64,000 nt of DNA from Candidatus Latescibacterota bacterium (GTDB lineage: Bacteria > Latescibacterota > UBA2968 > UBA8231). The notes beneath the pieces were generated by a model. That model made no database searches, was not told the DNA's origin, and saw only the letters and a program-made list of their open reading frames with translations. Shown here in pieces: positions 1-64,000 of the stretch. How positions within the stretch are numbered: the stretch's first letter is position 1; the number at the start of each line of letters is the position of its first letter. The position numbers were made by a program, and so were the translations under genes. The stretch lies in contig CBDCSU010000005.1 of the NCBI GenBank assembly GCA_965221775.1, positions 896,001-960,000 of the forward strand, written 5' to 3'.

Positions 1-1063
1 CAAGGCCGTCGGCCCGGGGGCGCGCTACTTCCGCGGCGGCCGGCCCGACCCGGAGATGGACTCGGCGCGCTTCAAGGAACTGCTCGCCGCCCGCGACCTC
101 GGCGACGTGTCGGCCGGCGAGAAGGCCCGGGGCATCGAGATCCGCCAGCAGCTGCTGGGCGCCACCTCTCCCGACGGCATCCACTGGACCAACCTCGGCG
201 CCCCGGTCTTCGACGCCGGCGCCACCCAGCTCGACACCCACAACCTCTGCGCCTACGACCCCCACGAGGCGCGGTACGTGGCCTACCTGCGCGGCCACAT
301 CGACCGCCGCCGCCTGGTGCGCCGCGTCTCGGGGGCGCGGTTCGAGTCCCTCGGCGAGCCTCGCCCCTGCCTCCTGCCCGACCCCCTGGACCCGATCGAC
401 GACGACATCTACAACCCCTGCTACACACCGTACCCCGGCGCGCAGCCGCGCTACCTGATGTTCCCGTCGGTCTACCACCGCATCGCCTCCACCGTCGACG
501 TGCAGCTCGCCGTCAGCCGCGACAGCCACCACTGGGTGCGGCCCTTCCGCCGGCCCATCATCGACCTCGCCAGCGAGGGGGGATCGTACGGCCAGCTCTA
601 CGCCAGCCCGAACCTCGTCGCCCACGGCGGCCGCTGGCGGCTGCCCTTCAGGGGCTACCAGCGCCGCCACGACTTCCTCCGCCGCGGCGCCGTCTACCCG
701 GAGGACGGGGAGTTCCGCTGGGCCTGCTGGGAGCCGGACCGCCTCGCGGGGATCGAGGCCGGCGGCGAGGGGCGGGTCACCCTCATCGAGCGGACCTGTG
801 CCGGCGGCGAGCTGCGGCTCAACTATCGAACGGCCCCCGACGGCTGGATCAAGGCGGAGATCGTGCGGACCATACACACGCCTCCCCGCCCCGTGGAGGC
901 CCACCCCGGCTTCTCGCTGGAGGAGGCCGATCCCCTCTCGGGGGACTCGATCTGCGAAGCGGCGCGCTGGCGGGGCCGGGCCGGTCTCGCGGCCCTGCGG
1001 GGCGAGAGCGTCGGCCTCCGGTTTCACCTCTACAAGGCCAAGCTGTTCTCGGTATCCATCTGA
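1..1063 (+). CDS. 5'-partial hypothetical protein, probable five-bladed beta-propeller glycoside-hydrolase-like fold
   Basis: Frame is open from position 2 to TGA at 1061-1063. Asp-box-like SPDGIHW and SRDSHHW repeats; DTHN, and DIY..PY motifs. Confidence 0.55.
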   Translation, partial: KAVGPGARYFRGGRPDPEMDSARFKELLAARDLGDVSAGEKARGIEIRQQLLGATSPDGIHWTNLGAPVFDAGATQLDTHNLCAYDPHEARYVAYLRGHIDRRRLVRRVSGARFESLGEPRPCLLPDPLDPIDDDIYNPCYTPYPGAQPRYLMFPSVYHRIASTVDVQLAVSRDSHHWVRPFRRPIIDLASEGGSYGQLYASPNLVAHGGRWRLPFRGYQRRHDFLRRGAVYPEDGEFRWACWEPDRLAGIEAGGEGRVTLIERTCAGGELRLNYRTAPDGWIKAEIVRTIHTPPRPVEAHPGFSLEEADPLSGDSICEAARWRGRAGLAALRGESVGLRFHLYKAKLFSVSI

Positions 1064-1085
1064 CTCCATCAAGGACGAGAAACCA

Positions 1086-1559
1086 ATGACTGTTCGCCGA
1101 CTGGCCGCCGCGGCCGTCGCGGCCATCGCCGCCGGCCTCATCTCGATCGCCGCCGCCCACGAGGACGACCACACGCCCGCCGAGCCCGGACCCACGGCCT
1201 TCACCGCCATGACGCCGATCCTCAACGTCAAGAGCGTCGAGGCGAGCATCGAGCACTACACCTCGGTCCTCGGGTTCCGCAAGGAGTGGGACTGGCCCGC
1301 CGAGGAGGAGGACAAGACCTTCGCCTCCCTGTCCAACGGCCGGGCGCGCATCTTCCTGGCCGAGAACAACCAGGGCGCCCGGCCCGTGTGGATCTACTAC
1401 GGCGTCGATGACGTGGACAGCCTGCACCAGCATTACCTGGGGGCTGGGGCCCGGATAACTCAAGAGCCCTTCGACCAGCCCTGGGCCCGGGAGATGCTGG
1501 TGGCGGACCTGGACGGCCATGTCCTGCGCATCGGCGGCCCGGTCGAAGGTCATCACTGA
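1086..1559 (+). CDS. VOC/glyoxalase-bleomycin resistance family protein with N-terminal signal peptide
   Basis: ATG 1086 after AAGGA. Motifs TPILNVKSVEASIEHYTSVLGF, VDDVD and PWAREMLVADLDGHVLRIG. Hydrophobic leader ending in AAA. Confidence 0.8.
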   Translation: MTVRRLAAAAVAAIAAGLISIAAAHEDDHTPAEPGPTAFTAMTPILNVKSVEASIEHYTSVLGFRKEWDWPAEEEDKTFASLSNGRARIFLAENNQGARPVWIYYGVDDVDSLHQHYLGAGARITQEPFDQPWAREMLVADLDGHVLRIGGPVEGHH

Positions 1560-1605
1560 CCCGGGCGAGGCGGCTGGCCTGCCCGGTCAGCCCCGAGGAG
1601 GAGGC

Positions 1606-2802
1606 ATGACCAGGATCGTCGTCGGTTTCGAGGGAAGCTGTCCGCAGAGCGAGGAGGGCGTGCGGCAGGAGGGCGGCAACCGGTTCCGCGTCTTCCCCTC
1701 GTGGCGCCCGAGTCCGGGGATCAGCGAGGAGGCCGTCGGTCACAGCACCCGGCTGGGCCTGAGGCTGGTGAACGAGTCGCCCGGGGCGGAGAGCGCGGTG
1801 CTCTTGGTGGACTGGCAGTACGACGAGGCGCCGCCCGACATGCCCAGGGGCCTGAGCCGGGACCGGTTCATGTCCTACCGCGACTTCGTGGTCGTCCGCG
1901 AGCCGGGGCGTCAAACTTGGCGGACGGTGATGGGAGATGTGGAGGGCTCGGTGGCCGCCTTCGAGGTGAGTCTGCCGCCGGGCGAGACGGAGGTCCACTG
2001 GCATCCGCCCTACACCTATACGCAGAGCGAGGCCTTCGTCGACTCCCTTCGGGAAGATCCCCGGGTGCAGGTCGAGCAGATCGGCGAGAGCGAGGAGGGG
2101 CGCCGTCTGCCGTTGCTGCGGATCACGGATTCAGGGCAACGGGAGAAGAGGCGCATGCTGATCGTGTCGCGCTTCCACGCGTACGAGAGCGCCTCGAGCT
2201 ATGCCGTGGAGGGCATGATCGAGTGGCTTCTGGGCGAGGACCCGTGGGCGGTGGCGGCGCTGCGGGGGAACGTCTTCTTCATCGTCCCCATGGCCAATCC
2301 CGATGGGGTGGTCAACGGCCTGGGCCGCCTCACCGCCCCCCGGGGCGCGGACCTGATCATGTCGTCCACGGCGCCGGACAAGGCCCACCGGGCGCTCTGG
2401 GGAATGGTGGACCGCGTCAGACCCCAGTTCTTCGTCGACCTGCACAACTGGCAGAACAAGCACAGCGACGGACTCCTGGGGCTGGAGCCGCTGCTGCGGG
2501 AGCGGTTCCTGAAGTTCATGCCGGACCAGGTGGAGTTCGGCAAGCAGTGGCACATCCGGGAGCCGCGGCCTGTGAGCCCCGGCCGGCCCGAGCGCGAGCT
2601 GATGGGTGGATACTGCCGCCGCGAGTTCGGCGCCGGGGGCGTGGCCTTCGAGTTCCCCTGGTTCGGCCGAACGCCGGATGACACTCGCGTAACCGGCCTC
2701 CGCGCGATCCGGGCCCTGCTCCGGGCCCTCGACGAGCCTTCCCCGGGCGTCTGGCTCTACGATCCGCCCGAGAAGGGATTCACCCTGAGCCCCTGCTGGT
2801 AG
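1606..2802 (+). CDS. M14 family zinc carboxypeptidase-like protein
   Basis: GGAGG RBS. Motifs HAYE (HxxE), PMANPDG, DLH and AFEFP. Confidence 0.75.
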   Translation: MTRIVVGFEGSCPQSEEGVRQEGGNRFRVFPSWRPSPGISEEAVGHSTRLGLRLVNESPGAESAVLLVDWQYDEAPPDMPRGLSRDRFMSYRDFVVVREPGRQTWRTVMGDVEGSVAAFEVSLPPGETEVHWHPPYTYTQSEAFVDSLREDPRVQVEQIGESEEGRRLPLLRITDSGQREKRRMLIVSRFHAYESASSYAVEGMIEWLLGEDPWAVAALRGNVFFIVPMANPDGVVNGLGRLTAPRGADLIMSSTAPDKAHRALWGMVDRVRPQFFVDLHNWQNKHSDGLLGLEPLLRERFLKFMPDQVEFGKQWHIREPRPVSPGRPERELMGGYCRREFGAGGVAFEFPWFGRTPDDTRVTGLRAIRALLRALDEPSPGVWLYDPPEKGFTLSPCW

Positions 2803-2857
2803 GCGGCATCGCCCTGGTCCATGAGCCGCGAGCACGCGCCGACTCCGCGCGCCGGCG

Positions 2858-3631
2858 CTATACCAGCTCCGAGACCGGCTGCGACTTCTCCCAGCGCAGG
2901 GCGACCTCCTGGTCGATGCCGCAGAGCCAGTTCCAGGTGCGCATGCACCGCACCCGGTCGCGGTAGGACTCGACCTCGGTCACGTACGCCAGGCGCGGCC
3001 GGTCGCGGTAGGCGGGGATCTCCGGCGAATCGCAGAGCCAGTCCCGCCTTGGTTCGGCGGTGCGGTGGTAGGAGAACTTGATCATGCTGCGGGCGCGGTC
3101 GTTGGTCTTGGGGCCGGCCTTGTGCCAGATGCCGTAGCGGGTCATGGCCACGGTGCCGGCGGGAACGGTGAGCGAGACCTGGCCGCGGATGTCGCCGTAG
3201 TGGGCGATCGCCTCGCGGTCGACGGCGCGGCAGTGGGAGCCCGGCAGGACCATGGTCGGCCCGTCGTCGAGGGCGACGCTGTGAGGGTAGTAGTAGCACT
3301 GCAGCTCGAAGACATCGTAGCCGCTGCCCGAGAGGCCGTCGGAATGCCAGGTCTGGCCGAGGTGCGGATCCTTGAAGAAGTGGTGGTGGCCGCCCCGGGG
3401 CACGAGGAAGTCCTCCCCCAGAAGGGAGCGCGCCACTCCGGCCACCCGGGGATGGAGGAGCACCTGCCGGGTGAAGTCGTCCGAGGCGATGAAGGCGTCG
3501 CAGTTGCCGGGGGCGAGATCGTCGCAGCGGCGGTTGAAGCTCCCGTCGATGACGCCTTCGAGGACGACCACGCCGGAGGCGACGAAGTCCATGACGCCGT
3601 CGTCGTTCAGCGTCGGTTCAATCGAGGTCAT
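2858..3631 (-). CDS. Phytanoyl-CoA dioxygenase (PhyH)-family Fe(II)/2OG dioxygenase
   Basis: WHSD (HxD), GPTMVLPGSH, distal WH, and the R in RARS. Confidence 0.8.
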   Translation of the reverse strand: MTSIEPTLNDDGVMDFVASGVVVLEGVIDGSFNRRCDDLAPGNCDAFIASDDFTRQVLLHPRVAGVARSLLGEDFLVPRGGHHHFFKDPHLGQTWHSDGLSGSGYDVFELQCYYYPHSVALDDGPTMVLPGSHCRAVDREAIAHYGDIRGQVSLTVPAGTVAMTRYGIWHKAGPKTNDRARSMIKFSYHRTAEPRRDWLCDSPEIPAYRDRPRLAYVTEVESYRDRVRCMRTWNWLCGIDQEVALRWEKSQPVSELV

Positions 3632-3999
3632 CGTCTCTCCTGTACGGACTTTTCGAGAATGAACTCATAGCCGAGGTAGTCGTTGTCCTGACCCTCGTAC
3701 GCGTAGAGCTTTGCCATGGGGAACTGCACCACGCGCCAGCCGTCGGCCACGGCGGCGAGGACCGATTCATAGGGCGGCTCGTCGACGGGCAGGGTCGGCG
3801 CCTGGGGCTGCGTGGGATCGTACAGGGCCCAGCTGGCCAGTTGCGAACGCATGTTGGTCGACTTGGAGTAGAGATAGAGGATCTGCTGCCGGGGTTCGGC
3901 GAGCAGCTCGTCGAGACGGTCCAGGTCCTCGGCGGTGATCGCCTCGGTGCGGAGCTTGTCCCGGCACCGGGCCAGCCATTCTCTTGCAGCTTCGTGCAT
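3628..3999 (-). CDS. Hypothetical 123-aa protein coupled to the PhyH gene
   Basis: ATG at 3999, protein-like composition, ATGA overlap with the PhyH start. Confidence 0.7.
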   Translation of the reverse strand: MHEAAREWLARCRDKLRTEAITAEDLDRLDELLAEPRQQILYLYSKSTNMRSQLASWALYDPTQPQAPTLPVDEPPYESVLAAVADGWRVVQFPMAKLYAYEGQDNDYLGYEFILEKSVQERR

Positions 4000-4050
4000 G
4001 TCAGAAAGGAAACCGCCCGTGCTCGAGGCGGTCAACAGGAAGCGGGAGGC

Positions 4051-5172
4051 ATGGAGAACGTCAGGATCGAACGAATCGAATGGGCCCGCCTCACCGGCGA
4101 ACGGCCGCGGAAGGCCGGCTGCAACTCCCGCCTCGGCGAGCACGGACTCCGCGTCCGTCCCGCCATCGCCCGCCTGACCACGGCGGACGGCGCCAGCGGC
4201 TTCGGCGCTTCCTGGATCTCGCGCGAGGAAGCCGCGTCCATCGTCGGGGTTCGGCTCAGCGATGCCTTCACCGCCAGCGGCGTCGCCGAGGGGTTCGGAG
4301 CGCTGGAGTACCCCCTGTGGGATCTCGTGGGGCAACTGGCGCAGAGGCCGGTGTACGAGATGCTCTCCGGCGAGAAGGACGACTTCCGCGTTCCCTGCTA
4401 CGACACGTCCCTCTACATCGATGACCTGCACCTCGAGGAGAGTGCAGCAGCGGCGGCGCTCATCGCTTCCGAGGCCCTGGAGGGGAAGGCCCGGGGGCAC
4501 AAGGCCTTCAAGATCAAGGTGGGGCGCGGAGCCGTGCACATGCCCCTCGACTCGGGGACGCAGCGGGACATCGATGTCGTCCACGCCGTGCGCGATGCCG
4601 TCGGAGCGGAGGCCGCGATCCTGCTGGATGCGAACAACGGCTACAACCTCAACCTCACGAGGCGCGTGTTGGGCGCGACAGCGGATGCGAAGGTCTACTG
4701 GATGGAGGAGGCCTTCCACGAAGATGCCCGTCTCTACGGCCTGCTGAGAGAGTGGCTGAGCGCCGAAGGCCTGGAGACCCGCATCGCCGACGGCGAGGGC
4801 GATGCCTCGCCGAGCCTTCTCGGTTGGGCGAAAGAGGGTCTTGTCGACATCCTCCAGTACGACATCTTCCACCCCGGCTTCTCACGCTGGCTCGAACTCG
4901 GTCCCGAGCTGGATGCTTGCGGCGTCGGCACGGCGCCCCATCACTACGGCGGCCACTACGGGAACTACGTCTCGTGCCACTTGGCGGCAAAGGTGGAACG
5001 CTTCGAGTTCGTCGAGTGGGACCACGCCACAACCCCGGGCCTGGACGATTCCGGATACACCATCTCCGGCGGCCTCGTGAGTGTCCCGCCAAAGCCCGGA
5101 TTCGGTCTCGCCCTGGAGGAAGAGCCCTTCCGCAGAGCACTCGCCGAGAACGGATTCGAGGTTCGCCCGTGA
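4051..5172 (+). CDS. Mandelate racemase/muconate lactonizing enzyme family (enolase superfamily)
   Basis: GGAGG RBS. Motifs FKIKVG, LDANN, WMEEAF, ADGE, PHH and PGFGL. Confidence 0.85.
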   Translation: MENVRIERIEWARLTGERPRKAGCNSRLGEHGLRVRPAIARLTTADGASGFGASWISREEAASIVGVRLSDAFTASGVAEGFGALEYPLWDLVGQLAQRPVYEMLSGEKDDFRVPCYDTSLYIDDLHLEESAAAAALIASEALEGKARGHKAFKIKVGRGAVHMPLDSGTQRDIDVVHAVRDAVGAEAAILLDANNGYNLNLTRRVLGATADAKVYWMEEAFHEDARLYGLLREWLSAEGLETRIADGEGDASPSLLGWAKEGLVDILQYDIFHPGFSRWLELGPELDACGVGTAPHHYGGHYGNYVSCHLAAKVERFEFVEWDHATTPGLDDSGYTISGGLVSVPPKPGFGLALEEEPFRRALAENGFEVRP

Positions 5173-6542
5173 CCGCCGCAGGCACGAGGCCCGCGCACAA
5201 GTCCCGCCGCATCTGGTTCTGCCAGACGGAGTACGTGGCCCGGCATCCCGAGTCCCTGCAGAGACTCAAGGACGCCGTCGGTCTGACGACGATCATGCCC
5301 GAGAGCCCGGTCTGCCATACCTCGGGCTTCAGCCTCTCGGAGGAGCTGGCCCGGCGGGGGCCCTTCGAGGACTGGCGCCGGCGACTCGATGCCTGGCCCC
5401 GCGGCGCCGACGGCGTGTACCCGCCCGTGGCGGGGATCGTCAGCGGCTTCGACGATACACCCCTGCTGCGCCTCATCGAGGCCTGCAAGACCGCGGGGAT
5501 CGAGGTGTGGGGCCACATCGGCCTGTGGAGCTACGGCGGCGACGTCTATCCCGAGTTCGCCCTGCGCGACCTGGAGGGACGGCCGCTGGACCGCCGCTAC
5601 CAGCAGTGGGGCATCGGCCTGTGCCCGAGCCGCAAGGAGGTCAACGAGTGGACGCGGGACTGTCTGGTGGAGGCGGTGCAGCGCTACGCCGTGGACGGCT
5701 TCGACGTCGACCACGCCCGCTACCCGGCCCCGGCCAACGTGCACAGCCTGACGGCCTGCGGCTGCCCCGCCTGCCAGGACGAAGCCGCCCGCCTGGGCTA
5801 CGACTTCGCCGCCATGCGGGGCGGCGTCCTGGCCCTGCGCCGGCGCCTGGAGCGGTTGACCCCGGCCGACGTGCGGGCCCTGGCCTCGGGGCGTCCCGGC
5901 CTGCTGGATTCCCTCGGGATACTGGCCCAAGATGGATCCGTCCTCGACTGGGTGCGCTTTCGCGCCCACGTACTGGCCGAGCGCATGGCGGAGTTCCGCG
6001 CGGCGGTGCAGCAAGCCGGGGGACGAGACAAGCTCTTCGGCAGCGATGTCTTCCCGCCCTCCACGGCGCTTCTGGGCGGCCACTGGTACAACAAATGGGA
6101 AGAGGCGACGGATTTCCTCACCGGAGGCAGTTCCCACGGAGGTGTGGTAGGATGGGCGACGGGCGTCACCAACCTGGCGGGGGAGTGGACCGCGGCCCTG
6201 TGCCGGCACGGCCAGGGGCTGGCGGAGAGGCAGGTGTTGCCCCTGCTGTGGCGCAGGTTCGGCGTGGAGGACCTAGACCTGCCGGAGACCGCGGCAGCGG
6301 CGGCGGGAGGACCTCTGCCGATCGCCGCACTCTACGAGCGGGAAGTGGCCCGCCTGAAGGCGCAGACCAGCGGGGCGGTGCCGCTCTATCCGCCCGTGTC
6401 AGCGGGAGCGGCGCCTGAACTGGTGCGGGCGCTGGGAGCGGCGGTGGCCGGGCACGGGTGCGACGGGTGCCTGTTTACGGTGAACGCCGAAGACGCGGGG
6501 CAGGTGCGGGTGCTGGGTGAGGCTCTGGCTGGAGTGGGATGA
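5169..6542 (+). CDS. Hypothetical TIM-barrel glycoside-hydrolase-like protein (GHL10/DUF187-like)
   Basis: GTGA overlap with the upstream gene. Motifs LCPS, YAVDGFDVDHARY and CGCPAC. Confidence 0.55.
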   Translation: MTAAGTRPAHKSRRIWFCQTEYVARHPESLQRLKDAVGLTTIMPESPVCHTSGFSLSEELARRGPFEDWRRRLDAWPRGADGVYPPVAGIVSGFDDTPLLRLIEACKTAGIEVWGHIGLWSYGGDVYPEFALRDLEGRPLDRRYQQWGIGLCPSRKEVNEWTRDCLVEAVQRYAVDGFDVDHARYPAPANVHSLTACGCPACQDEAARLGYDFAAMRGGVLALRRRLERLTPADVRALASGRPGLLDSLGILAQDGSVLDWVRFRAHVLAERMAEFRAAVQQAGGRDKLFGSDVFPPSTALLGGHWYNKWEEATDFLTGGSSHGGVVGWATGVTNLAGEWTAALCRHGQGLAERQVLPLLWRRFGVEDLDLPETAAAAAGGPLPIAALYEREVARLKAQTSGAVPLYPPVSAGAAPELVRALGAAVAGHGCDGCLFTVNAEDAGQVRVLGEALAGVG

Positions 6543-6644
6543 ACCTCAGTGACACAGTTCTGAAGGATTTCTCTCATTCACTAACTTTCGAAGACCTTCT
6601 GAAAAAGCTACATACATTGTGGGTCACCGGCGCCCGATGGCGGG

Positions 6645-9633
<2,989 letters not shown>

Positions 9634-9838
9634 AGCCGGGATCGCCCCCCGGACCGCCTCAGGCCGCGAGCCCCGCGTCTGAGGGCGGAGGCTCAGAGCT
9701 CAGCGTCGCTCGGACCCCCGAAAACTCTCAGCGCCCTGATCCGCCGAAAGCACCAGCAGATTCCCGGCGAACCAGGCAGCCCACACTAGGACGGCCGCCA
9801 GGTGCAGACGGAACGGATCTCGCGCCCGGCGGGTCCCC

Positions 9839-11173
9839 TCAGGGCCCGTCCGCCGCCAGCTGCGCCACCAGGTCGAAGGTGACGTCCACGGCGAAGCCCA
9901 CGTTCGCCACCGAGACGCGCTCGTCGTGGCCGTGGCACAACTCGAAGAAGTCGCAGCCGGGCTCGTGGCGCATGGGCACGAAGCCGTATACGGTGATGTC
10001 GAGGTCGGTGAGGAAGCGGGCGTCGGTGCCGCCGGTCTGCATGTACGGCGCCAGCACGGCCCCGGGCTCGTGGCGCGCCAGGGCCGCCTCCATGGCCGCG
10101 AGCAGCGGCGACCCGTGGTCGAAGGCCACACCCGGCCGGAACCTCTCCATCTCCAGGTCCACCCCCTCCCCCACCAGGGCCCGCACCTCGGCGGTGAACT
10201 CCTCCTCCGTCACCCCCGGCAGGGGCCGCCCGCTGAGACGCACGGCCGCCTCCGAAGGGATGACGTTGCGCTTCATCCCGGCCTCAAGCAGGGTCGGGGC
10301 GCAGGTGTTGCGCAGCATGGCGTCGAACATGCCGCGAACGGGCGGCTCCACGGGCAGCGCCTCCAGGGCCTGCTCGGCACGCGCCGGGTCGAGCAGATCG
10401 AGCAACAGCCGGCCGACCTCGGGCCGCGCGGCCCTTGCAGCCGCCTCGAAGAAGGCGGCCACCGCCGGCGTGACCCGGTGCGGCAGCTTGCCGCCGAGCC
10501 GCATCTGCGCGGCGCCGAGGTGCACGATGGGGTTGTCGTCGTGGGGCACGGAGCTGTGGCCCGGCCGCCCGCGGGCGATGAGGTCGACGTCGGCGCCGCC
10601 CTTCTCGGCCACCTGGCAGGTGTAGATCGGCTGGCCGTCGACGAGGACGGCGAAGCCGCCGGCCTCGTTGATTCCGTACTCGGCGTCCAGCCACTCCGGG
10701 CGGTTGCCGGCGATCCAGCCCATCCCGTTCACGCCCCCGCGCTCCTCGTCGGCGGCGGCGATCACCACCAAGTCGCGCTTCAGGGGCAGCTTCTTGCGGT
10801 GGCACATGAGCAGCGCCTGCAGGTGCACGGCGGCGGTCAGCTTGGAGTCGATGGCGCCGCGGCCGTAGAGCACGCCGCCGGCGATCTCTCCGGCGAAGGG
10901 CGGGTGGCTCCAGCGCTCCGGCTCGACGGGCACCACGTCGAGGTGGGACATCATCAGCAGGGGGCGCTCGGACCCGTCCCCGCGCAGGCGCACGGCGAGG
11001 CTGGCGCGCTGCTCGCCGGCCTCCAGGACCTCGGGCTCGAGCCCCTCGGCGGCCAGCTCCGCGGCCAGGTGGCGCACCAGGGGCAACTCGTCCCCGGGCG
11101 GGTTGGTGGTGTCGAAGCGCAGCATCTCCTGCAGGCGGGCGACGGCCTCGGCGCCGGGCGTGAGGGCGGTCAT
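9839..11173 (-). CDS. M20/M25/M40 family metallo-hydrolase (peptidase/aminoacylase-like)
   Basis: SHLDVVP, GRGAIDSK, DEE, GHSS, GGTD and HGHDE; ATGA overlap with the upstream gene. Confidence 0.88.
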   Translation of the reverse strand: MTALTPGAEAVARLQEMLRFDTTNPPGDELPLVRHLAAELAAEGLEPEVLEAGEQRASLAVRLRGDGSERPLLMMSHLDVVPVEPERWSHPPFAGEIAGGVLYGRGAIDSKLTAAVHLQALLMCHRKKLPLKRDLVVIAAADEERGGVNGMGWIAGNRPEWLDAEYGINEAGGFAVLVDGQPIYTCQVAEKGGADVDLIARGRPGHSSVPHDDNPIVHLGAAQMRLGGKLPHRVTPAVAAFFEAAARAARPEVGRLLLDLLDPARAEQALEALPVEPPVRGMFDAMLRNTCAPTLLEAGMKRNVIPSEAAVRLSGRPLPGVTEEEFTAEVRALVGEGVDLEMERFRPGVAFDHGSPLLAAMEAALARHEPGAVLAPYMQTGGTDARFLTDLDITVYGFVPMRHEPGCDFFELCHGHDERVSVANVGFAVDVTFDLVAQLAADGP

Positions 11174-12627
11174 CGCAGACTCCCGAAGCGCCAGTCCTCG
11201 AGGGGGACCATGGCGGCGGGGTCGAAGGCGCCTCCGACTCCCAGGCCGGGGCACTGCAGGCTGCGCACGTCGACGGCGCCTCCGTGGACGTGCAGGAAGC
11301 CGCTCTCGCCCGAGCGCCGGTAGAGGCCCTCGTGCTCGCGCAGCACCCGCTGCCGCTCCGGCGGCGACAGGTGGTCGAGGCCGCGCACGTAGTGGTGGCC
11401 GTTGCGCTCGGCGTGGTCGAGCCCCAGGGCGGCCACGTGGGCCAGGTCCTGGTGCAGGGGGACGACGGGCAGGTTCATCAGGTCCTCGGCGGTGATGAGG
11501 AAGGGGACGCCCCGCTCGCGGCTCAGGCGGCGGGTGAGGGCGGCGTTGGCCAGGGCCTTGAACAGCCCCTTGCAGTTCTTGGTGCTCACGCCGCGGTAGC
11601 CCAGCTCCACGGCGCGCTGGAAGGAGTCGAGATCTCCGTCGCTCTCGTCGATGATCATCGGCTTGCGCGCCGACACGGCGGTGATGCCGGCCGCCTGCTG
11701 TCCGTCGAGGGAGACGCTCCGCTCCAGGGGTTGCTCGACATAGGCGATCGACTCGTGGAAGGCGGGCAGATCCTGCGCGAGGCGCGCCAGCAGCTCGGTG
11801 AAGCCGTCGAGCTCCGTGTACTGCTCGTTGCCGTCGAGGGAGACGGCGTAGCGGCCGGCGCCGGGGATCTCGTCGAGGAGGCGGGCGATGGAGGTGAGCC
11901 GCTCGAGGTCGGCCTCGTGGTCGCCGCCGACCTTGACCTTGAGCCAGCGGAGCCCCTGGACCGCCAGGTAGGCCTCCAGGGACTGGGGGAGTCCGTCGTC
12001 GAGGACCTCCCCTTCGGGCACGTCGGCGTCCCCGATCGGGTCGGTCAGCCCCACGGTGTGGCGCACGGCGATGCTCGCGGAGGGGCGAGGCGCCACGGCC
12101 GCTGACGGCGGCAAACCGGCCAGCGCGGGCAGGATCGCCCCGAGGTCGAGGCCGAGGGGATTGGCGGGATCGGTGAGCAGTTGGTGCCAGGTCCGGCCCG
12201 CGGCCCGTCCCACGGCGTCGATGAGGGCGCGCTCCATGAGGGTGCTGCCGTGGGAGGCGGTGAGGTGGTCGAGGCCGCGCCGGTCGCCGGCCCGCAGGGT
12301 CTCGGCATGGCCGTCGCGCCAGATGTCGAAGACCGGGCGCGGCTCCCGCGAGGCCCCGGCAAAGGCCCGCGCCGCCTGGCGGGCGGCGAAGAGCAGGTCC
12401 TCCACGTTCTCCTCGTAGCTCTTGGCGGGATCCTTGTCGAACCACTTCGGCGGCAGGATGTCGGCCGAAAGGCCCTCGGCCCTGGAGCCGCCGGCCAGCT
12501 CCACCTCGGCCCTCACGTGCAGGATCGGCACGCTCGTCAGGGTGGCCACGCCGTAGCGGAAGGGCATGCGCGTGCGCACGTTGCGCATGGTGAAGCCGAC
12601 CTCGCGCAGAGAGACCCGCTCAGGCAT
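11170..12627 (-). CDS. Enolase-superfamily protein (MR/MLE-like), catalytic motifs intact
   Basis: LKVKV, LDGNE, VEQP, IDES and STKNCK. Confidence 0.8.
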   Translation of the reverse strand: MPERVSLREVGFTMRNVRTRMPFRYGVATLTSVPILHVRAEVELAGGSRAEGLSADILPPKWFDKDPAKSYEENVEDLLFAARQAARAFAGASREPRPVFDIWRDGHAETLRAGDRRGLDHLTASHGSTLMERALIDAVGRAAGRTWHQLLTDPANPLGLDLGAILPALAGLPPSAAVAPRPSASIAVRHTVGLTDPIGDADVPEGEVLDDGLPQSLEAYLAVQGLRWLKVKVGGDHEADLERLTSIARLLDEIPGAGRYAVSLDGNEQYTELDGFTELLARLAQDLPAFHESIAYVEQPLERSVSLDGQQAAGITAVSARKPMIIDESDGDLDSFQRAVELGYRGVSTKNCKGLFKALANAALTRRLSRERGVPFLITAEDLMNLPVVPLHQDLAHVAALGLDHAERNGHHYVRGLDHLSPPERQRVLREHEGLYRRSGESGFLHVHGGAVDVRSLQCPGLGVGGAFDPAAMVPLEDWRFGSLR

Positions 12628-14230
12628 GGGCCAGGGCCTCTCCGGCGGCTTCCGGCTGCCAGTCGGACAGGGCCGTCCACTTCGACGGGTCCACGGGGAA
12701 GCCGATCCCCAGTCCCGGCGCCCGGTTCAGGCTGGCCGCGTCCAGACACCCGCCGCGCACCGCCAGGGACGTACGGTCCTCCGCCAGGACCTCGTAGAGC
12801 CCGACGCGGCTCCGCTTGCAGGCCCCTCTCTCCGCCGGGGAGGCGCGGTCCTCTGCCAGCTCCTCGTAGAGCCCGACGCGGCTCCGCTTGCGGGCCCCGC
12901 TCTCTGCCGGGGAGGCGCGGTCCTCCGCCAGCTCCTCGTAGAGCCCGCCGTGGATCTGCCGGCAGGCCCCTCTCTCCGCCGGGGACAGGTGCCCGAGGCC
13001 CGGCTCGTGCCAGGCTCCCCTGCACTCCACGGGATCGACGCCGAGGGCCGCCATCTGGGCCAGGTGCTGGTGCAGGCCGGCCACGGGGAGGCTGAGCAGC
13101 TCCGCCCCCGTCAGGCGGAAAGGCAGGCCAGACCCGGGGGCGCCGTTCCAGAGCCGGCACAGGGCCTGATTGGCCAGCGCCTTCGTCAGGCCGTTGCCGA
13201 TGCGGGCCGAGGTGCCCGCGTATCCCAGGCCGGCGGCGCGCTTGAAGGCGCCGAGGGTCTCGTCGGACTCGTCGATGAAGACCGGCTTGCGCGCGCCCAG
13301 CGCCGCCACCTCCCGGCCCAAGGCCGCGCCCAGGGCCTCGGCCCTGGGGAAGGGCTGCTCCACCCAGGCGATGGCGGAGTACAGCCGGCGCCCCGCCTCC
13401 GGCCCGGACTCGAGCCGGTCGAGCAGGCCGTGCAGGTGCGCCGGGTCGTCGAAGGCCTCGCCGCCGTCGAGCACGACGGACAGCCCCTCCACCCCGGAGA
13501 GAACCTCGGCGATGCGCTCGAGGCGGTCCCCGTCGGATTCGGCGCGGCCCTCCAGCTCGATGCGGAAGTGGCGCAGCCCCTGCCGGCGGACGCTGGCCTC
13601 CAGCGGCTCCGGCGTGTCACCGCCGGGACCGGCCCCTTGGGGCAGGTCCGCCTCCCCCAGAATGTCGCCGGGGCCCACGGTGTGGCGCACCTGGAGCCGG
13701 ACGGCCGGACGCGGGGGCAGGACATCCGCCGGCGCCGCTCCGGCCAGCTCGGGGTGGACGTCGCCGAGGTCGATCCCGCCGAGGTTGCGGCGCAGGACCT
13801 CGTGATACGGCAGGTCCAGGGCCCGGCCGAGTCCGTCGAAGAGGGCGCGCTCCAGGAGGGCGGCGCCGTGGCCGGCGGCCAGGGGACTCATGCCGCGGTC
13901 CCCGCCCAGGGCGACGGAGGCCTCGTACGCGTCGCGCCAGATGCGGTACACCGGGCGCGGCACCCGCGCCGAGGCCACGGCCACGTCGACGGCGGTGCGC
14001 GCCCCGGCGGCCAGGGCGCGGGCCCCGGTCGGCAGCAGGGGGTCGAACCAGGCCGGCGCCAGCACGTCGGCGGCCACCCCCCGGGCGCGGCGGCCGTCGG
14101 CGGTGCTCAGCTCCAGGGTGAGGTGGATCTCGTCCAGCCTCTCCCGGTCGGCCCCGCCGAGGCGTGCGGGAAAGCGGACGGGCCGGCTGGGCACGGAGAG
14201 CACGGCCTCGTGAAGGCTGACCGGAACCAT
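12620..14230 (-). CDS. Degenerate enolase-superfamily paralog (probable pseudoenzyme)
   Basis: Colinear with 11170..12627 (RHTVG, EQP, IDES). KxK is replaced by RIE and STKNCK by SARIGN. Confidence 0.72.
   Translation of the reverse strand: MVPVSLHEAVLSVPSRPVRFPARLGGADRERLDEIHLTLELSTADGRRARGVAADVLAPAWFDPLLPTGARALAAGARTAVDVAVASARVPRPVYRIWRDAYEASVALGGDRGMSPLAAGHGAALLERALFDGLGRALDLPYHEVLRRNLGGIDLGDVHPELAGAAPADVLPPRPAVRLQVRHTVGPGDILGEADLPQGAGPGGDTPEPLEASVRRQGLRHFRIELEGRAESDGDRLERIAEVLSGVEGLSVVLDGGEAFDDPAHLHGLLDRLESGPEAGRRLYSAIAWVEQPFPRAEALGAALGREVAALGARKPVFIDESDETLGAFKRAAGLGYAGTSARIGNGLTKALANQALCRLWNGAPGSGLPFRLTGAELLSLPVAGLHQHLAQMAALGVDPVECRGAWHEPGLGHLSPAERGACRQIHGGLYEELAEDRASPAESGARKRSRVGLYEELAEDRASPAERGACKRSRVGLYEVLAEDRTSLAVRGGCLDAASLNRAPGLGIGFPVDPSKWTALSDWQPEAAGEALAHA
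12774..12985. repeat. In-frame 72-bp tandem repeat, about 3 copies
   Basis: CGGTCCTC at 12774/12846/12918; peptide GLYEELAEDRASPAE is repeated. Confidence 0.9.
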
Positions 14231-14234
14231 GGGC

Positions 14235-15635
14235 CTACACCGCCAGACTGCCGGCGGCAGCGGCCGGCGGCGGCAGCACCCGCTCGATCTCGTCGACGCG
14301 GTATCCGAAGCCGGCCCCCCGGAGCGAGCCCAGGTCGAGGGCGCCCTCCCTCCGCGAGTACAGCCCCGGATGGACCTCCGCCTCGGCGGCCGAGGCCTGC
14401 GGGTAGAACTGCATGCTGTTGGTCTCCACCCCCATGATGGTATCGGCGTGGGCGGCCAGCAGCACGTGCGGGACCTGGGCCAGCATCGGGTTGGTCAGGT
14501 CCTGCACCATCACCCCCATGCCGTGGGCCCGCGCCCAGCACAGGCTCAGGAGGGCCTCGGTCTGGGTCTTGCACGTCTTCAGGGCGACGCCGTTCCAGCC
14601 CAGACTCCGCCCGAGGCGCACCAGCTTCCAGTCGTGGGCGCTCTCGTCCATGAACAGGGGCTTGCGGGCCGAGACGGCGTGCACGTCGATGCGGTGGGCC
14701 TCCAGGTCGTAGGGGAAGGGCTGCTCCACGTAGAGCACCATCCCGTAGAGCCGCGGGTGCTCGTCCCGCAGGCGGTCGAGGATGTCGTTGACGTAGGCCG
14801 GCTCGGTGACCGTGCAGTTGAAGTCGGCCGACAGCCAGTCGACACCGTGGTCGACGCCGATCTCGCCGACGCGGACGAGGCGCTCGTAGTCCCAGGCCTC
14901 GTCGGTGCCGCGCAGCTTCACCTTCAGGCACTTCAGCCCGTCGCGGCGGATCCAGTCGGCCAGCAGCACGGGGTGTCCGTCCTCGGGCTCGTCCCCGGTC
15001 AACTCGTCCGGAGTCAGCGGGTCGAGGCCGCCGACGAGGTGCCAGGCGGGAAGACGCCGGAGCGGCTCGGCGGCGAGGAAGTCCCGCGGGTAGCGGCCGG
15101 AGAAGTCGACGCCCGCCTCGGCCTCGAGGAAGTGGGCGAGGTCGGCGTTGAGGTGCGCGGCGTCGTAGGTCTCGTACACCGGCCGTCCGCAGAGCTGGCC
15201 GAAGGCGTCGTGAAGGGCGAGGTCGAAGGGAGAGCTGCACACCCGCGCCGCCAGCAGCGGTACCGGGAGGCGGCCCCGGCGGAACTCCTCCAGGAGCGCC
15301 GGCAGCTCAAGCTGGAAGGCGTGCCCCACCTCCAGGGCGTGGCCGCTGGCCTCGAAGTCGCTCCAGGCGCAGACCTGCTCGACGGTGAAGGCGATCAGGG
15401 CCTGGTGGCGCTCCTCGTAGGACAGCTCCGAGGGCCAGACCCACTGCACGCTCAGTGGGGTCTCCCCCCACCCCTCGGCGCGGCGGCCGTCGGCGGCGGC
15501 CACCTCCAGGCGGACGCGGGCCACGGTGACGCTGGTGGTGGTCTCCGGTCCGAACTTCAGCGGCACCCGGGTCTCCACCGGCAGCAGGTGGAGGGCCGCG
15601 CCGGTGACCCGGACGTCGGTCGGCCGCGGCGTCAC
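14235..15635 (-). CDS. Enolase-superfamily protein (MR/MLE-like)
   Basis: GTG start overlaps the argH stop. Motifs GWGE, LKVKL, ADFN, YVEQP, MDES and ALKTCK. Confidence 0.8.
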   Translation of the reverse strand: MTPRPTDVRVTGAALHLLPVETRVPLKFGPETTTSVTVARVRLEVAAADGRRAEGWGETPLSVQWVWPSELSYEERHQALIAFTVEQVCAWSDFEASGHALEVGHAFQLELPALLEEFRRGRLPVPLLAARVCSSPFDLALHDAFGQLCGRPVYETYDAAHLNADLAHFLEAEAGVDFSGRYPRDFLAAEPLRRLPAWHLVGGLDPLTPDELTGDEPEDGHPVLLADWIRRDGLKCLKVKLRGTDEAWDYERLVRVGEIGVDHGVDWLSADFNCTVTEPAYVNDILDRLRDEHPRLYGMVLYVEQPFPYDLEAHRIDVHAVSARKPLFMDESAHDWKLVRLGRSLGWNGVALKTCKTQTEALLSLCWARAHGMGVMVQDLTNPMLAQVPHVLLAAHADTIMGVETNSMQFYPQASAAEAEVHPGLYSRREGALDLGSLRGAGFGYRVDEIERVLPPPAAAAGSLAV

Positions 15636-17029
15636 CCGTCCGGTCCGGCCCCGGCCAGGATCTCCCTGGCCTGTTGCAGCTGGCGCTCCACGGCGGCCGG
15701 GCCGGTGCCGCCGTCGATGTTGCGCCGGTCCAGGCTCGCCCGCAGATCCAGCCGCCCCAGGGCGTGCTCGTCGAAGGCGGCGTGGTGGGCCCGCAGGTCG
15801 GCCAGGGCCAGGTCGGTGAGCGCCCGCCCCTCGGAGGCGGCTTCGCGGACGACGGCCCCCACCACCCGGTGCGCCTCGCGGAAGGGCACCCCCGCCTCCA
15901 CGAGGAAGTCGGCCAGCTCCGTGGCCAGGGCGCCGGCGTCCACCGCCGCGGCCATGCGCCCGGGCTTGATCTCCATCGTCTCCCAGGCCGAGGCGAAGAC
16001 CTCGAGACAGTCGGAGGCGGTGTCGAAGGCGTCGAAGACGGGCTCCTTGTCCTCCTGCAGGTCCTTGCCGTAGGTCAGACCGAGGCCCTTCATCGCCGTC
16101 AGCAGGGCGACCAGATCGCCGTACACGCGCCCCGTCTTGCCGCGCACCAGCTCCAGGGAGTCGGGGTTCTTCTTCTGCGGCATCATGCTCGAGCCGGTAG
16201 CCCAGGCGTCGTCGAGCTCGACGAAGCCGAACTCGGCCGAGGAGAACAGGACCAGGTCCTCGCAGTAGCGGCTCAGGTGCATCATCAGGATCGAGAGCGC
16301 CGCCAGGGCCTCGAGGAGGAAGTCGCGGTCGGAGACCGCGTCCAAGCTGTTGGGGGTCACCCCCGAGAACCCCAGCTCCCGCGCCATGAACTCCCGGTCG
16401 AGGGCGAAGGCGGAACCCGCCAGGGCGCCGGAGCCGAGGGGCATGCGATCGCTGCGGCCCAAGGCGTCCCGCAGCCGCCCCAGGTCCCGCTCCAGGGCCC
16501 AGAACAGGGACAGGGCGTAGTGGGCGAACACGATCGGCTGCGCCTGCTGCAGGTGCGTGTACCCCGGCAGCACCGTCTGGCGGTGGTCCTCGGCGCCGGC
16601 CACCAGGACCGCCTGCAGCCGGCGGATGCGCCCGCCCACGGCCTCCGTGGCGGCGCGCAGGTAGAGGCGCTCGTCGAGGCTGACCTGGTCGTTGCGGCTG
16701 CGGCCGGCGTGCAGCTTGCCGCCGAGAGGCCCGAGGATCCCGGTGAGCCGGGCCTCGACGGCCATGTGCACGTCCTCCACGCCGGGGTCCCACTCGTGGC
16801 CGGGGGCGGACAGCTCCCGCAGGACCTGGTCGAGGCCCTCGAGGAGGCGGGCGCACTCCAAGGCCGTGAGCAGGCCGGCCCGCTCCAGGGCGCGGGCGTA
16901 GACCTTGCTGCCGGCGACGTCGACCTCCAGCAGGCGGCGGTCGAAGCCGATGGAGGCGTTGAAGCGCTCCATCAGCTCGGCCGTGGCCCCGGAGAACCGG
17001 CCGCCCCATGCCTTGTCGGAACCGGACAT
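15632..17029 (-). CDS. argH: Argininosuccinate lyase
   Basis: WGGRF, GRSRNDQ, PGYTHLQ and GSSMMPQKKNPD. Confidence 0.97.
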   Translation of the reverse strand: MSGSDKAWGGRFSGATAELMERFNASIGFDRRLLEVDVAGSKVYARALERAGLLTALECARLLEGLDQVLRELSAPGHEWDPGVEDVHMAVEARLTGILGPLGGKLHAGRSRNDQVSLDERLYLRAATEAVGGRIRRLQAVLVAGAEDHRQTVLPGYTHLQQAQPIVFAHYALSLFWALERDLGRLRDALGRSDRMPLGSGALAGSAFALDREFMARELGFSGVTPNSLDAVSDRDFLLEALAALSILMMHLSRYCEDLVLFSSAEFGFVELDDAWATGSSMMPQKKNPDSLELVRGKTGRVYGDLVALLTAMKGLGLTYGKDLQEDKEPVFDAFDTASDCLEVFASAWETMEIKPGRMAAAVDAGALATELADFLVEAGVPFREAHRVVGAVVREAASEGRALTDLALADLRAHHAAFDEHALGRLDLRASLDRRNIDGGTGPAAVERQLQQAREILAGAGPDG

Positions 17030-17045
17030 GATCGGCGCGGCGGGA

Positions 17046-18242
17046 CTAGCTCTGCCGGAGGATCTCGTCGAAGACGTCGATGACCTCGTCGATGCGGTCC
17101 TCGTCGACGATCAGCGGCGGCAGGAAGCGCACCATGTCGGGGCCGCAGGGCGCCGCGAGGATCTCGCGCTCCCGGAAGTCGGCCAGGTAGTCGGCGGCCG
17201 GCCGGTCGGTGACCACCGCCCCCTGGATGAGCCCCCGGCCGCGGAGCTCGGAGATCCGCTCGGGCCAGCGCTGCTGCAGCTTCTCCAGCCCCGTCCGCAG
17301 ACGCTGGCCGTTGCGGGCCACGCCTTCGAGGAACCCGTCGGCCGTGATCTTGTCGAGCACCGCCAGGGCCACGTTGGCCACCACCGGGTTGGCCCCGAAG
17401 GTGGCGGCGTGGTCCCCCGCCTGCAGGGCGTCGGCGACCTTCTGGGTCATCAGGGCGGCGCCGATGGGCAGCCCGCCGCCGAGGGCCTTGGCCAGGGTCA
17501 TCACGTCGGGCTCCACCCCGTACTGCTGGTAGGCCCACAGCGTGCCCGTCCGCCCCATGCCGACCTGGATCTCGTCGAAGGCGAGCAGCAGGCCGCGGTC
17601 GTCGCACAGCTTGCGCAGCCCCTGGAGGAAGTCATCGGTGGCCACGTGGACCCCGCCCTCGCCCTGGATCGGCTCCACGAGGACGGCGCAGGTCTGGTCG
17701 TCGACGAGGGCCTCCACCGATGCCAGGTCGTTGAAGTCGGCGAAGTCGACGCCGGGAAGGAGCGGGCCGAAGCCCTCGTGGTAGCGCGGCTGTCCCGTGG
17801 TGGAGAGGGAGCCGAGGGTGCGCCCGTGGAAGGAGTTGCGGAAGGCGATCAGCTTGTGGCGCCCGCCGGAGGTGTGGCCCCACTTGCGGCAGAACTTCAG
17901 CGCCGCCTCCCAGGCCTCGGTGCCGCTGTTGCAGAAGAACACGCGGTCGGCGAAGGAGCTCTCCACCAGGCTCTTGGCCAGGCGGGTGGAGGGCACCGTG
18001 TGGTAGAGGTTGGAGACGTGCATGAGCTGCGCCGACTGCTGCTCGATCGCCTTGAGGACGTCGTAGTCGCCGTAGCCGAGGGCGTTGACCGCCAGGCCGC
18101 TGACGAAGTCGAGGTAGCGGTTGCCGTCGAGGTCGAAGAGGTAGACGCCGTTGCCGCGCTCCAGGACGAAGTCGGGCCGGCCGTAGGTCTGCAGGATGTA
18201 CTTGTGCTCCTGCTCGATGAGGTTCTCGGTCTTTATCGTCAT
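17046..18242 (-). CDS. argD: Acetylornithine aminotransferase
   Basis: Class III PLP motifs FFCNSG, FHGRT, EPIQGEGG, DEIQ and LAKALGGG; arg context. Confidence 0.92.
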   Translation of the reverse strand: MTIKTENLIEQEHKYILQTYGRPDFVLERGNGVYLFDLDGNRYLDFVSGLAVNALGYGDYDVLKAIEQQSAQLMHVSNLYHTVPSTRLAKSLVESSFADRVFFCNSGTEAWEAALKFCRKWGHTSGGRHKLIAFRNSFHGRTLGSLSTTGQPRYHEGFGPLLPGVDFADFNDLASVEALVDDQTCAVLVEPIQGEGGVHVATDDFLQGLRKLCDDRGLLLAFDEIQVGMGRTGTLWAYQQYGVEPDVMTLAKALGGGLPIGAALMTQKVADALQAGDHAATFGANPVVANVALAVLDKITADGFLEGVARNGQRLRTGLEKLQQRWPERISELRGRGLIQGAVVTDRPAADYLADFREREILAAPCGPDMVRFLPPLIVDEDRIDEVIDVFDEILRQS

Positions 18243-18260
18243 GTCGTTCCCCTCTTTCCG

Positions 18261-19139
18261 CTAGCGAAGGATCTGCGAGCCCACGCCCTCGTCGGTGAAG
18301 AACTCGAGGAGCAGGGAGTGGGGGATGCGTCCGTCCACGATATGGGTCTTGCGCACACCGGCTCGAACCGAGCGCACGCCGGCGCGCACCTTGGGGATCA
18401 TCCCCCCTTGCAGCACGCCGCTGTCGATCAGGCCCTGCACCTCGTCGACGCGCACCGTGGAGATCAGGGTCGACTCGTCGGCGGGATTCTCGAGGATCCC
18501 GGTGACGTCGGTGAGGAAGACGAGCTTCTCCGCCCGCAGGGCCGCGGCGATCTCTCCCGCCGCGGTGTCGGCGTTGACGTTGTAGGCCTCGCCGTCCTCC
18601 CCCCGGCCGATGGGGGCCACCACGGGGATCGTCTCGCCGTCGATCAGCTCCCGCAGCGGCGCCGCGTCGACGCGGACCACGTCGCCCACGAAACCCAGGT
18701 CCACGGGGCCTTCCCGCGTCTGCGCCACATGGGGGCGTACCTGGAGCACGCCGGCCTCGCGGGCCGAGAGGCCGCGCACGCGCCCCCCGAGGGACTCGAT
18801 CTCTCCCACCAGGCCGTTGTTGACCTCCCCCGCCAGGACCTCCTCCACCACCTGCATCGTCTCCCGGTCGGTGATGCGCAGGCCGTTGACCCGCCGGGTC
18901 TCCACGTTGCGCTCGCGCAGGCGCCGGTCGATGGCCGGGCCCCCGCCGTGGACGACGACCGGGTTGATGCCCACGTGCTCCATGAAGACGAGGTCCCGCA
19001 GGACGGTGTCGGCGCCGCCCTCCGAGGCCAGGGTGCTGCCGCCGTACTTGACGACCACCGTCTTGCCGCGGAAGGCCTGGATGTACGGCAGCGCCTCGGC
19101 CAGGACCGACGCCTTGTCGATGTAGCTCTGAAGCTCCAT
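18261..19139 (-). CDS. argB: Acetylglutamate kinase
   Basis: EALPYI, VVKYGG, VVHGGG, YNVNAD and GGMIPK. Confidence 0.96.
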   Translation of the reverse strand: MELQSYIDKASVLAEALPYIQAFRGKTVVVKYGGSTLASEGGADTVLRDLVFMEHVGINPVVVHGGGPAIDRRLRERNVETRRVNGLRITDRETMQVVEEVLAGEVNNGLVGEIESLGGRVRGLSAREAGVLQVRPHVAQTREGPVDLGFVGDVVRVDAAPLRELIDGETIPVVAPIGRGEDGEAYNVNADTAAGEIAAALRAEKLVFLTDVTGILENPADESTLISTVRVDEVQGLIDSGVLQGGMIPKVRAGVRSVRAGVRKTHIVDGRIPHSLLLEFFTDEGVGSQILR

Positions 19140-19147
19140 CGGCGGAC

Positions 19148-19621
19148 CTACCCGTCCTCCTCCCGGCCGCCGATGGCGGTGACCCGCCGCACCACGGCGC
19201 GCGCCTCGGAGGCGCTGCGGGACAGGACGAAGATCGTGTTCTCGCCGGCCAGGGTTGCCATCACCTCGGTCCACTCCAGTCGATCGACGGCCTCGCACAC
19301 GGCCTGGGCATGGCCCGAGAGCGTTCGGATGACCGTCATGTTGCCGGCGCGGTCGACGCCGGTCACGTAGTCGCGCAGCTCGCGCTCGAAGACGCCGCGG
19401 TCGTTGTAGGCTCCCCGGATCTCCGGCAGGGAATAGCGGAAACCGCCGCCGGCGCGGGGCACGCGCACGACGCCGAGCTCGCGCAGGTCCTTGGAAAGGG
19501 TGGACTGGCTGACCTCGATGCCCCGGCGCGCCAGCGCCTCCGCCAGGCGCTCGTGGGTGTCGATGCGTTCGGCCTGCAGCAACTCCCGGATCGTTGCCTG
19601 GCGTGCCCTTCGGGTATTCAC
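19148..19621 (-). CDS. argR: Arginine repressor
   Basis: VSQSTLSKDLREL winged helix; C-terminal TLAGENTI. Confidence 0.93.
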   Translation of the reverse strand: MNTRRARQATIRELLQAERIDTHERLAEALARRGIEVSQSTLSKDLRELGVVRVPRAGGGFRYSLPEIRGAYNDRGVFERELRDYVTGVDRAGNMTVIRTLSGHAQAVCEAVDRLEWTEVMATLAGENTIFVLSRSASEARAVVRRVTAIGGREEDG

Positions 19622-19623
19622 GG

Positions 19624-19662
19624 CCTGAATAACTATTCTCTTTTTTGGAATAAGTATTCAAT
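19624..19662. promoter_or_regulatory. Tandem ARG boxes (ArgR operator)
   Basis: cctGAATaactATTCtct (19624-19641) and ttgGAATaagtATTCaat (19645-19662), 3 bp apart, immediately upstream of argR. Confidence 0.9.
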
Positions 19663-19687
19663 ATAGGCCGCTTCCGCGGACTGTCAA
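19660..19687 (-). promoter_or_regulatory. Sigma70-type promoter of the arg operon
   Basis: Minus strand TTGACA (19687-19682), 16 bp, TATATT (19665-19660); overlaps the ARG box. Confidence 0.7.
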
Positions 19688-20508
19688 TCGCCGGAGGAGC
19701 GGCGCCTCCGGCCCGCTGCCTCCCGCGGGGAGAGCAGTTCCGACAGCCGCTGCTTCAGCTCCGGCCCGTCGAGGCCGCGCACGAGCCCGCCGCCGACGGT
19801 GATCGAGATCGCCCGGGTCTCCTCGGAGATCACGATCGTCACCGCGTCGGTCTCCTGGGAAAGGCCGAGGGCGGCGCGGTGGCGCGTTCCCAGACGCTGG
19901 TCCTCCACCTCCTCCGCCAGGGGCAGGGTGCAGCGGGCGGCGAGGAGGGACTCCCCCTGGATGACCACCGCCTGATCGTGGAGGGGCGAACGCGGCGTGA
20001 AGATGGCGGTGAGCAGATCGGCGGAGACCTGGGCGTTGATCGGCACCCCCGAATCGACGACGGCCCCCAGGCCCGCCTCGCGGCCGAGGACGATCAGGGC
20101 GCCGTAGCCGCGCTCCGCCAGCTGCACCGAGCCGTTGACGACCTGGTCGATCACGCGCGACGGCTCGGTCTTGTAGAACCAACTGAGGAGGGGGCTCTGG
20201 CCGATGGCCAGCAGGAGCCGGCGCAGCTCGGGCTGAAAGAGGATGACGAGCAGGATCAGGAGGATCGACTGCACCTGCTCCAGCATCCACGCCAGGGCCA
20301 TCATCTCATGCTCCTGCCATCGCGCCGCCAGGGCCACGGAGACGAGCAGGAAGAGGCCGACGAGCATGTGGGCCCCGCGGTTGCCGCGGACCAGGGTGAG
20401 CAGCCGGTAGATGATCAGGGTGACGATCAGGAAGTCGAGGACCGACACCACCGTCACCGGGATGAACCCGAAGAGCTTGAAGAGGACGAGGCTGTCGCTC
20501 TGGATCAC
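19684..20508 (-). CDS. cdaA: Diadenylate cyclase CdaA-like (DGA motif reads DQA)
   Basis: Three TM helices, FQPELRR, PLHDQA, GTRHRAA and ISEE; follows folP. Confidence 0.88.
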   Translation of the reverse strand: MIQSDSLVLFKLFGFIPVTVVSVLDFLIVTLIIYRLLTLVRGNRGAHMLVGLFLLVSVALAARWQEHEMMALAWMLEQVQSILLILLVILFQPELRRLLLAIGQSPLLSWFYKTEPSRVIDQVVNGSVQLAERGYGALIVLGREAGLGAVVDSGVPINAQVSADLLTAIFTPRSPLHDQAVVIQGESLLAARCTLPLAEEVEDQRLGTRHRAALGLSQETDAVTIVISEETRAISITVGGGLVRGLDGPELKQRLSELLSPREAAGRRRRSSGD

Positions 20509-21343
20509 GGAGCCGCCTCCAGAAAGCGCACGGCGCGGACCGTCTCCTTCACGTCGTGAACGCGCAGGGCCCGGGCCCCGTGAATGACGGCGAGGACCCC
20601 CGCCGCCAGGCTGGCTTCGAGGGCGTCGCCGGGTGTGAGGCCCATCGGCTTCCAGAGGAAGGACTTGCGCGATGCGCCCACGACCACGGGGCAGCCCCTC
20701 ACCGAGAACGACCCCGCCCGGCGCAGGAGCTCGTGGTTGCCGGCGAAGGACTTGCCGAAGCCGATCCCCGGGTCCACAGCGACGCGCTCCGCCGGGATCC
20801 CGTGGCGGGCGGCGTGATCGACCCGGCCCTCGAGGTAGCCTGCGACCTCACCGGTCAGGTCGTCGTAATGGGTGTTCCGCTGCATGGTGGCGGGGGTCCC
20901 GCGACGATGCATGAGGATCACGGGAGCGCCGGCCTCGGCCGCCGCCGGGGCCATCTCCTCGTCGTGGGCGAGAGCGCTGATGTCGTTGACGATGTCGGCA
21001 CCGGCGGCCAGCGCCTGGCGGGCGACCTCGGCCTTGACCGTGTCGACGGAGAGGGGGATGTCGCTGTGCCGCCGGATCGCCTCGATGACGGGCACGATTC
21101 GCCGCTCCTCCTCCGCCGCGGGCACCTCGGCCGCCGGGCCGTAGAGCGGCGGCCGGGTGGACTCGCCGCCCACGTCGACGATGTCGGCGCCCGCCTCGGC
21201 CTGGGACAGGGCCCGCTCCACGGCCGCGGAGGGCTCGGAGTAGCGGCCGCCGTCGTAGAACGAGTCCGGAGTCACGTTGAGGACCCCCATGACCTGCACC
21301 CGCTGGCCGAAGTCGATCCGGCGGCCCCCTGCCAGCTCCCAGA

Positions 21344-21347
<4 letters not shown>
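20505..21347 (-). CDS. folP: Dihydropteroate synthase
   Basis: MGVLNVTPDSF, GGESTRP, DPGIGFGK, SRKS and RVHDV. Confidence 0.96.
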
Positions 21348-23365
<2,018 letters not shown>

Positions 23366-23373
23366 CGGGGCTC

Positions 23374-24795
23374 CTAGGACTCGAACTCGAGGTAGAGGAT
23401 TCGCCGACTGCCCGCCGCGACGCGATGGCGGTGGCTCCGGGCGAGGCCGGCGACCCAGAGGATCTCCTCTTCGGCGTCCGGGGTGGGCGGCCTGCGGGTC
23501 AGCAGCAGGGCCTCTGGCCGGAGGATCCTCGGCCACTTGGCGTCGATGAAGCAGTCGCTGAGCTTCTTGTGACGCCCCTTCATGCCCAAGGGTTGCAGGC
23601 GATCGCCGGGCCGCGGACTGCGCAACGACAATTCCCCCTCCGCCGCCCCGGCGTCGAAGGCAGCGCGCCAGCCGTCCAGGGACGGGCGAACCTCGTCGAA
23701 CCGCGCCGGATCGAGGAACCGCGCCTCCAGGGTGACCCTGCGCTCCGGAACCTGGGTGCGCCCCGGGAGCTCGACTCTGGCGTGGACACGGCAGGCCGGG
23801 CCGCGACGGAGGATCAGGCTGGCGCCGGTGCCCTGCACCCACAGACCGCCGGCGACCGACCGCAGGCCGGAGCCCCTGGCCGCCGCCTCGGAGGCCGCTT
23901 CCACGGCTGCCCGGGAGACCGGGGCGTGTTGCGCAAGCTCTTGAATATACTGACGTAACACACGCCGCCGGACGGCCCTATGATAGCCGAGGAGCCGTCC
24001 GGCATCAAGTGTGACCCCCTCCGGGTCCCGGCGCACCAGGGCCTGCCTCGCCGCCTTGCGGGCGACGCCGTCGAGATAGTCGTCCTCGTCGCGCAGCAGC
24101 GAGGCGGTACGCGACAGGACATCGACCACGGCGGGGTTGTGGCGCCGTCGCAGGCTCGGCAGCAACTCGTGGCGCACCCGGTTCCGGGGCACCGCCAGGT
24201 CGCGGTTGCCGGGATCCTCGCGGAACTCGATGTCCTCCCGGCAGGCGTGATCGCGGATCTGTGCGCGGCTGGCAGACAGCAGTGGACGGAGGACACCGGG
24301 GGCGCGCACCGGGGACATGGCCCCGAGCCCGGTGGAACCCGCCCCGCGGAGCAGCCGCAGGAGGAGGGTCTCGGCCTGATCGTCGGCGTGATGGGCGACG
24401 GCCACCCACCGGCACCCGGACTGCCGCCGGACCCGCTCGAACAGGGCGTACCGGGCCTCCCGGCCCTCCTCCTCCAGGGACCTCCCGGACCGCCGAGCCT
24501 CTCCGGCGACGTCGACGGCCTCGACCGTGACCGGCAGCCCGAGCCCCTCGGCGGCGGCGGCCACGAAGCGGGCATCCTCGGCGGATTCCGCGCGCAACCG
24601 GTGATCCAGATGGGCGACGTGCAGCTGCAGCCGGCGCGATGCGCGGGTCCGGTGCAGGAGATCCAGCAGGACCATGGAGTCGAGGCCGCCGGAGACGGCG
24701 GCGACGATACCGTCTCCATGGGCAACCCCGGCCTCCCCCAATGCATGGTCGAGGACGGCCTCGAGGTCCTTCTGCGGTCCGCTGGCTGGGCTCAT
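23374..24795 (-). CDS. tilS: tRNA(Ile)-lysidine synthase
   Basis: SGGLDS, HHADDQAET, RNRVR and C-terminal GDRLQPLG; upstream of ftsH. Confidence 0.93.
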   Translation of the reverse strand: MSPASGPQKDLEAVLDHALGEAGVAHGDGIVAAVSGGLDSMVLLDLLHRTRASRRLQLHVAHLDHRLRAESAEDARFVAAAAEGLGLPVTVEAVDVAGEARRSGRSLEEEGREARYALFERVRRQSGCRWVAVAHHADDQAETLLLRLLRGAGSTGLGAMSPVRAPGVLRPLLSASRAQIRDHACREDIEFREDPGNRDLAVPRNRVRHELLPSLRRRHNPAVVDVLSRTASLLRDEDDYLDGVARKAARQALVRRDPEGVTLDAGRLLGYHRAVRRRVLRQYIQELAQHAPVSRAAVEAASEAAARGSGLRSVAGGLWVQGTGASLILRRGPACRVHARVELPGRTQVPERRVTLEARFLDPARFDEVRPSLDGWRAAFDAGAAEGELSLRSPRPGDRLQPLGMKGRHKKLSDCFIDAKWPRILRPEALLLTRRPPTPDAEEEILWVAGLARSHRHRVAAGSRRILYLEFES

Positions 24796-24850
24796 GTCAG
24801 ATCCGGGTGGGCGGCGGCCACGCCCCCCTGGGGAATCGCCCCGGCCTAGA

Positions 24851-27800
24851 TCATTCGGAAACCGTGATCCCGAGCGGCTCGGTCCACTCGCTGACACGGT
24901 CGTCGATGTCGACCGCCCGCACACGGTAATAGTAGGTCTGACCGCGCCTCACGGTGTTGTCTTCCCGGGTGGTGCTGAACTCGTGAGGCAGGATCTCGGT
25001 GTAGTCGCCGTCCCAGGTGCTGTTGGCCACCGTCGTCCGCTGTACCTCGTAGTGCAGGATGGCGCCCTTCGACGCCGTCCAGGTGATCGTCACCACGGGT
25101 CGGTCGTTGGGATTGGACGGGGTGGCCGCGACGAGCCGCACGTGGGTGGGCATCTCGACGCCGCCCGTGGTCGCCTCGGCGGTCTCCGACCTCGGGCCGA
25201 CATTGCCCTCGGCATCGAAGGCCTGCACCTGGTAGTAGTAGGTGGTCTGCTGCGACAGGGCGGTGTCGACGAAGGTGCTCGTCACGCTCGAGTCGAGCGT
25301 CGCGAACTCGCCGCCCTCCTCGTCGGCGCGGTAGATGACATAGCCACTCACGCCGGTGAGCCTGCTCCCGTCCTCGTCGCGCCTCGGGGGCCGCCACGAC
25401 AGCTCGAGCTGGTCGGGATGCTCCGGCACCGGCCGCCCCGTGACCCGGGAGGGCGCCTCCGGCGCCTGGACATCCAGCAGGACGGTGGCGCCGCTGAAGG
25501 CGGAGGGCGCGCTCTCTCCGGAGGGGGTCACCACGGTGACACGGTAGTAGAGGACCTGTCCGCTCGTCAGGTTGGAGTCGATGTAGCTCGTCTGGCCGGT
25601 GGTGAAGGGCGTGCCCTCGGCGCCGGCGAGACGCGCATACCCCTCGTCGGGACGGCGGGAACGGTAGACGTTGTAGCCGATCAGCTCGTCGTCGTCGCTG
25701 GGACTCCAGGTGAGGACGACGCGGCTCACCTCGCCGGTGGCGGAGACCGCGGCCGGGGAGGCGATCCCCGGGGTGGTGGCCGACACGGCGAGAGCCCGAG
25801 GACTGACGTTGCCGGAGGCGTCGGCGGCGCTGACCGAGTAGTAGTAGATCGTCGCCGGCTCGAGCCCGGTATCCGTGAAGGTGATCGATCCGGCATCGAC
25901 CGTATCGACCGCGGTCAGGGCCTCCGGACCATCCTCGGACCGGTAGACGATGAAGCTGCTCAAGCCGGTCAGATCGCCGCCCCCAAGGTCGGTGCGAGGC
26001 CTGGTCCAGCGGAGGGACACCTCGGCCCGGCCTTCGTCGGCGATGGCCACGAGGCCGGTGGGGGTGTCCGGAGCCACATCGTCAGCCCCCGCAGTACCGC
26101 TGACGATCACCGAGGGCTCGCCCTCGAACTGGGCGGTGACGGCCGTGACCCTGTAGTAGACCAACTCGCCGGCACCGAGACTGGAGTCGACGAAGGTGGT
26201 GCGGCCCGTGCTGAACGCCTCTCCGCCGTCTCCCTCCAGGCGCGAGAAGGGCTCGTCCGGACGCGCCGCCCGGTAGACGTTGTATCCGAGAAGGTCGGTG
26301 TGGTCCACCGCCCCCCAGCTCAACTCGATGCGGCCGATGCCGTCCACCACCGCCACATTCCCCGGGGCCGGAACGCCTGACGTGGTCACCCGGACGGCGG
26401 CGGACGGGACGCTCTCGTTGCCGGCGCCGTCGACCGCGATCAAGGCGTAGCGGTAGGTCGTGAGCCCCGCAAGTCCGGAATCTTCGAAGCGGCGATCGTC
26501 CGAGCCAAGGGTGGCCGTGCGCACGAAGGAGCCCTCCCCTTCGGCGCGGAGCAGGACGAACCCCGACAGGCCGGTCAGTGGGCCCCCGTCCGCGTCGTGG
26601 GAGGGCGCGCTCCAGCGCAGGGTGATCCGCGAAGGATCCGAGGGGACCGGCTCGGCTTCCACTCCCCGGGGCGCCCCCGGCGCGCGCTCGTCTGCAAGGG
26701 ACGTGGCCCCCACGAAGCCCGACAGCTCGCTCCACACGCCGTCCGAGCCCACCGAGCGGACCTTGTAGTAGTACCGCTGGCCCCCCGGCAGGTTGCTGTC
26801 CACGTAGCTCGTCAGACCCGTCGTGAACGAGGTTCCCTCCGCCCCCGCCAGGCGACGATACTCCCCGTCCGACGTCGACGAGCGATACACGTCGTAGCCG
26901 GCCAGCGAGGGCTCCCCCACCGCCGTCCAGCTCAACTCGATCCGCCCGATCCCCGAGTCCGCCCGCAACCCCGAGGGAGACGGCAACCCCGATGTCGTCA
27001 CCGACACCGAGGCGCTCGCGCGGCTCGCGTTCCCGGAGCCGTCGAAGGCCACCACGCTGTACGAATACGTCGTCCGGCTCTTCAGACCCGTGTCCCGATA
27101 CGCCCGCTCATCCCGAGACAGCGTGTCCACCGCCACCGAGCCCCCCGTCCCCTCCGAGCGAAGCACCACGTACCCCGAGAGACCCGACAGCTCCTCACCC
27201 CCCGCGTCCGTCTCCGGGGCGCTCCAGCGAACCACCACCTCCCCCGGCGTCTCCGACGCTACCGCCGAGACCGAATGAGGGGATTCCGGCGCCCGCTCGT
27301 CCGCAAGGGACGTAGCCCCCACGAAGCCCGACAGCTCACTCAGAACACCGTCGCTGCCCACTGAACGAACCTTGTAGTAATACCGCTGGCCCCCCGACAG
27401 GTTGCTGTCCACGTAGCTCGTCAGGCCCGTCGTGAACGACGTACCCTCCGCCCCCGCCAGGCGACGATACTCCCCGTCCGACGTCGACGAGCGATACACG
27501 TCGTAGCCGGCCAGCGAGGGCTCCCCCACCGCCGTCCAGCTCAACTCGATCCGCCCGATCCCCGAAGCCGCCTGCAACCCCGAGGGAGACGGCAAACCCG
27601 AGGTCGTCACCGACACCGAGGCGCTCGCACGGCTCGCGTTCCCGGAGCCGTCGAAGGCCACCACGCTGTACGAATACGTCGTCCGGCTCTTCAGACCCGT
27701 GTCCCGATACGCCCGCTCATCCCGAGACAGCGTGTCCACCGCCACCGAGCCCCCCGTCCCCTCCGAGCGAAGCACCACGTACCCCGAGAGACCCGACAGC

Positions 27801-30751
27801 TCCTCACCCCCCGCGTCCGACTCCGGAGCGCTCCAGCGAACCACCACCTCCCCCGGCGTCTCCGACGCTACCGCCGAGACCGAATGAGGGGATTCCGGCG
27901 CCCGCTCGTCCGCAAGGGACGTAGCCCCCACGAAGCCCGACAGCTCACTCAGAACACCGTCGCTGCCCACTGAACGAACCTTGTAGTAATACCGCTGGCC
28001 CCCCGACAGGTTGCTGTCCACGTAGCTCGTCAGACCCGTCGTGAACGACGTACCCTCCGCCCCCGACAGGCGACGATACTCCCCGTCCGACGTCGACGAG
28101 CGATACACGTCGTAGCCGGCCAGCGAGGGCTCCCCCACCGCCGTCCAGCTCAACTCGATCCGCCCGATCCCCGAAGCCGCCTGCAAGTCCGAGGGAGACG
28201 GCAAACCCGAGGTCGTCACCGACACCGAGGCGCTCGCACGGCTCGCGTTCCCCGAGCCGTCGAAAGCCACCACGCTGTACGAATACGTCGTCCGGCTCTT
28301 CAGACCCGTGTCCCGATACGCCCGCTCATCCCGAGACAGCGTGTCCACCGCCACCGAGCCCCCCGTCCCCTCCGAACGAAGCACCACGTACCCCGAGAGA
28401 CCCGACAGCTCCTCACCCCCCGCGTCCGACTCCGGAGCGCTCCAGCGAACCACCACCTCCCCCGGCGTCTCCGACGCTACCGCCGAGACCGAATGAGGAG
28501 ACTCCGGCGCGCGCTCGTCCGCAAGGGACGTGGCCCCCACGAAGCCCGACAGCTCACTCCACACGCCGTCCGAGCCCACCGAGCGAACCTTGTAGTAATA
28601 CCGCTGGCCCCCCGACAGGTTGCTGTCCACGTAGCTCGTCAGACCCGTCGTGAACGACGTACCCTCCGCGCCCACCAGACGCCGATACTCCCCGTCCGAC
28701 GTCGACGAGCGATACACGTCGTAGCCGGCCAGCGAGGGCTCCCCCACCGCCGTCCAGCTCAACTCGATCCGCCCGATCCCCGAAGCCGCCTGCAAGTCCG
28801 AGGGAGACGGCAAACCCGAGGTCGTCACCGACACCGAGGCGCTCGCACGGCTCGCGTTCCCGGAGCCGTCGAAGGCCACCACGCTGTACGAATACGTCGT
28901 CCGGCTCTTCAGACCCGTGTCCCGATACGCCCGCTCATCCCGAGACAGCGTGTCCACCGCCACCGAGCCCCCCGTCCCCTCCGAGCGAAGCACCACGTAC
29001 CCCGAGAGACCCGACAGCTCCTCACCCCCCGCGTCCGACTCGAGCGCTCCAGCGAACCACCACCTCCCCCGGCGTCTCCGACGCTACCGCCGAGACCGAA
29101 TGAGGAGACTCCGGCGCGCGCTCGTCCGCAAGGGACGTAGCCCCCACGAAACCCGACAGCTCACTCAGAACACCGTCGCTGCCCACTGAACGAACCTTGT
29201 AGTAATACCGCTGGCCCCCCGACAGGTTGCTGTCCACGTAGCTCGTCAGGCCCGTCGTGAACGACGTACCCTCCGCCCCCGCCAGGCGACGATACTCCCC
29301 GTCCGACGTCGACGAGCGATACACGTCGTAGCCGGCCAGCGAGGGCTCCCCCACCGCCGTCCAGCTCAACTCGATCCGCCCGATCCCCGAAGCCGCCTGC
29401 AACCCCGAGGGAGACGGCAAACCCGAGGTCGTCACCGACACCGAGGCGCTCGCACGGCTCGCGTTCCCGGAGCCGTCGAAGGCCACCACGCTGTACGAAT
29501 ACGTCGTCCGGCTCTTCAGACCCGTGTCCCGATAGCCCGCTCATCCCGAGACAGCGTGTCCACCGCCACCGAGCCCCCCGTCCCCTCCGAGCGAAGCACC
29601 ACGTACCCCGAGAGACCCGACAGCTCCTCACCCCCCGCGTCCGACTCCGGAGCGCTCCAGCGAACCACCACCTCCCCCGGCGTCTCCGACGCTACCGCCG
29701 AGACCGAATGAGGGGATTCCGGCGCCCGCTCGTCCGCAAGGGACGTAGCCCCCACGAAGCCCGACAGCTCACTCAGAACACCGTCGCTGCCCACTGAACG
29801 AACCTTGTAGTAATACCGCTGGCCCCCCGACAGGTTGCTGTCCACGTAGCTCGTCAGACCCGTCGTGAACGACGTACCCTCCGCCCCCGACAGGCGACGA
29901 TACTCCCCGTCCGACGTCGACGAGCGATACACGTCGTAGCCGGCCAGCGAGGGCTCCCCCACCGCCGTCCAGCTCAACTCGATCCGCCCGATCCCCGAAG
30001 CCGCCTGCAACCCCGAGGGAGACGGCAACCCCGATGTCGTCACCGACACCGAGGCGCTCGCACGGCTCGCGTTCCCCGAGCCGTCGAAAGCCACCACGCT
30101 GTACGAATACGTCGTCCGGCTCTTCAGACCCGTGTCCCGATACGCCCGCTCATCCCGAGACAGCGTGTCCACCGCCACCGAGCCCCCCGTCCCCTCCGAA
30201 CGAAGCACCACGTACCCCGAGAGACCCGACAGCTCCTCACCCCCCGCGTCCGACTCCGGAGCGCTCCAGCGAACCACCACCTCCCCCGGCGTCTCCGACG
30301 CTACCGCCGAGACCGAATGAGGAGACTCCGGCGCGCGCTCGTCCGCAAGGGACGTAGCCCCCACGAAACCCGACAGCTCGCTGCGAAGACCGCTGGTGTC
30401 GACGGCCGCCACCCGGTAGAAGAAGGTGCGGATCTCGCCGCGGATGGTGTCGTCGAAGGTGGTCTTGCCGGTCGTGATCCCCGCCGTCGAATCGCCCTCT
30501 CCGGAGACAAAGGTGAAGGTGCCGTTGGAGCGGTCGGAGCGCAGGACGGCGTAGCCCGCCAGATCCGGGTCGGTCACCGGCTGCCAGGCCAGGCGGATAC
30601 GTCCGATCTCTCCCCGGGCCGAAACCTCCGCCGGGGTCGCCGGCCGGCCCTGGACCAGATCGGCCTGGGGATCTAGGGGGTTGCTGCGGTCGCGATCGCA
30701 GCCCACGGCGAGGAGGGCGAGCAGCAGGGCGCCGGCGGCGATGCTCTTCAT
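24851..30751 (-). pseudogene. Giant fibronectin type III repeat lipoprotein (about 19 FN3 domains, about 1,970 aa if intact), interrupted by two frameshifts
   Basis: MKS...LLAVG-C lipobox; FN3 W and Y.Y.V.A motifs. Relative to the other units there is a 1-nt deletion at ~29534 and a 2-nt deletion at ~29040. These may be sequencing or assembly errors. Confidence 0.8.
26680..30380. repeat. Six near-identical 609-bp tandem units (203 aa, two FN3 domains each)
   Basis: Near-identical antisense ORFs at 27090, 27699, 28308 and 28917 are spaced 609 bp apart; GFVGATSLADERAP occurs 7 times. Confidence 0.95.
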
Positions 30752-30770
30752 GGCAGGGGCTTCACCCGGA

Positions 30771-31307
30771 TCAGTGGAAGCGGCGCTGCAGCCGGAGCCC
30801 GAGTACCCGGGGCGCCGCGACCGGTACCAGGGAGAGGGAGGGGCTGCCCGCCGAGGCGGCGCCGCGGAACTCGCCACCGCCGGTGAACAGGAGACGCAGG
30901 CCGGTCACGCCGCAGGCGGCGGCCAGGGCCCAGCTGACCTGACTCTTCACGTCCCGGTTGGTGGTGCGCTGGTAGAGCTTCTGGATCTCGGCCTGGTCGT
31001 CGGCGGCCTTGTAGGCCTCGTAGAAGGCGTCGGCCTCGTCCTTGTAATCGAATCCCCGGGCGGTGAGGGCGGCGCCGCCCGCGAGAAAGGCCAGGCCGAG
31101 GGTTCGGCGAAACGTGATCAGCGACCCGGACCCGTCGGCCTCGGAGCCCTGCATGGCCGCCGGCCGCTCGACGGCGGCCCCGGACCCCGGGGGCGGCGCC
31201 GCGTCGGATGCCGCGGCAGCGGCCAGGGGCAGCAGGCCGAGGGCGATGCACGCGGGCAGGGCCCGAAGGAGGGTGGAAGCACTGGGGGGAACCAGGGTCA
31301 TCTGCAC
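30771..31307 (-). CDS. Hypothetical exported/membrane protein
   Basis: Signal-like N-terminus, two Gly/Ala-rich hydrophobic helices and C-terminal LRLQRRFH; 19 bp upstream of the FN3 gene. Confidence 0.6.
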   Translation of the reverse strand: MQMTLVPPSASTLLRALPACIALGLLPLAAAAASDAAPPPGSGAAVERPAAMQGSEADGSGSLITFRRTLGLAFLAGGAALTARGFDYKDEADAFYEAYKAADDQAEIQKLYQRTTNRDVKSQVSWALAAACGVTGLRLLFTGGGEFRGAASAGSPSLSLVPVAAPRVLGLRLQRRFH

Positions 31308-31375
31308 GGCCGTGAAGCGCCCGGGAATGCGCCAACTCCATGAAACTTGTGGACTTACGTTAGGTTGCGGAGACT

Positions 31376-31404
31376 ACGGTAGAGACTAGGGTGGACTTTG
31401 TCAA
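31376..31404 (-). promoter_or_regulatory. Putative sigma70 promoter for the FN3-lipoprotein operon
   Basis: Minus strand TTGACA (31404-31399), 17 bp, TACCGT (31381-31376). Confidence 0.5.
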
Positions 31405-31454
31405 CCAGGGTCCGGGAGGCCTTTCCGTCTCGCCGGAGCCGGGCGTCTGAGGCA

Positions 31455-31483
31455 TTGACAAATGAACGAATGTTCAGTATCGT
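31455..31483 (+). promoter_or_regulatory. lexA promoter with SOS box TGAAC-N4-GTTCA in the spacer
   Basis: TTGACA 31455-31460, 17 bp, TATCGT 31478-31483; palindrome TGAACgaatGTTCA at 31463-31476. Confidence 0.85.
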
Positions 31484-31549
31484 TGATGCGATTCGGCAGC
31501 CTGGATCGGGACGCGCGCCCGACATCACGGAGAGAGAGGAGGCCAGGCC

Positions 31550-32176
31550 ATGGCCAAGCAACTGACCCAGCGCCAGCAGGCGATCTTCGACTTCATCGCC
31601 GGCATCATCCGCCGGCGAGGGGCCCCGCCCACGATCCGCGAGATCATGGAGCAGTTCGGCATCAGCTCCACCAACGGGGTCCGCACCACCCTGGCCGCCC
31701 TCGAGAAGAAGGGACACATCCGCCGCCATCCCCGGCTGTCGCGGGGCATCGAGCTGGTGGACGGCCCCTACCTGCCCGAGCACGCGACGGTGCAGGTTCC
31801 CGTTCTCGGACGGGTCGCGGCCGGCGCCCCGATCCTGGCGGAGGAGAACGTGGAAGACACCATCCACGTCGATCCGTCCCTGGCGCCGGCTTCGGGACGA
31901 GCCTTCGCCCTGCGCGTGCGCGGCGACAGCATGACCGACGCCGGCATCCTCGACGGCGACATCGTCGTCGCCCGCCAGCAGGAGACGGCGGACCGCGGCG
32001 ACATCGTCGTCGCCCTCCTCGACGACGAGGCCACCGTCAAGCGCTTCGATCCGGTGGCGGGGGCCGTCCGGCTGCTCCCGGAAAACCCCGCCTACGCACC
32101 TATCGTCCTCTCCGGAGATGAGGGGACCCAGCTGCGCATCGCCGGCAAGGTGGTGGGCCTCATGAGAAGGATGTGA
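31550..32176 (+). CDS. lexA: SOS repressor LexA
   Basis: LTQRQ..PPTIREI, VAAG (Ala-Gly cleavage site), GDSM (Ser) and TVKR (Lys). Confidence 0.96.
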   Translation: MAKQLTQRQQAIFDFIAGIIRRRGAPPTIREIMEQFGISSTNGVRTTLAALEKKGHIRRHPRLSRGIELVDGPYLPEHATVQVPVLGRVAAGAPILAEENVEDTIHVDPSLAPASGRAFALRVRGDSMTDAGILDGDIVVARQQETADRGDIVVALLDDEATVKRFDPVAGAVRLLPENPAYAPIVLSGDEGTQLRIAGKVVGLMRRM

Positions 32177-32183
32177 CCCATTC

Positions 32184-33527
32184 ATGAGGCGGCCGCAGGA
32201 GGTCGCCGCCCGCCACCGCGAGGACGCCCTCGCCATTCTTCGCGCCGCCATCGCCGCCGTCGAGCCGGGGGAGTTGGTCGGCCGCGCCCTCTCCCTGCAC
32301 GGAACGGATCTGGTCGCCGGCGACCACCGGCTGCCCCTTGCCCGCGATTCCCGGATCGTCGTCGTGGGGGCGGGCAAGGCCACACCGGCCATGGCAGCCG
32401 CCGCCGAGGCTGTCCTCGGGCCCCGCCTCACGGCCGGCTCCATCAACACCAAGTACGGTCACCGCCTGAGTCTGGCGACCATCCACACGGTGGAGTGCGG
32501 CCACCCCCTGCCCGACGACGCCGGGGTGGAGGGGACGCGGCGCATGCTTCGGCTCGTCGACGGCCTCGGCCCCGACGATGTGGTCCTGTGCCTGTTCTCC
32601 GGCGGGGGATCGGCGCTGATGCCGGCGCCCGCCGACGGCATCTCCCTCAAGGAGAAGGTCGCCGCCACCGACGCCCTGCTGCGCTGTGGGGCCACCATCG
32701 ACGAGCTCAACGCCGTCAGAAAGCACCTGTCGGAGGTCAAGGGCGGACAGCTGGCCCGGAGGGCGGCGCCGGCGAGGGTGGTCTCCCTGATGGTCTCCGA
32801 CGTCATCGGCGACCCGGTGCACACCATCGCCTCGGGACCGACCTGCGCCGATCCCACCACCTTCGAGGACTGCCTGCGCCTCGTCGACCGCTACCGGCTG
32901 CGGGAAGCTCTGCCGGCGTCCGTGGTCGCGCGCTTCGAGGGGGGCGCCGGCGGACACCTCCCCGAGACGCCGGGCGCCGAGGATCCGTCGGTGCAGGCGG
33001 CCCTCAATCTGGTGATCGGCAACAACTCGCTGGCCCTCGACGCGGCGCGGGAGGAGGCGGTCCACCGCGGCTACCGCGCCCTGGTGCTGTCGACGCGCAT
33101 CGCGGGTGAGACCCGCGAGGCGGCCGGGGTCCACGCCGCCATCGCCGCCGAGATCGCCCTCAGCGGGCAGCCCGTCCCCGCCCCCGCCTGCCTCATCAGC
33201 GGCGGCGAGACCACGGTCACCCTCCGGGGCGGCGGCAAGGGCGGGCGCAACCAGGAGTTCGCCCTCGCCGCCGCCCTCGGCCTGCAGGGAACCACCGGGA
33301 TCACGCTCATGAGCGCCGGCACCGACGGCACCGACGGGCCCACCGATGCCGCCGGGGCCATCGCCGACGGGACGACCGTGGCCCGCGCCGCCGCCGCCGG
33401 ACTGTCGGCGGGTGATCACCTCGAGCGCAACGACTCCTACCCCTTCTTCCAGGCTCTCGGAGACCTCATCGTCACCGGGCCCACCGGGACCAACGTGATG
33501 GACCTGAGACTGATGCTGATCGGCTGA
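32184..33527 (+). CDS. Glycerate 2-kinase, type II (MOFRL/TtuD family)
   Basis: GAGKA, SGGGSAL, SDVIGD, SGGETTV, GGRNQE, GTDGTDG and TGTNVMD. Confidence 0.9.
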   Translation: MRRPQEVAARHREDALAILRAAIAAVEPGELVGRALSLHGTDLVAGDHRLPLARDSRIVVVGAGKATPAMAAAAEAVLGPRLTAGSINTKYGHRLSLATIHTVECGHPLPDDAGVEGTRRMLRLVDGLGPDDVVLCLFSGGGSALMPAPADGISLKEKVAATDALLRCGATIDELNAVRKHLSEVKGGQLARRAAPARVVSLMVSDVIGDPVHTIASGPTCADPTTFEDCLRLVDRYRLREALPASVVARFEGGAGGHLPETPGAEDPSVQAALNLVIGNNSLALDAAREEAVHRGYRALVLSTRIAGETREAAGVHAAIAAEIALSGQPVPAPACLISGGETTVTLRGGGKGGRNQEFALAAALGLQGTTGITLMSAGTDGTDGPTDAAGAIADGTTVARAAAAGLSAGDHLERNDSYPFFQALGDLIVTGPTGTNVMDLRLMLIG

Positions 33528-33551
33528 GCAACCCTTCCGGCGCCTCGCGAG

Positions 33552-33580
33552 TTGAAGTCCCCGGGCCCCACCTCTAGACT
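33552..33580 (+). promoter_or_regulatory. Putative sigma70 promoter, possibly giving a leaderless transcript
   Basis: TTGAAG, 17 bp, TAGACT; GTG start 7 nt downstream with no SD sequence. Confidence 0.45.
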
Positions 33581-33587
33581 TGAATAC

Positions 33588-34532
33588 GTGACTCGACGGT
33601 TTTCCTGCACGGCGCTGCTCTCTTCCGCCCTCCTGTCCTGGCCCGCCGCCCCGGCTCACGGGGCCAGCGCCTACGCCGGCGAGTTCCTGGCTGTCGGCGC
33701 CGGGGCCCGGGGGCTCGCCCTCGGCAGCGCCTGCGTGGCCCTGGGAGACGCGGCCACCGCCGGATACTGGAACAGCGCCGGTCTCGCCGGCTCGCCCGAG
33801 CGCCAGGCCCACTTCACCCACGGCGAGCGCTTCAACGGACTCGTCCGGCAGGACTACGTGGCCTTCGTCACCCCCGGACCGTACTTCGACGGCCTCGGCA
33901 TCGGCCTGCTGCGCCTCGGCGTCGACGGCATCCACTTCACCGACCTGCCCGACCCTTCCGCGCCTCTGGGGCCCGACAACCGCCCCTTCGTCTCGTCCAC
34001 CGAGTCGGCCGCCGACTACGCCCTGTACCTCTCCGCGGGCCGGCGCCTGGGCGAGCGTCTCGACATCGGCGCCAGCGCCAAGCTCATCCATCGCTCGGTG
34101 GCCGACCTCACCGCCTACGGCGGCGGCCTCGACCTGGGGCTGCGCTACCGCCCGGCCCCCTCCCTGACCCTGGCCGCCAACATCCGCGACGTGACCACCA
34201 CCCCAATCCTCTGGGACGGCACCACCGACCGCATCCAGCCCTCCATCCTCCTGGGAGTTGCCTATGGACGCGCTCTCGCCGGGGGCACGGCTTCGGTGGC
34301 CATCGGCTCGCGCTCCGGGGGCGACGCCGAGGACGAGGCCGGCACCGCCCCGGTCCACGCCGGCATCGAGTACGACGCCGGGCGGCTGGCCTTGCGCGCC
34401 GGTCTGGAGGAACTGCGCCAGACCTTCGGAGTCGGTCTGCGGGTCAGTCGCCGGCTGCAGGTCGATCTCGCCTACCTGCAGCACGACGACCTCGAGGGCA
34501 CCTATCTGCTCTCCGCCGACGTCCGCTTCTGA
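33588..34532 (+). CDS. PorV/PorQ-family outer-membrane beta-barrel protein
   Basis: Signal peptide; FLAVGAGARGLALG..A.YWNSAGL N-terminal motif; C-terminal Phe. Confidence 0.75.
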   Translation: MTRRFSCTALLSSALLSWPAAPAHGASAYAGEFLAVGAGARGLALGSACVALGDAATAGYWNSAGLAGSPERQAHFTHGERFNGLVRQDYVAFVTPGPYFDGLGIGLLRLGVDGIHFTDLPDPSAPLGPDNRPFVSSTESAADYALYLSAGRRLGERLDIGASAKLIHRSVADLTAYGGGLDLGLRYRPAPSLTLAANIRDVTTTPILWDGTTDRIQPSILLGVAYGRALAGGTASVAIGSRSGGDAEDEAGTAPVHAGIEYDAGRLALRAGLEELRQTFGVGLRVSRRLQVDLAYLQHDDLEGTYLLSADVRF

Positions 34533-35442
34533 TCGCGGCGGCGGCCCCGGTTCGGTCTCGCGTTTCGGGTACGTCGCCTTCGTCGGCCGTCCCAACGCCG
34601 GCAAGTCCACCCTCTTCAACGCCCTCCTCGGCCAGCGCCTGTCCATCGTCACGGCGCGGCCCCAGACGACGCGGGGCCGGATTCTCGGCATCCTCACCCG
34701 TCCCGCCAGTCAGGTCGTCCTCCTCGACACACCGGGCCTGCTCGAGGCCAGGTACCGCCTCCACGAGACGATGGAACGCCAGATCCAACGGGCCTGCGCC
34801 GACGCCGACGTGGTCGTCCTCCTCCTCGACGGGACCCGGCCCGACGACCGCGGCCGCCTCGTGGACGCCTTCCTCCGGCGCAACCGCAAGCCGGTGCTGC
34901 CCGTGCTCAACAAGGTGGACCGAGTCGAACCCGAAGGGCTGGAAGCGCTGCTGGCGCGCCTCTCCGGAGACCACGGACTCTCCGGCCTCCTGCCGATCTC
35001 CGCCCTCACCGGCACCAACGTCGCCTTCCTGCTCTCCCGTCTCGAGGAGCTGCTGCCGCCGGGGCCGGCGATGTACCCTGCGGACCGGATCGCCGAGCAG
35101 CCGGAGCGGTTCTTCGCCGCCGAGCTGATCCGCGAGGCCGCCTTCGAGCGGCTCGCCGACGAGCTGCCGTACTCGATCCAGGTGCAGGTGGAGGAGTTCC
35201 GCGAGCCCAATGCGGAAGGCGGACGCAAGACCTACCTTCTCGCCACCCTCTTCGTCGAACGCGAGAGCCAGAAGGGCATCGTCATCGGCCGCAAGGGAAC
35301 ACGGCTGCGCAGCATCGGAACGGGAGCGCGCGAGAGCATCGAGGACTTGGTCGATGGCCCGGTCTTCCTCGAGTTGCGGGTCAAGGTGCGCCCCGACTGG
35401 CGCCGGCGAGAGAAGGACCTGAAGGAGTTCGGCTACCTCTGA
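34519..35442 (+). CDS. era: GTPase Era (start uncertain, possibly ACG)
   Basis: GRPNAGKST, QTTR, DTPG, NKVD, ISA and KH domain SQKGIVIGRKG. Confidence 0.93.
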   Translation, partial: TSASDRGGGPGSVSRFGYVAFVGRPNAGKSTLFNALLGQRLSIVTARPQTTRGRILGILTRPASQVVLLDTPGLLEARYRLHETMERQIQRACADADVVVLLLDGTRPDDRGRLVDAFLRRNRKPVLPVLNKVDRVEPEGLEALLARLSGDHGLSGLLPISALTGTNVAFLLSRLEELLPPGPAMYPADRIAEQPERFFAAELIREAAFERLADELPYSIQVQVEEFREPNAEGGRKTYLLATLFVERESQKGIVIGRKGTRLRSIGTGARESIEDLVDGPVFLELRVKVRPDWRRREKDLKEFGYL

Positions 35443-35497
35443 TCGTCCTCCCCGGCGCTGCCGGCGCCGGGCCCCGCCCGGAAGGAGGTTCTTCTCG

Positions 35498-36862
35498 ATG
35501 AAGGTTCTGGTCGTCGGCAAGGGCGGGCGGGAACACGCCCTCGCCTGGAAGCTGGCCCGGTCCCCCGAGGTCCGGCGGCTCTGGGCGGCTCCCGGCTCTC
35601 CGGGGATGGCGCAGGTGGCCGAGTGCCTCCCCGGCTTCCGGGTCGACCTCGACCTGGCGGAGCGGCCCCGTCTCGAGGGTGAGATCGACCGCCTGGCGGC
35701 CTTCGCCGCCGAGGAGGGGATCGACCTCACCGTGGTCGGGCCCGACGCCGCCCTGGCGGCGGGTTTCGTCGACCGCTTCGCGGCGGCGGGCCTGCTGGCC
35801 TTCGGTCCCACCGAGGCGGCGGCCCGCATCGAGAGCAGCAAGAGCTTCTCGAAAGGCCTGATGGCTTCCATCGGCGTGCCCACCGCAGCCCACCGCAGCT
35901 TCACCGCCAGCGCCGACGCCATCGCCTGCATCCGGTCCCGGGGGGCGCCGATCGTGGTCAAGGCCTCCGGTCTGGCCGCCGGCAAGGGCGCCGTCGTCTG
36001 CGCCACCGAGGAGGAGGCGGTGGAAGCCGTGATCGACATCGTCGACCGGCGCCGGTTCGGAGATTCGGGGGACGAGGTCGTGGTGGAGGAGTTCATGGAA
36101 GGCGAGGAGGCGTCGTTGTTCGCCGTCTGTGACGGCGAGAGCTACGTCAACCTGGTGCCCGCCCAGGACCACAAGGCGATCGGTGAAGGAGACACGGGTC
36201 CCAACACGGGCGGCATGGGAGCGTACGCGCCGGCCCCCGTCCTCACCCCGCACATGGTCGACCGGGTCTCGCGCGAGATCATCGAGCCGGTGCTGGCCGA
36301 GATGCGGCGCCGCGGCACCCCGTACCGGGGCGCTCTCTACTGCGGGCTGATGATCACCGCCGAGGGGCCGAAGGTCGTCGAGTTCAACAGCCGCTTCGGC
36401 GACCCCGAGGCCCAGGTGGTGCTGCCCCTTCTGCGTTCGGACCTGGCCGTGCTGCTGGCTGCCGCCGCCCGGGGGGATCTGTCCGCGGCGGGACCGGTGG
36501 AGCTCGACGCCGACCGGGCGGCAGCCTGCGTGATCATGGCGTCGGCGGGCTACCCGGGCCAGTACGAGACCGGCAAGCCGATCTCCGGCCTGGAGGCCCT
36601 GGCCGGCTCCGAGGAGATCCTCCCCTTTCACGCGGGCACGGCGGTGGAGGACGGGGCCCTGCTGACGGCGGGGGGACGGGTCCTCGCCATCACGGCCCTC
36701 GCCGACGACCTGCCCGCCGCCGTGGCCTCGGCCTACCGGTCGGTGGGCGAGGTCTCCTTCGAGGGCGCGTACTACCGGCGCGACATCGGCCACCGCGCCC
36801 TCCGCCGCTTGGCCGCCGGGCAAGGACCGGCCATGGCCAAGGCGGATCCCGCCGGTCCCTGA
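35498..36862 (+). CDS. purD: Phosphoribosylamine-glycine ligase
   Basis: GGREHAL, QDHK, GPNTGGMGAY and EFNSRFGDPE. Confidence 0.97.
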   Translation: MKVLVVGKGGREHALAWKLARSPEVRRLWAAPGSPGMAQVAECLPGFRVDLDLAERPRLEGEIDRLAAFAAEEGIDLTVVGPDAALAAGFVDRFAAAGLLAFGPTEAAARIESSKSFSKGLMASIGVPTAAHRSFTASADAIACIRSRGAPIVVKASGLAAGKGAVVCATEEEAVEAVIDIVDRRRFGDSGDEVVVEEFMEGEEASLFAVCDGESYVNLVPAQDHKAIGEGDTGPNTGGMGAYAPAPVLTPHMVDRVSREIIEPVLAEMRRRGTPYRGALYCGLMITAEGPKVVEFNSRFGDPEAQVVLPLLRSDLAVLLAAAARGDLSAAGPVELDADRAAACVIMASAGYPGQYETGKPISGLEALAGSEEILPFHAGTAVEDGALLTAGGRVLAITALADDLPAAVASAYRSVGEVSFEGAYYRRDIGHRALRRLAAGQGPAMAKADPAGP

Positions 36863-36864
36863 CG

Positions 36865-37236
36865 ATGTCCGACCTGCTCCGCCTCACCAACATGACCTTC
36901 CACGCCTGCCACGGCCTGCTGCCCGAGGAGGCGCGGCTGACGCAGCGCTTCGAGGTGGACGTGGAGCTGCGGCTCGATCTGCGCGCCGCCGGAGAGCGGG
37001 ACGACCCTTCCCTCACCGTCGACTACACCGCCGTCTACGACGTGGTGGCGCAGGTCGTGAAGGGAGGGAGGCGGTACGGCCTCGTGGAAGCCCTCGCCGA
37101 AGCCGTGGCCGCGGCCCTGGGAGAACGCTTCGGCGCCCTGGCCTCGGCCCGGGTCCGGGTGCGCAAGCCGAATCCCCCCATTGACGGCCACTTCGACGGC
37201 CTCGAGGTCGAGATCGAACGCCACTTTGTCGGCTGA
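36865..37236 (+). CDS. folB: Dihydroneopterin aldolase
   Basis: FHACHG..EE...QRF.VD, TVDY, LVE and VRKP. Confidence 0.92.
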   Translation: MSDLLRLTNMTFHACHGLLPEEARLTQRFEVDVELRLDLRAAGERDDPSLTVDYTAVYDVVAQVVKGGRRYGLVEALAEAVAAALGERFGALASARVRVRKPNPPIDGHFDGLEVEIERHFVG

Positions 37237-37753
37237 GCGCTGCTACATCGGCCTCGGCTCGAACATGGGGGACCGCCGCCGCACCCTCGAGTCGGCCCTG
37301 GCCGACCTGCATCACCAGCCGGCGATCGAGATCGCCGCCGTCTCCAGCGCCTGGGAGACCTCCCCCGTGGGGCCGGTGGCGCAGGCCGACTACCTCAACG
37401 CCGCCGCGGAGTTGCGGACGACCCTGGAGCCGCGCCGCCTCCTGGAGGTGCTGCAGTCGACCGAAGTCTCCCACGGACGCCGGCGGCGGCAGCGCTGGGG
37501 GCCGCGGACGCTGGACCTGGATCTGCTGCTGGCCGGTGACCGCCGCCTCCAAGAGCCGGGACTGACGGTCCCGCACCCGCGCCTGAGTCAGCGCCGCTTC
37601 GTCCTCGAGCCGCTCCTGGAGATCGCCCCCGACCTGGTCCACCCGGTCAGCGGGGAGCGGCTGGCCGGGGTCCTGGCCGATCTGGCCACGGGAGAGCGGG
37701 TGCGGCGGTCAGGTCCGCTGAGGATCGAGGTAGCCGGGGTGAGCCAGCCCTAG
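37226..37753 (+). CDS. folK: 2-amino-4-hydroxy-6-hydroxymethyldihydropteridine diphosphokinase
   Basis: TTG start overlaps folB. Motifs IGLGSNMGD, YLNAA, WGPRTLDLD and PHPR. Confidence 0.95.
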   Translation: MSAERCYIGLGSNMGDRRRTLESALADLHHQPAIEIAAVSSAWETSPVGPVAQADYLNAAAELRTTLEPRRLLEVLQSTEVSHGRRRRQRWGPRTLDLDLLLAGDRRLQEPGLTVPHPRLSQRRFVLEPLLEIAPDLVHPVSGERLAGVLADLATGERVRRSGPLRIEVAGVSQP

Positions 37754-39384
37754 CGGATCAGCGCCAGACGGCCGGCGCTGGTGGATCCGCCGGTCCGCAG
37801 ACGGACCAGATAGGTGCCCGAGGCCACCCGGCGCCCGGCGTCGTCGCGGCCGTCCCAGACCGCCTCGTGCCGGCCGACGGGCCGTGGTCCGGTCACGAGA
37901 GCGCGCAGCCGCTGCCCGCCGAGAGAGAGAACGCTCAACTCCACCGGTCCCGGCCCGGCCAGCGAGTACGGTATGCGCACCTCGGCGTTGAAGGGGTTCG
38001 GGTAGGCCTCCCCCAGCGTGGACGATGCGGGACCCGCCCCCGGCAGTCCCGCCGCGGCCAGGTTCGTGGAGATCTCGGCGGACAGCTCGAAGCCCCCGCC
38101 CCGGGGCGAGGTGCCCCCGACGATCAGCACCAGGCTGTCGATGCCCGCCGCCTGCGCCTGCCCGCGGTTGCCGGTGAGGCTCACCTCCTCGAGCCGGGAG
38201 GCCCCCGGAGACATGGCGTAGGTCCAGGCGAGAAAGCCGGCCCCCTCTTCTCCCTCGAAATCGATGGCGAGATCTCCGGGCGTGCGGAAGAGGACGTTCA
38301 CCGTGCCCCAGGCATCGGTCAGGGCGAAGGGCAGCCGCTGTTGGGGCAGGGCGTCGTAGTCGAAGGTCCGCACCCTTCGCCCCCCGAGGGCTCCGTAGGC
38401 GAGTCGCGGGTCGTCCGAGGCGTAGTTGGCGGCGACCCACCCGGACCAGGCGTCGACGAAGCGGTCGCCGGAACCGATCCCCTCCAGGGCCCCGTCCACG
38501 CCGGCGATTCCGTTGGCGGGCTCGGAGACCAGGGCGCGGATCAGGTCGGGGCCATGCCTCTCCGCCAGGTAAGCGGCGAAGAGGTAGGTGGCGCCGTAGT
38601 TGCGCGGCGCCCCCTTCCAGGTGGTGAGGGAGGTCTCGGGCCGGTCGAGGAAGGCGGGCACGGCGGCCGGGTCCGCCTCGGGAAAGCCGGCCACCGCCTC
38701 GGCGTAACCGGAGAGGCCCTCGTTCACCCAGTTTTCCTCGTTGCGGTCCGAGCCCCAGTGGAGGAGGTGCTGCAGCTCGTGGGCGAGGGTGCCGCGCGCC
38801 AGGTAGGCCTGGCGGCGCAGGTGGTACTGGCTCAGGTAGAGCAGGTCCCGGCGATACTCGGGCAGGTCGTGAACGGAGACGGCCGGGTCGAAGAAGCCCA
38901 CCAGGTGCGGATCGGCCAGGTCGAGAACGAGGAGGAAGATCTGCTCGTAGCCGTCGACGTCCTCCGCCTCTCCGAAGGCCTCCACCACCAGGTCGTAAAT
39001 GCCGCGGTCCGGGTCGGCGGGGGTGCTGGCCTCGAACAGCGTTGCGAGCTTGTCCACGTCGCTCTGCAGGACCGGCCCCCCCTCGGTGTCCCACTGCGCG
39101 TTCTCGACGAAGACGAAGCAGCGGGTGCCCGCGTAGCGGCAGGTGGCGCGCACCGGGGTCACCGATCCGTAGACCGGGAAGAGCTGCTCCGTGCCCACGG
39201 CGACGGGCGGCGGCTCGGCCTGGCGGGGGGCCGCCGGACGGGCGGCCGGCAGGGGGGGCAAGGCTCCGGACGCCCGCTGCTCGGCGAGCCAGCGGGTGCC
39301 GCACAGGACCGGTTCCGCCGCCTGCGCCAGGGCCGGCGGCAGGACGGCCAGGGCGAGCACGGTCCACCGGCCAGCCGCGGCCAC
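37750..39384 (-). CDS. Secreted HExxH zinc metallopeptidase (M30/MA-like) with FlgD-Ig/T9SS-type C-terminal domain
   Basis: Signal peptide, CGT propeptide-like motif, HELQH...NEG; C-terminal YPNPFN...WDGRD..G..VASGTY. Confidence 0.8.
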   Translation of the reverse strand: MAAAGRWTVLALAVLPPALAQAAEPVLCGTRWLAEQRASGALPPLPAARPAAPRQAEPPPVAVGTEQLFPVYGSVTPVRATCRYAGTRCFVFVENAQWDTEGGPVLQSDVDKLATLFEASTPADPDRGIYDLVVEAFGEAEDVDGYEQIFLLVLDLADPHLVGFFDPAVSVHDLPEYRRDLLYLSQYHLRRQAYLARGTLAHELQHLLHWGSDRNEENWVNEGLSGYAEAVAGFPEADPAAVPAFLDRPETSLTTWKGAPRNYGATYLFAAYLAERHGPDLIRALVSEPANGIAGVDGALEGIGSGDRFVDAWSGWVAANYASDDPRLAYGALGGRRVRTFDYDALPQQRLPFALTDAWGTVNVLFRTPGDLAIDFEGEEGAGFLAWTYAMSPGASRLEEVSLTGNRGQAQAAGIDSLVLIVGGTSPRGGGFELSAEISTNLAAAGLPGAGPASSTLGEAYPNPFNAEVRIPYSLAGPGPVELSVLSLGGQRLRALVTGPRPVGRHEAVWDGRDDAGRRVASGTYLVRLRTGGSTSAGRLALIR

Positions 39385-39387
39385 GCC

Positions 39388-40017
39388 TCAGAACCTCCGG
39401 CGCAGGCCGACGCCGGCCCCGTCCGGGCGCAACCTCCAGTCGAGGGAGAGGGCGGCGGCCTCACCGGCCCGCGGGCCCATGGCCCGGCCGGCGTGCACCG
39501 CCGAGACCAGGTGGTTGACGACGACGAGACCTGTGAGGTAGAGGGCGTTCCGCTTCATGCCGGTGGCGCCGTTGCGCAGCTCGCGGTAGCGCAGGCGGGA
39601 GGCCTCGGCATCCCACTCCCAGGCGAACTCCGGCGTGCCCGGATAGAGCTCGGCCTCGGGGCCGTCCTCGACCTCGGCGAAGAGGTTGTGCTGGTTGTGG
39701 CTGTCGTAGAAGCCGAGGTCGTCGAAGTACTCCCCGGCCTTGCCGCCGGTCCGGGCGCCGGCGTGGACGGCGGCGTAGGTGCGGAAGTTGTCCTCGCGGA
39801 TGTCGGCCACCGCCCGCAGTCCGAAGTACCCGAGCCACAGGGCGGCTTCCGTGGACAGGAATCGCCGCGCCGCGTGCCCGTCGCCGGCGGCGTGCTGCCC
39901 CCAACCCGGGATGAGCAGGGAGCGCCAGAACCCCCCCGCCCCGGAGTCGGCGCCGGCGGGCGCGGCCAGCAGGAGGGCGGCCAGCGCCAGGAGGCTCGGG
40001 CGCAGGGGAGGCGCCAT
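39388..40017 (-). CDS. Hypothetical exported/outer-membrane protein (DUF5683-like)
   Basis: Signal peptide, SLLIPGWGQ, NHLVSAVHA and terminal Phe. Confidence 0.6.
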   Translation of the reverse strand: MAPPLRPSLLALAALLLAAPAGADSGAGGFWRSLLIPGWGQHAAGDGHAARRFLSTEAALWLGYFGLRAVADIREDNFRTYAAVHAGARTGGKAGEYFDDLGFYDSHNQHNLFAEVEDGPEAELYPGTPEFAWEWDAEASRLRYRELRNGATGMKRNALYLTGLVVVNHLVSAVHAGRAMGPRAGEAAALSLDWRLRPDGAGVGLRRRF

Positions 40018-40940
40018 CAGAAGAACGGGCGCCAGGCCGTCAGCCGGGCGGTGCGGTCGCCGTCCAGGGTGGCGTGGAAGCGGATGCGCCGGGCGATGGC
40101 GGCCTCCTCCTGGCCCTGGTTGCGGGCCCGGGCCACGCGCGCCGCGTCGATGGCGCTGAGGACGTGGTTCACCAGCAGCAGGCCGGCGACGTTGCCGGCG
40201 CGCTTCAGGTACTTGTTGCTGTCGTCGCGCTGATCCTCGTACTCCAGCCGGGTGGCGGAGTGGAAGTTCTCCGCCGAGTCGACCTCCGTGTAGTGGACCT
40301 GGTTGCCGGCGCGGTCGGTGATGTCCCCCCAGCCGGTGATGAACTGGTCGTACTTCCCGATCAACTCGTAGTACTGCTGGGTCTCGGTGGTGCTGCAGTC
40401 ATTCAGCACGTCGGCCACGGGGGTGGTGGACGACGCCTGCACGAAGAGGGAGTCGCAGGGCAGGGTGTGGGTCCTGGAGGAGTGGCGCGCCTGCCGCGAG
40501 TCGCGCCAGGCGAGGTAGTTCCACGGGTTCCAGGTGGTGTCGGCCCGCGCCCGGAACTCGGACTCCAGGTCGTCCCCCCTGGCGCTCCAGCTCATGTAGG
40601 TCCCCCAGCCGAGGACCTCCAGGCCGAAGAACAGGGCCGCCCTCATCTTCGAACCGGCCCAGAACTCGCCGGCCCCCGGCACCAGCGCGGAGTAGAGGAA
40701 GGCCCTCTTCGGCGAGCGCACCGCCTTGCGCGGAGCGGCTTCGGAGGCATCCTCCTCCCCCTCGGCGCCGGCCGCCTGGGCCACGCGCAGGAGCACCGGG
40801 TCGGGGCGGTCGGGCAGGGCCACCGGCGGCAGCAGAGACGGAAGGACCTCCACGGACCTCGATGGGGCGGGGTCGGGCGGTTCCGCCCAGGCGGCGGAGC
40901 CGGCGAGGACCGCGGCGAGCAGCAGGGGTAGTGTGTTCAT
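40017..40940 (-). CDS. Hypothetical exported/outer-membrane protein (DUF5683-like)
   Basis: Signal peptide, SALVPGAGE, QQYYELIGKY, NHVLSAIDA and terminal FF. Confidence 0.6.
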   Translation of the reverse strand: MNTLPLLLAAVLAGSAAWAEPPDPAPSRSVEVLPSLLPPVALPDRPDPVLLRVAQAAGAEGEEDASEAAPRKAVRSPKRAFLYSALVPGAGEFWAGSKMRAALFFGLEVLGWGTYMSWSARGDDLESEFRARADTTWNPWNYLAWRDSRQARHSSRTHTLPCDSLFVQASSTTPVADVLNDCSTTETQQYYELIGKYDQFITGWGDITDRAGNQVHYTEVDSAENFHSATRLEYEDQRDDSNKYLKRAGNVAGLLLVNHVLSAIDAARVARARNQGQEEAAIARRIRFHATLDGDRTARLTAWRPFF

Positions 40941-43900
40941 CGCGTGAAATCACTCCCGGAGTCGAACCAGTTGAGGTAGTTGAACAGCAGGGTCAGGTAG
41001 AGCTTCCAGGGCTCCTTCTCTTCGACCTCGTCGATTCCGTAGGCCAGGTCGATTTCGAGACGGGTGGGCAGACTGTAGAAGGAGACGCCGTCGACCCGCA
41101 ACTGAAGGCCGGCATCGCGCAGCGGCCCCTCGCGTCCGTACATAGGATCGGGGCCGCCGAGATCTTCGTCCCAGGCCTTGCCCAGATCCCCGTACACGGC
41201 CCCGTGCACCCGGTGCAGGTAGAGGAGTCCCAGCCGCTGGCGCAGCCGCGGCAGCAGCGGGAAGCGGAAGGTGGCGTTGGCCATGGCCGCCTTGCGTCCC
41301 TCGATGCTGTAGTAGGTGTAGCCCCGCATGTAGGGGAGGCCCCCTAGGTGGAAGTCGAAGAACCCGCCCACCAACTCGTCGTCGACGCTGTCGGAGAAGA
41401 TCCAGCCGCCGTAGGCGCGCAGGCCCAGGGCGGTGTCGCCCGGCAGGGCGAGGTACTCCCGCCAGTCGAGGGTGAGCTGGTTGTAGAACAGCCTCTTGTA
41501 CTCCTCCTGCAGGAAGGAGATGTTCTCCTCGTCGAAGCCCTCGATGAACCAGTTGTGCATGCGGTCGTAGCGGAGGTAGAGGCGCCGGCCGCCCCGGGGG
41601 TTGATTTCGCGGTCGACGCGCCGGGGCAGGGAGTCGTGCCGGTAGGTCAGGGCCAGGTCGAAGCCGTGGAGATAGGTGTAGCCCACCGGCTTGCCCGGGA
41701 CGCGCTCGAAGCCGGGACGCCCGTCGCGGCGCGGGAAGAGTTGGTCGTTCTCCAGGCTGGCGTCGTAGCGGTCGTAAGCCAGGGAGAGAGCGAGGGAGCT
41801 GGCTCGGTTCAGCTGCCCCCGTGCGCCGAGGGTGAGGCGGTTGAGACTGAAGTTCATGCCCCGGATGAAGAAGTCCCGCGCCTCCGAGCTGTCACCGCGG
41901 GCCGAGTGGCGCTTCAGGTGGATGAAGCTCAGCCGGACGGTGGGCCGGAAACCGCGGAACCGGTACTCGCCGTAGATGTCGCGGTCGCCGTTGCCGGGCG
42001 CCATGGAGAGGCTGCCGAAGATGGACTGGCGGTCGAGGGCGTCGCCCGTGGCCACGTAGGCCCCGACCTTGGCGTAACCCTCGTCGTGGGTGAGCCGCGG
42101 CATGACGGTGGTCCGCAGGATCTCGGTGCCGGAGGAGCGGGCCGCGGCGAGCGGACTCTCCGGGGCCGGCAGGGGCGGCAGGCCGGGTGCGGCCGCCGCG
42201 GCGGCCGGGGGCGTGAAGATGGCGGAGTCCACCGGCTCGGCCCCCGAGCGGTCGATCCGGTAGAGGTGGAAGCCGTCGCCGCCGTAGCCGCTGTAGACCA
42301 CGTCCCCGGCGTCGTTGGCCGTTGGGAAGAAGGCGCCGCCGCGCACGTTGGTGACCTGCTCCACGGCGCCGCTGGTGGGGTCCCGGGCGTAGACGTTGAA
42401 GATCCCGCTCACGTCGGAGACGAAGAGCAGCTCCCCCTCGGGCGACCACGAGGGGTCGCGGTCGGTGCCGGCGGAGGCGATCAGCGGCTGCAGGCGAGGC
42501 GGCACCGGCCCTTCGCCGTTGGGGTCGACCAGGGCGATGTCCCGGCTCCCTCCGCTGCCGTAGGACAGGGCCAGCCAGCGGCCGTCGGGCGACCAGCGGG
42601 GCGTGTAGAGCTGGGTGCCGTCGTCGAACTCGAACAGGTAGCGGACCCCGCTGCCGTCCCGGTCCGCCAGGCCCAGGGCGGCGCCGGCGGGCCCGAGGCG
42701 CACGAAGGCGATGCTCTGTCCGTCGGGCGACACCGCCGGGTAGAGGGCGCGAAGGCCGCGGCTCATCCGCAAGGTGCGCGGGTCCTTCGGCGCGTAGACC
42801 CCGGTGAGGACCGGCAGCGTCCACAGGAGCCGGCCCGGCCAGGACCGCTCCGGCCCGGTGAGGTCGTGCTCGAACAGGTCCGCCCGCCGCGAGCCGTAGC
42901 GGTCGGCCTTCTCCTTGCGGACGAAGAGCAGACTCTCGCCGTCGGGGAACCAGTCCGGCACGGAGGCCACGCCGCCGGCGACGACCTCGTCCTCGCCGCT
43001 GTGGAGGTCGCGCAGGACCAGGAAGTGGGGGCCGTAGCGGCGGCCGAGGGTAGAGAGGTAGGCCAGGCGTGCGCCGTCGGGAGCGTACACGGCGCGCGTG
43101 TTCGAGTGGCCCTTCCCCGTGAGCCGCTCGCCCTCGCGCAACTCTCCGAGGGCCGCCACCTGCGCCTCGTAGCGGGCCGCCATCGAGTCGCGCCAGTCGC
43201 GCCACACCTGGTCCGCCGACCGGCCGGTGACGGCGTGCAGGGGCCCGTCGATGTCCGTGGCGGTCCAGCGTCCCATCTGGTCGCAGATCTCGGCCAGGGA
43301 CGAGTCGCCGTAGGTCGCGGCCAGGTACCTCACGAGGCCGTAGCCGTGGTCGTAGACGAACTCGTTCTCGAAGCCCGGCTTGCCGAAGACGCCCATGTCG
43401 TCGAGAGAGAGCAGGGTGCCGTCGAGGACCGCCGTGCGCAGGACCATGTCGCGGTGGCTGTCCCAACGGTCGTGGCGGACCTCCTCCATCTGGTGCTGGG
43501 CGACGCCCTCGGCGAACCACATGGGCAGCACCGTGTTGGCCAGCGGCACCAGGGCCAGGCGGTCCGGCGCCCCGGTGAGGATGTCGTCGCGCTCGCTCTC
43601 CGGCTTGTAGGCGAAGTACTCCAGGAAGGCGGCGGGCACCCTCTGCGGCCCCTTGCGGGCGGCGCCGAGGGAGACGATGTGGACGAGCTCGTGGGTGATC
43701 ACGTTGCGCAGCCAGTCGGAGGTGCCGCGCAGCTCGTAGTCGTGCTCGAGGGGGGTGATCCAGACCTCGATGGCGTCGTGGTAGAAGAAGGCGGCGCCGT
43801 TGCTGTAGTCGTCGTAGTCCTTGAGGATGATCCGCACGGGGCCGGACGGACGATACCCGTAGAGGCGCGTCACCGGGCCGTAGGCGGCCTCGGCCACCTC

Positions 43901-44065
43901 GGCCGCCTGCCGCGCCGTGAGCTCGAGGCCGTCGTGGTAGAGCACGCGGAAGTGCTCGCTCTCCAGCGTCCGCCAGGTGAGCTCGGGGTGGTTCTGGGCC
44001 GGCGCCGGGGACCCCGCCGCCAGGGCTCCCACCACGATCCAGGCGAGGAAGCCCCGGGCGCTCAC
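40937..44065 (-). CDS. Outer-membrane protein: HExxH peptidase-like domain, TolB-like (PD40) propeller, BamA/TamA-like C-terminal barrel
   Basis: HELVH...WFAEG; SPDG repeats; LGG...MRGY Omp85-like motif; GTG overlaps the upstream stop. Confidence 0.72.
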   Translation of the reverse strand: MSARGFLAWIVVGALAAGSPAPAQNHPELTWRTLESEHFRVLYHDGLELTARQAAEVAEAAYGPVTRLYGYRPSGPVRIILKDYDDYSNGAAFFYHDAIEVWITPLEHDYELRGTSDWLRNVITHELVHIVSLGAARKGPQRVPAAFLEYFAYKPESERDDILTGAPDRLALVPLANTVLPMWFAEGVAQHQMEEVRHDRWDSHRDMVLRTAVLDGTLLSLDDMGVFGKPGFENEFVYDHGYGLVRYLAATYGDSSLAEICDQMGRWTATDIDGPLHAVTGRSADQVWRDWRDSMAARYEAQVAALGELREGERLTGKGHSNTRAVYAPDGARLAYLSTLGRRYGPHFLVLRDLHSGEDEVVAGGVASVPDWFPDGESLLFVRKEKADRYGSRRADLFEHDLTGPERSWPGRLLWTLPVLTGVYAPKDPRTLRMSRGLRALYPAVSPDGQSIAFVRLGPAGAALGLADRDGSGVRYLFEFDDGTQLYTPRWSPDGRWLALSYGSGGSRDIALVDPNGEGPVPPRLQPLIASAGTDRDPSWSPEGELLFVSDVSGIFNVYARDPTSGAVEQVTNVRGGAFFPTANDAGDVVYSGYGGDGFHLYRIDRSGAEPVDSAIFTPPAAAAAAPGLPPLPAPESPLAAARSSGTEILRTTVMPRLTHDEGYAKVGAYVATGDALDRQSIFGSLSMAPGNGDRDIYGEYRFRGFRPTVRLSFIHLKRHSARGDSSEARDFFIRGMNFSLNRLTLGARGQLNRASSLALSLAYDRYDASLENDQLFPRRDGRPGFERVPGKPVGYTYLHGFDLALTYRHDSLPRRVDREINPRGGRRLYLRYDRMHNWFIEGFDEENISFLQEEYKRLFYNQLTLDWREYLALPGDTALGLRAYGGWIFSDSVDDELVGGFFDFHLGGLPYMRGYTYYSIEGRKAAMANATFRFPLLPRLRQRLGLLYLHRVHGAVYGDLGKAWDEDLGGPDPMYGREGPLRDAGLQLRVDGVSFYSLPTRLEIDLAYGIDEVEEKEPWKLYLTLLFNYLNWFDSGSDFTR

Positions 44066-47046
44066 CGGCTCACCGCCAGGCGCACGGTGGCCTCGCCGCG
44101 GCTGCCGTCGTCGCCGCGCGCCTCCAGCCGGCAGAGGTAGAGGCCGCTGGCGTAGCCGCGGACCGACCAGGTGATCTCGTTCGCCTCCGCCGCTCTGACC
44201 CCGTCCGCCTCCAGGCGTTCCACCACTTCCCCCATGGCGTCGTGGACCGTGAGGGTGACGCGGGCCGGCCGGGCGACGAAGAACCGCACGTGGGCCGATT
44301 CCTCGCCTCCGGCCGGGTTCGGGTAGCAGTAGGCCCGGGAGGCGGGCAGCAGGTCGAGGTCCTCCGGCGGCGGAGGAGGCTCCACCGCGGAGGGGTGGGT
44401 CCGCTGGCCGGAGGCCGAGCCGCCGGGCTGGGACCAGCCGGTCGGCAGACCCGCGGCAAAGGCCGGGTCCCAGGAGACCGGGCGCCACAGGTTCAGCCCT
44501 TCTCCGTCGCCCACTGCCAGATCCAGACCGCCATCCCCGTCGAAGTCGACCAGGACCGGCGCCGTCGCGGGGATGGCCGGGGAGGCGACGGGGAACCCGG
44601 ACAGGGGCACGGCGCTTCCATCGAGTCCGTGTACGCCGTTGCCGGCGGAGACGAAGATCTCGGGCACGCCGTCGGCGTCCAGGTCTGCCGCCACGACTTC
44701 GCCGAGGAGTGGTCCCGACTCCTGGTGCATCGGCGGCGCCACGGGGAAGCCGGGACTTCGCAGGCCGGCCGCCGACCAGGCGTGCACCGCCTCCGCCGTG
44801 GGGACCAGGATCTCGAGCTGCCCGTCGCCGTCGAGATCGGCGAAGGAGGCAGCCGCCATGTTGGGGGCTCCGGAGGAGACCTGCAGGTCGCCGGCCCCCT
44901 GGCCGAAGCTGCGGAGCCGTCCGTCGCTGTCGGCGAGAACGAGGTCGGCGAGACCGTCGCCGTCGAGGTCGGCCGCCGAGGGCGGCAGCCCGAAGCCGGA
45001 CAGACCGCCGATCGACACGGCGGCCTCCGTCCCGTCGTAGCGGAGCAACTCGCCCGGGCCCAGGACCAGCAGCTCCTCGGCGCCGTCGCCGTCCCTGTCG
45101 GCGGCGGCCATCCCCAGGACCGGGGCCTCGTGAGTGAAGCGCAACTCTCCGGTGGCCGCGTCGAGGACGGACAGGCCCTGGGGCCCGCCCACCGCGAGGA
45201 CCGCGCCCCGGCCGGCGAGATCGGCCGCGTACAGGGCGTGGGAGGGCCGTCCCTCCAGTTGCGTCTCCCAGGCGGGACCGCCGCCGAGAGGCCGGGCCGC
45301 GACCCGACCCGCGGCCGAGCGGGTGAAGAGCAGTCCTTCGGCGGCGGCCAGCAGCACCTCGTCGACGGGTGGCCCGTCCGCCGCGGACGGCGCCAGCACG
45401 CGGACCCCGTCCTCGCCCTCGGCCAGCAGCTCCGGGCGTCCGTCGCCGTCGACGTCCGCGGCCTGCAGCCGGCGCACGCCTGCCAGGGGGCGCGGCCAGC
45501 CGGCGGCGCTGCGGGTGAAGCGGAGACTCACCGACATGCGGTCGTCGAGCCCGGAGAGGACCTCGACCTCCAGGCCGGAGACCAGCCCGGTGTGGGTCAC
45601 GGTGGCCGGAGCCGTGTCCGCGCCGAAGCGGCTGACGCCGGTGATGTCGGGCCCAGGCCCGGGAGCGCGACCGGCGAAGAACGGTGTCCAACGGGTCCCC
45701 TCGACGAACTCCTGGCGGTCGAAGTAGGGGTTGCCGATGTCGCGGGAACCGTCGGCCTCCACCAGCATCAGTCCAGGCCGCTCGCGCTCGTTGTTGATGC
45801 CCTCCGCCGGGGCGGCGGCGATGACGGCCTCGTCCACGTGCCAGATCAGCACACCCGATCCCGGGACGAAGGCGTCGTACTCGTCCGCCTGGAGCCAGAC
45901 TCCGGCGCCGCGGCCGGCGAGGGAATCCGACTCGGCCGCCGTGATCCGGTGCGACAGTTCCGCCTCGCCGGCCTCGATCCAGGCGAACTCGCCCGAGATG
46001 GGCGCCTCGACCCCGGGGGGCAGGTCGTGCTCGGTGAGGCCCCGCTGCTGGCGGTTCTCCAGGAGCAGGTACTCCGTCGGCGACAGGGGGACGCGCACAG
46101 CGTGGACCTCCCCGCCGCCATCCGCCGGCCGGTCCCCGGCGAGGATCTGCACGACCGTGTCGCGGCGAACCTCCAGGGGCTCGATCCACCCGAGGCGGGC
46201 CTTGCTCCAGGCCATGGGATGGGGGGGCACCATGCCGACGACGAACTCCAGCTTGTCCCCGACGCGGACGAAGCCGCTGCGGTTGACTCCCACGTCCATC
46301 AGGCTCCAGCCGCCGACGGCGGGCAGCCCGCGCGCGAAGTTCGACAGGCCGGGCAGGCCGAGCTGATGGCCGAAGAACTTGGCCAGGAGACCGTTGAGCC
46401 CCCCAACCCCTCTGAAGTCGACGGCCTCCGGCAGGATCCAGGCCTCGCGGATCACCGCCCCGCCCGCCTCCACCGGCCCGCCGTGCTCGTCCAGGTCTTC
46501 AGGCCGCAGGAAGACGGAACGGATGTCGTTCAGCTGGCCGGTCTCGTGGCCGCGGCCGGCGTGGATGATCAGATAGCTGTTGAAGGCGGCGAAGTCGGGT
46601 CCGTCGGGATCGGCGGCGGCCAGGTCGACGGCGTCGACGATCAGCTCGCGCCAGAGACGGCCGATCTCCTCGGGCGAGCGGCCGTTGCCGTACGACAGGG
46701 CCGATCTGGGCAGGGTGTAGGCCTCCTCGAGAGCGCTGGGATAGACGCTGGACTCGATGCGCACCCGGCCCTGGGAGACGACGTCGTAGTAGCGGGCCAG
46801 CGCCTCGAGGTGGTGCTCGAAGTGGACCCGGTCGTGAGGCGGGGTGTCGTACGGCTGCGTGTAGTCGGGAAGGGCCTCGGCCAGGCTGCGCAGGTCGAAG
46901 CCGCCGCGCCCGGTGGTGGTCGGCTCGTCGGGCTCCTCGACAGGGAAGTCGACGCGCAGGGCCAGAATGCGCCAGTCCTCGACCTTCTGGGCTCCACTGG
47001 GAACCGCCAGGAGAAGAGGGACGATCCGGCACAGGAGCGAAGTCAG
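44062..47046 (-). CDS. M6 (InhA)-like metallopeptidase homolog with degenerate active site, FG-GAP repeats and T9SS-type CTD (start uncertain)
   Basis: ILALRVDF, IIHAG, GGWSLMD.G, AWSK..LGW, EYLLLENRQ and GVLIWHVD; DxDGDG repeats; YPNP...SGLY CTD. No canonical start codon near the signal peptide. Confidence 0.72.
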   Translation of the reverse strand: MTSLLCRIVPLLLAVPSGAQKVEDWRILALRVDFPVEEPDEPTTTGRGGFDLRSLAEALPDYTQPYDTPPHDRVHFEHHLEALARYYDVVSQGRVRIESSVYPSALEEAYTLPRSALSYGNGRSPEEIGRLWRELIVDAVDLAAADPDGPDFAAFNSYLIIHAGRGHETGQLNDIRSVFLRPEDLDEHGGPVEAGGAVIREAWILPEAVDFRGVGGLNGLLAKFFGHQLGLPGLSNFARGLPAVGGWSLMDVGVNRSGFVRVGDKLEFVVGMVPPHPMAWSKARLGWIEPLEVRRDTVVQILAGDRPADGGGEVHAVRVPLSPTEYLLLENRQQRGLTEHDLPPGVEAPISGEFAWIEAGEAELSHRITAAESDSLAGRGAGVWLQADEYDAFVPGSGVLIWHVDEAVIAAAPAEGINNERERPGLMLVEADGSRDIGNPYFDRQEFVEGTRWTPFFAGRAPGPGPDITGVSRFGADTAPATVTHTGLVSGLEVEVLSGLDDRMSVSLRFTRSAAGWPRPLAGVRRLQAADVDGDGRPELLAEGEDGVRVLAPSAADGPPVDEVLLAAAEGLLFTRSAAGRVAARPLGGGPAWETQLEGRPSHALYAADLAGRGAVLAVGGPQGLSVLDAATGELRFTHEAPVLGMAAADRDGDGAEELLVLGPGELLRYDGTEAAVSIGGLSGFGLPPSAADLDGDGLADLVLADSDGRLRSFGQGAGDLQVSSGAPNMAAASFADLDGDGQLEILVPTAEAVHAWSAAGLRSPGFPVAPPMHQESGPLLGEVVAADLDADGVPEIFVSAGNGVHGLDGSAVPLSGFPVASPAIPATAPVLVDFDGDGGLDLAVGDGEGLNLWRPVSWDPAFAAGLPTGWSQPGGSASGQRTHPSAVEPPPPPEDLDLLPASRAYCYPNPAGGEESAHVRFFVARPARVTLTVHDAMGEVVERLEADGVRAAEANEITWSVRGYASGLYLCRLEARGDDGSRGEATVRLAVSR

Positions 47047-47114
47047 CTGCCGGGCGCACGAACCCGCCCGGCGGCCGAGACGCCCTTCGGGTGTCCGCCG
47101 GCCGCGCTTTGGCT

Positions 47115-48170
47115 TCAGAAGTACAGGTTCAGCGAGAATCGCGTGCTGTCCTGGAGGGGCGTGTCTTCGCCGGTCACGTAGGCCACGTCGACCTGCAGCA
47201 TGGTGTACTTGAGGCCCAGGCCGAAGGTCGGGGACTGGAGCTCGCCGTCGTAGTCGAGGGAGTACCCGGCGCGCAGGGCCAGGAAGGACTCGTCCTTGAC
47301 CGCGGAGAGGCCGTAGCGGTACTCGCCGCCGGCGTGTAGATCCATCTCCTTGAACTCGTTGCCCAGGGGCTCGTCGACCCAGGCGGTGACCAGGCTCTGG
47401 GCGAAGTGCCCGTCGTCGATGAGAGGCTTGTACACGTCGGCCGACAGCAGCACGCTGTGGTACTCCGTCTCCATGAGGTCGTAGGCGGCGCCGACGACGA
47501 TGTGCTGGGGCAGGGGGTCGGCCTGCCGCGGGTCGATGTAGTTGATCTTGGGCCCGAGGTTGCGCAGCGCCGCACCGAAGGTCAGGGCCGGGGTGGCGCG
47601 CCACAGGAGCCCGAGATCGGCCGCGAAGCTGCTGCCCGTGCCCTTGCCGCGCTCGATCCCGGCGCCCTGGTCGGCCAGGTGGCTGCGGATGAACTTGAGC
47701 CCGATCCCCGCGGCGAGGTTGTCGCCGACGTCGGCGCCGTAGGCCCCGGAGAAGGCGAGATCATAGCTGGAGAACGTGCCCAGCACCTCGCTTCGCTCCC
47801 CGGTGCGGATCTGCTCGCCCAGATTCATCAGGGTGCCGTGGAGGCCGACGTTCCCCCAGCCCTCGAGGGGCTGCGAATAGGCCAGGAACTCGTAGGACAT
47901 GTCGTCGGCCAGGCCGGGGAGCCACTTCTGGTGGGTGAAGTTGAGCTTGCGTTGCCCCTGCCCGGCCAGCGCTGCCGGGTTGAAGTAGGTCGCCGTGGCG
48001 TCGTCGGCGATGGCCACGTAGGTCTCCCCCATGCCGCTGGCGCGGGCCCCGGGCTTGATGAGCAGGAACAGCACCGCGGCCCGGCTCTCGGGGGTGGCCG
48101 AGACGCGTTCGGTCGTACTTGCCAGGCAGGCCAGCGCCGCCAGGGCGGCGATCATCCGTCGAGTCGTCAC
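47115..48170 (-). CDS. porV: PorV-family outer-membrane protein
   Basis: GGAGG RBS; FLLIKPGARASGMGE..VA.ADDA...YFNPA.L; KWLPGL..D; terminal Phe; follows porU. Confidence 0.8.
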   Translation of the reverse strand: MTTRRMIAALAALACLASTTERVSATPESRAAVLFLLIKPGARASGMGETYVAIADDATATYFNPAALAGQGQRKLNFTHQKWLPGLADDMSYEFLAYSQPLEGWGNVGLHGTLMNLGEQIRTGERSEVLGTFSSYDLAFSGAYGADVGDNLAAGIGLKFIRSHLADQGAGIERGKGTGSSFAADLGLLWRATPALTFGAALRNLGPKINYIDPRQADPLPQHIVVGAAYDLMETEYHSVLLSADVYKPLIDDGHFAQSLVTAWVDEPLGNEFKEMDLHAGGEYRYGLSAVKDESFLALRAGYSLDYDGELQSPTFGLGLKYTMLQVDVAYVTGEDTPLQDSTRFSLNLYF

Positions 48171-48255
48171 TTTCGGTCGTCCTCCGGTTCGGTGCGCCGG
48201 ATCCGCCCGGGCACCGCAGAAATGAAGATAACCCTCCGAGCCGGGAGCCGCGTAT

Positions 48256-51200
48256 TCAGGGCGCCACCTGGATCCGCCCGTCGGCCTCCCGGGGAGACCC
48301 CTCGCCGAGGCGGGCGGAGACTCGGAACAGGTAGGTTCCACCCGCCAGCTCCGGGGGGGACCAGGGAACCTGGTTGAATCCCTCCTCCACCCCTCCCTCG
48401 AGGCGGTCCACCTCTCGTCCCGAGAGGGCGTAGACCCGAATGTCGACGCTCTCGGCCGGAGCGGCCAGGACATAGGTGAAGTGCCCACTGCCGTCGGAGG
48501 TCGGGTTCGGATGGAACAGGACCTCGTCGAGGGCCGTATCCGCCCCCTCGGTCACCACCAGGTCGGCCTCGGCGATGGAAGAGTTGTTGAAGGCGTCCCA
48601 GGCCTTGAGACGGACGGTGTGGTCTCCGGGTTCCAACTCCCCCAGGGGATACTCCAGGATTCCCTGGCGGTGGTCGCCCAGACTCGTGTAGAACCGGGTG
48701 ACCGCGGTCACGGCCTCGTCGACCCACAGCTCGATCTCGTGGCCCGTCTCGCCGGTGATGTTGATGCCGCTCGGATCCGCCAGGCGGGCGGCGAGGACCG
48801 GACGACGCGAGATCCGGTCTCCGCTGCGGAACCGGGGCTTGCCGGCGAAGGCCAGCTCGATGACCGGACCCTCCTCGTCCGCCACCACGTCCGAGGCGGT
48901 ACCCGACAGGGCCAGACCGGAGCGAGCCCCGAAGGCCGGCGGCGCCCCGTTGGAGCTCGTCACGTAGGCGCTCGCCCGACCCTGCGAGGCCCGGTAGGTG
49001 ATGTCCTTGGGGATGCGCAGCCGGGTTTGAAAGCGGCCTCCCTCGACCGGCACGAGGCCCCGGAACAGGGGCGCACCAAGTTTCTCGTACGAGATCCCCT
49101 CGATCAGGCTCTGCGCCGAGGAGTCGAAGAGCCGCACGAGGGCATGGCCTTCGTGGTCCGTCTTCGGCCGGCCCTCGGCGTCGACGACGGTGCCCCTCAC
49201 CTCCAGTTCCATCAGGGCCTCCATCGAGTCGGGCAGGTCGAGGGCCACGCCTACTCGGGGCCGAGCCAGGCGCTGCGCCGCGTCCCCGAAGAGGGAGTAG
49301 CGCTGGATGTTGGTGCGCCACAGGTCGCTCACGTGGACCTGCTTGGCCTCCATCAGGGCCAACCCCAGGGGCACGTGTTCCCTGCCGCTGTGGTACATCT
49401 GGTGGTGGAACTGGAGAGCCAGCACCATGTTGCTGCTGTGGTAGCCGACACGAGTGGCCGAGATGAAACCGATCACCCCGCGGTCGGGCATCTTCAGGAA
49501 GGCCTCGGGCATCGAGTCCTGCGCCGGGTCGTCGAAGACCCCCACGGCGCTCGCCGCGGTGTAGACGAAGGGCAGCCGGCCGCCGTTGTCGATGCGCCCC
49601 ACGTCGCGGTTGAGCAGGAAGAGGTGCTCGTGGGCCAGGACCTCGGGGTGGCCGTGCCCGATGTAGGTCAGGATCAGCGCGCCCTCGTTGAAGAGGCGCA
49701 GGAACTCCTCCCTGGCCTGGGGCTTGGTGCGGCCTTCGAGAGGGTATGCGCCGATGTAGAACTTGGTCATGTCGAGGTCACTCGGCATGCCGTTTCGGGC
49801 AACCCTCTCCGCGTCGTGGACGAAGAAGCTCTCCTTGCGCTGCGGAAACTCGGGGTTCGAGACATCGTCGGCCACGAGCAGGATCCGGGTCTGCCAGGGC
49901 CCCGGCTCGGGTGTCTGGTCGTAGCGCAGGATCTTGTCCACCACCCCGTCGGCCTCGGCGGCGGACTGCACCGGAATGCGGGAGACCGCCAGGTCGGGGA
50001 TCCTGTCAATGCCCTCCACCCTGGCGTACCACTCGTCGTAGGTGCTCGGGCCGTCCTGGAAGGGGGGGATCCAGTTCGTGTGACTGAGGCCGGAGTTGTT
50101 CTTGTAGTCGTAGGTCCCGTCGCCCAGGAGAGTGACGTACACGGGCGGGACCGGCCATCTGCGGACGGCCTGGGCCAGGAAGATCCGGATCGCCGCCGGG
50201 TCCAGCAGCCCCCCGGAGAACTCGTCGTAGATATCCTGCACGTCCACGACCATGGTCTTCAAGGGCGGGCCGAAACGGTCGTCCTCGGCGCGCCAGTCGG
50301 CCAGCCGCCGCGCGGCCGAGGCGAACTCGGCATGGGTGATGATCACGTACTCGGCACCCTCCGGACCGCGGGGAGTCTGCACGTCCCTCACCACCGCCGC
50401 CGGGCGCTTCCACCGTCCTGGTTGAAGGGCGATGTATCTGCGCGGCTGCGGCCTGGCAGCCCAGTCCCGGAAGGTCAGCACGCCGTCGGCGGCGTGCTCC
50501 AGGCCCCCCAGCTCCCGCATGCCCCTGGAGACCTCGAAGACCCTGGGCGCACCGTCGGCCGCGGGGAACCCTTCCACCCGGAACTCCAGCACCGACCCGG
50601 CCTGGGCATTTCCCCCGGCCCCGTCCCCCCGGCCCGGTCCGTTGAACCGGATCTCTCCGCCCAGGGCCTTCAGGCGGCGGACATACTCCACCTCGTACCA
50701 GTCCAGTCGAATGGGGGCCGAGGACCGGTGAAACAGCCCCAGCTGGTTGAGCCCCTCCTGGGCTTCATCCGCGCGTACCTCGATCGTGTGCGGTCTGGAT
50801 GTCCTGAAGGAGAACCGGCCCAGGTTGTCGCCGTTCCAGCGCAGCTCGAAGGCCTGGGAGGTGTTCTTGGACCCCTTGAAGTGCACCCTAGCGAGGACGG
50901 GGATCTCCGGCAGCGCGTCGTCGACGACGAAGGTGAAGTTGCGGGCGTTGCCTGCGAACTCTTCCCAGAACCACTCGTACCCCGAACTGGCCCCATTCAA
51001 CTGAAAGGCGATCAGGTGATCGTCCTCCTCGTGGAGACGCACCCGGTAGCGGTCGACGACTGCGAAGGGAGCACCGCCGGGGCCGGATCCCTCGCTGGCA
51101 CGGAGACCGTCCACGTCACCGTAGAGGTCGATCCAGTACACGTTGTCCTTCGTGTAGGGGTTCTTCTGCCAGACGAAGCCGGGGCCGGTTTTCCACACCC

Positions 51201-52035
51201 ACCGCTCCGGTCCCACGCCATAGAACAGGATGTGGTCCTCCCCGTCGAAGCGGCCGTCGCCGCCGGACTCCACGACTGACGCCACCGTCCGCAGGGACGG
51301 GCCGGACGGTATGCCGCTGGTTATCCCGATGGCCCAACCGCCGCCGTACAGGAGGCGGATCCGGGCCGGGTCGACGCCCTCGAGATCGGCCCCCGCCTGC
51401 TCCAGGTCAGCAGCCGTCACCCGGTAGATCCCCTCGCCGCGAACCTCGACCCGGAACATCCCGGTCCGGGGAGTCACCGCCGGGGCCGCCGGTCTCGCTG
51501 CCGCGGGCCTCGGCTGCCGCCATCGGCGGGCCTGCTCGTAGTTGAGGATGGTCGCCCGGTAGGATGTCTCGAAGGCGTCCGGCCGGGGCGGCCGGCCCGG
51601 GTCCTGGGCGAACCGGACCTCCACCAGGACGCTGTCGTAGATGACGGCCGACCCGTCCGCGTTCCGACGGGGCCCGAAGGCGAGTGTCACGACCCGCTGG
51701 TGGCGCAGCATCGCCGGGGGCTCCAGGCGTGCAGGGCCGTCCGGCGGCGCGTCCTCCGGCACCTCGGCGAGGGTGGTTGTGCCGGCCTCCCGGGCCGCCA
51801 GAACCTCCAGTTCCGCCTGTCCCTGGAGGGGCACGCCGAGAAGGGCCGAGTCCACGAACCGGTGGAGGGGCGGCGCCGCCAGCGAGTCCGCGAGCCCAGG
51901 TCCCTCGTAGAGGACGCGGGCGAAACCCGGGCCGGCGGCGACGAGGCGAACCTCCGCGGAGAGGGTGGACGCCGCCGCCGCAAGGACCGCGATCCCGAAT
52001 CTTGCCGTTCGGTGACAGAGATGGGGGCGATGCAA
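48256..52035 (-). CDS. porU: PorU-like C25 (gingipain-family) sortase with own CTD; catalytic Cys position is Ser
   Basis: IYDEFSGG, LLGDGTYDYK, YIGHG, RLPFVYTAAS, YSLFGD, SGINITGETGH, LKAWDAFNNSS and HPNP CTD. Start is TTG 52035 or up to 52131. Confidence 0.82.
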   Translation of the reverse strand: MHRPHLCHRTARFGIAVLAAAASTLSAEVRLVAAGPGFARVLYEGPGLADSLAAPPLHRFVDSALLGVPLQGQAELEVLAAREAGTTTLAEVPEDAPPDGPARLEPPAMLRHQRVVTLAFGPRRNADGSAVIYDSVLVEVRFAQDPGRPPRPDAFETSYRATILNYEQARRWRQPRPAAARPAAPAVTPRTGMFRVEVRGEGIYRVTAADLEQAGADLEGVDPARIRLLYGGGWAIGITSGIPSGPSLRTVASVVESGGDGRFDGEDHILFYGVGPERWVWKTGPGFVWQKNPYTKDNVYWIDLYGDVDGLRASEGSGPGGAPFAVVDRYRVRLHEEDDHLIAFQLNGASSGYEWFWEEFAGNARNFTFVVDDALPEIPVLARVHFKGSKNTSQAFELRWNGDNLGRFSFRTSRPHTIEVRADEAQEGLNQLGLFHRSSAPIRLDWYEVEYVRRLKALGGEIRFNGPGRGDGAGGNAQAGSVLEFRVEGFPAADGAPRVFEVSRGMRELGGLEHAADGVLTFRDWAARPQPRRYIALQPGRWKRPAAVVRDVQTPRGPEGAEYVIITHAEFASAARRLADWRAEDDRFGPPLKTMVVDVQDIYDEFSGGLLDPAAIRIFLAQAVRRWPVPPVYVTLLGDGTYDYKNNSGLSHTNWIPPFQDGPSTYDEWYARVEGIDRIPDLAVSRIPVQSAAEADGVVDKILRYDQTPEPGPWQTRILLVADDVSNPEFPQRKESFFVHDAERVARNGMPSDLDMTKFYIGAYPLEGRTKPQAREEFLRLFNEGALILTYIGHGHPEVLAHEHLFLLNRDVGRIDNGGRLPFVYTAASAVGVFDDPAQDSMPEAFLKMPDRGVIGFISATRVGYHSSNMVLALQFHHQMYHSGREHVPLGLALMEAKQVHVSDLWRTNIQRYSLFGDAAQRLARPRVGVALDLPDSMEALMELEVRGTVVDAEGRPKTDHEGHALVRLFDSSAQSLIEGISYEKLGAPLFRGLVPVEGGRFQTRLRIPKDITYRASQGRASAYVTSSNGAPPAFGARSGLALSGTASDVVADEEGPVIELAFAGKPRFRSGDRISRRPVLAARLADPSGINITGETGHEIELWVDEAVTAVTRFYTSLGDHRQGILEYPLGELEPGDHTVRLKAWDAFNNSSIAEADLVVTEGADTALDEVLFHPNPTSDGSGHFTYVLAAPAESVDIRVYALSGREVDRLEGGVEEGFNQVPWSPPELAGGTYLFRVSARLGEGSPREADGRIQVAP

Positions 52036-52155
52036 CCGCAGGTGAGCGCTCTCGAGTCGGTTCAGCCGGTGGGGACCTTCTTGGGCTTCAGATAGAGAAG
52101 CCTGAGAAGCATGAGAAGTTCCCTCTGCCACCCTGGACTGTCAAGGCCTGCCGGG

Positions 52156-52184
52156 TTGACCTATCTCCTTGTGATTTCTATCAT
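52156..52184 (+). promoter_or_regulatory. Sigma70 promoter of rpmB
   Basis: TTGACC, 17 bp, TATCAT in an AT-rich patch. Confidence 0.7.
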
Positions 52185-52217
52185 TTTGCGTTTCCACTCC
52201 GCTGATGGAAGGTGACG

Positions 52218-52445
52218 ATGGCCAGGGTCTGTCAGGTCTCCGGCAAACGCCGAATGGCGGGCAACAACGTCAGCCACTCGCAACGCAAGACCAAGCGCGT
52301 TCAGCGCCCCAATCTCATCAAGAAGCGCATCTACATCCCCGAGGAAGGCCGCACGGTCACCCTCCGGCTGTCGGCGCGGGCCCTTCGCACCATGAACAAG
52401 AAGGGTGTCCTCAAGTACCTCAAGGAGCAGGGCGTCCGGGTCTGA
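52218..52445 (+). CDS. rpmB: 50S ribosomal protein L28
   Basis: MARVCQVSGK..MAGNNVSHS..KTKR...PN. Confidence 0.96.
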   Translation: MARVCQVSGKRRMAGNNVSHSQRKTKRVQRPNLIKKRIYIPEEGRTVTLRLSARALRTMNKKGVLKYLKEQGVRV

Positions 52446-52458
52446 GCGGGGATTCGCA

Positions 52459-53706
52459 GTGACCACCGCGTCCGCCTCGGCCGCCGGACCCGCCCTCCTC
52501 GGCGGCGCCCCCCTCCGATCCGATCCGTTCCCGTCCTGGCCCGTCTTCGGCGCCGAGGACGAGTCCGCGATCCTCGAGGTCCTGCGCTCCGGGAGCTGGT
52601 TTCTCGGCGACCGCGTCGCCGAGATCGAGCGCCGGTTCCCTCGCTTCCACCAGGCACGGCACGGAATCGCCGTCAGCAGCGGCACGGCGGCCCTGCAGGT
52701 GGCCCTGGAGGCCGCCGGCGTCCGCCTCGGGGACGAGGTGATCGTCCCCTCCTACACCTTCGTCGCCACCGCCGCCTCCGTCGCCCTCGTGGGGGCGGTG
52801 CCCGTCTTCGTCGACGTCGACCCCGCCACATACTGCATCGATCCGGACTCCGTCGAAGCCGCTGTCACGGAGCGTACCCGCGCCGTCGTCGCCGTCCACT
52901 TCGCCGGCCAGCCGGCCGACCTCGACGCCTTGGCCCGGCACTGCCGGTCCCGCGGCATCGTTCTGATCGAGGATGCCGCGCAGGCGCACTGCGCCGAGTG
53001 GCGAAACCGCCGCGTCGGCGCCATCGGCGATCTCGGCACCTTCAGCTTCCAGGCCAGCAAGAATCTCAACGCCGGCGAGGGCGGCTTCATCCTCAGCGAC
53101 GACGACGATCTGGCCGAGGCCGCCTGGTCGATCCACAACTGCGGGCGCACCCGCACCGGCGCCTGGTACGAGCATGCCCTCGTGGGGGGCAACTACCGCA
53201 TGTCCGAGTTCCAGGCGGCCCTGCTCCTCAGCCAGATGCGCAACCTCGAGGACCAGAGCCTGCTGCGATCCCGCAACGCGGCCCTCCTGGCCGAGCGGCT
53301 GTCCGAGATCGAGGGGATCCGCCCCCTCGACGTGGACGCGCGCGTCAGCCGCCACGCCTACCACTTGTTCGTCTTCCGTTACGACCCAGCCGCCTTCGCC
53401 GGCGTGTCCAGGGAGCGCTTCCTGGAAGCCCTGAGCGCCGAGGGCATCCCCTGCGCCTCCGGGTACAGACCTCTCTACCGCGAGCCGGCCTTCCAGGCCC
53501 GCTTCCGCGATTACCCTCTGGACTCCCCCGCCTTCGGCGGACGCCCGGACTACTCCACCGTGAACCACCCCGTCACGGAGCGCATCTGCGCCGAGGAGGC
53601 GGTCTGGCTCACCCAGAACCTGCTCCTCGGCAGCGAGGAGGACACGGCCGGCATCGCCGAGGCGGTCGCCAAGATCCAGCAGCACGCCCACCGGCTGGCC
53701 GACTAG
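52459..53706 (+). CDS. DegT/DnrJ/EryC1/StrS PLP aminotransferase (AHBA synthase/BtrR-like)
   Basis: SGTAAL, IEDAAQAH, FSFQASKNLNAGEGG and NYRMSE. Confidence 0.9.
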   Translation: MTTASASAAGPALLGGAPLRSDPFPSWPVFGAEDESAILEVLRSGSWFLGDRVAEIERRFPRFHQARHGIAVSSGTAALQVALEAAGVRLGDEVIVPSYTFVATAASVALVGAVPVFVDVDPATYCIDPDSVEAAVTERTRAVVAVHFAGQPADLDALARHCRSRGIVLIEDAAQAHCAEWRNRRVGAIGDLGTFSFQASKNLNAGEGGFILSDDDDLAEAAWSIHNCGRTRTGAWYEHALVGGNYRMSEFQAALLLSQMRNLEDQSLLRSRNAALLAERLSEIEGIRPLDVDARVSRHAYHLFVFRYDPAAFAGVSRERFLEALSAEGIPCASGYRPLYREPAFQARFRDYPLDSPAFGGRPDYSTVNHPVTERICAEEAVWLTQNLLLGSEEDTAGIAEAVAKIQQHAHRLAD

Positions 53707-53723
53707 GCGGCGCTCTCCACGGC

Positions 53724-54029
53724 CTACCGGGTCAGCCTCTCGATCTCGTGCTGCACCCGTTCCTCCCGGATCTGGTCGATCACCTCCTGGAAGGACTTCG
53801 CCGTACCGCTCACCACGAGCCTCTCGATGGCGTGGACCTCATCCTCGGTGTACCACCCCGAGTCCCTTACGCGCGCCACGTACGCGAGTCGGTCCTCGAT
53901 GGGGAGACGGGCGATGGCTCCCAGCCTCTCGAACAGCTTGTACGCCGCCTCGCTCTCGAGGCAGCGTTCGACGACGGCGGCGAGCCTCTCCTCGCGGCCG
54001 GGCGTCTGCGGGGTATCGATCGTTTCCAC
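53724..54029 (-). CDS. Hypothetical 101-aa helical protein
   Basis: GTG start after AGAGG; protein-like composition. Confidence 0.6.
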   Translation of the reverse strand: METIDTPQTPGREERLAAVVERCLESEAAYKLFERLGAIARLPIEDRLAYVARVRDSGWYTEDEVHAIERLVVSGTAKSFQEVIDQIREERVQHEIERLTR

Positions 54030-54311
54030 GGTCGTCCTCTCTTCGACAGGGGTCCGAAGGACTGGCTCCCTGGCTCCCATGCAATGCCCGGGCCGGACCG
54101 TGGAAAAGCCCGTGAGAGAGTGCCGCAAGTACCATATTTTACTGCCCCTTGGAGACACTTCCCCCGAGAGGGTATGGCAGGGCTCGAGGTGGGCCGGACC
54201 GGAACAATCCGGACCTCGAGGGGAAGGAATTTCCCCCCGGGGCCGGCTGTCCGGATCGCTGGCCCCCCGCTATCTTCTGGTGCCCCGAGCCCGGACCTGG
54301 AGCGGTGAGAG

Positions 54312-54599
54312 ATGATCGACAAGGAACTGCTGGAGATCCTCGCCTGTCCCGAGACGAAGGAGCCGATCCACGTGGCCGATCAGGCCCTGGTGGATGAGGT
54401 CAACGCCCGGATCGAACGCGGCGAGCTGACCAATCGGGGAGGATCGAAGGTCGAACGGAAGATCGACGGAGGCTTGGTGCGGGAGGACCGGAGGTACCTC
54501 TACCCGATCGAGGACGAGATCCCCATCATGCTGATCGACGAGGCGATCCCGCTCGAGGGGATCGAGCAGGGCCAGGGGGACGCTCCCGGCCAGCCCTGA
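54312..54599 (+). CDS. Trm112-family protein
   Basis: LLEILACPETK...YPIEDEIPIML.DEAI. Confidence 0.85.
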   Translation: MIDKELLEILACPETKEPIHVADQALVDEVNARIERGELTNRGGSKVERKIDGGLVREDRRYLYPIEDEIPIMLIDEAIPLEGIEQGQGDAPGQP

Positions 54600-54639
54600 C
54601 GCCGCCCCGTCCGGGCGGCTCCGATCCCTGCCGATGGAC

Positions 54640-54674
54640 GAAAGGCGCCCGCAGCTGATCTGCAGGCGCCTTTC
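54640..54674. terminator. Probable bidirectional intrinsic terminator
   Basis: GAAAGGCGCC-GCAG...CTGC-GGCGCCTTTC hairpin between the convergent Trm112 gene and the tRNA. Confidence 0.65.
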
Positions 54675-54681
54675 TCATGAG

Positions 54682-54766
54682 TGGTGCGGAAGCGGGGATT
54701 CGAACCCCGACGCCCGAAGGCACTGCCCCCTCAAGACAGCGTGTCTACCAATTTCACCACTTCCGC
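54682..54766 (-). tRNA. tRNA-Leu (GAG)
   Basis: GCGGAAG acceptor stem, anticodon loop TTGAGGG, long variable arm, GTTCGAATC T-loop and encoded CCA; follows secG. Confidence 0.95.
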
Positions 54767-54769
54767 AAG

Positions 54770-55135
54770 CTATTGTGGGAGGGCCGCATCCGACTCTTCC
54801 GGCTGATCCCCCTCCTGCGGCTGATAGGGGGTGGGAGCGACCGGCGCCGCCCCTTCCTCCGCCTGCAGCAGACGCTCGCTCGCCGTCGTCGGGAGTCCCT
54901 CGTCCTCGTCGTAGGCCACGGCCAGGGCGAGACACAGAAGCAGGAAGCCTGCGGCCAGGTAGGTCGTCGTCTTGGTGAGGAAGGTGCTCGCCGCCCGGCC
55001 CCCGAGGACGGAGGAGGAGCTCAGGCCGCCGCCCACGGATGCGGCCAGGCCGCCGCCCTTGCCGGACTGGAGCAGCACGGCGACGACCAGCAGAATGCAG
55101 ACGAGGATGTGGAGGATGGTCAGCAGGATGGTCAT
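54770..55135 (-). CDS. secG: Preprotein translocase subunit SecG
   Basis: VLLQSGKGGGL...FLTKTT; tpiA-secG-tRNA-Leu context. Confidence 0.93.
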   Translation of the reverse strand: MTILLTILHILVCILLVVAVLLQSGKGGGLAASVGGGLSSSSVLGGRAASTFLTKTTTYLAAGFLLLCLALAVAYDEDEGLPTTASERLLQAEEGAAPVAPTPYQPQEGDQPEESDAALPQ

Positions 55136-55150
55136 GGCTGGCTCTGCTTC

Positions 55151-55921
55151 TCAGGTAGCGGCGCGGACGATGGCGGCGAAATCTCCGGCCCGCAGGGAGG
55201 CGCCGCCGATCAAGCCTCCGTCGATGTCGGCCTGACCGAACAACTCGGCGGCATTCTCGGGCTTGACGCTGCCTCCGTAGAGGATGCGGACGGCGTCGGC
55301 CGCCTCGCCGAATCTCTCGCGCAGGCGGTCACGGATCAGAGCGTGAACGCTCTGGGCCTCCTCGGGGGTGGCGGTGCGGCCCGTGCCGATCGCCCAGACC
55401 GGCTCGTAGGCCACGGCGACCGGAAGCACTTCCTCGGCAGCAAGCCCGTCGAGGCCCCGGTCCAACTGGCCCAGCACGGTGCTCTCCGCCTGACCGGCGT
55501 CGCGCTGACCGAGGGTTTCGCCGATGCAGAAGATCGGCTTGAGACCGCTTGCGAGGGCAGCCCGTGTACGCTGGTTCACGCCCTCGTCGGTCTCTCCGAA
55601 CAGCTGCCGCCGCTCAGAATGGCCTAGTATAACCCATTGGCACGCAAGGGTCAACAGCATCCCGGGGGAGACCTCGCCGGTGTAGGCGCCGCTCTCCTCC
55701 CAGTGCGAGTTCTGGGCCCCCAGGCCGACCGCTCCGTCCTCCAGCACGGCGGCGACGGCCGCCAGGCCGGGGTACGGCGGGCACAGGACGACGTCGACGG
55801 AACCGGTCTCCTCGCGGATTTGCGGAAGCAGCTCGCGAGCCAGGGCGGCGCCCTCCTGCGGCAGCAGGTTCATCTTCCAGTTGGCGGCGACGAGAGGCCG
55901 TCTCGGCATCGACCGCGTCAT
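55151..55921 (-). CDS. tpiA: Triosephosphate isomerase
   Basis: NWKM, GHSERR, AYEPVWAIGTG and YGGSV. Confidence 0.97.
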   Translation of the reverse strand: MTRSMPRRPLVAANWKMNLLPQEGAALARELLPQIREETGSVDVVLCPPYPGLAAVAAVLEDGAVGLGAQNSHWEESGAYTGEVSPGMLLTLACQWVILGHSERRQLFGETDEGVNQRTRAALASGLKPIFCIGETLGQRDAGQAESTVLGQLDRGLDGLAAEEVLPVAVAYEPVWAIGTGRTATPEEAQSVHALIRDRLRERFGEAADAVRILYGGSVKPENAAELFGQADIDGGLIGGASLRAGDFAAIVRAAT

Positions 55922-57114
55922 CCCCCCTCGTCGAGGGCCTCGACCCCCGGCAGGACCCGGCCGCCCAGGGCTTCGAGGGAGGCCCCGCCGCCGGTGGAGA
56001 TGTGGGACATGCGCTTGGCGGCTCCGGCCTTGTCCACCGCCGCGGCGGTGTCGCCGCCGCCGATGATGCTCACCGCCCCCGACTCCCAGGTGACCTGCTC
56101 CAGGGCCTGGGCCACGGCCGTGGTGCCGGCGGCGAAGTCGTCGATCTCGAAGACGCCGAGGGGGCCGTTCCAGAGGATGGTCCCGGCCTGGCTGAGGTGC
56201 TCGATGAAGCGCTCCCGGGTCCGGGGCCCGATGTCGACGCCGGCGCGGTCTCCGGGGATGGCGTCGACAGGGACGGCCTCGTGCTCGGCCCCCGGGGCCA
56301 CCTTGCGGGCGACGACGATGTCCTCGGGCAGGATCAGCCTGTCGCCGGCCTTGGCCAGCAGGTCGGCGGCCACCGACACCGACTCCTCGTCACACAGGGA
56401 CTCGCCGATCTCCTGCCCGCGCGCCTTCAGGAAGGTGTAGGACATGCCGCCGCCGATGAGCAGGGCGTCGACCTTGCCGAGGAGGTTCTCGATCACCTCG
56501 ATCTTGTCCGCCACCTTGGCGCCGCCGAGGATGGCGACGAAGGGGCGCGCCGGTTCGGAGAGGGCCTCCTGCAGGTACCGGAGCTCCTTTTTCATCAGGT
56601 AGCCGGCGACACTGTGGTCCACGTGCCGGGTGATGCCCTCCGTCGAGGCGTGGGCGCGGTGGGCGGCTCCGAAGGCGTCGTTGACGTAGATGCCGTCGCC
56701 GAGGTCGGCCAGTTGCCGGGCGAAATCGCCGTCGTTGGCCTCCTCCCCGGGGTGGAAGCGCAGGTTCTCCAGAAGCAGCACGCTGCCCGGTCTCACCTCC
56801 GAGGCCAGGGCCGCCGTCTCTTCGCCGATGCAGTCGGGCGCCAGGTGCACGCTGGTGCCCAGATGCCGGTGCAGGTCCTGGGCGATCGGTTCCAGGGAGA
56901 GGCCGGACCGGACCTGGCCGCGGGGCCGGCCGAGGTGCGACATGAGCACCAGGGAGGAGCCCTTCTCGAGCAGCTGCCACAAGGAGGGCAGGGCGGCGAG
57001 GACCCGCCGGTCGTCGATGATCTGCCCGTCGCCGTCGAGAGGGACGTTGAAGTCCTCGCGCACCAGCACGCGCTTCCCCGCCACATCGATGTCGTCTATC
57101 GTCCGCTTGGCCAT
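55918..57114 (-). CDS. pgk: Phosphoglycerate kinase
   Basis: DFNVP, SHLGRP, LENLRF, WNGP.G and STGGGA. Confidence 0.97.
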
Positions 57115-57133
57115 GTCACATGGCTCCTTCCGG

Positions 57134-58171
57134 TCACCCGAAGAATACGCGCGAGATGTCGTACAGCTCCTGCCCCACCCTCTTCAGCTCACCGACCCCC
57201 TTCTCCAGAGGCAGAGTGACGATCTCGTCGCCCTGGAGTGCGACCATCCTGCCCCAGTCGCCGGCGCGAACCAGGTCGATGGCGGCGATGCCGTAGCGCG
57301 TACCGAGGACGCGGTCGAAAGCGGTGGGAGTCCCGCCGCGCTGCAGGTGCCCGAGGACGATGACGCGCGTCTCGAAGCCGGTCTCCTTCTCGATCACGTC
57401 CCCCACGAGCTGTCCGACGCCGCCCAGCTTGACATGGCCGAACTCGTCGGTACCCCCCTCCTGCACGGTGTACTCGCCGCCGCCGAACTTCACCCCTTCG
57501 GCGACGACGACGATGCTGAAGTCCTTGCCGCGGTCGTGGCGCATCTTGATGGTGTCGACCATCTCCTGTATCGACGTGCTCTGCTCCGGTATCAGGATCA
57601 GGTCGGCGCCCCCGGCGATGCCGGCGTAGGTGGCGATCCATCCCGAGTGCCGGCCCATCACCTCGACGACCATCACCCGGTTGTGGGACTCGGCCGTCGT
57701 GTGGATGCGATCCAGGGCTTCGGTGACGATGTTGATGGCCGTGTCGAAGCCGAAGGTGTAGTCGGTGTTGGAGATGTCGTTGTCGATCGTCTTGGGCACG
57801 CCCACCACGGGGGCGCCGGCGGCGGCCAGCTTGAGGGCCACGCTGAGGGTGTCGTCGCCGCCGATGGCGATCAGGGCGTCGAGCTTCATGCGCTTCATGT
57901 TCTCGAGGACGATGTCGCCGCCGTCGGGGACCTTGTAGGGGTTGGTTCGCGAGGTCCCCAGGATCGTGCCGCCCTTTGGCAGGATGCCGGAGACCTCCTC
58001 GTGGCCCAGGGGCTCCCACAGGCACTCCAGCATGCCCTTCCAGCCCTTCTCGACCCCGCGGAACCGGTATCCGTAGTGGGAGATCCCCTTGCGGACGGCC
58101 GCCCGGATGACCGCGTTCAGTCCCGGGCAGTCGCCGCCGCCGGTGAGGATGCCGACTGTCTTGATGGTCAT
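57134..58171 (-). CDS. pfkA: 6-phosphofructokinase, probably PPi-dependent
   Basis: GGGDCPGLN, GGDDT, PKTIDND, EVMGR and LGHLQRGG. Confidence 0.9.
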   Translation of the reverse strand: MTIKTVGILTGGGDCPGLNAVIRAAVRKGISHYGYRFRGVEKGWKGMLECLWEPLGHEEVSGILPKGGTILGTSRTNPYKVPDGGDIVLENMKRMKLDALIAIGGDDTLSVALKLAAAGAPVVGVPKTIDNDISNTDYTFGFDTAINIVTEALDRIHTTAESHNRVMVVEVMGRHSGWIATYAGIAGGADLILIPEQSTSIQEMVDTIKMRHDRGKDFSIVVVAEGVKFGGGEYTVQEGGTDEFGHVKLGGVGQLVGDVIEKETGFETRVIVLGHLQRGGTPTAFDRVLGTRYGIAAIDLVRAGDWGRMVALQGDEIVTLPLEKGVGELKRVGQELYDISRVFFG

Positions 58172-58296
58172 CTTCCTGGCCTGCGGAGGGGTTCCATCGG
58201 CAGATCGCGGCCCCGGAGGCCGGGAAGCGCGCGGCCCCGGCTCTCGGGGCCGCGGCCGCCGCCGGGGCAAATGCACAAAGCTAGGTTCCCCGGAGG

Positions 58297-59073
58297 TCAG
58301 GTCAACGACGGCCGGCGAAAGGGGCCCGCCACGGCGACCGCCCGGACCTCGGCACCGGGGGCGGCTTCGGCCAGGACGGCGGCGCAGGCGGACAAGGTCG
58401 AGCCCGTGGTGAGCACGTCGTCCACCAGGCCGATGATGCGCGGGGAGCCCGCCGCCGGACCCGCGGGGGCGAAGGCTCCGGCCAGGTTGCCGGCCCGGTC
58501 CGCGGCCTCCAGGCGCGCCTGCTGGCGGGTCGGCCGGACCCGGCGTACCAGGTCCCCGCGGACCGGCACGCCGAGGGCCTCGGCGGCCCCCCGGGCGATC
58601 AGATCGGCCTGGTTGAAGCCGCGCTCCCGCTGCCGCGCCGGGTGCAGGGGCACGGGTACCATCAGATCCAGGTCGGACAAGGCCCCGGCGGTCTCCGGGG
58701 CGGTCGCCAGCAGACGGCCGAGGAGGGGTCCGATCCTCCGGATCCCGCTGAACTTGAGAGCGTGGACGGCGGACTGGGCGGGACCCTCCAGGTCGGTGAG
58801 CACCACCGCCCGCGAGAAGTCCACCTCGCGCCAGCCGGCACAGTTCGGGCACTCCGGCCCGGAGGAGCCGCTCTCCTGCCGCGGCGAGGCTTGCGGGGCC
58901 CCGCAGCGCAGGCACCGCGGCCCGAGGGGCTCCTGGAGGTCGGCGATGCAGCCGCCGCAGAGGGCCTCGCGGTCCCCCGGGGCCTGCCACGACTCGCAGG
59001 CCGGACAGTGGGGGGGATAGACGAAATCGAGAAGGACGGCCAGGAGGCCGGAGATCCGGGTGCCGGGGGACAC
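58297..59073 (-). CDS. ComF family protein (zinc ribbons plus PRTase domain)
   Basis: Four CxxC pairs, VPVPLH..R..ERGFNQ and LVDDVLTTGST. Confidence 0.88.
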   Translation of the reverse strand: MSPGTRISGLLAVLLDFVYPPHCPACESWQAPGDREALCGGCIADLQEPLGPRCLRCGAPQASPRQESGSSGPECPNCAGWREVDFSRAVVLTDLEGPAQSAVHALKFSGIRRIGPLLGRLLATAPETAGALSDLDLMVPVPLHPARQRERGFNQADLIARGAAEALGVPVRGDLVRRVRPTRQQARLEAADRAGNLAGAFAPAGPAAGSPRIIGLVDDVLTTGSTLSACAAVLAEAAPGAEVRAVAVAGPFRRPSLT

Positions 59074-59382
59074 GTTTGCGGCTCCTGGAGGTGACGGTGG
59101 GATGGGGGCTCCCTGCCCCGAGGTAGACGGGCCCGCAAGAGCCGTGCCCGTCGCCGCGCCGGGCGCCGGGGACTTCCGCCCTGGCGGGTCGCCCCTGTCT
59201 CCCGGGTTCGCTATACTCCGCCGCCCGATGCCCCCAAGACCGCCGATGTCCGGGGCCGCCTTCCTCGGAACCACCTCCCGGAGAACCCCATCCACGGCTT
59301 CAGGGAACTTCCCACCGATTCCGACAGCCTGACCCTGATCGCCGCCCCGGAGGGCCGGCCGGGGGCGGACTTCGCAGGCGAC

Positions 59383-60312
59383 GTGCGCGCCGGGCTCACC
59401 GCCAGCCCCAAGCGGCTCCCCTGCCTCTATTTCTACGACGAGCGGGGATCGCGGCTCTTCGAGCGCATCTGCGAGCTGCCGGAGTACTACCTGACGCGGG
59501 CGGAGCGGTCCATCCTCGAGGCCCGTGCCGACGAGCTGGGCGCCCTCCTCGCGGGGCCGGTGGACCTGGTCGACCTGGGTTCCGGCAACTCCGGCAAGAC
59601 CCGCCTCGTCGTCGAGGCCCTGCTGCGCCGCCAGGGGCGGCTGCGCTTCATCCCCGTCGACATCTCCAGCTCCATGCTGCGGGAGAGCTCCCTGGCCCTG
59701 GTGGAGACCTACGCCGGCCTGGAGGTCCTGGCCGTGGCCGGCGAGTACCAGGACGGCCTCGACTACCTCGAGGCCGAGGGAGGTCCGCCGCGGCTCGTCC
59801 TGTGGCTGGGCTCCAACGTGGGCAACTTCACCCCGCGGGAGGCGGTGGGATTCCTGCGGCGCCTGGGCGGCGCCATGCGGCCCGGGGACGCGCTGCTCAT
59901 CGGCATCGACCTGCGCAAGGACCCGGCGGCCCTGGTGGCCGCTTACGACGACGCAGCGGGGGTGACGGCGCAGTTCAACCTGAACCTGCTGGCCCGCATC
60001 AACCGCGAGCTGGGAGGCCGCTTCGACCTCGACGCCTTCGCCCACGAGGCGCGCTGGAACGAGGCCGGGGGCCGCATGGAGATGCACCTGCGTTCCCTGC
60101 GCGGCCAGAGCGTGGAGATCGCCGACATCGGCCTGCGGGTCTCCTTCGCCGAGGGCGAGACGATCCACACCGAGAGCTCCTGCAAGTACTCCCTCGAAGG
60201 GATCGAGGAACTGGCGGCGGCTTCCGGCTTCGCCATCGAGAGGCAGTGGCTCGACGGCGGCAGCCGGTTCAGCCTCAGTCTGATGACCCGCGGCGGCGCA
60301 TCGGGCACCTGA
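59383..60312 (+). CDS. egtD: L-histidine N-alpha-methyltransferase (true start may be slightly upstream)
   Basis: GL...PK.LP..YFYD.RGS.LF..I..LPEYY.TR.E, LGSG, AYDD..GVTA.FN.N and IHTESS.KY. Confidence 0.9.
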   Translation: MRAGLTASPKRLPCLYFYDERGSRLFERICELPEYYLTRAERSILEARADELGALLAGPVDLVDLGSGNSGKTRLVVEALLRRQGRLRFIPVDISSSMLRESSLALVETYAGLEVLAVAGEYQDGLDYLEAEGGPPRLVLWLGSNVGNFTPREAVGFLRRLGGAMRPGDALLIGIDLRKDPAALVAAYDDAAGVTAQFNLNLLARINRELGGRFDLDAFAHEARWNEAGGRMEMHLRSLRGQSVEIADIGLRVSFAEGETIHTESSCKYSLEGIEELAAASGFAIERQWLDGGSRFSLSLMTRGGASGT

Positions 60313-60334
60313 GCGCGCTTCGGGGAGGGCGTCC

Positions 60335-61831
60335 TCAGTCGGCCACGGCCAGGGAGGCCCCCGAGGCCAGCCGCAGCCGCCGCCGCACCACCTGCGAGAT
60401 CGAGTCGATCCCCATGTTGAGCAGGGCCGTGAAGCCGATGAGGACCACCGCCTGGTCGAGCTTGTCCTCGGCGATGGCGCTGTCGATGAAGAACCCGAGG
60501 GTTGTGACCCCCAGGATCCCGAGGATCGCCGACTCCCGCATCATCACCTCCCAGCGGTAGAACAGGAAGGCCAGGAACTGCCCGTAGACCCGGGGCAGGA
60601 CCTCCCAGGCGTAGCGGTCGAGGGCGCGGCGCGGCGCGTCGAGCCTCAGGCGCATCACGTTCGCCGAGCCGGCGCCGAGGTAGGAGAGGATGGCGCCGTT
60701 GTGCAGCAGGATCGCCACCAGGGCGGGGAGCATCGACGGCCCCCACAGCTGCAGGAAGACGTAGGCGAGGAGGTACTCCGGCGTCGTGCGCCCGACGATC
60801 AGGCCGAAGTGCACCAGCCGCCGCACCGGGGCCGGGCTCACGTGGCGGCAGGCCACGCCGAGGAAGACGACGGCGAAGAGGCCGGTGGCCGCCAGCGCCG
60901 CCTGGGTGAGCAGGACCGTGTTCCACACCCCCGGCAGGGCCTGGTGGCGCACCAGCACGTCGAACCAGGACCACACCTGTTCGACGGGAAAGGCGATGTC
61001 GAGGCTGCCGTCCTGGAACCCCTCCCGGCGCATCGGCCAGGGCAGGATCTCCCAGGTCAGGAAGCGCTTCACGTTGACCCAGGAGAGGTGCACCTCGGGC
61101 GACACGGCCCACGCCGACAGGGCCGCGTAGAGGACCACCAGCCGCGGCCGGACCCAGTATCTCAGAGACGCGATGAGGAGGTAGAAGACGTAGAGCAAGG
61201 CCGCCGCCTCGCCGTAGAGGCCCTCCCGGAAGGCGGTCTCCAGGTGGAAGCCGAGGGTGGGCAGGCCGATGAAGCCGAGGACGGCGCTGGAGCGCAGGGC
61301 GCACTCCAGGCGGTAGGAGGTATAGGCCTTCAGGTTGGGCCAGATGGTGGGCAGGATCCCGTAGCAGAACCGGCTCACCGGACTCGAGCCCGGCGGCAGG
61401 GCCTGCATGGGGCGCCGGTCGGCCTCCTGCAGGATCTCGGCGTAGACCTTGGCGAAGACCCCGGCGTAGGGGATGGCGATGGCGAGCACGCCACAGACCG
61501 GGTTGAGCCCCACCATGGGCAGGAACAGGAAGGCCCAGAAGATCTCGTGGACGGCGCGCACGGCGGCGCAGCCGAGGCGCACCACCCGGTGCTCGAAGAC
61601 GAAGGCGAGCCCCGAACCGAGGAGCACGGCCAGGGAGAGGCCGCAGAAGGCGAAGGTGACGGTGTTGAGCAGGGCCTGGCCCATGGCCGGCAGGGCCCGC
61701 AGGTCGGGCCGCGCGAACCCCGAGAGCAGGCGCCCCAGCTCGCCCCAGGGGTCGAGGGTGACGATCTCGATGTCGGCCAGCGCCAGGCAGGCGAGGCCCA
61801 CCGCCAGGAACCACAGGCTCGCCTTCAGCAC
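60335..61831 (-). CDS. PhnE/PtxC-like ABC permease (duplicated TMD)
   Basis: Two PhnE-type halves: YRLECALRSSAVLG and YRWEVMMRESAILG. Confidence 0.85.
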   Translation of the reverse strand: MLKASLWFLAVGLACLALADIEIVTLDPWGELGRLLSGFARPDLRALPAMGQALLNTVTFAFCGLSLAVLLGSGLAFVFEHRVVRLGCAAVRAVHEIFWAFLFLPMVGLNPVCGVLAIAIPYAGVFAKVYAEILQEADRRPMQALPPGSSPVSRFCYGILPTIWPNLKAYTSYRLECALRSSAVLGFIGLPTLGFHLETAFREGLYGEAAALLYVFYLLIASLRYWVRPRLVVLYAALSAWAVSPEVHLSWVNVKRFLTWEILPWPMRREGFQDGSLDIAFPVEQVWSWFDVLVRHQALPGVWNTVLLTQAALAATGLFAVVFLGVACRHVSPAPVRRLVHFGLIVGRTTPEYLLAYVFLQLWGPSMLPALVAILLHNGAILSYLGAGSANVMRLRLDAPRRALDRYAWEVLPRVYGQFLAFLFYRWEVMMRESAILGILGVTTLGFFIDSAIAEDKLDQAVVLIGFTALLNMGIDSISQVVRRRLRLASGASLAVAD

Positions 61832-61841
61832 GGCGGACGGC

Positions 61842-62567
61842 TCAGGTCGATGGTTCGGCGCCCGCTTCGCCGCGGTACAGGGCCTCCAGCCGCGCCGCTC
61901 CGACGTCGGCGGAGCCCAGGTCGAAGGCGACCCGCCCCTCGCGCAGTCCCACGGCCCGGTCGAAGTGCCGCAGCGCCAGGTCGACGTCGTGCATGGCCAC
62001 CACCGCCGTCTCGCAGCCGGCCTTGAGCAGCTCGAGGACGTCGCCGGCCTGGTGGGGATCGACCGCCGAGACCGGCTCGTCGGCGAGGACGACGGCGCCC
62101 CCCTGGTAGAGGGCGCGGCCCACGGCGACCCGCTGCTGCTGGCCGCCGGAGAGCTGGCTCACCGCCTCGAAGAGCTTGTCCTCCAGGCCGAGGTCGCGGA
62201 AGAGGGGGCGCAGCTCCTCCACCACCCGCCGCCGGGGCCGCGCCAGGTCCACGAGATTGGCCAGGGTCGAGTTGCGGTCCAGCCGGCCCGCGTAGACGTT
62301 GTGGAACGCCGACAGCTGCGGCACCAGGGCGTAGTCCTGGTGCACGCAGGCGCAGTCGGCCGGCCGGCGGGCCTGGAGCAGCCGCAGCAGCGTCGTCTTG
62401 CCGGCGCCGCTGGGTCCTATGACGACCACCTTCTCGCCGCGGTCTACCCGCAGGTCGACGCCGCGCAGGGCCTCGGTGGCCCCGGCGCGGACGTGCTCGT
62501 CCCGCAGGTCGAAGAGCTCTCCGGCCGCCGGAGGGCCCTGGGCGGCCGCGGCGGGCATGGAGGCCAA
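61842..62567 (-). CDS. PhnC-like ABC ATPase
   Basis: GPSGAGKT, LSGGQQQR, ADEP and MHD. Confidence 0.88.
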   Translation of the reverse strand: MASMPAAAAQGPPAAGELFDLRDEHVRAGATEALRGVDLRVDRGEKVVVIGPSGAGKTTLLRLLQARRPADCACVHQDYALVPQLSAFHNVYAGRLDRNSTLANLVDLARPRRRVVEELRPLFRDLGLEDKLFEAVSQLSGGQQQRVAVGRALYQGGAVVLADEPVSAVDPHQAGDVLELLKAGCETAVVAMHDVDLALRHFDRAVGLREGRVAFDLGSADVGAARLEALYRGEAGAEPST

Positions 62568-63476
62568 TCAGTCCTCGAGGATGCCGATGGTCCTGCCGGT
62601 CTCGAGGATCGGCGCGTACATGGAGTTGTCGGCGGCGATGAAGGCCGCGCGCGGGAAGGAGTCGAGCAGGTCCCGGTCCTCCATGCCGAGCAGGGCCTGG
62701 CGGACGCGGTCGGTGAAGCCTTCCCCGTAGCGGGCGTCCACGTCGCCGCGGATCGACCAGTTGTAGTCGGGGTAGGTCGGCGTGCGCCAGATGACGCGCA
62801 CCTTGCTGGTGTCGACGATCCCGGCGGCGATCTCCTTCTCCCAGACCTTGTAGTTCAGAGCGCCCGCCTGGTAGGCCCCGGACTGCACCAGGGCCAGGGT
62901 CTTGGAGTGGTCGCCGCTGAAGCCGACGCGCTCGAAGACCTCGGCCGGGGGCTTGCCGAAGTGCCGGCGGATGAAGTACTCCGGCATCAGCCGGCCCGAG
63001 GTCGATCCCTTGGAGCCGAAGGTGAAGGTCTTGCCCGAGATGCCGGCGGGGAAGGCCGCCTCGGCATCCTCGCCGCTGCAGGTGCAGGCCTTCTTCTCCC
63101 GCAGGCCGGTGCTGGCGTGGGCGATGAAGTAGGTGACGAACTCCACGTCTTCCTCGCCCTGGGCGATCGCCTGCGAGCCGGGCACGCCGCGGCGCGCCTG
63201 CACGCCGGAGAGGCCTCCGAACCAGGCCAGCTGGACCTCGCCGTTCTTGAAGGCCGAGACCGAGGCGGCGTAGGACTTGACCGGCACGTACTCCACGGAG
63301 ACGCCGAGCGTCGAGCCCAGGTACACGGCGACCTTGTCGAATCGCTCCTTGAGTCTCGCCGTGTCCTGGTCGGGGATCGCGGTGAAGCGGAAGAGACTCT
63401 CGGCGGCGCCCGCCGGGATCGCGAGGGAAAGCAGGGTCAGGGAAAGCACGGTGAGGGACGGAATCGAGCGTATCAT
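62568..63476 (-). CDS. PhnD-like substrate-binding protein (putative selenate ABC transporter family)
   Basis: Signal peptide; FTAIPDQD, AWFGGLSGVQAR, GSTSGRLMP, FSGDH and YPDYNW; downstream of selD. Confidence 0.82.
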   Translation of the reverse strand: MIRSIPSLTVLSLTLLSLAIPAGAAESLFRFTAIPDQDTARLKERFDKVAVYLGSTLGVSVEYVPVKSYAASVSAFKNGEVQLAWFGGLSGVQARRGVPGSQAIAQGEEDVEFVTYFIAHASTGLREKKACTCSGEDAEAAFPAGISGKTFTFGSKGSTSGRLMPEYFIRRHFGKPPAEVFERVGFSGDHSKTLALVQSGAYQAGALNYKVWEKEIAAGIVDTSKVRVIWRTPTYPDYNWSIRGDVDARYGEGFTDRVRQALLGMEDRDLLDSFPRAAFIAADNSMYAPILETGRTIGILED

Positions 63477-63570
63477 GCTTTGCTGCGCTCCTCTCTCAGT
63501 GGACGTGGATGATGGACGATGGACGAGGGTGCCGCCGCGGCGGCGCCCGGAGCGGGAAGATCCGGAGCCT

Positions 63571-64000
63571 TCAACTGAAGACCAGGTGCACCTCCCCCTC
63601 CTTGGGCCGGACCCGGCCGACGACCGCCGAGGCCGCGGCCCCGGCATCGACCAGGGCGCCGACGGCTTCGGGCGCCTGATCCGCCGGCAGGGCGGCCAGC
63701 AGTCCGCCGCTGGTCTGCGGATCGACGGCCAGGGCGCGCCACTCCTCCGGCAGCTCCGCGGCGAACCGGGTGGAGGCCTCGACGAGCTCGCGGTTGGCCC
63801 GGTTGACGCCGGTGGACACGCCCCGCCGGTACATGTCGAGGGCCTCGTCGTACACCGGCACGGCGCCGGCGTCGACATGCAGTGCCGCTCCCGAGCCGCT
63901 GGCCATCTCGAAGGCGTGGCCCGCCAGGCCGAAGCCGGTCACGTCGGTGGCGGCGTGGACCTCGAAGCCGGCCAGGACCTCGGCGGCGGCCCGGTTCAGC
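63571..64000 (-). CDS. selD: Selenide, water dikinase (selenophosphate synthetase), 5'-partial
   Basis: LNRAA..VHAATDVTGFGLAGH..EM and DPQTSGGLL. Confidence 0.9.
   Translation of the reverse strand, partial: LNRAAAEVLAGFEVHAATDVTGFGLAGHAFEMASGSGAALHVDAGAVPVYDEALDMYRRGVSTGVNRANRELVEASTRFAAELPEEWRALAVDPQTSGGLLAALPADQAPEAVGALVDAGAAASAVVGRVRPKEGEVHLVFS

Follow-up and report, generated by a model that had tools for sequence, protein, structure and literature searches.

Peptidases of family C25, PorU included, act through a His–Cys dyad, and clan CD, to which they belong together with caspases, metacaspases, legumain, separase and gingipains, is a textbook group of cysteine enzymes. In the 64,000-nucleotide stretch of DNA from a Candidatus Latescibacterota bacterium analysed here (hereafter, the window), a PorU-like protein carries Ser861 at the position where all studied PorU relatives carry the catalytic Cys. 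The locus raises the question of whether this lineage runs a type IX secretion system (T9SS) sortase on a serine nucleophile or keeps a PorU without activity. No published description of a Ser-type PorU was found in literature searches on PorU, on T9SS in Latescibacteria and on serine nucleophiles in clan CD. A sequence-only reading of the window had interpreted the protein either as a transpeptidase with a serine nucleophile in a caspase-like fold or as an inactive scaffold, and these are the two readings that survived the present analysis.

The porU open reading frame (ORF) occupies 48256..52131 on the minus strand (1291 aa; stop codon at 48256-48258), and its probable start is the TTG at residue 33 (window position 52035), as in the database gene call P0002, yielding a protein of 1259 aa. 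The assignment to PorU-like sortases made from the sequence was borne out: NF033707 (T9SS_sortase), whose cut-off is 420 bits, matched the ORF with 579.4 bits over model positions 7-1078 of 1095, and porV lies directly downstream. The Peptidase_C25 match (Pfam PF01364) was 1.4e-78, and phmmer aligned residues 586-1244 with residues 397-1099 of the Porphyromonas gingivalis PorU chain (PDB 6za2; E 1.2e-56). A signal peptide was predicted by eye at residues 33-59 (M/LHRPHLCHRTARFGIAVLAAAASTLSA; 51955..52035, minus strand), and the Pfam match places the Peptidase_C25 catalytic domain at residues 595-955 (49267..50349, minus strand). A C-terminal CTD-like Ig domain (residues 1208-1273; 48313..48510, minus strand) is suggested by sub-threshold matches to TIGR04183 (16.6-21.9 bits versus 23) and FlgD_ig (18.7 versus 27), and phmmer aligned the C-terminal region of the protein with that of 6za2.

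The minus-strand sequence over 49400-49800 contains TYIGHGHPEVLAHEHLFLLNRDVGRIDNGGRLPFVYTAASAVGVFDD, the site of His826 and Ser861. The sequence-only reading had reported an intact GHG His and had placed Ser at the nucleophile by an alignment made by eye; both placements were confirmed by phmmer and profile alignments. Against 6za2, TAAS861 of the query falls on TATC688 of the chain and GHG on GHG, and in the alignment of a 45-homologue profile with RgpB (1cvr) the Ser column maps to chain index 244 and the His column to index 211. His826 (CAC; 49654..49656, minus strand) thus aligns with the catalytic His of both PorU and RgpB, and Ser861 (AGC; 49549..49551, minus strand), not the cysteine nucleophile canonical for C25 and clan CD, occupies the nucleophile column. 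A report on P. gingivalis PorU numbers its catalytic Cys C690 (PMC5121618), and Gorasia 2015 describes a conserved PorU-specific Arg722 approximately 32 residues after the nucleophile (PMC4560394). Its equivalent here is Arg894 (49450..49452, minus strand), where phmmer set ATRV on TTRV; this Arg is found throughout the Ser clade (100%) and in 95% of the Cys clade. The Asp755-Asp756 pair at the end of the strand LLVADD (49864..49869, minus strand) is a candidate acid that, judging from conservation, probably orients His826: both residues show 100% conservation among PorUs of the Ser and the Cys type, a long C25 paralogue described below lacks them, and RgpB index 152 falls one residue after the pair in the profile alignment. 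This assignment builds on what we take to be the role of RgpB Glu152.

The AlphaFold model of residues 586-960 had a pLDDT of 91.5 and a pTM of 0.92, and its best Foldseek matches were RgpB (4ief/1cvr; E ~6e-19, TM 0.77), followed by Kgp and then PorU 6za2. According to the secondary-structure positions of the model, His826 directly follows strand 235-239 and Ser861 stands two residues past strand 270-274; the two strands are neighbours and each has its residue at the C-terminal end, which is the arrangement found in clan CD enzymes. The predicted caspase-hemoglobinase fold and topology of this PorU fit clan CD.

Because AGC is one base from TGC, the Ser codon could in principle have come from TGC through a fault in sequencing or assembly, or through a mutation private to the strain. 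However, independent metagenome assemblies of three DNA runs, each from a different study (X4, X5 and X6), gave contigs that span 48800-50300 with 6-8 differences apiece; none of these falls in the His826 or Ser861 codon, and all three contigs have AGC. Furthermore, Ser was present in 121 of 121 homologues at an identity of at least 61%, and the codon was AGC or AGT in all orthologues and paralogues compared within the family. With AGY rather than TGC in both DNA assemblies and orthologues, an artefact is extremely improbable. A metatranscriptome contig (X17, one library) covers 49277-49620 with the Ser codon unchanged; DNA carry-over into this library is possible, and no claim for the expression of porU is thus made. 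That the role of nucleophile has passed to a different Cys is just as improbable, and no evidence in favour of it was found. The sole Cys of the ORF, C39, is part of the signal peptide predicted above, leaving the mature protein without any Cys that could substitute for the missing nucleophile. The two findings that the sequence-only reading had named as refuting, TGC in reads or orthologues and another Cys in the active site, were thus both absent. Moreover, 49 of the 121 homologues contain no Cys beyond residue 40, so a conserved Cys column is impossible.

The combination of His, Ser and Arg was found in 62 of 80 named species-level loci, with 30 AGC and 32 AGT codons for the Ser. A larger count, in which some genes appear twice, gave 50 AGC and 50 AGT and no TCN. 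The signature of selection proposed in the sequence-only reading, Ser encoded by both AGY and TCN, was absent, since the codon was AGC or AGT throughout. Selection on Ser861 is instead indicated by the mixture of AGC and AGT and by a site restricted to Ser or Cys across a deep clade. That the Ser codons never reached TCN is an observation that speaks against an active enzyme.

With the Ser itself secure, the alternative to a working serine enzyme is that this PorU is dead and is kept for a structural or cargo-binding role in the PorV/PorZ attachment complex. The CTD would then either stay on the cargo or be removed by a different enzyme, which in this genome would be a Cys-bearing C25 paralogue of 1978 aa encoded on contig C6. 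We regard this alternative, the main rival, as the less likely of the two, and the history of position 861 is one of the reasons. Among 150 representatives realigned with MAFFT, 133 had Cys and 13 had Ser at this position, and four did not cover the site; in 310 aligned C25 domains, 161 had Cys, 149 had Ser and none had any other residue, with the catalytic His present in all 310. The Ser-type proteins form a clade of 154 tips (support 1.0) with a total branch length of 22.3 substitutions per site. Two Cys groups are nested in it, P0128/P0268/P0269 and P0272/P0279, the latter inside a 147-tip clade with a support of 1.0. Both nested groups are known from protein sequences alone, and no P0128-type locus was present among the best 80 loci of a genome-contig search, in which the closest was 46% identical. 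Fitch parsimony gave four changes at the position with Cys as the root state, suggesting that Cys changed to Ser once and that Ser then returned to Cys at least twice.

The remainder of the site has been retained. Of 53 columns conserved at 85% or more in Cys-type PorUs, the Ser clade retains 48, among them D755, D756, E835, N849, D867, E876, R894 and N901, indicating that the active site of the Ser clade is neither decayed nor relaxed. Three residues, His898, Gly896 and Pro875, show no variation within the Ser clade but do vary outside it. At position 770, all members of the Ser clade (100%) have Phe, while 74% of Cys-type PorUs have His. The absence of relaxation in the clade, its invariant His and the restriction of replacements at position 861 to Cys argue against a dead PorU, and a lineage that keeps Ser or reverts to Cys suggests a working serine enzyme. 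On the other side, Ser and Cys are isosteric, so variation limited to these two residues could reflect packing and not chemistry.

The genes around porU place it in a T9SS context. A gene for a PorV-family outer-membrane beta-barrel lies 100 nt downstream of porU on the minus strand (47115..48155); its ORF reaches 48488, and the probable start, read from the translation, is the Met at ORF residue 112. Its product scored 244 bits against a cut-off of 90 with NF033709 (PorV_fam) and 153 against 250 with NF033710, and matched Pfam PorV at 9e-17. The third gene (44062..47604, minus strand) encodes an M6-like metalloprotease homologue with FG-GAP repeats and a CTD-like C-terminus resembling that of PorU; it matched NF052323 (264 bits, below the cut-off of 600) and TIGR03296, and its translation probably begins only past the porV stop. 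The order porU, porV and M6-like gene forms a conserved cassette that is also present in Cys-type relatives and is thus older than the change from Cys to Ser. No HExxH motif was found in the M6-like protein, which means that dead-protease scaffolds occur in this system and lends weight to the possibility that PorU has become one as well. Elsewhere in the genome, SprA (612 bits) and 67 TIGR04183 matches over the cut-off were detected, and a second Ser-type paralogue on contig C4 (NF033707, 542 bits) directly follows a PorZ-like gene. Divergent from porU, a DegT/PseC-type sugar aminotransferase is encoded at 52405..53706 on the plus strand, its best NCBIfam matches all being below their cut-offs. 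It was considered as the maker of an amine acceptor and set aside as too weak a candidate: of the 102 loci searched, 20 had a tblastn match upstream of PorU. A functional link to PorU would be speculative.

With a dead PorU, any cargo processing would fall to another enzyme, so the remaining C25 proteins bear directly on the question. The genome of the window (G000) also encodes the long C25 paralogue of 1978 aa with His and Cys (contig C6:2097696-2103632), and paralogues of this form (approximately 1900-2000 aa) with both residues are present in 24 of the 25 genomes of the family, an observation that tells against the active reading. Among 16 T9SS-bearing genomes of sister families, all with SprA, 15 have no C25 protein other than the long form, and the long Cys-bearing paralogue may thus be a working CTD peptidase, as the dead-PorU alternative would have it. 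In common with the Ser-type PorU, the long paralogues have PorU-like domains at the N-terminus, a C25 domain and an Ig/CTD-like domain at the C-terminus, matching NF033707 positions 6-735 and, in relatives, also 873-1094. However, they form a separate clade (support 1.0) without the residues conserved in PorUs, having Ala at the R894 position, a gap at E835 and N/W at D755/D756; the long paralogue scored below the cut-offs of both PorU profiles (239 versus 420 and 204 versus 450), and no T9SS genes were found among its neighbours. In addition, of 15 single-chromosome genomes with a Ser-type PorU, 14 contain no other Peptidase_C25 match, and SprA and 49-93 CTD (cargo) matches were detected in all five of the genomes with a sole Ser-type PorU that were checked, which argues against the dead-PorU alternative.

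Considering the results of the present study, the new evidence leans towards the active enzyme over the inactive scaffold. The Ser-type PorU is probably a working acyl-transfer PorU with a Ser-His(-Asp) site, and the thiol nucleophile has likely been replaced throughout the lineage by the hydroxyl of Ser861, the activity itself being a prediction. Since the nucleophile switched from Cys to Ser and back to Cys while the rest of the site stayed untouched, we also favour, somewhat more cautiously, the view that the lineage runs its T9SS sortase on a Ser-His(-Asp) site in a clan CD fold and that both chemistries work on the same scaffold. We propose the following scenario. PorV would pass CTD-bearing cargo to PorU, where His826, probably oriented by Asp755/Asp756, would deprotonate Ser861. 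Ser861 may then attack the peptide bond ahead of the CTD, giving an acyl-enzyme ester in place of the thioester formed by Cys-type PorU. The ester would be resolved by an amine acceptor, leading to attachment at the cell surface, or by water, leading to release. For P. gingivalis, C690A PorU appears in a published list of secretion-deficient mutants (PMC5121618), suggesting that a dead PorU would be costly in the canonical system.

If the active reading is true, the Ser-type PorU would be the first example in nature of a peptidase or transpeptidase that uses a serine nucleophile in the caspase-hemoglobinase fold. Activity would widen the mechanistic definition of clan CD, bear on how an ester as opposed to a thioester acyl-enzyme affects the attachment and release of T9SS cargo, and provide an oxidation-insensitive sortase-like scaffold. 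If the enzyme is inactive, these organisms would operate a T9SS with much cargo but no C25 signal peptidase, which would overturn the current model of cargo processing. The Ser-type PorUs make up a deep, species-rich clade and are often the sole C25 protein of genomes that, judged from five of them, encode dozens of CTD cargo proteins; the use of serine by a caspase fold is thus open to direct experiment in such genomes. There is also a consequence for annotation, as these proteins are presently named 'type IX secretion system sortase PorU' or 'C25 family cysteine peptidase' in databases.

Among known systems, P. gingivalis PorU (PG0026; PDB 6za2; MEROPS family C25), the T9SS C-terminal signal peptidase/sortase, shares with the Ser-type PorU its full-length architecture, the GHG His, the equivalent of Arg722 and a T9SS context of porV, SprA and CTD cargo, and differs in having Cys690 in place of Ser861, Thr in place of Ala at the preceding residue, and Asn822 in place of Thr. 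Database records of the Ser-type lineage carry the titles Latescibacterota or Gemmatimonadota rather than Bacteroidota. The gingipains RgpB and Kgp (PDB 1cvr, 4ief and 4rbm) are the closest structural matches to the modelled catalytic domain, but are secreted cargo proteases with a Cys nucleophile and 16-18% sequence identity to the Ser-type PorU; according to Gorasia 2015, they lack the PorU-specific Arg (PMC4560394), whereas the Ser-type PorU has R894. The PorU2/PorV2/M6i system (NF052324, NF052325 and NF052323) has a gene order like that of the porU-porV-M6-like cassette, but the cassette proteins are not members, scoring 113.9 against 450 for PorU2, 47.6 against 325 for PorV2 and 264.3 against 600 for M6i.

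The strongest parallel for a dead PorU is Trypanosoma brucei MCA4 (family C14B), the only Cys-to-Ser variant in a clan CD fold known to have been tested: the His is kept, Cys is naturally replaced by Ser, the protein is inactive and S219C restores activity, and MCA4 coexists with active Cys paralogues that process it (PMC3220528). SERA5 with Ser596 (PMC4671257) and cyanobacterial pseudo-orthocaspases (PMC6426788), both reported to be non-enzymatic or presumably inactive, are further Ser-for-Cys precedents for loss of activity. The Ser-type PorU resembles MCA4 in its caspase-hemoglobinase fold, its retained catalytic His and its natural Ser, but, unlike MCA4, it is often the sole member of its family in the genome, is fixed across a deep clade and has gone back to Cys at least twice.

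The porU ORF of the window (G+C content 71%) lies at 48256-52131 on the minus strand and encodes 1291 aa; the database gene call for it (P0002) has 1259 aa, consistent with translation from a TTG codon at residue 33. Pfam, NCBIfam and phmmer matches identify the product as a full-length PorU, in which Peptidase_C25 covers residues 595-955 (E 1.4e-78), NF033707 'T9SS sortase PorU' scores 579 bits (cut-off 420) and spans model positions 7-1078 out of 1095, and residues 586-1244 align with P. gingivalis PorU (PDB 6za2; E 1.2e-56). The minus-strand translation around the site reads ...YIGHGHPEV...RLPFVYTAASAVGVFDD..., with His826 (CAC, 49654-49656) in the GHG motif and Ser861 encoded by AGC (49549-49551). 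In the phmmer alignment, TATC688 of 6za2 lies under TAAS861 and GHG under GHG, and a 45-sequence profile places chain indices 211 and 244 of RgpB (1cvr) in the His826 and Ser861 columns, respectively. The sequence-only reading of a serine at the catalytic cysteine position, with the GHG histidine intact, was thus confirmed. The aligned Cys is numbered C690 in P. gingivalis PorU, and excerpts of one study describe C690A as an inactive mutant (PMC5121618). The PorU-specific Arg located 32 residues beyond the catalytic Cys, as described in excerpts of Gorasia et al. (2015; PMC4560394), is retained as R894 in the 6za2 alignment. The sole Cys of the ORF is Cys39, in the predicted signal peptide, and no other Cys occupies the active site.

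Three DNA runs, each from a different study, yielded contigs that span 48800-50300 with six to eight differences each, none in either codon, and an RNA-library contig also covers the Ser861 codon unchanged; the runs holding the stretch are labelled as sponge or marine metagenomes. The DNA contigs rule out a sequencing artefact as the source of AGC, and we regard the joint alternative, that the serine is an artefact or that a substitute Cys serves as nucleophile, as exceedingly improbable. In the first homologue search, Ser and His occurred together in all 121 sequences (identity at least 61%). TGC, one base away from AGC, appeared neither in the reads nor in close orthologues. In a set of cluster representatives (50% identity, 150 sequences), Cys was present in 133 and Ser in 13, and four did not cover the site; the best 80 named species-level loci comprised 62 with His/Ser/Arg, 16 with Cys and two truncated. 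These homologue sets overlap, some genes being reached via several routes. The record titles of the 62 Ser loci name Latescibacterota/Latescibacteria or Gemmatimonadetes/-ota, plus a few others, while the 16 Cys loci include other Latescibacterota-titled MAGs, Calditrichota, TA06 and KSB1. Serine was encoded by AGC in 30 and AGT in 32 of the Ser loci; the proposed signature of selection, Ser encoded by both AGY and TCN, did not appear, as TCN was found in none. The Cys loci used TGC or TGT.

In a midpoint-rooted tree of 310 C25 domains (FastTree, LG+gamma), all 149 Ser sequences fell inside one 154-tip clade (support 1.0) with a total branch length of 22.3 substitutions per site. This clade also encloses five Cys sequences: P0128, P0268 and P0269 (TAACAVGQ; support 1.0, two sources) in a basal subgroup, and P0272 (TAACQVG) and P0279 (TATCQVG) deep inside a 147-tip clade (support 1.0), beside Ser sequences. 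Fitch parsimony gave four changes with Cys as the root state, implying that Cys gave way to Ser once and came back at least twice. Site 861 was occupied by Cys in 161 domains and Ser in 149, with no other residue, and His826 was kept in all 310. Four of the five forms returned to Cys (P0128, P0268, P0269 and P0279) have GHS instead of GHG after the catalytic His, and P0279 has regained the Thr that precedes Cys in canonical Cys-type PorUs (ATC); these changes may represent co-variation with the nucleophile. Public annotation names the Ser-PorU proteins as PorU sortase or C25 cysteine peptidase. A full-text literature search, with the PorU structure paper outside it, returned no description of a Ser-type PorU and no account of T9SS in Latescibacterota; the Ser-type PorU is thus a variant without published description in the literature searched.

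A porV-family gene (NF033709, 244 bits against 90) lies 100 nt downstream of porU, followed by an M6-like metalloprotease homologue (44062-47604, minus strand) carrying FG-GAP repeats and, at its C-terminus, a CTD-like region. The homologue contains no HExxH motif and resembles NCBIfam 'T9SS-dependent M6-like inactivated metalloprotease', at 264 bits, below the cut-off of 600. This gene order occurs in most main-type Ser loci and also in the Cys-type relatives L085, L086, L093, L109 and L114, and hence predates the residue change. Upstream of porU and divergent from it is a DegT/PseC-type sugar aminotransferase gene (52405-53706, plus strand), which might be tied to an amino-sugar acceptor; of 102 loci searched by tblastn, 20 have a match upstream of PorU. 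A conserved 144-aa ORF (53724-54158, minus strand) matched no Pfam or NCBIfam family, and tblastn matches of 45-60% identity lie upstream of porU in many relatives. A 545-aa ORF (37750-39387, minus strand), with a weak match to MXAN_6640-type HExxH metalloproteases and a sub-threshold T9SS CTD match (21.6 bits against 23), probably encodes another T9SS cargo.

The genome containing the window (5.36 Mb, six contigs) encodes SprA (612 bits), with 67 TIGR04183 and five PorV-family matches above cut-off. A second Ser-PorU on contig C4 (L035:6501-10178, minus strand; 1228 aa, 542 bits, GAASQLG) directly follows a PorZ-like gene (L035:10174-12399, minus strand; NF052228, 132 bits against 260), overlapping its end by a few bases; the window Ser-PorU is thus paired with PorV and the C4 copy with PorZ. 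A long PorU-like C25 protein of 1978 aa (C6:2097696-2103632, or L034:5696-11629, plus strand) has His and Cys (ALSCLNG) and a large insertion, lies among metabolic genes, and scores under both PorU cut-offs (239 against 420; 204 against 450); R894, E835 and D755/D756 are missing from the long Cys paralogues. The window's own family and wider relatives differ in whether a Cys C25 enzyme is present. SprA was found in 41 of 41 sampled genomes of the class, and the long Cys paralogue accompanies Ser-PorUs in 24 of 25 genomes of the family, the one in which it was not seen (G016) being 78% complete. Of 16 sampled sister-family genomes, 15 contain no C25 protein besides the long form, and the other, G028, has none. 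Named Ser loci led to 15 single-chromosome genomes, of unstated completeness; 14 of them had exactly one Peptidase_C25 match, a Ser-PorU, and all five of these sole-Ser-PorU genomes tested had SprA and 49-93 CTD matches. The remaining genome, G047, carries in addition two long and divergent C25-like ORFs of 2256 and 2467 aa (C1:4505066-4506178, L126; C1:3542102-3544666, L127 and L128); L126, in which Val replaces the His of GHG (GVS) and Cys is retained (APTCELG), is on its motifs a different kind of active-site variant. A Cys-bearing paralogue in the window's own genome would suit the alternative that Ser-PorU is a catalytically dead scaffold, whereas Ser-PorU standing alone in those 14 genomes speaks against it.

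Canonical Cys-type domains (146 compared) share 53 columns with conservation of 85% or more, and 94 Ser-type domains retain 48 of these, including D755, D756, E835, N849, D867, E876, R894 and N901; those altered were C861S, N822T, Y796F, I648 (77% conserved) and one gap column. A860, F770, H898, G896, P875, G800 and R944 were invariant in the Ser clade only, position 770 being His in 74% of Cys types. The AlphaFold model of residues 586-960 (pLDDT 91.5, pTM 0.92) places His826, Ser861 and Arg894 each just past one of three parallel strands. The retention of the conserved columns, with the invariant His826, also weighs against a dead scaffold. Ser and Cys are isosteric, and a packing constraint at site 861 could therefore possibly explain a site restricted to these two residues. 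Of the two readings first offered, we nevertheless favour the enzyme over the inactive scaffold: Ser-PorU is fairly likely to be active with a working serine nucleophile, which best fits the Ser/Cys-only site, its repeated return to Cys, the untouched His, Asp and Arg, and the absence of C25 proteins other than Ser-PorU from cargo-rich T9SS genomes.

Among known structures, RgpB is the top PDB match to the modelled catalytic domain (TM 0.77), followed by Kgp and PorU. In the profile alignment, RgpB index 152 falls one residue past D755-D756; Glu152 is presumably the third catalytic residue of RgpB, suggesting a candidate Ser-His-Asp arrangement. Known Ser-for-Cys proteins lend the dead scaffold, the less likely reading here, its main precedents. 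SERA5 (PMC4671257) and pseudo-orthocaspases (PMC6426788) are described, in excerpts of these papers, as non-enzymatic or presumably inactive, and the only experimental precedent is T. brucei MCA4, which, like the window PorU, keeps His and has Ser in place of Cys, and which excerpts of PMC3220528 report as inactive and rescued by S219C.
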